From Paragordius varius (taxonomy: Eukaryota > Animalia > Nematomorpha), in assembly GCA_964247055.1 (NCBI GenBank), contig OZ176052.1, forward strand, positions 9,610,001 through 9,674,000: 64,000 nt of DNA, in the 5' to 3' direction. Of the stretch, positions 1-64,000 are shown piece after piece. Position numbers and translations under genes: made by a program. Position 1 is the stretch's first letter. Every line of letters starts with the position of its first letter. The notes below the pieces were generated by a model, which ran no database searches, was not told the DNA's origin, and worked only from the letters and a program-made list of their open reading frames with translations.

Positions 1-236
1 TGATTTCGTTTCCGAAAATTAAAAATATAATTTCTATTTAACGTTGTTAAATAAAAAATTTTCGGAATGGTTTATTCTACTAATAATATATTTATCAAAA
101 CATATATTTCTATATAAATCTTTAAATGGAACTAAATGTTAAATAAAATTATTGTAAAGGTTGGGTTAATTTTAAATACTAAGTTAATTAAGTATTAACG
201 GTTAAAATTATTTATAAGAAATATTGAGCTTTATTA

Positions 237-406
237 CAGTATGAGTGAGTATACATAGCTAGAAAGTTATTAATTATTGGCAAAGAGCATATACAACAAA
301 GGGTAGTATTATTGGCTTATAGTTATTTTTTCACTTTTTACTATTAATTGCCAATAATAATTCTCTTTGCTGCATATGGTATTCGGCAATATACTTACTC
401 ACACTG
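237..406. mobile_element. Tc1/mariner-type MITE (170 bp)
   Basis: Imperfect TIRs CAGTATGAGTGAGTATA (from 237) and TATACTTACTCACACTG (to 406), flanked by TA on both sides; internal TTATTGGC/GCCAATAA repeats. Confidence 0.7.
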
Positions 407-1419
407 TATTTACAAGTCTTTATAATGGTGAAAATTTAATAAAAAAATGAAAATTATTGGCAGGCTATTTTTTATCATCTTACCAAATTAAAACTATGAC
501 CAAATTACTGTTCTTTAAATCAAAAGAAATTTTGAAAATAGCTACCTAACAAAAACATATTTTTAATATTTATATGCGATAATAACTTTAAAAAGTAAAA
601 ATATGCTTGCATCACTATAAACATACAGGTGACATTAAACAGAAAGTCTCATTATATTATAAAGAAAAAACATTAAATTCTTTTTTGATAAAGGATAATT
701 GTTTAAAGTTTGTTTAATGCTTGTTTGACGTTTCTTATAAAAAATAAAAGGATCAATAGATTTGCTGTTAATAACTTTAGTTTCAAATAAAAAATTGAAG
801 CAATCAGCGTAACTTTGATAAGTATCAAAGATTTTTATAATTATTGTTGGACCAGGTGTTTTGAAAAGATGCCCTTTCGCTAGGATGATTAAAATGTCCA
901 AAAATATTTTTAAGGCAATTTTTGGGTAAACGTACCGTCATTCAAATTCGATATGTATTATTCTTATAAAGGCACATATTAAAGCAGTTTCTAAGTTAAA
1001 AGTGTAGATTAAGAAGGAATGCTATGTCTAGTACCCTTGTAGGTGCACTCTATCGATTTATAAATACGCCTCCTGTAAAACCACGTGACTATTGGGTATT
1101 TTGGCGGATAACCATAATAATTCAGTTATATTGCCTTTAGATAAATGCTTAGAGTAATAAATATTATTTTGAAAACCGCTGTATTTGGTTCGACCCCTGT
1201 CAATTTAAGTTTTTAAAATAATTTATACCCCAATATGTTCAAATCAATTTGGAAAATGGCCTTTAATGTATACCTATGTTTAGCAACATTGCCTTTTAAA
1301 TGCGCCAATCATTGTTGAGCTGCTTATTAAAATTGTTCCCGTGTTACAGCCCCACATTTGGTAAAATACGCCGAATATTTCCGAACTTTGCACAATAAAA
1401 CATTAATTTAGAATAATAT

Positions 1420-1800
1420 AATGTGACCAGATAGGCTGTTTTTCGCAGTATAGTACTGCGTTTTTGGAAAAAAACTGCGCCTGTACTGCCCTGACTTTTG
1501 TACTGCTTTTAAAAATTTTTTGTAATATTAATTACCTTATATAAAAAATTAATGTAAAATTTTATAGAGTATCCGCTGTTAAAATAATAATTTGTAAAAA
1601 AAGGTTCATTCGGTAAATACTAATATTAATCTATTTTAATTGGTTAATATTTTATTTTCTGATTGAGTACATGGAATCGGGTTTCGGACCGGTAAAATCG
1701 CTTATGAAGGCAATCGCCCAGGGAACTATAATTCTTTCGACCGTAAGATTTAGGCTAAAGGCCCTTTAACTCAGGGCTTTCGCAAAAGCGGCCTCAAAAT
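1420..1800 (+). repeat. Dispersed repeat (~380 bp), non-autonomous TE-like; second copy at ~43395-43808
   Basis: Shares AATGTGAC(C/T)AGATAGGCTGTTTTT..GCAGTA..GTACT and a GGCTAA..GGC..CAGGGC..CGCAAAA end with the 43.4-43.8 kb copy. Confidence 0.6.
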
Positions 1801-2319
1801 ATAAAATAAACACAAAATGAATTTATGATGTTTTAGTAATTAAAAGTTCAATGTTTGTTTCATTTGTTTCAGTTAATTTAATGCATATGTTGGATATTTT
1901 TAATTGTTTCTAATAAGTTAATAAATAGTAAAGAACTATATCATCAGATAAACCGCAGCACTGGTGTAAAAATAGGCAATGTATGATTTAATTTTGCACT
2001 GCGCCAGGATTCAAAATGTATGGTCATTAGAATAATATATTAAATAATATATTTTTCAAATGCATTTTACACATTCAACTTGGCCAAGTTAGTTTACATT
2101 ACACGTATAATTTTATTGATATTTATTGTTACTCTTCTCATCACTGTTAAATCATGTTATGTCGTGTAGGTTTATTATGAAAATAAATCTTGGTATATAA
2201 TAATATTTTCTTCCTACTTATATTATATAGTTTTGGTAGACTAATCAAATCTCTGATCTTCCAAGCATGCTTTACGCCTAGAGTTAGTACTTAATGAAGG
2301 AGGGTTAAAGATATAATAA

Positions 2320-2660
2320 TGCGTTCGAAAATGTGATTGAGAAAGTTGGCTTCATATCAATTGGAAAGATAAGATTTAAACACTGAAATTCTTGATAAAA
2401 TCACACCTGACATATCCCTATTCGGCTTATGATTTAAATGAAGCTCCCTTACTTCAGCCATTTCATTAGATCCAAAATCTTTGTGTATCAGCTCATGTCG
2501 GGAAAAGTTAACGGTAAACGCGGTAGGTGCGAAACGCATTGGATTGATAATTTGACTAAAATAATCAAGCTAACAATGCAACAGTTAACATCCATCACCT
2601 TCAACCGTACAAGCTGGCCAAATTCCACTTACGAAATAGCGACAAATCGAATTTTATAAA
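2320..2660 (+). mobile_element. RTE/BovB-like LINE 3' end remnant
   Basis: Translation LHINWKDKI..TEILDK...KLPYFSHFIRS...LMSGKVNGKRGR..THWIDNL...FNRTSW matches the RTE C-terminal pattern (ISW.D...N.EVL, YFGH..R, GK..GKR.RGR...W.D, DR..W); contains stops. Confidence 0.72.
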
Positions 2661-3000
2661 AGTTATAATACCCAAAACATTTTCCCTAAGATATCAATTA
2701 GTTACCATTTCTTATTATAGAAAATACGCACAAGATGACTTCAATAATTTCATATATTGATATACGCTTTTGAGACTTGGCCTAAATTTAGTATCTTATA
2801 TTTATCAAACCAAAAAGCTAACTTTTATCCTTCTGTAATTATTGCAAATGTGCGAAATAATTGTGTATTAATTTATTTTTATACATGTATATTCAGATAT
2901 AAATTAATAAGGAAGAATATGTATATAAAAAATTAAATCCACAATAAAAATGATATAAAATAGTATATTTTGGACAATTATAGGGGGGGGGGGGGGGGTG

Positions 3001-6000
3001 TTAAGAAGTTGATTCTTTATTCAAACTTTCCAAGGATTGGTAGGGAGGGGTAATCGATGAAGGGGACAGTCTCTTTATATCACGTTCATGAAGTTTGTTT
3101 TCAAAATATTCGCGGTTTTCCTCCAAATTTTGTAACATTATCTGACAATCTGGATAAACTAACTCGGCCCAAGTTTCCCACAAAGGTTGAACAATATAAT
3201 CCATAAAACCAATCTACACAAACAATTTAAATTAAAGCATATCTATATAGCAAATATAAAAATTTAATCAGTGGTGTTCAACCCTAGCATGCTTGCAATA
3301 TTTGGATTAGACACCACTGAACTAAAGAGCGTATTTATTGTTATATGAGATGCCTTTACAAGGATGAAAAATGAATTATAGGAAGATTTGAGCTATCTTT
3401 ATTTACGCTTAAAAAAGAAAGATTATAAAATTAAGTTACCGATCTTCGAAAAAAGTATAATTTTGAAAATCGATTGTAATGATAAAAACCTGAGTTTTTT
3501 CTATAGATATTTTATCTCTATCACACATGACACTTATTTGTAGTCCACATTGTTTTTCACGTTCGCCTTGTATGAAATATTCTTGCATAATCAAATCCGT
3601 CCATTTTAAATACAAGTTTAGAGGTTTAGTCGGATTGCTTAAATCTCCGCAATGTATCATTGATTGTAAAACCTGTATTCGACAAATTTTTATGTTTTAA
3701 TTTTAACAGCTATTAATTTTATATTTGAAAATAAACACCTGAATATATTTTATAAATATCATGAATATAAAACCCCAACATAGAGTTAATGAAAAAACGT
3801 TTTTTTAATATTCAACGCATGATTATAAGGGAAGAATCTTTATTTATATGAAATAATACTTTGTGTTTTTCTGCTGGTTCCAGCGAATTATCAGTTCCTG
3901 AAACTTTTTTTGTTTCCACCATAGTTTTCAAATCGGCCAACAATTTCATATGTTTGGACATATCAGTAGCAAGCACCTTAAAATCCAATTAATAAAATTA
4001 AAAGTATAAAAAATACGAAATCCTAATTTAAAAATAAGATTTTTAGGCATTAAGCGTTCATAAGTATTTTGTGAAGAACGAACAAACTAGTGGCAAAGGC
4101 AGAATATAAACGGTCAATATTTTACCAATTTAATTTTTAAATTTTAACCAATCAATAAAGACATGTTTTAATCAGTTAACCATAATTAGATGACATATAA
4201 ATGAACATAAATATTTTCTTTATAAATTGAAGAAAGTCCAATGCAATGATTTTATATTTTAAAAAAATCATACCAAATCTATTATGAGACGTCGCATGGC
4301 AAGACGTTTTTTGCTTGGAACGTTGACAAAAATATTACATTTTGGCTCTTGAAGGATCTTAAATGCAATGGCTAAATGATGATTTTCCAATACGGATTCA
4401 TCATTATACATAATGGCTAAATCTGAGCCTATATTTTATATATGTAAGCGAATAAATAATCGAAAATTGTTTAGATTTGAAAAAAATTTTTTTAAAAAAA
4501 TATTTAAAAAGTTTTAAACTTATATTTTACATGAATTAATGAGGAATTGGTTTGTGAAACCGGGATGATCAACGTCATGTATTGCACTGGCTATTATAAT
4601 TGATATTTGTTCCATCTCATTAAAAACGCCCTAAACATATAATATTATGAAAAAATTCTAATAACCCCTCAAAAAATATGAAATTTAGGTTTTTTGTTTC
4701 GGAAATACCAAATTTTTCATTTCAAATTTAATTGCAAAAAAATCTAATTTTTTTGCCCTTAAACACAAGTTAAAATATCAATAAAATATAGGCATGAAAA
4801 TTGGGTTCTTTTAATTTAAAAAGGCAAAAAGATTACTCCCCTGTAAAGTCTGATAACATTAAGGTTAAAATGCATTTTTGTTATATTTAAATTGACAAAC
4901 TTTTCTATGAGATTTATAAATTTATAAATATATGATAAATTCCGACATTTAGCACAAAACAAAAAATCCGTATATCAATTTTTTCCAATGAAAACGTAAA
5001 AAAATTATACTAAATTAATTAATTATATTTACTTGAAATATGGGACTAGATAAGAGTATATGAGCAGATTGCATAACATCCGTCGCATGAATCCTATTAT
5101 GATATGGGACATTCAAGTAATGGTCTTCGATGCACATGAGAAAATTAAGTAGATTACATACTGGAATATTAAATGCTTCAATAAGTTTTCTTTCCTTTAA
5201 TAATAGGTAAAAGAAAAATGATACAAATATTTTTAGTCGCGAGATATATTCGCTAACAAGCGTATGAAATAAAAAAATTACCTTTAAAATAGTGTACGTT
5301 AGAGAAGTTAGGGGTCTACCCTGAGCTAAAACATTGAGTTTAAATGTATCAAGACCCCATTTGTTCATGTCGTTTGACAAAAGCTAAATCGGAAATAAAA
5401 ATATTTTAATTATATATGTATACGTATTAAAAACAAAATTAATAGTGTTTTAATTTTAAATTTTAAATTTATGTTTTTAGGAGTAAGATTATCATTAGTA
5501 TATATTTATATATATTAATTACCAAGTTTACAATTTTAATCGCCCTAAGAATTTAAAAGTAAATAATTATGCTCTTTTAAACTTGAAGTCACATAAACTG
5601 TTACGCAACATATTTGGTAACAGTTCTTTGTTGTAACCTGCCTCATATGAATTATAATTATAAAACCATAACTATTTTTTTTACCAAGAGTTTTTATTTT
5701 TAAAAATCATAATTACAGGAAAAAATAAAATTATATAGACAAAACGTAAAATAAGGACAATTTTATGTATAATACAATATTGATTACATGATTTTTTACA
5801 TATAGACTATCGTTTTGGATCGCAGAATAAGAAATAAAGATGTAAATTAATAAAACTCTCAATCATACATTTCACAGTTTAATAGTATAGTTTATGCAAA
5901 AAACATGGTTCAAAAAAGTATGGTTGTCTTTTTTAAAAAAAATATTTGTCTTTATATTTTTACATTTTGTCTGTATATTTTCAGTTTTACTGTAAAAAAA

Positions 6001-9000
6001 TGGAATGATATATGAATCAAATGTTTTAAATAAAGCATTTTATTTTCAAAAAAAGGCTATTTAATTCAAATTAGCAAAACTTGTGAAAGGGCGGTATCAT
6101 CGTCGACATAAACCCCATACTTTGGAATTCCATGAGCAAATGTGTGGATTTGAACGGAAATGGGATTAAAACCGATACTAGATGCTATCACATTGAAGGA
6201 TTTGGAAAATAGGCTTTGAGTATCTTGAGGAACAGTATTAACAAACTTTTGTTTAACATCCACTGTATTATTATCTTGTGATTTATTTTTATGAATGGTT
6301 TTATTGGCCAATTTACTATTATTAGTGGTAGAGGTCATATTTAGATCTGTACGAGAATTATTGGGTGATTGGTTTGTGGGAAGAGACCAATGTACTTCTC
6401 TCAATCCTTGTTGATGTTGTTGCGCAAATTTGGATGGACTTTTTGGTGATTTACTATTTATTAAAGTTAAAATATAGTAAATATTCAAATTATACGGACA
6501 AAAAGTAAAAATATAAAGTAAATATTTTTTTAAAGGAAAACCATATTTTTTTAAATCCTGATTTTTTCGAATATAATAGAAATGAAAATTGGTAACACAA
6601 TCAATTAGAGCACAAATTGAATTTATACGGACAAAAAGTAAAAATATAAAGATATAAATTTTTTTTAAAAAAACCATATTTTTTAAATCTTATTTTTTCA
6701 AATATAATAGAAATGAAAATTGGTAACACAATCAATTATGTATTTTATGATTGTATTAAAATAATTTATATAGCAAAAAGGTTTCAAAAGCGTTTTTTGA
6801 AAATATTTGTCTGTATATTTTTAGGTTTTGTCCGTATAATTTCAATTTTTACTGTAACATATATATGCAATCATAGATAACAAACAGTTTTTTTTGCATT
6901 CTATAAAAATATTCATAGATATGTGAGATCGTTACATTAAGCACCATGCGACAATTAGATTAAAAAGTTTAAGTGGGTTTAAGTTAAATTAGGAGCCCTT
7001 ATATTAACCATAACAAAATAACATAATATAAACAGAAACATGACCGGTTTTGATACGATATTGAGGACAAATCAATTTTTTAAATATTTAAAGAAAGTGA
7101 ACAAATAAATAAAAACATATAATTTGATGAATGGCCACATGTAAAGCCCCATTTTCGCCACTGATCAACATACAGCTGATAAGAAAATTAAATCTGAACC
7201 TATTTTTATATTTGAATTTAGGTTAAATTGATAATTATTAATCATAAAATTAAAAAAATTTATATCAAGCGTTGTTTTTTAATTTGTAACAATCTAGTAT
7301 TCGGGTACTTGTACTGCGTTTTTAAGTCATTTTTAAGGCAAAGTTTCGATCGCAGGACCAAATATTTTTATTTGCCTTATAACTATATTTGATTTAACAA
7401 TATCATAATGTTAGTGATTCCATTTTTAGGTTTAAAAAAATAAATTTACTCTGCAAAACATTAATTTAGATAAAGTCTAAGTATTAATTCAAATTTTTCC
7501 CATGTTAGTTCTCTAAGTTGAATAAAAATAATATATTAATGAAAGGGTTCCTAAAAAATTTAGGGCATGAAAATATCTGCCGTCAGATAATAATAAAATA
7601 CAATCCTATATATTTGCATAGGCTAGAAAAAAATCTAATAACTTTGACATTAAGGTTTTTAATAAATTATTTATTGCATATGCGTTGTTTTCACGACTGA
7701 TAACAAAATTATGAGTTAAAAAGTTAGAAATTTTCTATGCTCACAAGTTCCACATTGTAAAATTAAAATATCGCAAATATAAATGTATATCATTTCAATT
7801 TATAAAAATATTTTTTAAAAAAAATTGTTTAAATCACATAAACAAAAGAACATAAAAACTATTTGGTGAAGCCTGATATAAATCTACCGCCTTGTAACTG
7901 GCTCATGGATTAAATAATAAAAAAAACTGCACAGGTTTAATATGAATCCTTTCAAATATACCCTAATGTAAAAATCTTTATATTTTGTGATGAGGGTTGA
8001 AAAGTTAATAATATCGGCTAATATTCAATCTAAAATATTATACCATTTCGATACAAAAACCTAATATCAATATATTCGAGGAAATCATGTTAAAACCCAG
8101 GTAATGCCATGAATATTAACAAAGGGTTTTACATATCATTAAGTTTACCCATAAATTTAATTTTCCGTTTAATTATCAATATCATTTTTGGTTAATTTTC
8201 AGTGAATTTAACAATTGTTAATATTGAAACATTATCATCTCCATTAATCACATTATAAAAGCTACTTAGTAAATCCCGTTGAAATTTATTTAATAAAATT
8301 ACCTTTTTGACATGGCTGACAATATGTTTTTTGATGCGTCTCCCATTAAACTAAGGGTGTTAGATATGGAGGCTCTGGCATATGGAAAGTGTTTGGAACG
8401 AGAAGTTGTACTACCACCACTGGGTGAGCTAAGGGATTGTTTTGTGTTTTGCAATGATAATTGATCCATCGATTTACGCAACGGTAAGTTTACTCTATTT
8501 TCCGCTGCTAAGGTGATGGTGGCATTTTTGAAAACAGTATCGTCCAATTTTTCATTGCTAACTCCAATCCCCTTTTTACCATGAGGTGGAGATGCTAAAT
8601 GAATAGCTTCTATGGTATGAGGAGCCCTATTGATTTGGTTGCTTGAATCATGGATTTCGGAATCATCTTCGTGTTCTTTTTCTATTACAATGCAAATTAT
8701 ACAGACAAAAGTAAAAAGTAAAGATAAATATCTTTTTCATTCAAAAAACATATACGTTTAAACCTTTTTCTACATTAAGTATTTCAGTCCAAATTTGAAG
8801 CATATTAATTGAGTATGTTACTACTTTAAGTTTCTATTCCTTAATTTTCAATATCCAAAACGATAAAATATAATCAAAAAATCAAGTTTTATAACTTTTG
8901 AAAGAAATAATTGTATTATGTTTTTACAATCTGTCTGTCTTAATATAAATATTTAAATAATTTTTAGTTAAAAAATATCGATAAATGAGCATAAACGATT

Positions 9001-10098
9001 ACATATACATATATTTTAACATAAAAAAACCAAGAAAATTGGACGTAATGTATTCCGTTATTTGAGAGCCTTCTGTGTCATTTTTGGAAAGATGGGATAG
9101 TTCTTCATTCAACATTTTTTTGAACTAATATTAATCAAAACATGCATTTATATCAATTCTTTTTTATAAAATAAAAATTAGAAACAGATAAAAATAGCTT
9201 AGAATGTATAGAGTCAATCTACAATGCTAGTTAGTATAGTAACAATATTTAACAAAACACTCTGCTTAGGATATAATGAAATGCAATCAATCTCCTTAGG
9301 GATTAATTGATACATCTCGTGTTATCGCAGTAACAGAAAAAAGGGGAAAATAAAATATTTAGTGACATAAAATGACATATAAATTGTTGTGTGTAAAAAA
9401 ATGTGTTTTATCAAAATAATGTTCGTTACCAAATACACTGTTATTTGTAAAAGATATTGGCTAAAATATGTGGGAAAAACCTTGTTGGAAGCCATGTCAC
9501 TCACGGATCGATATGGTTGAAGCGTTTCTAACTGATTTAGACACCAATCTAGCTCAGTTAATGTTTCGTTAGCCAAATGCATATGTTGCGTATTATTATT
9601 ATTATAAGTGTTGGTATGATTAGAATCTTTATTGCAACAAAATATGTTATATGTAAAATATAAAATATGCTAAGAATTAAATATATTCATATTTTATAGA
9701 ACGAATACCTTGTTGACTAGATTGAGCATCCGTAGTAGTAGTGTGTTGATCTCTAGAATGGTGAAAAAGGATAATCAAATGAACTCATAATAATTTTGGA
9801 TTTTTTAAAAAAGAATAATTGGTACTAATATAATATTAATAAGATTCATCGCCTATATATATATCTTGTTGAAATAATGTATATGCTATGTAAGATTGTT
9901 CAAAATTCAGAATGAAACTTATAAATACGCTATTTAATTAAAAAGTTTAGCACAAACTTTTCATTTGAAACGCCTTTTCCCATGAGTGCAACGAAATTAC
10001 TGCGTATATTTTGAAGGGTTGCAAGAATTTGAGCAAAGGGAGTCACAATAATATCTTCACCGTGCCTAATTGTTTTTAAAATGTTTTAGCTTAATTTC

Positions 10099-10156
<58 letters not shown>

Positions 10157-11091
10157 TAAATAAATTGCATTTAGTAAAACTAACAGTGAAACAGTAACAC
10201 AAGAGGAAAATTTTAAGAACAGGTTGGAAAGGGGCAAAAACCTATCTTTCTAGCTTTTTGTACATGTCATAAATGCAGGGGTGTAGTAAGAAGATTATGA
10301 TATTTTTATAATAAATAATTCAAATTAATACATAAGCAATATAAAAATTAATAATAAAGTTGGAGAGGGTCATTCAAAAGTATCCTATATAAGGCCTAAT
10401 GCGGCAGAATAGATAAAACCGATATTTACTCAATATTTTCGTCCGTGTCAGTAAGTAAAGATTTTCTTCGGTACGAAGTATGTAATTTATTTTCTCGCTG
10501 TTCCGTTTCATTAAATTGATCAACAACTCTATCGCCACTATCGCCCTCAAGAGTCGAAGAATGTATACTTTCTTCCCTTATGGGAGTCACTAAAGATGTT
10601 GAGTAATTCATTTTATCACTCAGTGCCGGTGTTGGTTCAATTTGTATCGTGTTGGCATGGTGGTAAATTCCTGTAGTTGTAGTATGATGGGGAAGACCAC
10701 CACGTGGTTTATTACGATACATCTTTTTATCCCTTTCGCCATCTTTACTTTTAATACTACTTTGATTAATGTGATGTTGGCGTTTGTTGAGGGAATTGTT
10801 TCGATGTAATTCCCGGTACAAAGGGGACGATGAAAAATTATTGGCTAAAGCTTTGTTAATCATTGAATAATTTCCATCCTTACCGGATGATGATGTAATG
10901 TTTCCCCCAGTTGCACCAACTGTATGTTGCATAGGTATAGCTAGTGAACTTATCCGATCTCTATGGATAAAGGAAGTTTTGTATTTTCTATCACTAGTTC
11001 CGGATGCGGTGGAGAGCATGGAAACCGTATCAGAATCCATGCCCTTATTAGTTTTGCTGTTGTTGTCGGTATTAATGATATCTTCATCCAT
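3001..11091 (-). CDS. PDE4: PDE4 alternative isoform (~945 aa) starting in a unique first coding exon 10430-11091
   Basis: ATG at 11091 with an in-frame TGA just upstream; 662-nt open exon ending GA|GTAAAT in phase 2, compatible with the phase-2 acceptor of exon 9958-10065. Confidence 0.75.
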
Positions 11092-14000
11092 TGAATATCA
11101 AATATTACTATTTCGGTATAAACAGGTCAGCGATCCATAGTAAATATATTTGTGATTGATGTTAAAGCTTATTTAATGGTTTAATAAGAGATTAGGATAA
11201 TACAAATATATTTGAAGTAGGATAATTAATATAATATATTCTCTCCAATAATATGTACAGTTAAATTTCAATTAGTAAATTAATTAAATTTTGACATTAT
11301 CGAAACACAACATAATCATTTTTTGTTGAACAAATGATAATACATAATTTTATAACAACACATGAGAAAGGCACATATATTTATTTTTGTATTTGTGTGT
11401 GACAAAAAATATTTTTTCTATTTTGAAAATAATAGATAAGCTTTTCCAATGCTAACACCGCCGTAGTAATGTTTATAATGATGGTTTTTGAGATTTTTCA
11501 ATGATTTTGTATAAATATATACACATTATTTTTGTAAAACGAAAAACATTGTATTATATAATATATATTATAAAAAATACAACATCACATCTCTTATTGA
11601 TAACTGACTGGGGAAGGAAGAAATCAATAATTGTGAAAAAAAACGAAAATATTATATTAATATGAAATTAAAAAAATTACACAAATTTTGAAATTTTATT
11701 TATAGAACAAATAATATGAATAAATGTTTAAATAGTAGGTATAGGTAGGTAAGTAAATAATAAAAAAGAGTGCTTAAAGGGGAATAAAAAATAGATATAT
11801 ATGGCATGGTAATGCAAAACAATAGTTAAAAATGTCTCCAAAACAAACATGTAAAAAAAACTGTGCGTAAACTTTGTGTTTTATCAACAGGTTGTAGATA
11901 CACATTGTTTGTAAATACAAGCGAATAATTACGCTTCAATACTTATTAATAAGAAATTTTTAATCTTAATTGTCAAAAGTACTTAGTTAAAGCATAATAT
12001 TTATTAGGTTGTATCGGATAATTATTCCCTATACTTATCATATGTAAATTTTTGTTATTAATAAATTTTTTAGATATATATTAGGTGTGTTTATAAGTTT
12101 AAACTATTTTGTTATAAACGTCATTTTAGAGCAATTGTTATTTATTTTCAAAATATTATTCATTGGCTTCTTCACCCGCCCATTTATCAGGTAATAGAAA
12201 AATTTCATCCATGAAAAATTTATTGTGGTATGCGGCAAATCATTCTTCCAAATTATTGCAACGCTGTACTATGCGATTCCCATTGATGCAAAGAGTAGTA
12301 GTACGGAAGAATTTCTCATCGAAGCAATTTTAGGGTGTCTTTCGAGGAGCAAAAAAATTATTTTGTATATTGTGCGCTAATTTTGAGATTTTTCGATACG
12401 AAGCAATTACCTCATAGGTGCAATAAATGACTCGAAAACGCAAAAGCAAACGCCAAGAAAATTCTGATACATTTTTATTAGAAAATATATATTTCCTCAG
12501 GATATATTTATCCGTGAAGTGGTATATAAATATCAATAAAAATTCAGAGATTAATTAACAATTTTTTGTATAGTATGCCTAATAAACCTCAAAATAACTA
12601 AGAATATATGGTATTGAGAGCGGTTTATATAGGATTTGTATATGTTTAATATATAGTTTGAAGAAAAAAGGATCATGAGGCAAAAATATATTATTATTAA
12701 ATCTAATTTTTTTATATCGTTTTTTTAAACTTAATGATTTTTTCCTTTTTTTTGACCGCGGTATTAGCGCGCATTTCTATATCCCAGAGCTAAATCTTGT
12801 AAATACACTACTGGTTTGAAAGCAGTTATAAATTATTATCGAACAATGTTTTCCAGTTAGATAAAAAAGCTTATATTTTATACAGTCTTGCTACTAGACT
12901 CTAAAAAAGGTTAGCTTCAAAATACGATTGAACTAAACAGCTGATTTTAATCAATGAATGTCAAGTTTTGCTGGTAAAATGCAAACTGAAAGCTAACTAA
13001 ATAATTAACATTTTCAAACCAATACCCTTATTGTATTAGCGATTATTAAAAATAAAAGAAAAAAATGGCGGCGAAAAAGTTTCTTTATAATATTATATTT
13101 TCTAAAAATATTGAATTATGCGCCTAAAAGACTAAAAAAAGTTTTTTAAATTGAACCTCCTTAAACACTTTTTAAGATATTTAACTTTTAAATCGCTCTA
13201 GGATACAAAACTACTCCAAAAGGCATAAAGCGTTAAAATGAAGCCATGTTAAATTGAAAACGTAAATTAAATGTTTATATTTCAAAAATATTTTAACGCA
13301 TATAAAATAATAGGTATGTATATAAATAGTTGGTATCACTTAATAATATAATAATTAGTATGAACTTAATCCACATGTATTTCCATGTATAATTCCTCCT
13401 TTTTTCAACTTACTAGATAATTCCTTAACTATTTGGCGATGGCAAAAGTTTTCCCCCTCTTTCCAATTTTTAAGTCTTTTCCAAAGATGCTGTTATATTT
13501 AAATTCTGTGACCTCTTATTTTGTTAACATTTCTAGATTGATGCTGTCCTTATTTATAATTTTTTTAAATGTTTCATTTTACCCTTATCTGACCCTTTTA
13601 TATATATATATATATATATATTCCTCTAACATCATATTTTAAACGCAGCAATAATGTTTTTTCTTTGATATCAATGCCCAATTTCGAAAGTACATTTGCT
13701 ACAGGCATTTCACTTAGTTTTTCTGATGGTAATATTCTTTTTTCCTCCAACTTTTCGGTTTATTGCTGTTTTAACCATAACAATGGTCTGTTTTACGTCT
13801 GATGTGTGGCGCCCTTTATGTCAATTTGGAAGTTTAAAAAAGTGTTCACCGCTATTTTACTTGTCCTGTGTAATGCATTTTTTAAGATAGATATTTTCAT
13901 GAATTTCTCTTTTAGTAGCGTTATTTTAATTTTCTAATTTTATAAGGGAGACGAGCCTAGTATAATCTCAAATAAAACTTTTGATCCTTCTTTTACCTAT

Positions 14001-17000
14001 CCGCAGGCCATCTGTTATATCTAAATTTCTTATTAATAATTTGTGCACATGTTAAACGGGTTTATTGAAAAAACTTATTGATTTTCATAACATAATGAAT
14101 CAATTTACTAATGTTTCCAAAAAATCCATTTTAAAATTAAAAGGGAAATTTGAGAATTATGTTCTTTATACGACTATTTTTTCCATCTTGACATATAAAA
14201 AATAATTTAAAACATCCTTATTTATTCGCCTAAAAAATTATCGTTAATGCACGGTTATAGGATTGTTGAAAACTCTTAGGAGCGGTTTTTAAAATTTTGT
14301 CCAGACTTTTTAATCAAAAATTTGGAATAAGCTGATGGTTATATATCGTAGTGCGTATAAATTATGGCAAAAAATGGAGTTTTTGAAATTTAGTTGTGGA
14401 TAAGCCTCTCCCAGCTTTCAGATTTTTGAAATGGGCACCACGCTGCATTAAGGGAAATAAACCCCAAAAAATATTCCTGAATAATTTAATAAAAATGTTA
14501 TTAGTAAATCGAATTATCTGGTTGGAAATAAGTAAAGTAATATCATAAATTATATGTTTATGGTTCAATGAGCTTCGAAAAATCAGTAATGTAAAATGAA
14601 AATTTGATGTATATATAAAAAATAGTTCCGATCATAATTAGATAGTATAATTAGCAAACAATTGGATAAGTGTACGTTAGGTTATATATTTATTTTAATA
14701 CTAGCCGGCCCTGTAACGCTTCGCTGTGACGTAGTCTCATCGATATTTATTATTAATAATTTGCAATAAATAGAGGTAATGGAGATATTAATGAAAATAT
14801 TAAATAAAAAAATGTCTTTAATTATTCTTTTACGGGTTTTTGCATATGCTTAAAGATTGTTTACTCGAAATTGACCATATTTAAACTGTCCCTTATGAAA
14901 GTTAATAATTAACTATCATTGGATTTAATTTAAGATTTTCGTTTAACAAAATTATGGTTAAAAGTTTTATTTTGAAATTACGGTCACACAGCTGGGATCA
15001 GGGAATATAAAAAGTAACTCATTTTTATCCCTTTTTAAAGGTAAGAATTATATACAAATTTGCCAGAAATGTGTTTAACTGAACTCGTATGTCTTTTTAA
15101 TTTTTAAATCATCTCCCAAACCACGCCATTTTTGTATGGCGTCTCAGTTTTAAACCGGTAGACCCCTTCCCATAGACCTATATGGAAAAGCGTTGAGTTA
15201 AATTTTTTGCCTTTATAAGGCAAATTATTTGGAATCATCTTTGATACCATCGTTGCATGGGGTTTTCGAAAAAATACCTCAACATTAAATAATCGTTATG
15301 TAATGGCGTATTTTTAGGAGCATAAAGGCCCTAAATTAACGGCTGATTAAAAAAAGCCCGACCTTAATTTTTATCTAGTTACGGGTAATAAATCATTTAA
15401 TGATTTCATATGGCCTCATAAATTTTCTGTAAATTAGTTCCAAAACAACGCAATTTCTATATAGTGGCGCAGTTTTTGGCGGGTAGCTCCTTACCCAGGG
15501 GGTAAAAAAAGCGTTGGGCAAATATTGTGCCTTTACATGGGGAATATCTGGAATTATCATGGTTTCCATATGTTCCTATTAGACATCTGAAATTTGGCTC
15601 CAAAGGCATGCAATTTTGATGTGGTGGCGCAGTTTTAGGCGGGTAGCTCCCTACCCAGAGGCTAATACAAAAAAGCGCTTGATTAAAATTTTTGCCTTTT
15701 TACGGAAAATACCTGGAATCATGAATGATTCCATATGCTCTCATTAGTTTTTGGGCGTGAAGGGCCTTATTATAAGGCTAATTTTAAAAAACCGCACGAT
15801 CTAAATTTTTGCCTGGTTACAGGTAATATTTTAAGCAGTTATTGAACTGATATGGCCCGATAGGTTTTCTGAAATTTAGTCCCAAAAGTATGCTATTTCG
15901 ATATGACGGATCAGTTTTTAGCGGGTAGCTCCCTACCCGGCAGCTAATATAAAAGAAACGCACGACTAAAATTTTTTCCTTTTAACAGGGAATACCTGGA
16001 ATCCTTATTGAATTTTTACGGTCCCATACTTTGGGCGAAAAATAGATTCATATAATTATTTTTGTGGACTTTGTTTTTTGAAAAAAATGGCATTTTACGG
16101 GGGCAGCGGGTAATAAGAGGGCCTAAATTAAAAAAGCGAGCCGACTAGTTCGGCGCAATCGAAAATAAGTAAAAAAATCATATTTGAAATTGAATGGTCC
16201 AACACGTTTTTCGGAAAATTGTCTCAAAGACACGATTTTTGTGGACTTCTGTTTTCAAAAAAAACCGTTTTTTACACGGGGTGGGCCCTAGCCTAATTCA
16301 AAAAAAGGCGAAGCTATGGTCGGGGCATTCATTAATGATTGATTTGAATGGGTCCGGTTTTCCGGAAACAAATCACAAAGCCAACATTTTCCATTTTAAT
16401 AAATATATAATCTACAAAGGTAGTTCGAGAAAAATCAAATCATATCTAATATATATTTGTTATTTTAATGAAATGATTTTCAGACACTCTGGTGAGAATG
16501 ATAATTAAGATTCGAGCAAATAAATTTTAAATTTGAAAATTATCTTTCTACACTGGCCTAAAAAATTAGTAATATATAGAATACTTGGGATGCCTTTCCC
16601 AAAATTATCTTGTCAAGTATATATTCGCGATTTTGAAACTTTCCCCATGATTGCCAAATTTTTGTGGAGGTGGATACAAATGAAATTTTAAAATCAAATA
16701 TTATATCCTTTGACTTTGTTATTGTCTCAGTGTTGATTTTTCTTATTAAATACGATTCAAAATTATCGCCCATTTCCATTAAATTTTATGGCTTACTTTA
16801 TTCGACTTCATAAGTTTATGAGGAGCCAATAATTTCCTTCAGTGCATTTTCCCTCGTATAAGAGTTTCCCTTTAAAACGAAGATCCAAACTGAGCAAACA
16901 TTTGATTATAAACTATTTTTCAACTGATCTACCTCGAACAATATTTTTCAGATATCGAAAACAAGTCAGTGGCCTTTTTACAAGGCCATAAGAGGTCTTT

Positions 17001-19830
17001 ACCCTCTCGACCTGCTCCCAATCTGTTATCTTTGACCAACAATCTAAATTGGCTATTTTATGTATTATTACAACATTAAAAATACGTAATCGTTCTATCA
17101 TGAGATATATCGAGCTTCATCCTGTTATATCCAAGAGAGCTTGCTGAGCCCCAATCATAACTACTTGAGCCGTGTAAGATGGTCGCAAAGTTTTTGAAAT
17201 CTTACGCTCTTTCAATAAATGTCATTTTGGAATTTAAAAATCATTTCTCCCCCTTGGGAATATATGTGGCACATATAGTGAAGCTAATATATATATTTTA
17301 ATAAGTTAGATAACCAATTTTAAAATTCTAACTGAAGTAGCTCAGATGATTAATTCCATTATTTTTTGTTCATCAGATTTTAAATTGCATTAATTGTAAA
17401 AGTGCTCAAGATCTCAAAAACTTTGCGAAAACCATCCTAGACGACTCAATTGGGTATGGCAGCAAGCTCTCTTGGATATAACAAGATGGAGCTGGATAGC
17501 ACGAATGCGTATATATAATATAATAATATTACATAAACAGCCATTAGATTGTTGGTCAGAAATGACTTGGGAGCAGGTTGAGAGGTTAAAGACTTCTTAT
17601 GGTCTTGTAAAAAGGCCACTGACTCGTTTTCGATATCTTAAAAAGGTTATAATTTGAGTTGGATGAGTTGAAAAATAGTTGTATGTTGGAATGTTTGCTC
17701 AGTAGAAAGCAGCAATTCTTAAAAATCAACCGAATGCTTTCCAGTGTATTTGGATCCTTAAAGGGGAACTTTCATACGAGGAAAATACACTGCAAAAAAT
17801 ACCTTATTGGTTCTTCATAGACGTATTACGTCGAATAAAGTAAGTCTAAATTCAATGTATGGGCGATGATTTTGAATTGTATTTAATGAGGAAAAATGAA
17901 CACTCAAACAATAAAAATTCATAAAGGATATAATATTTGATTTTGATAGAACTTCATTTGTATCCACCTTCACAAAAATTTGTGTATTACGGGAACATCT
18001 AAAGTTTAAATATCGCGAATCGTATAATCTTGCCAAAATAATTATGCGAATACCGGCATCCAAGCATTCTATATACTAATACTTAAGGTCAGTGTAGAAA
18101 GATCATTTTCAATAAAGGTTATTTGTTCGAATATTAGATCATCATTGTCACTAGAGAGTCTGACAGCCATCAGTTAAAAACGTTTTGGAACCGGTTCCAA
18201 ATTTAGGCTCAGGTTCCAAACCCTGGTATTGTTAATGTCATGTTCAGTATTCTCTTATATACAAAAATAAAAATTTGTACTTTTCGATTAATCCATTCAA
18301 AAATGTATATATTTCTACCTATACGCCATTAAAGAACCAAAATGTACTAATAGGCAATTTTTAATAATGCATAAATTGATACAAATTTTAACCATAACTT
18401 GTCCAAATTTCCTTAATCCAATACTGATATATATATATTACATAACATCCGCCAAAATTTATATAAATATTATATTATTTATATTCTCCACACACATACC
18501 TATTCACCCGATTGAGTGCGTTTAGGGTTAAAAATAAGCGCTAAAATTCTTACATAATAGGTTTTCGTGCAGTCAAATAGCTTGTTCCGACATTCGAGCC
18601 ACCCGAAGAAGACCAAGAACCCTTCGAAGATGCACTTCGAGGTGGAAATGAAATTCCATCCGTCCTGTAAATAAAGGATTCTCGTCTTGAGTTCACCATA
18701 TTACTGCCTAGTGTTGGGGTTGGGGAAGCTAACAATGAGGTATTACTTCCTAGAGTTGACTTTGTCCCATGAGAGATTGGTGAATGTTGATGTAATTCAT
18801 CTAAAAAACAATTCTTTATGAAATTATTGTTCAAATATAAAGGAGATCACCACAAATATTTATATGATTTGTCATATTAAATTGTTGAATGTAAGATTCT
18901 AAAGAATCTTTTAGTGTATTTTAGCTATTATTCTATAAGATAAGATAAAAGGAAAATAAGTTAGGCTCAAAATTGGTTAATATTTATGTTTGATATATTC
19001 TTCATTTATTTTATTAACGGTTAAACTGAACCCGAACGATCGATAAGAGGTGTAAAATATTTTTCATATTTTGCCAGTACTTTTTTAATTCAACCGCACA
19101 ATTGTTTACAAATGCGGAATTAGTTTATGGACTTCCTTTTTAATTGGTTCAGGACCAATATACCCCCCCCCCCCCCCCTTGAGTCAAATTTACGAAAAGT
19201 GAAAACATATTATATATGCTTTGCTGTAATAGGCTTTCATAAAATTCAAATCGGGTTTTCCACAATAATGATTCGTATGATAAAAGTTTTTTTTTCAAAC
19301 CAAGAGTCGAGATAAGCACTTAAGTGTTCTCAGAAGGGTAACCATTTATTTGGAATTAGTCATGAACGTCCGCGTTCCTTTACGAAAATGCAAAAATTCG
19401 ACTCAATGATTTGAATTAGATTTCAAATTGGTATTATTAAATGTTTTTTAAAATTTAATCAAAACTATTATTAATCCAGTAGATTAAGCATAAAAGGTCA
19501 ATTAATTTTAAAATTACAGGAAATACAAAAATCATTGTGATAACCGTAATTTATTAAATTTACTATATTTTTGGTTTACATTTACCATTCTGCTTTTAAA
19601 AATATCCGATAACCTTTCATATTTAAATGAATACCAATCATCTAATAAATTGTAAAATGTAAACCCAAACATTACCATTAAAAAATTTATTATCATCTTC
19701 GGTATCACTTGCAGTTACTAGAATTATGCAATCATTAGGGTTTTTTAGAAAACTATGTTGGTCATATACTGGTTTGTGTGTGAAAGATGGAGAATTTATT
19801 GGTTGATTTGAACTTGGACAATCTTTTTCT
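3001..19830 (-). CDS. PDE4: cAMP-specific phosphodiesterase PDE4/dunce, long isoform (5' exon not located)
   Basis: Exons (minus): 19676-19830, 18554-18800, 9958-10065, 9709-9752, 9481-9626, 9031-9124, 8303-8681, 6081-6453, 5282-5383, 5033-5194, 4531-4630, 4274-4428, 3860-3976, 3490-3672, 3001-3213; all GT-AG and phase-compatible. UCR1 (RRESFIYR; [17 protein letters not shown]), UCR2 ([31 protein letters not shown]) and catalytic motifs ([63 protein letters not shown]) present. Confidence 0.95.
5716..5992. mobile_element. CAGTAAAA-family Tc1/mariner-type MITE in a PDE4 intron
   Basis: Termini CAGGAAAAAATAAAATTATATAGACAAAA / TTTTGTCTGTATATTTTCAGTTTTACTG with TA flanks; same family as 20609-20899. 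Confidence 0.7.
6480..6853. mobile_element. CAGTAAAA-family MITE with internal ~130 bp tandem duplication
   Basis: Unit AAATTATACGGACAAAAAG...GGTAACACAATCAATTA occurs twice (~6488-6606, ~6621-6738); right end TCCGTATAATTTCAATTTTTACTG-TA. Confidence 0.65.
10101..10155. repeat. (TA)n microsatellite
   Basis: Uninterrupted TA run; similar tracts at ~13596-13620, ~44313-44373 and ~56945-56968. Confidence 0.95.
12731..13236. mobile_element. Degenerate copy of piggyBac-like MITE family (see 45122-45643)
   Basis: Shares AGAGCT.AAT, TTAGATAAAAAAGCTTAT, TTTTGCTGGTAAAATG, GCGGCGAAAAA and AATCGCTCT.GGAT..AAAACTAC..CAAAAGG blocks with copies at ~27130-27490, ~43205-43390 and 45122-45643; ends GCG-TTAA. 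Confidence 0.55.
15130..16150. repeat. Degenerate higher-order tandem array of two ~100-170 bp unit types
   Basis: Unit A (GGCG.AGTTTT..GCGGGTAGCTCC.TACCC...AAAGCG...TGGAAT) at ~15138, 15464, 15624, 15905; unit B (TTTT.GG.GC..AA.GGCC.TA...AAAAA..CG..C) at ~15313, 15750, 16094. Confidence 0.7.
16475..17240 (-). pseudogene. Fossil hAT transposase, C-terminal half (copy 1)
   Basis: Decayed hAT motifs: DIT(G)[10 protein letters not shown] (TRWNS motif), [18 protein letters not shown]|ASVER (dimerisation domain); stops and frameshifts present. Confidence 0.75.
17370..18225 (+). pseudogene. Fossil hAT transposase, C-terminal half plus right terminus (copy 2, inverted relative to copy 1)
   Basis: [17 protein letters not shown]..|[28 protein letters not shown] (hAT dimerisation motif); followed by GGAACCGGTTCC subterminal motifs and a candidate TIR GGTTCCAAACCCTG at 18212-18225. 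Confidence 0.78.
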
Positions 19831-20315
19831 CTATTATCAATAAAAATATCAATAAAAATTTAAAGGTAATTTTTAAGTTATTTTAATACAAAATCTTGCA
19901 TCCATTTCAAAGCACTTAAAATCCTTGAAAACAAAAGGACCTTATTTTTCATGTAATTTTTGAAATCCATCGATATTATTCCCATTATTAAACGATGTAA
20001 AGAATAAAACAAGCTAAAAATTAGGATAAATATCTAATTTAAAAATTTACATTAATATTTAATCATATGGAAAGCAACTAATATCAAAATTTAATTAAAT
20101 CTTGATTAAAATTATTTTTGTGAAAATCCGATCTTTTTCATTTGCATGTTAATACCAATTTTTATTAAATTTAACAAAATTTCATATAAAGCACTTAATA
20201 TTAGAAAAAATTGTAAAACTTTTCCAAAGTAAATATAGGTTTTATATGTGAAATTATGCATCAATTATAGTTTAAAAAAATGATACCTTGTGTTTTAAGC
20301 GTTTAATATTTAGAT

Positions 20316-20596
20316 CAAGGTTGTCGAATACGCGGCCTTCTGAGAGACTTTATGTGCGGCTCGTGAAAAATTTGCAAATTCGTAATTTGCAAACACTAAA
20401 TCTTAGTAAAATTGATATTTCTTAAACAATTTTTTTGATTAAGTCTAACCAATTAACAAAAATAAAAAAAGATGTTATATCGTGATGGTTAACTAATAAA
20501 TTATTTATGAATGCCCATACACTTTTTGAATGTGGTCCTTCGAATTTTTCGAATCAAAAATGCGGCCAGCGAAACAATTTGCGTTGAACGCCCCTG
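20316..20596. mobile_element. hAT-type MITE (281 bp) with perfect 8-bp TSD
   Basis: ATTTAGAT at 20308-20315 and 20597-20604; termini CAAGGTTGTCGAA / TTGAACGCCCCTG; GCGGCC subterminal motifs. Confidence 0.85.
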
Positions 20597-20608
20597 ATTT
20601 AGATTATA

Positions 20609-20899
20609 CAGTAAAAAGTGAAATTATACGGATAAAACGTAAAAATGTAAGGACAATTATTTTTTTTAAAAGACAACCATACTTTTTAGAACCTTAATTT
20701 TTAATATATAAAATATTTAAATACAATCGTAAATTACATAATTGATTGTACTACCAATTTACATTTCTATTATATATTTTGCAGTTTAAAACAATCATTT
20801 ATATATAAAAAAAATCAAGATTCAAAAAATATAGTTGTCTTTTAGAAAAGAATATTTTTATATTTTTACATTGTGTCCGTATAATTTCAATTTTTACTG
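20609..20899. mobile_element. CAGTAAAA-family Tc1/mariner-type MITE (291 bp)
   Basis: TIRs CAGTAAAAAGTGAAATTATACGGA / TCCGTATAATTTCAATTTTTACTG; TA on both flanks. Confidence 0.8.
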
Positions 20900-21397
20900 T
20901 AATTATAAAAAATCCAAATCTTTAACTTCTATCGCAAAATTAATTTCATATTTTTGTGTTTTCGCATCGTATCTTGGTTTATGTTTAAAATCCTATTTAT
21001 AATTTAGAAAAAGTGATTATTTAAATGGGTTATTAATATTTATTTGATTGTAGAGATCATGCAAAATGAATAGAAAAAATCTCGTTTATGTATTATTACA
21101 TGCATGATGTTTGAAAACTAAGTTTCCCTTGTAATTAAATTGTTTTAAGATAGCGTCAATGATTGACTTGGCAGGAATAAAATTGGGTATAACACGATAT
21201 ATAGTAATAAACTTAAATAATGCCGTATAGAGTTAATTATTAGTATTGCCAAGGATTCAACCGATATCTTATCCTGATGTTTTAGCAAAAACCGTTTTAA
21301 ATTGGAACAAACTGGTTCTAGCCAAGAGAATGAACTTTGGTTTTCAATCGCAAGTTTGAAAATAAAATAGGTGTTTCCCCTATGTTTTTTAAATATG

Positions 21398-21653
21398 ATA
21401 TACCCTCGAACAATTCAAATACACCCTTAAACAATTTTAATTGACCCTAAAAATAAGTTATGTGTTTTCGGGCAAATATAACTCTTCATTATTAATGTGA
21501 TTTATTTTTGTATGGCATAGTCTATTATTTTTTTAGTAGAATGCTTATAAATTTTATTTTTTAAAAAAATAAAAAAATATAGCTAGTTATTCTAAAACTC
21601 ATAATTTTTTAGAGTGAAGAATTGTTTGAGGGTAAATTTGAATTGTAAATGGT
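21398..21653. mobile_element. AATTCACCCTT-repeat MITE, degenerate copy
   Basis: Inverted arms built of AATTC(A)CCCT(T/C)(A/G)AAC units, as at 54503-54804 and 63258-63513. Confidence 0.55.
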
Positions 21654-24600
21654 GTGTTATAATTTGTAGAAATATTAAAAATTTCATTGAATAGGGATCT
21701 ATTTTTAAAAATCTTGGGAAAATATGAAGGCATCTCTAATATAAATTGGACAAATTATAATGTCATACCAGCAACTCAAGTTTCTAATAATAATACATAG
21801 ATTTAAGTCTGCGGCCGGAACTTTTCTATGCTTGATTTTACTTCTTTGAACACTTTTAGATACAATAATAATTTAATATTCCAAATATTTTTTAGATAGG
21901 TTATTTTATATTTTATATACATATATTAAACAAAACCATGTTTTATCATTCATAGTTCATTTGGCCATTATAGTTCTTCTAATAAATTTAAAAAATAATT
22001 TTCCTTGAGTCTAAATATAATGATATTATATTCTTATAATATTGAGTTAATTTATGTATAAAAAATATGGTATTCAAATCTTTGAAGGGAAACTCAGGAA
22101 ACATAAGAACCGATTTTAAATTTTTGACCACTCTAATTCCATTTTTGAGAAAATCGACTTATGGTTTCACTTTTTCGACTGGTTCAAAGCCGCCCTAGTA
22201 TGTTGACTATAATTCGAAAATCAATGTATATGTTTGATGCTTGTAAAAATAAATATATTTCATGAAAAGGTAAAACATTTAAAATAGTTCATATAATTAC
22301 ATAGAATTAAAATTATATAAGGTTTTTGAATTTAAATAGGTTTAAATAATGGAAAAGATCGGAAGACAAATATCGTAAAATATATAGATTATTATGATAA
22401 ATTTTTGCACATATACAATTTTTTATGTATACTTGTTTTTCAAAAACGTTATTAGGGTTAAGCCTCTCTTATTTTTACAGCTACTTATAAACCATAACGC
22501 ATGCTGCTAAAATAATAAATTATGATAAATTTAAATCCGATTTGGGTTAATAAATATTACGTCTACACAAATTTTAATTTCCAAAATAAAATTCTTATTA
22601 AAACAATTATTTGATAATAAATACTCAAAATTAAAGGCAAAATATATAAGAATCAGGCTTGTTACATCTAAAAAAAATTTTGTCCAATCCATAACCTGTT
22701 TGTTTGTAAAAAATATAGTTAAACAAAAAATACGAATTTAAGAATATCTTTAAAAACACTTTTTTTGTTATCATGTCAAACCTTTGTAAATTGCCAAAAA
22801 GTCTGATAGTTTAGTATACTAAAATTCTTTAAAGTTGAAAATATTTATATGTACTTAATTATCGCTTTAAGTTTAGTTGAATCAAATTACTTTTGTTCTA
22901 GTGACATTGGAATTCCGGATAAAATTTAAAATTTAAAATCGCTCCTAAAAGGCGTAGATGTATTAATGATATTTCTCCATTTAAGACACGCTAGCACGCG
23001 AATTTATTTTTTACATTTTTTACAATTAAATTTTTTTTTCGATAAATGCAAAAAAGCTCCAAAATTTACTCGTAACATGTATACAAAGAAATTGCTTTGA
23101 GACTAATTATATTATAATTAGAGAAAATAAAAATTTTATGTAAAAATTATTATAAATCCATATCGTTAAAAAATAAATATGCATATTATTAATGTAATTA
23201 AATTATTGGGATAAAGAAAAGATAGCAAAAATAATTGGTGACAAAGTATATATATAGCGGCAAAAAACAATGTTACGAAACCACAGCGATGATAGAAAGA
23301 TAGAAACAACACATCTTTGCTATATTAAAATTAATATTGATATCAAGCAAATTTTCTTTAAAAAATTAGAATTAGAATTTTATGTTTAGCTATTGATAAA
23401 CTAAAAATTTGAATCAAAAACTTCCTTATTACTGTAATGTATAAATTACTATTAACTTTGGTAATTTTATGTGCTTTTTATCCAAAAATGGAACTTTAGA
23501 GAGAGAAGATACTGAGAATCCAAATATACAATTTGTGAAATAAATATTCTTCTTATATTATTATTTATATAAGAATCCCATATAAACTGGTAATTGGAAT
23601 AACAATAAAACAAAAATAAAAATATATATCTTTCTTTTTTGATCTAGATCAGAAATATTTGTACATCTACATATTAAATATTGGAAAAAACAATTTTGTA
23701 AAACTATCGACCAAATAATATTGGACAATCTTTCTATGTTATGTAATCCACTCATAAATCTCTCGTATAATTATCTGCTTACGATAGTTTTTGAACATAT
23801 TTTTCCGATATTTTCTATGGTATTATAGTTGGTATTAAACATATATTGTAAAGTATGGCCATAGTTATAAATCTTCCAAAAACATTTCTTTTCATATATC
23901 TGCTCTAAATCTTTTTAGGTTACATACTTTAAATGGAAGTGTTTAAAATATATATGTTTATCATTATAAGTATTCAAAAAATTCATGATTACAAAATTAT
24001 TTTATTAATTAGTAATAAACAAAGCCATACTCTTATAATATTAATTAGTAAATTTTAACAAAATCAATGAAGATGATGATTAGTATAGATGGTTTCACAT
24101 AGAGGATGGTAAATAATATATTAAAAGAATAGAAGTGCCTACAAAAGTATCACTACAAAGCGTCTATTTTAATTTTTAGACTAAATCTTCAAAGGACCTC
24201 TCTATATTTAAATCAATCATACCATAAAATAAAACAGATTCTATAAATTTTGAAGCCATCTTTATAAAATCAAAAATCCTAACTATAAAAAAACTCTTGT
24301 TATTAGTTGTGTCATAATTAAAATATTATAAGAATTAAGATAGTATCATGCTTTTGAATGGAAAAACAGGACTTCGAATTCTTGGTTTTAAATCCATTTC
24401 ACCAATCCAGGTCCATTTTTAAATCAGGAACCAACTCGGTGTCGGTTCCAACCGTTTAGGAACAACCTTGCTCACTTTTTTCAGCCTAATTCACCTGACA
24501 GCATTATATACTTAAAAATATCATATTTGGTATTTTGAAAGAAATTCTTAAAAACATTATTGAAAAATTCAAATTAATAATAGTGTATCGTAAAACCCTT

Positions 24601-25973
24601 AATTTCCTTCATAGTTGGCAAGAATTATAGAAAGAAATTCCTTAAAATAAGCCGTTGCTAATTATGGTTTAAATAGAGTTTTATCTATTTGTCAATCGAG
24701 AGTTTAATAATATTATAATCAGACGCTAGGGGCATAATATCAATTATTGTCAGCTTAAAAACATTTTGAAGTTACATTTTTCATTTAAAATTTGTATTTA
24801 ACATTGTAAGCTACAAACTATATAAATGATTTATTACAAATTAGTGTTATACTATAATTAAAACACGTAACCAAGGAAAGTTTTAATTATATTACTTGTA
24901 AAAACGGGTGACTGCTAAAAATCACATATATGTGCAGTGTTTCATTGCTAATGCAACGTATTAACCAATATATTACGAATTCTGATGTAAGCTAGTTTTC
25001 CAAAACTATACAAACTTTCAGAATTGGGCATCCAATGTATTAGCATACTTGAAATTATTATAGGAAAATTTGATTTCGAAATATCATTTAACACAAAAGT
25101 GCTAAAATAATTTTGCTAAGCCAGATATCTAGCATGAAACTATATGTATAAACCATAAATAATTAGCATAAAAAATGATGAAAAAAGTATGACTGGTAAT
25201 ATACTAAAATACATGATGCTATATTTGAAAATTTCTGGCTATTATAATAATATTTATTGTTAACTAAACATACCCGTATAATAATATGTCTTGGACCAAT
25301 GTTGCAAACTAGCCCTAAGAAATTATTTGCTCCTACTTTTTTTAAGATTAAATCAAAAATGAAAATTTTTCGGAAGATTATTTTGGTCAGCAAGCGGCTG
25401 TTTATATATTTCGTCTCGATATACAATATAATATTTCTATATCTATCTCAGGTCAGATGATAAATAATAATGCTGTGTTAACGTCCTAAATCTTTTAATT
25501 ATATCTAAATATTGATGTAGAGATGGGTTGAGAATTAAAATAGGGCAATGAATCATATGATTTAATCATAATGAAATTTTTATCTTATAGGTATAACATG
25601 TATTAATGATTTTCAAACCAATAAATTGCAAAATTAAAGGCTTAAAAACTATTGATTTTTAATCCCAAAGGGCCTTGGTATATTTTTTAATCATTTAATA
25701 AATACATACTTCGGCAGAAATTGAGTCGAAAACAATTTTCTATAAAATTTATTGAGAGTATTTAAGAAACACAATCCTGCATCATTTATGTATAGAAGCA
25801 TTAATTTGTGGTTAAATGCCCTTTATTGTTAGGTAAATTCTTGTTTTCAAAATATTTACAATTTAATATTGGCACCACCAACTTCATTCCCTTAAACACT
25901 TATTGCTATGCCTCAATACTTTAAATAACCATTAAACATTTCAAAATTACTTTTAACATTTGATCCTTTATTA

Positions 25974-27010
25974 CAGTCATGTAGACTTTATTTTATTATA
26001 CATTTACTTTTTTTCGTTAAATGGGTATTAATATTTGGTAATGAATATAAAAACAAGAGCAATATGGTATTACCATATCATATTCTTTAAAGAAGTGTGG
26101 GGGAAGGGCGTCAGAAATCTTTGGTAAAAAATGAAAATACACTAACTACTAATACTTCACTCAAAATTATTGTATAAAAGGGTTAGGAAAATCGTAATTT
26201 TTTTCTCAATTATATTTTTTTTTGTTTTGATATGGGAACGATTTTAAAAGGGATATTCACGATAGATTGTAATCCTATTGAAAAAAATTATAATAAATAT
26301 TTTTTTTACCTATACATAAAAATCTATATTTAAGAGGTTAATTTGTTTTGTTTAACACACTTGGATACAACACATTCATTTTTAAGCTAAAACCAAAAGG
26401 TAAAAATTTAGTCAACGTGACATGTGTGCAATGGTAAAATTGAAAGAATACAAAATAAATCTCTTTTTTTACTTCTATCAAGGTTAGATGTGATTTAAAT
26501 AAAAAATTGGCTTTAATTTTACCCTTAACACTAAATTAAGACGACATTTTGCAAATATTTTGTAAAATAAAAATGGCGTCGAAGTTGTTTGTCATGGAAC
26601 TTTTTTTTCGAAACAAAATTTTATTTAGATATTTCGGCATATTTATATAATTTTTATTAGGAAAGAAGCATAAAAATTGGGACCGTTTCTTTGACTAGTT
26701 TAAAAATCCTAACTCAATGTCGTATATTTAGATATCCCAATTCAAATCTAGGTGTTAAATAAAAATTTTATCAAAAAAATTAATATATAAAATTTTGCAA
26801 AAAATTAACAAAAATATTACCATTCCCCTTTAACAATATTTTAAGATTTTCATTTTTTACCAAAGATTTCTGACGCCCTTCCCCCACACTTCATTAAAGA
26901 ATATGATATGGTAATACCATATTGCTCTTGTTTTTATATTCTTTACCAAATATTAATACCCATTTAACGAAAAAAAGTAAATGTTTAATAAAATAAAGTC
27001 TACATGACTG
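25974..27010. mobile_element. Non-autonomous Tc1/mariner-type element (1,037 bp) with ~165-bp near-identical TIRs
   Basis: CAGTCATGTAGACTTTATTTT...CAGAAATCTTTGGTAAAAAATGAAAAT is mirrored at ~26849-27010; TA TSD; no internal ORF. Confidence 0.88.
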
Positions 27011-30000
27011 TACCTTTTAATAACTTGTAGACGATTACGTGGGGTAATTTTGGACCCCAGACCTTGTTAAAATTTAATTAAACATTGTTTTTTTATTAGT
27101 TATTAAATCTTAAATTTTTTACAGTTTTCTAAATTCTAATATAGCTCAAAATCGGGATAGCTTCAAAACCCTATTGAAACAAATAGCTGATTTTACAATA
27201 AATAAATATCAAAAATTGCTGCTAAAATGACTTTTGTAAGCTTTTAAAAAAATTAATATTTTAACCATAATACAGTTATATGCCTGTTATAGCATAAAAA
27301 ATAAAAAAAAGGTGGTGACAAGTAGTTTGGTATTGGGTTTATTTTTTAAATTTTACATTTAAAATTTTTCATTTACTACGCACCTAAAAGGCTAAAGAAT
27401 GGATTTTAAATTTAAGTCTGATATCACAAATACTTCTAAGTTAACATCGCTCTGGGAAAACTTTCCCAAAAGATAATGACGTGTTTAAACTCTTTCTTGA
27501 TAACAAATTTATTTTAATTTAATTAGGTCTTGGCTGATACAATTTCAATCAATGTCAAATTTGTAGTATTTTACGATTTTATCAACTCTAGTCTGCATAT
27601 TTTAAATTTTAATAATAGTAAAAAAAGTGTAAAAAAATAACATTTGGATACAACACATTCATTTCAGTACTTCGTTTAGAATTAGGCTTTGGGGACCACG
27701 ATTTAAAATTAAATATTTCTAAAAATATGGAATGAAACCATGGCAAATGTTTGTACTTATTTAACATTAATGCACCGTAAAAAAGAATTATTTAAAAAAC
27801 TTGATATTACTTATTTTATGGATAAACCCGCTACAAATTTAGCCAACTTGACATATGAGCATTAGCTAAATAAATAATGAAAAATAACAATTTTTTCTGT
27901 TGATATTTATGTTAGATGTAATTTAATTAAAAAATTACCGTGAGTTTTAGCGTTAAAATCAAATAAACGAGAATTTTTTGCGAAATTGTTCCTAAAATGG
28001 CGTCAAAGCAGTTTGATATGGAATTTTTATTCAAAATAAAATTTTATTTAGATATTTTGGCTTATTGGGATAGAAGCATAAATGAAACCGTTTCTTTTGG
28101 TAATTTTTTAGAAGTATCAAATTATAGTGGGTTTTTTTAAATAGGCTAACATGAATTGAAGTGTTAAATAAACAAAATTACTGTTAAAGTATATACAACA
28201 TATGTTTAATTTTAATCATCTGTGTTGTTTATGCCATAAGCTACTGTAAATGACGCAATTTAACTTAACATAAAAATAAAGTAATAAAAAAGATAATAAT
28301 ATCAGAATAATTCCCTGAAAAATATTTAAGACTGAAGATATTTTTAAATAATTGGAGGAAACATTGAGGGGACAATGACAAATATTATAAAAAGAAACAT
28401 AAATTTAATTATAATGCGGTATTGAAATATTTAAAGGTAAGTGGTTTGAAGTGTTTAAGGGTTGACCTGTTAGTATCAATGGTATCCATAAACTAAAAGT
28501 TTAGTTTTTTATTTGTATAACAAAAACAGCATATAATAATTTTGGTATTTTAAAAAAAGGCTTTACCCAGTTTTAATATTAGTTATTTTAATTTGACAAT
28601 AGGGTTATATTGGGGCCCGCTGCTGTAAATTTACATTATATTACCTGTATAAGTGAGAGATTTTTGTTTTAAATGATTTTTAATTCCAAATGAAATAATA
28701 AAAATTAATTTATAAATACATAATAATAAAATTTCTTTTGACTCGCCTACTTAAAGACAACCGCTAATATTGCTATTATAAGTATGTCATCTAAATGACC
28801 GCTGATAAAATTGTTAAAAAAGGCACAATAAATTAATAGTTAAGCGTGTCGTAAAAAATGGTTCTTTTAAAAATATCATTTTTTAATTTTATGAACTTAA
28901 TTCACCAACTGCCATCCAAAAAGATATCAAAGTTAATCAACTTAATTAAATACTAACAAATTTAACAGAGCCATTCTTTGAATGTGGAATTTCGCATCAA
29001 TTTAATAATGATAACACATGATTAAAATTTAATTCATTTAAACTTTAATTAAAGTAATATATTTTTTAATTTAAAAATAGCACTTTTGATTAAAAAGGTT
29101 TTTTTTCACAAACGAATTTTTTTTCAAAGAAACATAGCTTCAAGAATAATTTAGAGTAAGTACTTTAATTTATATCACTAAAAAGTGCTTTATCACATAA
29201 GTTCAAAAATGTAGTTGTGAAATGGCATTCTTTGAAAATTAAATATGAATAGTGCCGTCAAATTTAGAGGTTTACTTTAAACGTAAAAAATATTTTGTAT
29301 TTGTATTCATGGTCCATTAAAATTCGAAAGATTGGGAATCTAAAACCATACAAGAGAAAAACAAAAAGCGCCAAATAATTATAATTTTGCTTAAAATAAT
29401 TTTACATCCTATGGTATGGGCATAAAATTATCTTATATGAAATTTGCTTTTTTAAACCAATTTTGCGCAACATATGTAGCATAAGTAGGGTTGTGCATTT
29501 GACTGCTTTTTTAAAAAAGTCCGGTCAAACCCAGTCAGACCATGGCCATGACCACTTTTTACATAAGTAAATATCATGTGATATTGGATTGTGAAAATAA
29601 TGTTCGTACGACAATTGCGTTTTACTAATAATGTCATGTTTTTTCTAAAAAGTTTATATTATACATTTTTTATATTATTATTTACAGATATTTTAAATCA
29701 AAGAATTTTGTTTTTGAATAAATTTTGCCACATGTGTGTGGCCTTCTGAATCTTCAAATACATAGCTTTTAATACTGGTTACAAATAAAATTTTACCTAG
29801 TTTGTTTTAAACTTTCTTTCATCATTGAAATATCCAATTATAAAATGTTTTGTCAAAATATTTCACATATATGGAATAATTGCATATTTTGCATAGAGCT
29901 TGATTGTTTTGTTTTTCGAATAAGAAAAATGCTAATGTTATTGCATGTTTAACAATTTTATTTTGTTAAATAGGCATATATAAATATTTAAATTATATTT

Positions 30001-32671
30001 TTAAAAAAATATTAAAAAACAAACTCTTACTATTTCTCGTCCAAAAAAATTTACCACCAATTTTTCAAAAAAACAGCTGTTTTTTTGGTCAAAAAATAAA
30101 TAGTCACTGACCTGGTCCATTGATGACTTGGTCAGCAGAACCCTAAGCATAAGTGATATTATGAATGCATCGACCATGGTAAGTCACTTTTAAAAAGCCA
30201 CTCTGTTTAGCCCGACTCCCCGTATTTTCACGCAAAATCAAAGCGTTAAAAACTCCTTTGAAGCCTTTTTACCGTACAATGTCTGAAAACATATAAATTA
30301 GATATTTTGAGCATAAAGCTCACTTGAGAAAAGGCCCACTTCTGGTAAAGTAGGCTTTCGCAATATCATTATTTCAAAAAGTGCAAAACAAAAAATGTAT
30401 ATCATGGCCATTTGTAATTCAATACATTGATTGAGCTACTATTAAAATTTTCCATATCCAGCTCCACTAGAAGTTATTTCAATAAATCGTAAAATACAAA
30501 TAGCAGTAGTGTGCAAAAAATATAAATTTATTCCGTTCAAAGAAATAACATCTTATAAATGGAAATTTTACCTGGTTTGATCAACTTTGGATTTGATTTG
30601 TTACCCACTATGTTAAAAACCAGGGGTTTCCTAAAAAAAGTCCCTAAATCGGGCTTCATAACATTTTTTCAAAAAAAGTTTAGACATATCGAAAGCTGAC
30701 CTTCATATTTTGCCAAATTATTTTTTCTGGCAACTGCAACATTTAAAGTAAAACAAAACCCCATAAAGCTTTTAAATTCTCAGAAATTAATATTTATCAA
30801 TATAATTTAGCAATAAGGAAATGTTTTTTAAAAATTTGTGTTCGCTATAAAATAAATTGAAAAAATGGCCAATGCGTAGAGGCATTTTGATTGAAATATT
30901 TGCATTTGCAAAAAATTAATTCAATTATCTCGTGTCATAACTAAAAAACATGGCTAATTTTAACTTTAATGGTTTTCTTTGAGATTCAAGTCAAGAATAA
31001 AAAGTTAGTAATAGTTTTATTTTTTAAGCAAATAGGATAGTAAACTCAGTATACTGTGCAAAAACCTTTAATGTGAGGCTTTTTAAACAACAAAATTCGT
31101 AAATTTAAAAATACAAAAATTTTAACCGCTTTTGATTCAAACTTATCGAAACAAAATTTTTGTACTTCATCATTATCGATAAACAAATAGCCATTTTAAT
31201 TGATGAAAAAAAATTTACAAGAAAATTATTAAAATACTTTAGGTTTTCTTACTTCTAAAATTTTTGTCAAATAAATCTGAATTTCTCTATTAAAAAACTA
31301 TAATATTTTTGACCCAAAATTTGGTATGCATATACATAGTACAAAAAATAATATCCTAAATATAAATATATATATGTATGGAAAAATGTATCACGGTGTC
31401 CATATGCTTTTAGGGCATATTTAAGAAAAGAATTGACATTTTTTTGCTAACTGCTCTATATCAAAAAATGGCAAAATTAGCTCATTATACTAAATTAAAA
31501 CATTTTGATAAAAGCGAGAAGCATTATCCGAAAAATATCATTAAGATATATCGAACTATCTCTAAAAAGCAAATCATTATTTATACTAAATTTAATAAGA
31601 CGTAGTCACTCGCAAATTGTCGGACCCCTCTAAGGACTCTTTAAACGCAAGCAGAGATTGCGCGATAAGGTATAAATATGTGGTCATGACATCAAAAAAG
31701 GAAATTGTTAAAAATGTATACATTGCTTTAAAATTTAAGTTTTAGCAAAATTTTGTTAAAGTGCACATCATGTTAATTTGAAGCATGACGGAAACTATAA
31801 AATCGATTCGAGATATTATAAAACACCTTTCTATAAAGTTTGATGATGCTCAACATTAGTATCAACTCAAAACTTCGAATAAAAGATTCGTTCATACTCA
31901 AATTTAGGTTAAATAAATATTATGTTTTTTTAATAAAATATACCCATATTAGTTAGCAACCTTGTAAAATTTCAAAGTAATAGAAATGTTGGGCATCATT
32001 TATTTTAACTAAAAATGTTTTTATAATATTTTAGACTTAGAACTTAATACTGTTTCCACCAAGCTTCAAAATACCAATAAGTGCTTTCATTTTGGGCGCA
32101 TTAATAAACATATAAAAATTGATTTGCAAAAAAATACTCTATTCAAGTTGATGCCTAATTTTTAATTTTATTCTAAAATAGATTTTTATGGCAAATTTTC
32201 AATAATTATTAATTTTTAGAATCAGTCAGCTGTTTGTTCTATTTGATTTAGGAAATATCAAAATTGGACACAGTATAAGTTACAAAATTGTATTTAAATT
32301 TTTTTTATTCCAAACATAAATTATATTCAACTTGTATTGCATTTTATTAAAAATCAGCATTTGGGATAAAAACCATTCTAAAATATATTTTTTATGTAAA
32401 AAATTGAAAATTATTAATAAAGTGTTAACCTTTTTATCTTAAATTTTTTAAATAATCTATATACCAATAAATAGCTAGCTGTTTACTGTAGCAACTTTAA
32501 TTAGCTAAAATTTCCTTACAGCCATAAGGATAACATATGGTTAAACTTTGTTTCTCTAGCGTATTGTTAAAACGCCGCAATTAAGTCTATAACCATTAGG
32601 GCTGCAAACCTTATTTATGATATCGTTTTTGTATTTCTACACGATATATGCTTTACTTAGAGCACTTACAT

Positions 32672-32917
32672 CAGGGGGGTGTCAAATTTGCGGCCCGCGA
32701 AAAATTTGCTCCATAATTTGCAAAATATGCTCAGAAAATCAGTAAAATGGATATTTTAATTTTTTTAATTAAGATTATATAATTGGAGAACGATGAAAAA
32801 AATGTTGCATTCTGTTTGCATTTTACAGTTTTATGTTTAAAATCTAATAAATCCTTAAAGAAAGGCCATATATATATGAGATGCGGCCCGCGAAGCCATT
32901 TGTGTTAGACACTCCTG
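32672..32917. mobile_element. hAT-type MITE (246 bp)
   Basis: Termini CAGGGGGGTGTCAAA / TTAGACACTCCTG, GCGGCCCGCG subterminal motifs; 8-bp flanks ACTTACAT / CCTTACAA (2 mismatches). Confidence 0.78.
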
Positions 32918-35900
32918 CCTTACAAATTTAATTCAAAAATTTTATGAAAAATCATATTTAAAAATGTATATACCTGAGCTTAAATTATGGATAGGTAAGG
33001 CGTTATTTCAATTCACAAATATTCTTGATGACAAAAGCGAATTTCGATATTAAGTATTTGAAGGCTAAAACGGTTATTCTCACGATGATGCAATAAAAAA
33101 ATTAACAAGGTTAAAAGTATATGATACTTGGTGCTTGTATGCAGACTTTTTTTAATCCTTATAATAAAATAAGCATATTAACATTAATTTTTATCCATAA
33201 AAATAAATAGTATATCATAAATGTTAACATCAATGTTATGTAAAACAAGTTAGATGAAATGTAGCGTCGTCCAAATACTTTGCTGTATGCTATGTTAAAA
33301 AACAAGAATAATATCTGTCTAAAAAGTCTGTGAAAACTGTTGTCAACAGGGGAGATAATTAAAATGAGAGGAGAGTGTTAGTTCTCAACAAATGCATGCA
33401 CTTGCATTCTTAGTGTCTGTTTAGTGTGCTATTTATAGCGGTTTATATATATGTGCGTGTCCATGTAGAAAATTCGTATGTTAGGACACACTGAAAATAG
33501 AAATAGTAATAAGAATCATAATAAAGAATGAACGATAATATCGATTTTCAGTTCCAGTTTGAGTTTAAAATTACTTATTATTGTTGTTGTCATAAAAAAA
33601 ATTTGTGTTCAATTAAAGCTTCATAACATTTCATTTTGGCATCCAAATTTTCGATTAATTTTTTATTTTTGCTAAAAAATATCCAATTAGCAGGAAAGAA
33701 CGTAACGGATATCAATTAATAAATTAATTAAATGTTTAAAACGAGTTAAAAATATAAAATTAGATTTTTTAGCCACCGTACACCACGTTTAAAAAATACG
33801 AAAATGCGAATGGTTAAAGGAGCAATTAAAAATTTAACATGAAACATACAAAAAATATCATTTAAACATTAATTTTGTAAAGAAATTATGTAATTCACTC
33901 TTGATACTTAGTATATAAAAAGTCTATATTTATTTACCATTTGTTAAATCAATCAATCATAACGGAAAAAGATTAGTTTTTGTTTATTTTGCCTATATAT
34001 ATATTTAAAAATATATGTATTTGGACGATAACATTGATTTAAAAATATGATTAACAAATGAATAATAAAGCGGCTTGTAGCTTTATAAATTTGCTGTAAA
34101 TACTTTTACCTACCATAATAATCGTAATACAATATTCAAATATTTTTTCCTCGTATATTGTGTTCATTTTATTTAAACTATAAAACTTAAAGGTATATCT
34201 AGCTATCTATGATGTGAAATTGTGTGTATACACAATAAAAAACGTATAAAATATTTACTTTTTGTATATATTCAAAAAATATTACACGATATACTAAAAT
34301 TTTATTTCCTTATATATACTTTTATAACACTATCAAAATCAATTTATTTTAGCTAAATTTTTTATATAATTTAAAATTAATCATATAGAATATCTAATAA
34401 ATCAATAAACTTTAAATCATGGTTTTAATTTTTTTAGACTTTTTAAAAACGATGTTCAAAAATTTATTTAAAAAATGAAATTTATTAAAATAAACATAAC
34501 TGGTATCCAAATTTTCCAGTCTTTTTACACTTCATCGTTTATATTTAAATGTAATTACCATCTAATACTTTACGCAACTTTAACAATTATTTTTTTTAAT
34601 ATTAAATAATTATAGGTAATTAATCATTTATAATTTGGCATAATTGCGTGTCCAGGTGTGTTAACGTGGCCAAAAATTTAATAACCATTGTTTAATAATA
34701 ATAATTATTTAGTAAACATCATAAAAAAGAAAAAAAAACGTATTATCTCGTCCCCTGGATAACAACAATAATAAATAGATATTATTATAGCTCATTAAAT
34801 ATTCTCAAGGTTAACTTTCTTTTTCCAAAAAATACACTAGTGTGGACAGCTTCGATTTTTCTATGTTAAAAATAATGACGCGACAGACAAAAAACCATAT
34901 ACCATAACAAACACAGGACAGGCTTAGAAATTATTATCGTGCAAAAGATTATATTTAATTTAAATTATTATTCGCAGGAAAGCGTTATTTGGATAACGTT
35001 TATGTGATAGCCACAAGTCCACTTTTAATTATTGAAAGTTAAAACTAATTTTTGACAAAAAAATTTTACAGTAAACAGCCATATAATTGATATGGATCTC
35101 TTAAATTTTTAATATGGATGGAATAATTTAAATAGGCGATTATAATTTTTTTATTTTTCACTTTCTTAAATTGTACAAAAAAAATTGTTCCCTTTAACAA
35201 ATGAAAAGACCCATAAAGTATTTTCATAAAGGGCACCAAAAGTAATTTACAAAACACAATAAACTTTATTTTAAAATTAATGTAATACATAGTCACCAAG
35301 AAATGTTGATATGTTTTTTATCGCTAATTACTAAATTGATTAAATAATATAATAGTTGGTGTTTTAAAACACTTCATCACAAATGATGTCATATCTTTCA
35401 ACATCAAATAAGGTGATTTTTTATAATTATTGTTAGAAAAACGCACAGATTGTTGAAACAATATCTAAAATTTGATTTGAAATCATATCAATTTTTAATT
35501 TAATGATTTTACACCAGGCTAAAATTTAGAGAAGCTCAAATGTGTACATAAAGAACATTAATATCGCTTACATAACCTTTTACTTCAGTCACGTAAATAT
35601 TTTATTAAATATGTAAATTTTATCTTTACGGTAGAATCTCATATAGAAAATGAGACGAAATATAAAAATGATACTAAATTTTACTAAACCATTAGTGGGT
35701 AATTGTTTTTAATATAGAGATAACTTAGTTGACAGTTAATATATTAGCAATCTCAATTCAAAGTCCGGCTTAATGTCATTTACCCAAATTTAAATTTAAA
35801 TATTTGTTTGATCCTAAATAAAGTTGACCAAGCTAGATAATAGATTAAAACTTTTATCATCAAATAGTTGCTATTGGGTAATGATTAAAATGAATTTACT

Positions 35901-36696
35901 ATTATAGAATAAAGCTAAGATGTTTGCCCCTAGAACATTTAGTGAAAATAACCTTACTGTGCGATAAAATATATATACATTCAATAATAGGTCAAATTTA
36001 GAGGTCCGATTGTTGAATCATAGATAGATAAAATGACTAGTTTTAGAATCCAAAAAAGCAGTTCAAATAGCTTAAAAGAGAAATAAAGGCAAACCAAAAG
36101 CGTCACGCGGCTAATTGTACAGCTAGTTAGCTATTGTTGCTAAGTTTTATCAGAGTATAACGCTTAAAATATATAATTTCATTATAATAATATTTAAACA
36201 TAAATTGAACATTTTAATATTTTAAAAGATTTTCGAAAGGTGTTTTTGCGGTATATGTGAATAAATCACTCAATGAAATTTATGCCGAAACTATTCAATA
36301 ATCTAAATGTAAATTTTAAATATAAAGTGTTGAAACAAATTAAAAAATATCAAAAATTTAATTTCAAATCTAAATTTTAGCCAACTGTTTTTAACGTTCC
36401 AGTGACATAGTAGAAGATAAATATTAGAGTTATTTGACGTAAGACAACCCTTTTTTCATAAAAATCTTATATATTACATAAAGATCAGCCATAAAAGTAG
36501 GAATAAAAATATATTAATTTATTTGGTAGATTCTTCATATACAGTCAAAAGTTTAAAATTTATCTAGACAACGGTACTATATGAGCATCAATCATGTTAA
36601 CTTTGTTCTTGGGTTAATTGCATTTTTACATATATATATATATATATAGCTTTTGGGTTAAAATCAAATAGATTTTTTCTCGTGATTTATAAATTA

Positions 36697-39600
36697 TTAT
36701 ATATTAAGTTTGGCAATGTCCCTTTGTATGCTAAAAGATGCGGCTAGAAAAAATGCTGCACCACAAACTCCCATGAATGGTGTGAGAAAAAGAGCATATT
36801 GCAGAGCTCTGAAGCGTTCAGCAAAGCTAGCAATCCTGTTTGAATTTGTTAAATTTTGTTTAAAACTAAATGTCTCATAAACAATGTTGGTTTTGATTGA
36901 ATTGCCTAAATTATTGCCAAAGAATTGTTCAGTTGGAATCGTAGTCATGGCATTTGTTTCATAAAGTGCATTGCTTGGAAATAGGTAGTCGTTAGTAAAA
37001 TTAGGGCAACTCCCGCAACCTAAATAAAGATAAACATACAAAATTAAACTTTATTGTTAATTAAATTTACGGGGAAAATGGCCCAAATAAAAGTGTATCG
37101 TATATCTTTTGCGCCACTATAACCCATATTAGACATTTCAAAGCAATGAGGGTTAGGACCGATCTAACCGCTTATAAGTGCAGTCATTTATGATCATAAG
37201 CAGCCTTTATACTTCATATGTAAAATATATTTTGTTGTTAAACAAAATAAATAATGTTAAGGAACTCATGGTTTAAATAGTTCCGTATTATGTTAATAGA
37301 AAATTAACTAAAATTTATACCCTAATATGATAATTATCTATATGTTTTGCCTGGTTATTTTTAAAGCTTTCACACTCACGGTTAAGAATTCAATTAAAGC
37401 CGGAAACCGAAAATCTAAGACCTTATTAAACTGCCAATTAATATTTTAGGCTTATTTTCCCTACTTATAATTTTGCATATTACCCAATAGTTTTTGATGC
37501 GCAAAAGTCGACGAAAAAGTGTTTGGTGGAATGTCAATGATAGTGTTATTATCTTGCCAAGGTGTATATAGCGTGTTATAGAGGAGACCAGTTGAGATAG
37601 CGCCCACGATATAAGCACTACTGGCATCACCCAAAGCATGAGAAATCAACATTTGAGCAGCCTGACCTTGCGTCCGCAGTGTAGAGGGAACGACCGCAAG
37701 AGTCATATCAACCACCAAAGCCCAACATGAACAATACAAGGCTTCGGCCACAAAAATTGCACCCCATACGATGCATTGTGTTAAGAGGTAACCACCTAAA
37801 AACACGAATATCAGGGGGAATTAAAAAATAAAATTAAAACGCGAATAAAAAGTTTATATGTAGATTGTCTATAAAATTGGAATGTTTAATAAATATAAGG
37901 CTGTGAAAATGAAGCATATTTGAGATACGGTCTTAGTTAAAAATATGTATTATTGGTTTGGCCCAGTTATTGGGATTCCATGGATTAAGTTACGATATAT
38001 GTCTCTATCATTTGTTGCGTTTCGAGGTATATTCAGGAATTTAAAGTCTTGTTCTATGATTTGAGTCCAAGTTGTTTTAGGCCTCCCTTTACGGTTGGGG
38101 GCAGAAATCTGTAAATCAAGAATTTCCTTTGCAGGTGAGTCTGTTGTGTCCAAAATACCAAAGTCTATTTGTTCTGATAAAAGCTGTTATTGGTAGTTCA
38201 ATGGTAGGATTTATCATCATATATTTTAGCATTTTGTCTTCCGTTCCTTTCAATCTCGATTTTAATGTTTTTGTGATTGCCCAGGTTTCGCTGGCGTAGT
38301 AAGGGTAGGGCGGACACCCACTTTATACATTTTGATTTTATTTTTTACGGTTAGGTCTTTATGTGTCAATGCATATTTGAGTTGGTTAAATTTTGCCCAA
38401 CCGAGTTTGATTCTATGTGATATGTTTATAATAATAATGGATTACATAAGCAGAGACTTTGCAGCTGTTCCACCATGGAACATGCTGTACGCCGACGACT
38501 TGGTTATAACAGCAAAAACAGCTCATGAACTGAAAAGTTCATACCTTAAATGGAATAACTGTTAATGGGCTAAAAATAAACATAGAAAAGACGAAAGTAA
38601 TCACAGGAGATGAAAAAAGAACCATAAAATACCCTTGTTCCATTTGTTACAACGAGGTTAAAACAAATTCCATTCTATGTACATTGTGTAAAATGTGGGT
38701 CCATAAAAAATGCTCTAACTTGAAAGGAAAATTAGTCGACAATAAAAATTTTAAATGCCAAAGCTGTATATCAGAGAAACCAAACATCCCTAAATCAAGG
38801 GAGTTTAGTATCGAAGATTGTAGGTTCGAAATCGTCAACGATTTCACCTATTAGGTAATATCAGTAATAATAATGGGGACCCTCAAACAACCATATCACA
38901 TAGAATCAAACTCGGTTGGGCAAAATTTAACCAACTCAAATAAGTATTGACACATAAAGACATAACCGTAAAAAATAAAATTAAAATGTATAAAGTTAAA
39001 AATATGTTTGTAATAATAATTTTTAAAATTTTAAAAAAAATTCGAGATAATGATTAGTATTAAATATTTTAACCACAAAATATTAGGCGTTTGCAAAAGC
39101 ATTAAATCATCTACACTGTCCCATCCCACGATAAATAATTTTTTAAAAAAATGAATCACACGCAACTTTTTATAAAAAAATATTTATAACAACCCCAAAA
39201 AGTTAAAAGCGAATAATTTGCTGCAGTGAAACGAGATAAATATAAGGCTGCTAAAAGGATGGGTGATCCAATTAGAAGGGCAAACCCGCACACACGAGCA
39301 TCCGTATCAGATTGTAATTTATTGCATTGATTAGAGTTTGTTGGAATGGAAATAGGCATTGCGTTTCCTGTTTCAAAAGGATTATTTAACGTTTCTTCTT
39401 CATTCAGTTGCATTGAAATGATTTGTGGATTATTGTGTCTGGTAAAATTTATATATGAGATTACAAAACTTACAGGATATAAAAATATTAATAAGATTCC
39501 TATATCCCATTTAGATTTACAATTTTTCACCTTCTTAAAAAAAGTAATCAAACAAAGAATTTAACAAAATCGCATATAATCAATCAATGTATACATTTCA

Positions 39601-42057
39601 TTTTCGCTGGCCTTCAAATATTTAGATACAGCTGCACCACCCATTATACCAAAAATGCCAGCAAAACATGTCACTAGTCCAAAAACAAGACCAATTTCTT
39701 GTTGATTCATAGGCTCCTCACTGGGCGTTACAAGCCAATCGAAATCATCCTTGATGGCTGATGATGAAAGTTGCATGAGCGTAGGGGCCCAAAGTGCCAG
39801 TGCACCTACCACAAAAGAAACGCAAGTAACGCCAAATGTAATTCTTCGATACGAAGTTATACCTATGAGTCGTCGTATATCCCCTAGTAACCATGCTAAA
39901 ATATTATAGATAGATTTAGAATTGCAATTTTTGAAAAGAAAATAAATAAAAAATAATCAGTTGTCTGCTCTGCCTTTTTAATTAAGGGGTAAGAATAGCC
40001 CGGTGAAAGCATTATTAGGTGCCTGTCAAGGGCTGATGATAATGATGCAAAAATTGTAGGAACAAAATTTTATGAATATACAGTCATGCATCCTTTATCT
40101 TATCAAAAATTTATTTTTTTTCGTTAAATGGGTATAAATATTTGGTAAAGAATGGAAAAAACAAGAGGTCTATGGTAATTCTTACACTTTTTTGATAAAT
40201 ATGATATTGTTAATACCATAGAGCTCTTGTCTTTTCCATTCTTCAAATTTATACCCATTTAATGGAAAAAATAAATTTTTGATAAATTAAAGGATACATG
40301 ATTGTATATATATATATATATATATATAGGTTAAGTGTGAAATTTTCGAAAATAATTCATACAAAAGCCTCGACATATGATAGTATTCCTTTCAAAAAAT
40401 ATCCATAAAATGTAAAACTAACGATATAAGAAACACATTATGCAATAACAACAATTATCACAGTGTAAGGAAGTTTAAACCTATTGATTTTAAAAAACAT
40501 TGATTCCAATATAAATTAGCGATATCGGAATTAACCAATATGGCTTCATATGACTAATGTCAAAAGAATATTCACACAACTAATAAGTATAATTATTACG
40601 AATTTTGTTATTTACCCTTGATGACTCCGTCGATTATAAACTGATGGATTATAGCGTTATAAATGCATGAGGCATATTTATGCATGTTACCAATTTTAAA
40701 ATCATTTTGAGCCCATTTATTTTGCAGAACAGTATAAAGAATTGATATTTTCCGTTTAAACCTGGCAAGGGTTATGTCTGTTTTACGCCTTAAATAATAG
40801 CATATGTTTTGTGTCGCGGATATATCGATATAAAATTCCGATAATTGTGGTTTGCTTTTCCCGTGTGTTTTGGGAGATAATAGGGGTTGAGTTTCTAAAA
40901 AAACAGGAATAACAACAAAGATAAAGCATATTTGTTAAAACTTCTGTTATAATCTATACAGTTTGATAAACATAGAATGATGGTGAAATTCGCTATTTCT
41001 AATCTGCCACATATATTAATCATCAGAACTACAAAAATAATGAATATATTTTAGTTTTCATTAATATGGTAAGCGGAATTAATAATTTTATACAAAAAAT
41101 TATTTAGGTAAATATTTTAAGAATTAAAGTATAATATCCGAATAAAGCTAATAAATTAAAATTAATTGATTTTTTGCCAATTATGTAATGAGTTCCAATA
41201 TTACCTGTATATTCTTCGTCATTACCTACAACATTAGTGGAAGTTGTTGGTATTGACATGGTAGTAGAAACCGTTAGAGGCTCAGTGCTTTCGAGATCAA
41301 ATGGACCATTTATATTATTAATTCTCCAATAAAATATAATGATTAAGACGACTCCAATAAGCGGAGTTAAGCGTAAACCCCATTCCCACGTGCCAGTCAA
41401 TTGAGCCAACGAAGATGAAACAATGTATCCTAGACCACTACCAACTGGTATGGCTAAATAAAATGCACTCAAACATAAAAGTCTCGTTCTATTAGTATCA
41501 ATGTATTGGTAATCAATGATTGATGTGGTATGATTATTATTCTTCTTATCGTCTGTATAATTTACTACGGAATCATATGATTCTGATATTTCCGTATTGC
41601 TTTTATTGTCATGATGACTATTTACAACTGGAAAAAGATCCGCAAAAATAGTTGGTGTTATTGTAGAGTAGCATGCTTCTCCCACACCAACCAGTGCTCG
41701 AGTGGCTAAAAACACTCGAAAATGAGTGTTTGCAATCAAGGAACAAATAAATGTTGAGGTACACCATATACACATCGACATAATTAGTAATCTTTTTCTT
41801 TGATGTCGGTAACGGTCCCCTAAATAACCTGCTATGGGAGCTGACAACATGTATGCACATACAAAAATTGTTTGCACAAGTCCAGCCAATCTATTGTCCA
41901 AATCAAAATAGTGTTCAATATCCAAAAGAACTGACGCAACAGCATAACGATCCATGTAGTTAAGTAAATTTATTATACAAAGTAATGTCACGGTTACATA
42001 GGCTTCATAAAGATAAACATTCGAAACTTTAGTAACCAACGGTTCTTTTTCATGCAT
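36697..42057 (-). CDS. SPNS1: Spinster-family MFS lysosomal lipid transporter (~677 aa)
   Basis: Exons 41205-42057, 39595-39895, 39194-39438, 37484-37795, 36697-37019 (sum 2034 nt, in frame). Motifs NLLNYMDRY, AGYLGDRY, RALVGVGEACYSTITPTIFADLF, FYLAIPVGSGLGY, GALALWAP, SHALGDASSAYIVG match Spinster; SPNS1 is the nearest family label, paralog not resolved. Confidence 0.92.
37949..38996. mobile_element. 5'-truncated, 5'-inverted RTE-clade LINE insertion in Spinster intron 3
   Basis: Minus segment 37949-38424 encodes the RTE C-terminus (GWAKFNQL..VRP..YASETW..RLWYFGH..GRPKTTW..DRDIYR); plus segment ~38425-38996 encodes RT (MLYADDLVI, GLKINIEKTK) and a PHD finger; 14-bp direct repeat AGTTAAAAATATGT at 37935-37948 and 38994-39007. 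Confidence 0.9.
40081..40304. mobile_element. CAGTCATG-family MITE (224 bp) in Spinster intron 1
   Basis: Long inverted arms related to the TIRs of 25974-27010; TA flanks, followed by (TA)n. Confidence 0.8.
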
Positions 42058-43394
42058 AAAATTAAAAAATCTATGTCATATGGATTTAAATAACTAATGT
42101 TTTATAGAGTGCACACAAATATGTCCAATGCGATAAAATATAATGTGAGTTTGTAATATTTAAAATATATTCGTTTGTAACATCTAATGAATAAAATTCC
42201 ATTGGAAATTAATGTATAAAATTATTTTAACGTTTTTTATATTTTTATCGTGATTGAGATTAATTTATTACGCTATATATGAAAACGTACAAAATCAAGG
42301 GTACAAAAAATATGATGAAATTATATATTCTGAGAGGTAAATGTATAAGAATTCGCATGGTGCTTTCAATGTTGGGAGTTACTAGTAATATTTAAAGTTT
42401 TATATTAACTTTTATGGTAAGTGATCAATATTATAAAATCGCTGAATTATTCCTTCTGATCTTTGGTATAAGCTAAATTTTTTGCAAAAATAATATGAAC
42501 TATATAATATACTATTAATTAAAAATTGAACAATATAATATACTATTAATTAAAAATAAAATAATGTTAAAATAAAGCTTTGATTTTTAAATATGCGGTC
42601 CCAACATTTGTCCCCTTCTCAAAAGGTAGTTCTCTTTTAAAAAAATGACGATATTCGCGATAAAATCTAATGCAATATGGCATCAAAAAATATTTTTGAA
42701 ATATGTTTGCTATGTTTAAAAATTTTATATACCCCAAAATTTTGCTGAAGCTTTCATATTGAGGAATGTTAGAAACGGAAAAAGTTTAGATATTGTAAAA
42801 ACACTTTTTCAATACGATGATGCTGAACATTTTTATCACCTCGTATTATGCATTATACCTTTCTCGCTATTCATTTAAATTTAAAAAACTAACCTTTAAA
42901 ATGTCACTCATTAATTTTTTTTAAAGGGCAGTGAAAATTATTTATCTTCTCTCAAGGGCCGGGCACCATATAATACCAATAAATATATATTGCTTGACAC
43001 ATTCGCAAATATTAATGATTAATATATCAAATTTTAAAAAATTTAGGGCTATAAAAAGGAACTTAAAGGGCCGCATGCCGCCCGTGAACCGCTGTTTGAG
43101 TGCCGTTGCTTTAAATGAATATTGTGTATTTTAGTATCATCTAATATAGGAAAGTTGTTTATATGACACTTCATTACCTTTTCACTTTTTTATCCTAGTT
43201 TAATTTCTGGGGTAGTTATATATTCCAGAGCTCAATTTCGTAATAAACAAAATTTTAGAAGTTATTTAATGTAAGTATAATTGCCACTAGAGTCTAAAAT
43301 TGGGACCACCTCAAACACGATTGGAACTGCTGATATTTGAATCAAAATTTATCAGGTTTTTGCTGGTAAAATGTAGCATGAAAGCTTTTAACCT

Positions 43395-43808
43395 AATGTG
43401 ACTAGATAGGCTGTTTTTTGCAGTACAGTACTAAGTTTTCAGAAAAAAAATGGGCCTGTTTTGCGCCTACTATTGTACTGCTTTTTAAAAATGAAAAAAA
43501 TTTAATTTTTTATAAATATATATTAATCACCTTTTATTTATTAAAAAAATCTTATTTTAGTATTTAATATAATACCCTCTTTAAAAACAACCCCTAATTT
43601 GTATAGAAATGGTTTATTTTGAGAAAAAAACTAAGATTGGCCTAATTTTATTGGTTAATATTTTATTTTTTGCTCGAATTATACGTAAAACTTAGGATTG
43701 CAGCCTTTCACACAGTGGCAAAACTATAAATCTTAGAGTCCACACCGCAAAATATAGGCTAATGGCTCTTTCACCCAGGGCATCCGCAAAAAGAGGTGCC
43801 TTAAAATT
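43395..43808 (+). repeat. Second copy of the 1420-1800 dispersed repeat
   Basis: Collinear similarity to 1420-1800. Confidence 0.6.
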
Positions 43809-44319
43809 AAAATTTACAAAATAATTTATGATATTTTTATAATGTATGGTAGACTTTAAAAAGTTCATTTTTTGTTATAATTATTAAACGGAAAATTATA
43901 TTCCCGTGACATTTAAAATTCATTAGTATGGCATATTATATTAAAATGACAAAAAAATTAAGAGTTTTTTTGGTGTTCTACACTTATTAGGTGGGATGTG
44001 TGATATTTCTTAATTTTTTTCCGTAACTTTAATTTTTATTAGTTTTTTTTATTTTTTTGCATACATAAGATGAGATATTTGTTGATTTGTATAAACTATT
44101 TGCATGATGAAAACGGTAAAACGCTTTAAGATATAAAACCCTTTTTCTAAATATTTCTATGATGTTGAACATTACTATAGGTTGAGAATTTTAATAAAGG
44201 TTTGTTTGCTTGGAAATTTTGGAGAATTTTTGTAAAAAATCACACTTTTTATTTAAAAAAAATTTGAAAACGACTGTCTTGAACAAAATTTTGAATCAGA
44301 AAAATGTTTAGCATTATCG

Positions 44320-44375
<56 letters not shown>

Positions 44376-45121
44376 GGTATAACATCTCAACCGTTTATAT
44401 CGTTTCCATCATGAATATAGTAAGTATGGTTCAACAAAATTTTGCTAAAAAATAATTAAAAGTATGGATTTTTATTAAAATATAATCGATATCAATATTT
44501 AGCATATTAATAATTGCTCAATGTCGGAATTTTTGCGTTTAGAGAACAGTCCATTTTAGTTTTGAAAATTTTTAAAATATTGTTTTGCTTTTTACATTGA
44601 GTTTATGTTATATTTTAGTGATATTTTTTGTAATAAAGCATTTAGCTTTCACCAAAAAATATACTAAAATAATTGCGCACCTTTTGCAATTATATGCGGA
44701 ACACTTACCACAAAAGTGTTAATAATATTTTTCAATAACTCGTGAAGATTAAAATCAAAGGCCCCATAATAACCCTGATATTTTCCTATCAGAGCATATA
44801 TATTTCCAGGACCTTTTTTAACTGTGTAATATACCACACCGACGGCGTAAAAACAGGTAAAGTATGTTTTAAATTTGTACCAGCCCTTTCGCCTTTATAT
44901 GAAAATTTGGTTTGGACGGGTCCAAAATTTATAGTTTTCGGAGCATATACTAATATTTAAAAATTATATAATTATTATAATTTTGCTTTTTATATGTAGT
45001 TTAAGATATATTTTAGTAATATTTTTTATAATAAGGCCATAATTTTTTTGAAACAAATCTTTAACATGCTAATTTTACCATCTTCTGATATGTAGCAGTT
45101 GAAACTATAAACTTTCTTAAA

Positions 45122-45643
45122 CACTCCATGACCTTTTCACATTTTTGTCCTAACATATTGAGGAAATTTATTATAGAGCTCAATCTAGTAAAAAATTGCT
45201 GTTTTGAGATAATAATTATCAAACATTGTTCTCTTTAGTTAGATAAAAAAGCTTATGTTTCAGTTTTGTAACTTAGAGTCTAAATTGCGACAGCTCTAAA
45301 ACACGATTAAAATAAACATTTATTTCAAAATCAATAAATATCAAATTTTCGCTCGTAAAATATGATCTGAAAGTTTATTCAAGCTACTTATTTACATTTT
45401 ATAACCAAAATATACATTTATTTGCCTATTTTAGGGATTTAAAAATTTTTAATTAAAAGGACTTGCGGCGAAAAAAATTGAATGAGGATATTTACAATTT
45501 TATATTTATTAAATTTCTTTATAAAGGTTCCGCCTTAAAAGCTAAAGAAAACATACTTTAATTTAAAATACCTTAAACACTTTTTAAAATACAAATTTCT
45601 AATCGCTCTGGGATGTAAAACTACCCCAAAAGGTCATGAAGTG
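45122..45643. mobile_element. piggyBac-like MITE (522 bp)
   Basis: TIRs CACTCCATGACCTTTT / AAAAGGTCATGAAGTG; TTAA on the right, TAAA (near-TTAA) on the left. Confidence 0.6.
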
Positions 45644-47359
45644 TTAATCACGCGTAAGGGCCAAACCAAAAGCACCATGGTAATATTAATAATTATTTTG
45701 TGACTAAAAATGCGAATCCATATAAAAAATTCAAAACTATTTTTATATTTCGGATCTGCTTAGCCGATTCATTATCATAATAAATCTAGCATATAAAAAC
45801 TTAAAGATGATGTTTATGATATAAAAAAGGTGGTCATATTAAAATGTATATGAAGGCGTCACTAAGATGATGGGCTGGACCCTACTATATAAATCACCCT
45901 TTTATGTAAACCAGATTCCTTTTAAATCGCCCCTTTTTTAAATTATTTTTTAAATAGAAGCTTTTGTTTTTTACCTAATCCACGGCAATCATAGTTTTGC
46001 AAGTAATTATACCTATATCTTTTAATTGTTTATGTCTAACTTTATTATATCATAAGCATTTCTTGCTAAGTATACATATATATATAGTAATTGTAGAAAA
46101 TGGATCGAAGCAGATCCGAATTATAAAAATTGTTTTTAATTTTTTTATATGGAATATTAAATTATTATATAAATATGGGATCTCTCCACTTTTTGATTCA
46201 CCATAGTATTCTGATTATTTTTCGATCAATATATATAGTATACGAGTGTGAACACTCTTAATTTTCAAAAAATTCCGATGTAATCCGAAATCGTTTTTAG
46301 TTGGTCATGATTTTCAACGATTCCAAAAAACTTTTGCTAACTATTTTAATTGATTTTTACATTATTCATATTAAAAATAGTAATATATATCATTTTTTAT
46401 ATTAACACATCCACAATCATAAAAAATAATTCAATAAAGTGTTTAACAAGTTATAGCAATGATGCTCAAACTGCCGTCCTTAAAGCTTATGTCTCAAATT
46501 AATTATTAAATTTTTAATAAACTTATTTGAAGTCTAAATATCTGATCTCAAACAGCTATGCAATAGTTGTCGGTGTTATATGGTTAACGATATCCCAAAT
46601 TTCTTGGTTAGTATACCAACTATACTATGTGTTATTTTGAATGGGGCAGTTGTTGACTATGGGAAATGGTTGATATTATCAATGCTCATAGATGTTCATT
46701 TTTTTGTTATATACTTAGTGAACACAAAAAATATCTTGATATAAAAATGATTCATTCTTATGGTTCTTTTGGTTTTGGGGCTTATAAGTGATGTAAGAAG
46801 GTATTTGCAATTTGGTGGTAATCCTTACTAAAATCGTATAATAGCTTATCAAATAAATATTTTTTGAATATGCAAAATAAAAATTAAATAGATTACCCAG
46901 AAAAGAAACATGAATAGTGATTTCATTGCTTAGAGTTAAATATCATAATCATATTTTATCTAATTAACACACAATATAGCCTGTCTAACTCTCCGTACAT
47001 TAAAAACAAGCGATACATATTTTATATTGGTTCTTTATACTGTTGATATGAAAAATTTTCAATCCCTAGAAAGTATATTTTTCAACTGTGAATTGAACGA
47101 AATATGTAAATTTTTAACCAAAAAAACTGAATTCATATGCACGCCGCTCATACACATTAAACTATCCCTTACAATGTAAAAGACTAATATAACCAAAAAT
47201 ATGGTTATTTACTGTATTTTAACGTACATTATGTAATTTATGAAAAAATAAATGAGATGTAAAAAATTTATTGTCTCGCATACAAATATTCTCAGTATAC
47301 ATTGTACAATTACTACAATGTAACTAATAGCAAATATTACAAATATAATGGTATCGTTT

Positions 47360-50300
47360 TTATATTTTATTCAGGATATCTTGCAAATAACGGATATCAT
47401 GTTTTAGATTATCGGTTGAATTAGTGTCATAGTCGTCTTTAATAGATTTTCCACTTGCAACAATGTTACTTTGCATCATGATATTAAAGTTGGCCAAAAA
47501 ATCTTGACATACATTTGTTATGGCATATCTATATACAATTAATTATAAAATATCTTTTGGTAATACAGAATGAATAAATATACATTACTAGTTTTTTTTT
47601 AATATTCCCAGATAGCATAAAGAGTAAAAAGAATTTTTATTGACAATAACAATAAAAAAAATAATTATGAGCCAATTATGTGGACCTTTGCTGAATATGC
47701 AATAATTAATGAAAAACTAGAGACATACTTGTTAATATTTTTATTGTCAAACATGTCTTCATCTACCATATAATGCATAAATTTGATAAGAGTAAGGGCT
47801 ATGGAATGGTTATATACACGATTTGAAATCTAAAATGCAAGGATAAAAGGAATATAGGGACTCTGCTCATTATATAGAAAAAATGCTTCAATTAAATACA
47901 CAGGCATAAATATTTACAAACCCAAATTTTTATCTTCAGTGCAAATAAATTATTTTATAATGCTTTGTTTCAAGTTTGCATATATATTGGTTTTAACAGA
48001 TTTAAAGGTTTATTCGGCAATAAAACTCCAAAAATAGCAATAAAAAATTGGCTTAAAAATAATAGGTTATTGTCTATTACAAAAAATGTTTTAATTTAAT
48101 AATTACGTAAATATTTTAGTTGTAAAAAACACGAGTTTAACAAAATATTTGGTTATCGGATGACCTATTAATATGTATTTACAAATAAGATTTTCCGAAA
48201 TATCAATAAATACAGTAATTAAAAATATTATATGAGGAATTGTATATATAAATAGCTAAAGGTTGGGTTTATCTTAATGAATAATTTATCTGTATGTTTT
48301 TACCGAACTGTTAAACAACTCCACGTATTCTTTAATTATTCTATCAAGCGGTATTCCCAATTCAATGAACGTTTTTAATATAACACTATTTGGATCGACT
48401 TGATTCTCAAAAGTAAAATTGGCCAAATATTTGATGAGAAAAGCTACGATAAAATATCCATTAATGCAGTAATCAAACAAATATAATCTATCATTCAATT
48501 GGTATAAAAAAGTAATATATATATATATTATATAAGATAAAAATAACTTTATATTAAGTATAATAGAATATGGCTTCAACACCAAAATATTTACACTACA
48601 TACCTAATGGAAAATATAGGTTAAACATTGTTGAATTTGAGGTATTGGCTTTTGATAATTGATTTCGACCTATTCGCGTTATTGTATTCAGTAAGGATTG
48701 TAGTTTATATTGTGCCAAGGATTTGGATGTAGACGGACTAATATGATGGAAATTTTAAAATCATAATTTCAGCAATAATTAAAAATATAAAAAAGATAAA
48801 ACGTAAAACTAAAAGCCTAATATTTTATAATTATAATTTCTACATCATAATTTTGACCTTTTTTGGGGGTGGCTAAATAAGGAAAAATTGATAAAACACT
48901 CAATTATATATATTTCAATTGTAATCATTTAAGTAATATAAAATAATCAAAAGATTGTATTTTTTAAAAATTAGTTTTACCGTTTTTTCATTATAATTCT
49001 AATTTGAGTATATCAAGCGCTTTTAGAAATTAGTTATAAAAAAAGCCTAAAACTTTCCAATAAAATCAGGATAGTCAAAAATCTTTTTTAAAAAATTAAC
49101 CTGGCAATCGGTGATTTAATATCATCCTTATGTAATGTGTAATCCAAAATTTTGGTCCAAACCTCACAAATAAGGTCGGAATCTGTATTAGAAGCTACTT
49201 GAATGATGTCAAGTTCCGTTTCATAGAGGTAAAACTTTTCACAAAAATCCTCATAAAGCTAAAAAATGTTTCAAAAATATATTATTGACGTAGAAAAATT
49301 TATGGCAATCGATAAAATAATAAAAAAAATTCTTGCATACTTTAGTGAGATCAAATATTTCAATATTCAGTCTTTCTATTGAGCGTAAAACTAATGAATC
49401 CTTGGTATCGGCATATATTTGTTGTAATTGATTTATAATTTTCATCTGTTTTAAAAAATAAGATAATAAATAAAAGTCAATTTTTAAAGTTTTGAAGGGT
49501 AAAATTTTAATGTTTTTTTGTGTAAAATACTTGAATTTGAGCCACATCAATTTTATCCTCAATTTCTTGTATCATTTGTTGCAGGGTTGTAAAATCGGAG
49601 TTTGCCGTAATATTAGCCGATTTTGGCAATGATAAAGCAGTACGAGCACATAAAAGCGCTTTTGATAAATACTCCAATCTGGCAGGTAGCAGAATTGATT
49701 TGCTAAAAAATATATAGAGCATATATTTATTAGGAAATACTAAATTAGTAAAAAGGAATGAAAAAGAACCCATGGAGTGAAAGATACAGGGTTTCTTATT
49801 CGTAAACCATACAAACAATAAATGTCCGTCCCTTTTCAAATTTTATTTTGACTTTTAAAATATCATTTACTTTTCCAATGAAAACACCAAAATATTTTTT
49901 GAAATGATTTATTTCATAAAAATTGCCTAAACAATACACAAATTCAAGTATATTTGCAAAATGGTATGCAAAGTTTAGTGATTGTAGTTTAAACCAAAAA
50001 CTTATTTTATAATTGGGAAAATGAATAATAATCAGCTATGTTAGTTAGTTAAGAATCGCTGTTTATGTAAAGGGATTAAAGTAAAGGGTTACCAATAAAA
50101 TTTATAATATAAAAGAAGTGTATATTTAATATTAAATAGTAAGTTTATTAAAAGTAGCATACTCTGATAATTCAGCAAGCATCATAAAAACATGGGCAGC
50201 TTCATGGAATTGTTTGGAATTTTGCAAAAATTGACATTTAATTTCTAGCGTATGCTTACGTTCAGAAACAACAGTTGTTGTATCGTTTAATAAGGGTTGA

Positions 50301-53300
50301 TTTGTACTAGGTTGAGTTTTATCCATATTTCCAAAATACGTTTGAATGAATGGTGATTGAATCTAAGATTAATACTTATTTATTTTTTTGTCAAAAAAAA
50401 TATTTCCTATTATATTTTTAAAAATTAACAACGGATAAATTATATTTAAAAAAATAAAGTATTTGATAATTTTGTTATTTCTCTTAACAAATGTTTAACA
50501 AACTAATAAAATTTTATTATATTGTTACAAAATAAATTATAGGCTTTACTAAAACATATATTACAATAATAAATATTAAGAACATGCAAAAAAAAGTTTA
50601 AAAATATCTGATACAAATAAATATGAAAAAATACTTTTGTAAGGTAATCTCCAAAGCCATGATCCTTCAACCAATCGTAAAACAAATAGGAAAAGAGTTC
50701 ATCGCTGCTATTTGCACATTCCTTTAACAGTTGGCCAAACTAAAAATAAAAATTAACGGTAAAAAGTATTCCGCTGCACATAAATAATAAATTAACAAAG
50801 ACATAATAATAATATTTAAAGTGTAGTGTAACACCTAATTTCATAATGCAAATGACTTTAATAAAATTCATGAAATATATTCTAAATTCATATTATCAAG
50901 TATTATCCCTTTGCTTTCAAATAATTAAACGAAAATCACAAAAACCCGATTGATTTATAAAAAATACGTAAAATAACCTCTCTCTTTGTCGATAACTTAT
51001 ATGTATCAGAGGCTAAAGTTAAATTTGAACCGGCAAAAGATTGGGACATATTTGGATTAGAATGATTTAACATATCGTATTGTGTATCATTCGATGATAA
51101 GTTTCCCAAATTATCACCACCATAGAGTGATTGATAATGGCCAAGTGCAGTCAGCAATATTTCATAACAATGCATTCTAGATAAGATTTATATATTTTGA
51201 AAGATAATTTTTTTAAGTTTTTTTTAAATATAATTCACCATTTTTTGTTGTAAAATGAATGGAAATGTAAATGGGTAACGCAGTCAATTATAAATTGTAA
51301 TTACACTAGTCGACAAATTTGGACATTTTTGAGCACCACCACTCAAACTTTTAAATTATGACGAATTTCAGTGTTTTAATACCAAATGTGAAAAAATTTT
51401 TGATCCCGCCAATCAGAATTTTGAAATATCATAGGTTTTTCAATTTTTCAAAAACAAGAGAAAATCGAGAGAAAATTAAATATAACTTTATAATAAAATG
51501 TTATTATATTATAAACTTAATATCATTTAATAAAGCGTTTTAAACTCTATCTTTTGAATATAAATATGTCATTTAAATATCAGAGAAAAAAAATAGTACG
51601 GACTTAAACGTCAAAATTTAGTCTTTTTCTTTCAAGTGAATTTTTAATACGTATAAAAATTTTTTAAAAAAATACTAAAAAAGGTATTCTATGGTTTAAA
51701 CCTTCGGCTTTTAGATAGGCTATATTTTTTTTGTTAGTTTTCGTTCTTTCGAGTATTTATTAGGCTTTTTTTCTTGAGTTGGTTCTTACAAAAAATCCTT
51801 TATTCATACCTAGTGGATATACTTTATTTTTTAAAATTATTGGTTGATTTGTATTTTTAATTTCAGATGGATGTTGTGTAGCCACTTTTAGTAGAATTTA
51901 CTATTAAGGGATTGGACCATTTGTATTTACCTAATCTTTTTATTCAATTTAATTGTAGAATTTATCTAACTTTATTCTGTGAATTGGTTAATTTGACATG
52001 TCAATTTGCCTGGATTTTGCTTGCAAGTCTCTCTTATCGGGCTTTACGATTACTTATTGTTCTTTGCCATATCTGGCATAATTGGATCGCTTGGGGGATA
52101 TGCAGAGCTTGTGCAGCCGCCCGGATCTATCACACTATACATAAGCCCCTTGTTTTAATACTTTGGCTCTTGGCTTGTTTAGTATTTTATTTAATGCCTA
52201 GAATTTTGTTATTCATGCATGGAATATTACTTGCATCGACTTGTTCGTTTGAATATTTAAACATATATACACGAGGAATGATTGTTATTTTTAAATTAAA
52301 TACAAATTTAAAAATTAAATTTCGGAAAAATCCTATTGGTGGCCTCAATTTTCTTTTTTGTTTTGGCCTTTCCATGCCATTAGGTATTAGAAAATGCAAA
52401 AATAATGGGGTGGTGCAAAACCTTGTTGAGCAGTGTTATGCATTGGTTATGTCGGATTTAAAGTTTTAACGTTTGGCCTGTATAATTCCAATTTTTACTG
52501 TAAATTAAAACCTTAAAAATATAATTTCAACGTAAATGTTACCTCTTTCTATAAATGTCAGCTGAAAATTTAGTGCCCATAGGTTCATCATCATTCATAT
52601 AAAAGTAGCGATAATCGGGTGATATATTGTTTTGGTTATATGAACCGTTCATGTTAAGAAACGATGAATTTTTGGTGGACAACAGATTTGTCATATATGA
52701 TTTGCCAGCATTAAGGCATAATTTGATTATACCTTTATGGCAAAAATAAACACAATATATGCGTAAAAAATTATTATAAAACCAGTTTTAACTTTCATAT
52801 ATTAGTTGATTGTGCAAAAACAATGAAAAATGTCAATAGTATTAAGGAATTTCGGTACTTGCGTAAAATAATATCATGCAACCATCAAATAAACTCGTCA
52901 ATTTTAAAAACTATTTTAACATGAGTATAATAGCCCTCTTTGACAATAATTATCCATTTTAAATTATAATTTTTTAAACTATGATGCTCTATTATCAGTT
53001 TATCATCCATGTAAAATTATTATCAACAAAACTAATCAACTAAAATGCATAAAAAACAATCATGAAATATACCATAATAAAATCCACATTTTTGGAATTG
53101 TCCACATACACTTTGTAAATTGTAATTATCAGGCCCGATAGATGTGTAAAGGTTAAGAGCTTTATGTAAAAACTCGTGTTTAGTTTGTCCCAAGGAATTA
53201 GATGTAGTATTGTCATAAATATTTTTAGCATTAACACCTATCATATTTGATCCATTCATTATAGATACCCCGTCAGGCATATTTGCTGGTATTTTCAGGG

Positions 53301-56300
53301 CCGATATTAATAATTCATTAGCCTAATTTTGAATATTTAAAATGTATGTTACTAATTGTTTCATCAGCAAACGCATATTTTACTTTTTAAAAATAACCTT
53401 ACCAGTTAATATTGTTTTCATATATTTGAGTAAAATTATAATAGATTTTCTTTTGTGTATATGTTTTTGTGGCCTATTATTTATAAATTATAAAAATAAT
53501 GAGGAGGTTCTATGTATCAAAAAATATAACCGAAATTATATTCATTTGAAGATATAACCTAAACGGTTTTTTTTAAAAAATACATTTAGATATCAAAAAA
53601 AATTGATTTATTGTTAGAAATTTAGAAAAATAAATTTATTATCCACAAACATAGGTTTTTAAATAACTACTATTTAAATAGAAACAAATTGGAAAATAGC
53701 GTAAAAAGAGTAAAATTACTTTGGATATAACACCCTGATCTGGTCCATAGAAGGTTGGAGCAATATCCTGAATCTTATGAATTAATGGTTCACAAACCGA
53801 TTGAAGAGTAGGTACATCTGATAACAGGGCATTTTGTCTTCCCATGAGGTATGTAGGGGGATTATTGATATTATCAAGTTGAACGCATGCATAAACATTC
53901 AAGTATGCATTAATAAGTCGCGTAATAAGTTGATTAGTACTGTTCTTCATTGCTATATGCGGACTTTGATTATAATTATAGTCAAGACTTGATTCGAAAT
54001 CTGCATATTGTGATGAAACATTTGGGCCAAGAGGTGTAAGGGGAGTCTTTGTATTTTTAGTTGTCGAGTTTGTTGACAAAACAATGGAGGAAAATGTTTG
54101 ATTAAAGAAATCATTTTGATCGCCCTATAAGATAACAAATCAATTTAGATAAGATTAATTTTATAATAGAGTAGAGTTGCGCTAGACCAATTCCAAATGG
54201 ATTTGACTGCCGTTTATAAAAACATTCAAAAACTATAAAACTAACTCTGAAATCTTATAACATTTGCATAATAATTGAAATATATCATATCCGAACATAT
54301 TTACACGTTTAATTTTGTTTGGTTTACTTACAAGATATATTAATTAACTGTTTATGACCATAAATGCCTAAATTAAGTGGTCAGGGGGTTATTATTTTAA
54401 TAATTATTAAAAACGCAACTATATTGATGAGGTTTATAGCAGGTCAACTCTATTGATCAGCAGAAATATATATATATATATATTTATTTATATATATATA
54501 TATAGCATTTACAGTTCAAATTCACCCTTAAACAATTCAAATTCACTCTCGAACAATTTAAATTCACCTTAAAATAAATTAATTTTTAACATTATATTTT
54601 AACTATATTTTTTATAATTTAAAAAAATAAAATTAGGTAAATTAATATAATACTGAAAAAATAATAAACTATGCCATAAGTATATACTTCTTTTTGTGGA
54701 TGAGTTATATTAACCCGAAACACATAATTTATTTTTAAGGTGAATTTGAATTGTTCAAGGGTGAATTCAAATTGTTTAAGGGTGAATTAGAATTGTAAAT
54801 GGTATATATATATATATATATATGTTAAACCATATTTAGGGAAATATAATTCTTTTTGTATAAAATACCGTGCTCAATGATTCAATGACGAGTCCTATGT
54901 GATAAGCATATTCATTGGATTTTATGGTGGAGTTTATTTGGGTATTGGTGAAAGAAAGAGGTGGTGTAAGTAAAATGCTATATAAGTGAGCAAGTTCTCT
55001 GCTGATGTTGACTAAACGCACAAATAAATTGGCAAATTTTTGTCCATCCACCGTATTGCTTTCATCTAAATAGCATATGATTAAAATATGTATAACAGCT
55101 AATAGTAAATTCCTATTTACAAAAGATATTATTAGATTTTGAATATTTCAAATATTTACCGTTTGAAATCATTGTTGAATATTCCCTTTTAATGGATGGC
55201 ATAGAAGGTGGGTCGGATACTCTAGAATCGGTATGAGAAATTATATATGTCAATGATTCATTTATTGTAATATAATATCCAAAGATGAGTAAAGTATGGT
55301 AATTGTTACCAATGAAGCTACAAATTTAAATAAACTTATATAATATTGTATTCTTGAAATCCTATTACAATTGGGTTGTTAAAAAAATGTAAATTTTAAA
55401 ACTTTTTATCAATATCTATAATATCAAAACCCACATTAACCTTTTGACTGTATATAAAATAATTTTTTATAAACTAAATACTTGAATCCGTTTAAATTTA
55501 AAAATTAAAGTACACCAAATCATCTATATATAAGGTGACACGAATTTTTATTTTATACTTTCCCTTGTAAAAATTGAATAATTTGTATAAAAATTGTAGA
55601 GGCGTGATGGTATATAGGAAGGGCGCCGGACTCCTACACTGCTTGCCAGAGTTCGAACTCCGAAACTACGCAATTTTTCCATAGTCACTGTCAGCCCTAG
55701 GCAGGAGAGTGTTAAAAGTCTTTACATATCCGGGTACAATTTAAGCCCCTACCATATAAACAAAAAAAGGAAAAAAAGAGACTCTAAATTTTATTTTTTT
55801 TAAAAAAAAATTGTACCTATTGAATGAGCCAACATGACCAGTGGATTCTTGTGACATAAACTCTTGTTTGACATTCGGTGTAGCAGGATAAGATACCATC
55901 CCAGGAGAACGAACAAAACTTTGATGTGGATGATCAAAATCATAATCATTAGTAGTGGTGTTCAAAGTTTGTTCACGATGTTTCAGTATTCCTTTGGGTG
56001 TATTTGTTATGGTTGGAGTCTTTCGAAATCTCATCTCCTGATTTCGATTGGCAAAGGCTAAACTACTGTTAGTAGTTGATTTAGGACTACTTTTATTTGG
56101 GGCACCGGATGCGAAAACTGTGTTTACTAAAAGGGCCCAACCCTCATCACGTCGGTTAAGGCATTGGGATAGGGCATCAAGGCGTTTAGCAAGACATTTC
56201 ATATCGTTTGCATTGTACAATGGTAAGATACGTAATAAAATATTTTTATCAGGGTTCAAAGGCGGACTATTATTATTAAATTGTTGCAATAGGATAGAAC

Positions 56301-59300
56301 GAGGTAAAATACGATATTTCTCCAATTGATCAGGGGTAAGGCCACCTAAAACAGAGCAACAGGCTTCAAATGTAGTGCACAAGGGCATGTTCCACACAGG
56401 TCTATTATGAAAGAAAAAAAAATGAGTTTATGGAAATAATTAGAAAAATTTTTTGTAAATAATTTCCATTTACTTAACTATCCGCCAAAAATATCTCAGA
56501 AACGCTCGCTGTATATTGGTAATAGAAGAGTCCAATTGATTTCGCAGCATATATTGATTCTGTTGGCTATTTAGTATGGTGGATTGGTATGGGTCAGTTT
56601 GATAACTCATATTATTTTGATCCCTAAATCGGCTACGTTTGTTTGGACTAGATTGCGACATATTTTTTGAAAAATCTATTAAAAGAAAATAATTGTTTTT
56701 TAATTTAATAACATATATAAATACAAAAACATTAACAAATCATAAAAAAATTACAAAGGATATAAAATTAAATAATTATGTCACTTTTATAAAAAGGTGT
56801 CGAAGAATATTTAACATTGGTTAAATCAGCTTCTGCATATGTCCTTGATGGGTTGTTTTGTTGGAAATTTGTCTCAACGTTTTCCGTTAATCTGTCATAA
56901 TTTCTACAAAAATTGAAGATCCATTCTTTGATCTGTAATATATATTTATATATATATATATATATATATTTAAATATCTTAATATGAGTAATATTATATC
57001 TAAACCAATTTAAATGTAAAAAAATAAATTTATCATATTTTAAATAATCTTTTTAGGCTTATATAATATCATCTTATGTAATTATGTAGTTTACCAAACA
57101 TTGGTTTTACAAAATTTAGTTAGAATTAAAACACATTTTTTTCTTTTACTAAAGCTTACTTGTTGTTGTCCTGGGCCATTAGAACATAACAGATGTATTG
57201 CAATGCTTAAAGGGAAAGATGTATCCATAGTTTTGACTGATAATGTATTATCATTCATTGAATTTAAATTTGTATGACCATTTGCATAAATAAAATCGTT
57301 GGTGTAAGTATCATTAGTACCTAACCCCCCACCAACCATGGGAGCATAATAGGGAAATGATGTTAAATCAGGTTTCGGTATTGATCCATTTGTGTAATCT
57401 TAAAGCAATAAAGTTAAATTGTTTTTAATATATAAGATGGTCTGTTTTTAATAAAAAGTCCCTGTAAATCAATTTGATCGTACTTATTTTGATGCACTTT
57501 TCTAATTAAAAAACTATAATCTTAATATATAACCGTTAAAAGTTGCATATAACCTTACCAAAAGCCCCCTCCCTAATGAGCTAAAATGAACAACGGTATA
57601 AACTAACTAAATCATACATGTAATATACACAAAACAACTGTTTAAAGTTGTATTTCTTCCTTTTTACAAATTTTTCACGATTAATAAATGGGCCTAATAT
57701 AAACTTACTCCTAATATTAAACGATTAATCATACTAATAAAATCCATTTTTTAATGATGTGGATAAATAGCCTTAAATTCCCATACTTGCGTCATTATAA
57801 GATATTGACTACGGTGTAATATATCGGTATATTATTTCAAAATTGGCCATACAAAAATACCTGTAGGTATATAAGGAGTAAGAGAAGACAAATTTGTAAT
57901 AAGGCTTCGAACTAACAAACTATTGATATCTCCATTGCTGGCAAGCAATGACGTTTTTAAGAACGAGGAAGGATCGGCAATGTTAAACGTTATTAGTTTC
58001 TGTAGATTAAAATGGAAAATATAAAATCCTATTTTATGAGAGCATTAGTAAAGAAATAAAATTGTCAGCCGGTTTGTTGTGCCTCCATACATAAATGTTC
58101 GAAGTATATATTTTTGAATATTTTTTTAAGAGTTATAATTTTTTGGGAGCTGTAACACTTTAATTTTCAATACTTTGCACTGCATATTTGTTATCTTACT
58201 TTAAGATATTTTATCTTTTTTTCACATTTTTTTTAACGTAAATGGTTATCCAAAGATTTTTTACAAAAGTGACAAAAAAACAGATAACTGCAAATTATTG
58301 TATACTAAAATAATTATTTTTTAAATCCTCCAATGAAGAAACAGCTTCTGCCCAAAAAAGTAATGGTTTGAATTCAATCCTGTTATAATTATTTACATAT
58401 CATTTTTCAAGGAGAGCATTTATCTTTATTTATAATTTTAATTATTTAGTCCAAATAAAAATTTACCCTAGGAGTTAAAATAATGAAAGATCGTGAGCGC
58501 TGATATATTTCCTTTTGAGCACGTGACCGATAAAACTGTTTCATAGGTCCATCAAGTGAAATGGCTAAATTTATTTTATATTGCAGAAGTTTGGTAAAAC
58601 TTGGCAAAGTAACCATATTTTGTCCATCAAAAGTTTTACTTTCACCAATAAATGTTTTAATTTTATTTAAAGTTTGTTGCGTAGTATTAGCACTACTATC
58701 AGAAGCATTAAAAGATGGATTTGAGCTATTAATTTGTAACCATAAATTCTTAACAAATTCCTCCACGTAACTATTCATAGTTATAGGTGTTAATTGTGTT
58801 CGTTGAGTTGTAAAGGGCAAATCGCAGGCGTTGTAATCATCAATGCATTCAATAGCCTGGATTTTCCCATCAATTGAAACTTTGGACTAAAATAGATAAA
58901 ATAAAACCTATTTGACGCATTAAATGTAAGTTGTTTGTTTTTAATTCATTTTTATAGTTATTAAACTTTTTGTTTGATAATGCTTACTCGTAAGAAACGA
59001 ACATTAAATATTTGAACATTTACATTCAAATTGTAAGTAAAGGTTTATATAAATCATATAATTTTACCAATTGTTCCATTAAAATAGGTTTGTGAGAGAA
59101 AGCATCTGAATTACTTATCCAAACAGTGTCAAAAAGTTCATTGTCACATGTTAAAAATAATGTGGCACCTATTACAAAGAGTTTTGAATTTTTTTTAATA
59201 TTTAACTTTTATTTAAAAATTAAATTTAATATTAACCATTATCATGCAATCCACCATACACTTCGGCATTAGATGATATTCTTTGGAATGTTGCGCTCAG

Positions 59301-62300
59301 TGACATATTATTTTCTATATAAAATGTATTAAACGCTTAAAATTTAGCCTACAAGATAAGATTATTTATGATTTTACCATTTGCATATTACCACATTATA
59401 TATATATATATATGCATCGCTATAGTATAATCAACAAATAGTTTCTATCTTAAAAGTTTTACATATAAGTAAAAATCTTTATAGAGATAAGTTATTCAAT
59501 TTTTAATATGTTGTAATTAGAACCATAATATGTAATCGCTCCTCAATATAGTTATTATTAAAAATTTGGCATCAGTTAAAAAATAAAATTGATCAAATGT
59601 AAACATCTATGTAAAACAAAATATCAAAATTTCTTAGTTTTCTTAATTTATAGTGAAAAAACTGGTTTTCCATATGTACAAACACAAATTAAAATGCACG
59701 TCCCAAAAATTATGATATTGGCAACAAAAAAACTATACTATTTACTTCCGTTCATAATTTTTATGACTAAAAAAATTTTTTTTATAAGTAATATTAACGA
59801 TAATATTTTTTATTTTTGTTATTAAATATCTCATTTTTTTAACATTTTCGATTATGCTGGATTTACATAACTTATTAAATTAAAACCTTTCTAATCAAAA
59901 TCCCTTCTTGTGTTTTATAGGTACTAATATAAATATTAAAATATATAATAACCATCAAACACCAAATTTGTTTCCATTTAATAAAAATTAAAATGTGATG
60001 ATATGATAAAGAAAAAAAACCTTGCCCAAAAAGTCCCGCGTTCATAATAACGCCATTAGAATTTCCAGTTGCCGCATAACCCGGCGGGAATCGAATATGT
60101 AAAAGTTTGAGCATAAATGGAACACAATCTATCCAAGAATAATTGGTGCTGTTATCATTTTTAATTCCTCCTGTAGGCCCCATTTCTCGATTGGTAAGTA
60201 TAGAATTTTGTCCATTTATTCCATTTACATTATTATAGAAATTGAAGGGCACATTTAATGGGGCTAATATATCATTATCTTCAGCGTAAGCCGTAAAATA
60301 ATAACGAAAACCTATTTAAAAAATCATATATTTATATATAGGAATAATAAACAGTATAATGTAGATGTACCAGTAGATGTTATGGCCATTAAATGTAAAC
60401 TTTTTGAATCCAAGATAGATAGAGGACAAAGTGAAACAATGCGACCAAATTTATCATTTTCTATCAATCTAATAGGAATATAAAATAAAAATATGTTATT
60501 ATTTAATATGGTTTAATCTACAGTAGTCTACACTCATATTGACCCTTCAATTTTTTCTTACAATATATATAAAAATTGGGGAAATATAATTTTATTTGAT
60601 ATTTCATAAGATTGCTTTAGCTCATTCATTATAAGGGCTTCAAAATTCCTATTTGTGGGAAGGTATATTCAACTTGAATATATAGCAAAAATTATCTAAA
60701 AAAACTCTTAAAATTGCATCATGATAAACATAGGTTAATTGATTTATGGGCAGCATTTACGAGGGAAAGCACATTAGAGGGGCCCCTATGTGTACACGGA
60801 AACAATTAACGCTCTTAATGGCAAATTAACCTAATACTATAACTTGAAGATTAAACTAATAAATTTTTGACAAAAATGTAATTTTTAAAACTTAAACAAG
60901 TTTCCATATAACAAACAGGTACTATAAACCTCTAATTAAATTAAATTATTTTTTTAAATTATAAACATAAATATAAAATGTACTTAGTGATAGCCATAGC
61001 CCGACTATGTATTTCATGATGCGGAACTGTGACTATATGTGTCATTTCTGTACCAAAAGCTCCCAAGTAAAAAAGCTACATTTCGATAATAAAAAATAGT
61101 TTATAAATTAATTTGTCACTTTTAATAACTAAAAATAAATAGGAAATCATCTCTGAATATTTAGTAATTGTGTTTATAAAGATCTAAACTAAATTAACCC
61201 CATTTAATGGTACAACCTATTTCAATTAACCAGGGATACTAACTTTTTAAAAACGAATTCCAATGTAACTTTAAAAAATATATACCTGTATACTACCACG
61301 TTCGGAAAGCGTATAAAGAATACCACGAGATTCATCCATAGCTATTTGTATCAACGGATCTAAAAATTTGTTTTAAAATTAAATTTTACTTTAAATTTTC
61401 AAAAATAAAATATAAAAATTAAGCAACTTTATTAATACCTGGCGGGGAAAAAATATTTCTTAGATTTGGAAATATCAAAGAAGACAGCTTTCCTCGCGAA
61501 TGATTAATAAGCCATGCTTTTTTACCCAACCAACTTTTGGTGTACTAAAAAAGGTAAAACATGTAATAAATAATTGAATTGATACATGTCGAAATTCGAT
61601 AATGAAGGCATGGTCAAAACCATCTTTTGTGTTTAAATTATATATAATATACGATAATTAACAATATTATATGTTGTAAAAGTAGCAAAAAACCGATAAT
61701 CCTAGCGACCTAATATCATATTAAAACTTGCTGCAATATGTAATTCTCACTTCTTAAAATATGGAAATTTAGAACACAATTTGACAAAAAAGATTAATGA
61801 AAAAATTTCAAATTATTAGACAAAATTTTTAACAGGTAAAATTTAAACATATAAACTGACCAATATTAATAACGCAATAAAAAATGTATCAATTATAAGT
61901 TTTATTTGTTGATTTTGACTAAAAATAGTTTAACAAAATTATTTCATAATATATCCAATTTTACAAAGTTCGTTGGAAAAAAACCTGATAATACAATTCG
62001 TATAGGGATCCATCTTGGCCGGCCAAGAAAAATCTGTCATAAATGACTGAGTGATATGCATGAGTAAAGATGACACCATCACTGGATATTGTGACAAATG
62101 GTTCAGGTTCAATACAAAACGAATTATTGGGAGCTAAATTTGAATTTGTTTCGTCTTGAGCGTTCGAAAGTTTTAGGAGAACAATATTTTTGTGGGATAT
62201 AAGACAAAGCAGATAATCAAAAGTGATTTCGGTTGTATTAGCTTTAAAATTTAAAATCAATAAAAATTATGTCAGAAATTGTTTAAATAATTAACCATCA

Positions 62301-62773
62301 CAAATAATTTTATACTTTTCGGTTCTATAAGAGCAGCAAATGTTATAGATTCGGTAAATCCATCATAACAAAGAATCTCAGACGAAACATAATTCCAAAG
62401 ATAAAAGGAGCTTCTAGCAATAAAATACGCAGATTTAATTTGTTTGAATAATCCGATTTTTTGCTCTCCTTCATCCACTAATATAGAATTAAAATCTTAT
62501 ACCATTTATCAAATCAATGAGTTCCAAAGGAATGATAGAAGTTTGATAATCTTCGACAAATGAAAATTTAGAAAAAAGATATTTATCCGATAAATCAAGC
62601 ACATAATCATTCTCTACTAAACCACTTATTGAAGGATATGCTAAAATATATTTAAACTTACAAATATTTTTAATTTTTAATAGCCGTGTTAGCTGTTTTT
62701 CATTATCTTCTAAATTTAATCCAACATCTAACAAGAGTTTATTAAAATTTGAAATATTTGGCGAAATAGGCAT
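47360..62773 (-). CDS. NUP155: Nuclear pore complex protein Nup155 (~1,948 aa, 31 exons)
   Basis: Exons: 62662-62773, 62503-62640, 62316-62477, 61985-62241, 61439-61544, 61286-61359, 60984-61075, 60371-60468, 60021-60311, 59068-59168, 58467-58886, 57861-57999, 57160-57398, 56785-56932, 56474-56675, 55817-56401, 55160-55317, 54869-55065, 53720-54124, 53073-53322, 52543-52732, 50978-51176, 50635-50739, 50163-50362, 49531-49702, 49341-49445, 49101-49258, 48604-48737, 48304-48443, 47729-47829, 47360-47528 (5847 nt; every junction GT-AG and phase-consistent). Motifs FYLWNY..YDGFTESI, RFFLAGQDGSLYELYYQ, DPLIQIAMDESRGILYTLSE, LLHIRFPPGY, SKANELL, SDELFSYLFYDWL, RLEYLSKA, EIEDKIDVAQIQ, YFPL match Nup155/Nup170. 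Confidence 0.93.
54503..54804. mobile_element. AATTCACCCTT-repeat MITE inserted in a (TA)n tract, Nup155 intron
   Basis: Arms GCATTTACAGTTCAAATTCACCCTTAAACAATT.. / ..AATTGTTTAAGGGTGAATTAGAATTGTAAATGG; flanked by TA repeats. Confidence 0.75.
55597..55740 (+). mobile_element. tRNA-derived SINE / tRNA pseudogene (Arg-CCT-like loop)
   Basis: A-box-like TGATGGTATATAGG, B-box GAGTTCGAACTCC, loop CTCCTAC, partial acceptor pairing GTAG..CTAC; the stems do not pair properly, so it is not a functional tRNA. Confidence 0.5.
62478..62502 (-). other. 25-nt spliceosomal intron (Nup155 intron 2)
   Basis: GTATAAGATTTTAATTCTATATTAG; removal is required to join two conserved reading frames (retention gives frameshift and stop). 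Confidence 0.85.
62641..62661 (-). other. Candidate 21-nt spliceosomal intron (Nup155 intron 1)
   Basis: GTAAGTTTAAATATATTTTAG; in frame without a stop, but has a consensus donor and acceptor, and removal restores the recalled orthologue spacing LL-x7-P. Confidence 0.65.
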
Positions 62774-63257
62774 GGAATTTCACAAATTTGAAAATGGAAA
62801 AAGTAAACGGCTGTAAAATATATAAAAATAATAGTTTTTTTGTAAATTGTAACCTTATATAGAAATTTGTCATCATCATGAATATATTAATATTAACGTG
62901 CGTAGTTAATATTTTTTTCGAAAAGGTATAATTTTTTTGCGGAATAATTGTTATTTTTTAATCTTATTGAAATACATGGCAGTTTAACCAAATATCTTTT
63001 GGGGCTAAGCAAAAGATGAATTTAAGATTTCGATAACCAAAGGTGTGGTTTTTCTAAGGCGCATGTTTTAAAAATATTTGCTATAAAATATGTAAAAAAA
63101 TTCTCATCTCTTTTGGTTTTGGCCCTTACAGAGCCATATAAGAACGTATTATACCCTTTAGTCGTGGCTCTATATTAGACTATACAAAATTTGAGATAAT
63201 TTTTTGTATAATTGGGCGAAACCTAAAAGCTTCATTCCGGAAAATATCCCTAAAATA

Positions 63258-63513
63258 TACCACTTACAATTGAAATTCACATTTAAACAATTTTAACTCA
63301 CCCTCGAACAATTAAAACACCAGAAATATATTCTTATAACAAAGTTTATTATTTTTCAGTAATATTTTAATTTTAAGCGTAATTTGAAATATAGGTAATT
63401 TTGTATCTTAAAAAACACATAATTTATTTTGGTTTGAATTGTTCGAGGGTAAATTTAATTTGTTCAAGAGTGAATATGAATTGTTTAAGGGTGAATTTGA
63501 ACTTTAAATGGTA
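63258..63513. mobile_element. AATTCACCCTT-repeat MITE ~0.5 kb upstream of the Nup155 ATG
   Basis: TACCACTTACAATTGAAATTCAC.. / ..GTGAATTTGAACTTTAAATGGTA arms. Confidence 0.7.
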
Positions 63514-64000
63514 TATATCACAAACTACAAAAAAACCAAACAATATTTTAAAATATTTAAATTTTTGAATGTGATCTTCAAAAGTCGATTTTTTTATTTT
63601 TCTAAAATGGCTAGATCTTTCAAAATAAACGCAAAAATGCTAAAGTGTTTAAAAATGTTTTAACATATAATAAGAACACTATTTTTAATTTCGATGATGA
63701 AGCAGGTCTCCCCAACACACCGCGGGCTGCATGCGGCCCTTCTAATACTACAGCCCGCGATTTGAATGCAATTTAATTTAGGTAAAAATAAAATTATCAG
63801 ACAAATTTTTGTTTTGGCACAGAACCAGCAAAATTGTTAAAATATTGATTAGCTTAGCCCTTGTATAAGATCTATAAATTATTTGTTAAACATAGATTTT
63901 CAAATGCCGCTAAGTCTGTTGCGTTGAGGCATCTGATTTAAAAATTCCTTTCAAATTTTCGTGAATTTGTAAAAAAAAAATAATTTATATTTAACTAAAA

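Follow-up and report, generated by a model that had tools for sequence, protein, structure and literature searches.

At the 5′ end of a hairworm Nup155 gene, two segments, of 21 and 25 nt, are likely to be genuine U2-type GT-AG introns, orthologues of ancient phase-1 introns that have shrunk to this size. The gene lies on the minus strand of the window, by which we mean the whole 64,000-nt stretch of DNA that was analysed, and the coordinates, sequences and common phase 1 of both segments are as the first-pass annotation had described them. From the DNA sequence we infer the excision of the two segments in RNA, their branch points and the efficiency with which they are spliced. As far as we are aware, introns shorter than 30 nt were long thought to be absent from animals.

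The extent of the gene and its first four exons and introns are given below in window coordinates.

47685..62773, minus strand: Nup155 gene, alignable coding part; approximately 31 exons, colinear with Nup155 of Gordionus montsenyensis
62773-62662, minus strand: exon 1, 112 nt; ATG at 62773, 37 codons plus 1 nt
62661-62641, minus strand: micro-intron 1 (putative), 21 nt, GTAAGT..TTTTAG, phase 1; retention would keep the frame and add no stop
62640-62503, minus strand: exon 2, 138 nt (46 codons), both ends in phase 1
62502-62478, minus strand: micro-intron 2 (putative), 25 nt, GTATAAG..TATTAG, phase 1; in-frame TAA if retained
62477-62316, minus strand: exon 3, 162 nt; matches Nup170/Nup155 chains at approximately residues 100-150
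62315-62242, minus strand: intron 3, 74 nt, phase 1, of the ordinary short class, from the spliced alignment
62241-61985, minus strand: exon 4, 257 nt, ending ..LYELYYQ; matches Pfam Nucleoporin_N and residues 161-242 of Nup155 in PDB
61984-61545, minus strand: intron 4, 440 nt, phase 0, at the pan-metazoan position after ..YQ

The Nup155 gene and the sizes of its introns

Exons were searched one by one, and the joined translations were scored locally by script. When exon 4 was compared with 1.84 billion representative proteins, the best match (E value, 8e-9; 46% identity) was a protein annotated as Nup155 of 'Gordionus sp. m RMFG-2023', which is Gordionus montsenyensis, and the next match had an E value of 4e-5. 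The closest relatives are hairworm sequences, which places the DNA within Nematomorpha. The genome is AT-rich, with a GC content of approximately 27%, and that of G. montsenyensis is 26.9% (10.1101/2023.06.26.546503). A search of the genome (110.6 Mb, 44 contigs) with the Gordionus protein gave matches at the Nup155 locus only, at 37-67% identity. This sole genomic match, at such an identity, indicates that the gene is a single-copy orthologue in a species other than G. montsenyensis, most probably another hairworm.

Tblastn and spliced alignment demonstrated that the gene is colinear with Gordionus Nup155 over residues 21-1737. Exon 1 aligned with the N-termini of the orthologues and starts with MP.. 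as in Gordionus, and solved Nup155/Nup170 structures (PDB) were matched by single exons. In Pfam searches with single exons, Nucleoporin_N was matched with 19.3 bits, under its cut-off of 23.7, and Nucleoporin_C with 26.7 bits, over its cut-off of 25.9. A 218-aa ORF (55741-56397) could be aligned to the middle region of the Gordionus protein only in the colinear alignment; searched alone, it gave no match in Pfam or PDB.

To model the introns, Gordionus Nup155 was aligned to positions 62900-46500 by a custom protein-to-genome spliced alignment (BLOSUM62, GT..AG introns, minimum intron of 15 nt). The alignment had a score of 1504 with 30 introns, and both the 21- and the 25-nt introns were chosen unprompted. 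The other 28 introns measured 63, 68, 72, 74, 78, 79, 82, 85, 109 and up to 1366 nt, with exon boundaries that are approximate in the poorly conserved middle of Nup155, and the majority of these 28 coincide with intron positions in Gordionus. The first-pass annotation had counted 28 further introns and given them a minimum of 59 nt; the count stands, and the minimum is close to the 63 nt of our model. Because no modelled intron falls between 25 and 63 nt, the two size classes that it had proposed hold for the Nup155 gene.

A 22-nt segment, GTAAAT..TATTAG at 55120-55099, was also considered as a micro-intron and was rejected: its flanking ORFs did not convincingly resemble Nup155, and in the spliced alignment it falls inside an 854-nt intron. 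The whole window was scanned for segments of 18-35 nt that bridge ORFs, and 58 GT..AG segments were found against a median of 83 for other dinucleotide pairs; the scan is powerless, because overlapping open frames are common.

Homologous introns and other readings of the two segments

Exact protein-to-locus splice maps were made for Gordionus, Priapulus (priapulid), Capitella (annelid), Patella (mollusc) and Clytia (cnidarian). In all five, the first two introns are in phase 1 and lie 138 nt (46 codons) apart, and their lengths range from 39 to 3762 nt. The orthologous intron 1 measures 42 nt in Gordionus, 549 nt in Priapulus, 56 nt in Capitella, 3762 nt in Patella and 412 nt in Clytia; intron 2 measures 39 nt in Gordionus and 103-1123 nt in the four other phyla. 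In a MAFFT alignment, the exon ends of the hairworm gene fell in the same columns and the same phase as the introns of the orthologues. Alignment of orthologues had been proposed as a check on the micro-introns, and its outcome, the same columns and phase 1 in five phyla, is in their favour. Junction 1 precedes the motif [H/Y/Q]P[S/T]xSG and junction 2 follows LPxEL(V/I)xx. No alignment gap was present at either junction, including in comparison with vertebrate and moth proteins, and the residue spacing after removal of both segments is that of seven orthologues. One of these is a vertebrate, to which the first-pass annotation had already compared the spacing. The shared columns and phase indicate that the micro-introns are orthologous to introns older than the cnidarian-bilaterian split.

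The closest counterparts are introns 1-3 of Gordionus Nup155 (CAK9302504), which agree with those of the present gene in position, phase 1, the 138-nt exon 2 and junction context. The context of junction 1 is identical in both hairworms (..T/GTAAG...AG/CA.., with slashes at the exon ends), and the codon split by junction 2 directly follows the conserved ..IN in both. The first three introns of Gordionus (OX940786.2), of 42, 39 and 42 nt and all in phase 1, are likewise far shorter than its later introns (131-3978 nt). They are all longer than 30 nt, unlike the first two introns of the present gene, in which the series runs 21, 25 and 74 nt. Intron 3, of 74 nt, has its homologue in the third Gordionus intron (42 nt), and Priapulus, Patella and Clytia also have introns homologous to it.

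Other features of these gene models were also observed. The RefSeq model of the Gordionus protein (XP_065320125) begins within exon 4, so that the first three exons are absent from it. In a 92-aa Gordionus isoform (CAK9302506), an alternative donor is joined to the same acceptor, so that the intron measures 50 nt and translation stops early. Both hairworm genes lack a phase-2 intron of the WNYE region that is present in all four outgroups, as well as a phase-1 intron approximately 30 residues past the ..KPK intron that Priapulus, Patella and Clytia have. In Capitella, that post-KPK column contains a phase-1 intron, and the ..KPK intron itself is missing. On these gene structures, the two missing introns look like a loss common to hairworms. 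A search from the Gordionus N-terminus returned no second hairworm protein, and the protein collection yielded no transcript-derived protein with the stop-free ORF 62492-62773.

The two segments differ in what follows from retaining them. The 21-nt segment, which the first-pass annotation had placed in frame one exon upstream of the 25-nt segment, does leave the frame open on read-through, and one Ser is replaced by eight residues (CKFKYILA). Since its length is a multiple of three and it is stop-free, a functional protein would result with or without its splicing. These properties give some room to the reading that only the 25 nt are an intron and that the 21 nt, a former intron turned exon or one that is mostly retained, are translated in the poorly conserved N-terminal linker. 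The homologous 42-nt intron of Gordionus is likewise in frame and stop-free, the N-terminus is weakly conserved, and the segment is polymorphic, as run X1 has A for the T of the assembly at 62651 (plus strand), which would change Lys to Asn if translated. Nevertheless, we regard this reading as unlikely. The segment lies exactly at the ancestral phase-1 position with a perfect donor (GTAAGT) and the acceptor TTTTAG, extra residues are found there in no orthologue, and the length differs from that in Gordionus (21 vs. 42 nt) while the flanks align without gaps. When the N-terminus was aligned to that of Gordionus, the score was 107 with the 21 nt spliced and 87 with them retained, and a run of seven stop-free codons is not improbable by chance. 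Splicing of the 21-nt segment is thus the preferred reading, although the intron could be partly retained.

Retention of the 25-nt segment introduces an in-frame TAA, so its removal is needed for an open frame, and the conserved frame of exon 3 is reached only by such a removal, as previously claimed. When every GT..AG pair of 15-120 nt was tried as a junction of exons 2 and 3, only four kept the frame open (25, 34, 37 and 94 nt). The 94-nt intron (62557-62464) was ruled out because it deletes the conserved PxEL motif. The first-pass annotation had stated that other nearby AGs would give at most 37 nt; the 34- and 37-nt forms use the same donor at 62502 as the 25-nt form. Intron 2 might be real and end at a downstream AG, with a length of 34 nt (62502-62469) or 37 nt (62502-62466). 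Both forms keep the frame open, and their alignment scores (197 and 198, respectively) are near the 201 of the 25-nt form, so that the scores by themselves leave the acceptor ambiguous. We consider them improbable, however, as three or four residues would be deleted and the G-L-F spacing would no longer match that of the seven orthologues. The 25-nt acceptor, TATTAG, is T-rich, whereas the alternatives lie within purine-rich coding sequence, and 3′ splice-site scanning usually settles on the AG that comes first after the branch region. The acceptor of the 25-nt form is therefore favoured.

That nothing is spliced here, and that the frame break reflects a pseudogene, an assembly error or a sequencing indel, is hardly credible in view of the DNA contigs described below, the presence of only this Nup155 in the genome, open exons colinear with Gordionus over approximately 1,700 residues, and the eight extra residues, absent from every orthologue, that an indel would leave behind. 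A search for sequencing runs that cover the stretch returned no RNA run, and DNA-like contigs without splice joints, from the four best runs, were compared with the assembly. A 949-nt contig of run X1 spans 61981-62929 with no gaps, and a 1037-nt contig of run X3, from a more divergent sample, spans 61797-62833 with eight substitutions and no gaps. A contig of run X4, which carries another species label, is identical over 62436-62601, including the 25-nt intron. The frame-fusing indel near 62490 that could have undone the first-pass reading was looked for in these independent contigs and was seen in none of the gap-free ones (X1, X3 and X4). One contig of run X5 has five gapped positions, which lie somewhere within 61797-62833 and count in favour of an indel. 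The DNA contigs of three samples thus reproduce the sequence, two of them spanning both segments without indels, and an assembly error is excluded.

In window positions 57400-63000, the contigs of sample S2 (X3/X5), which bears the same organism label as the best match of the assembly, are only 90-99% alike, and those of run X4, with the other species label, are mostly at least 99% alike. This pattern suggests cryptic diversity or mislabelled samples.

A second gene, the snRNAs and a possible route of splicing

An intron of similar size was found in the gene for RPS13. It is 27 nt long (GTATTT..CTTTAG; contig C7, about 4567503-4567529), contains an in-frame TAG and lies between ..RSVPT and WQKMTAEEVK... 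The Pfam match of RPS13 runs over 55 codons for 46 model positions, with the one TAG inside, and the 27-nt intron is flanked by ordinary introns of approximately 130 and 100 nt.

Of the spliceosomal components that the first-pass annotation had proposed to inspect, the genes for U1 and U2 were examined. A full-length U1 gene has the canonical 5′-site-binding sequence ACTTACCTG, and a full-length U2 gene has the canonical branch-point-binding sequence GTAGTA. There was no sign of altered snRNA recognition in the recognition sequences of U1 and U2. Both micro-introns contain A residues approximately 10-13 nt upstream of the AG, which are candidate branch points, and the TTAAT within the 25-nt intron fits yUnAy.

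Dozens of matches to U2, from full-score to degenerate, are spread over approximately 270 kb of contig C3 (257000-528000). Smaller U2 clusters were found on contigs C2 and C5, and U1 copies are clustered on C6.

The micro-introns would probably be recognized by intron definition and removed by the major spliceosome. The canonical U1 would pair with the near-consensus 5′ sites (GTAAGT and GTATAAG), and the canonical U2 would select an A in the T-rich remainder, approximately 10-13 nt before the AG. A polypyrimidine tract would not fit into such an arrangement, in which only some 10 nt would separate the branch point and the 5′ site. Introns 1 and 2 have probably shrunk in this lineage while the later introns of Nup155 stayed at 63-1366 nt, and occasional retention of the 21 nt would still yield protein. 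The first-pass interpretation, two real ultra-short introns at the 5′ end of a metazoan-type Nup155, is supported by reading frame, homology, the DNA contigs, the size classes within the gene and the RPS13 intron.

Comparison with known short introns

In layout, the hairworm micro-introns are like those of flatworms, and in size they are like those of myxozoans and dicyemids. The microintrons of the flatworm Opisthorchis felineus, and of other trematodes, cestodes and monogeneans, have a length peak near 37 bp and a second peak near 90 bp (PMC6530080). As in flatworms, the short introns of the hairworm form a separate class beside kilobase introns in a repeat-rich genome, are mutually adjacent and biased toward the 5′ end, have near-consensus splice sites with scant room for a polypyrimidine tract, and are of a kind overlooked under the default minimum intron lengths of annotation software. 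They are the first two of 30 introns and thus short, clustered and 5′-biased in the flatworm manner, a bias that is read here from one gene per species and RPS13 rather than from a genome-wide distribution. Unlike the flatworm microintrons, they measure 21, 25 and 27 nt, which is below the 30-bp limit, and they belong to an ecdysozoan lineage.

Among 51 animal genomes surveyed in a 2026 publication, only those of myxobolid myxozoans and Dicyema had introns of less than 30 bp, with medians of 22-27 bp in myxobolids and Dicyema japonicum (PMC13644364). Dicyemids had rightly been among the tiny-intron groups named in the first-pass annotation, from which the myxobolids were missing. The hairworm introns resemble those of both groups in being GT-AG introns of less than 30 bp at conserved positions between conserved exons, with a canonical U2, A residues shortly upstream of the AG, and parasitic hosts. 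In myxobolids and Dicyema, however, nearly all introns are short, the genomes are compact and the splicing motifs are reduced to GTa and AG. The hairworm, in contrast, has a GTAAGT donor, and only the 5′-most introns of its Nup155 are tiny, the remaining 28 of 30 being 63-1366 nt long.

Micro-intron 1 is stop-free and has a length divisible by three, a class in which Paramecium introns are depleted. In this respect it is unlike the introns of ciliates, which are unicellular and have a uniformly tiny intron size genome-wide, but the size range and the canonical GT-AG splicing by a conventional spliceosome are alike. The lengths cited for ciliates in PMC13644364 are approximately 25 nt for Paramecium and 15-16 nt for Stentor.

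Short hairworm introns have, to judge from the literature that we found, gone undescribed: the 51-genome survey does not mention nematomorphs (PMC13644364), and the word 'intron' is absent from the paper on the G. montsenyensis genome, of which 64% is repeats (10.1101/2023.06.26.546503). We tentatively propose, as a possibility that we would not yet bet on, that the hairworm phylum carries a 5′-proximal class of micro-introns derived from ancient introns, with lengths of 39-42 nt in Gordionus and 21-27 nt in the present species.

If this is true, hairworms would be the third independent animal lineage with introns of less than 30 nt, and the first of these lineages in which a repeat-rich genome has such introns alongside kilobase introns and canonical splice signals. 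The earlier groups in the 2026 survey are two tiny, genome-reduced parasite groups, and the hairworm would add an ecdysozoan lineage whose tiny introns are no by-product of genome compaction. Tiny introns that stand beside introns of up to 1.4 kb, and that derive from introns of 56-3762 nt, would mean that intron shrinkage is separable from genome shrinkage. Such a genome would also offer a natural system for studying how a canonical U1/U2 spliceosome works when as few as about 10 nt separate the branch point from the 5′ site.

The same proposal would have consequences for annotation. Run with default settings, aligners and gene predictors will annotate the 5′ ends of such genes wrongly, and with gene finders and aligners that require a minimum intron of approximately 20-40 nt, hairworm gene models would be truncated or broken. 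An example would be the RefSeq model of Gordionus Nup155, from which the first three exons and a portion of exon 4 are missing. Some of the low BUSCO scores and of the gene losses reported for Nematomorpha could then be annotation artefacts.

Two further features were observed in the neighbourhood of the gene. Just upstream of the Nup155 start, a 53-nt inverted repeat (63266-63318 and 63432-63484), with arms that are 81% complementary and 113 nt apart, is overlapped by a 21-nt tandem repeat (63433-63501); the inverted repeat resembles a small element of the foldback or MITE-like type. On the minus strand at 41104-42057, a 317-aa open frame matches Pfam MFS_1 (Major Facilitator Superfamily; E value, 2.6e-26) and represents a neighbouring transporter gene.
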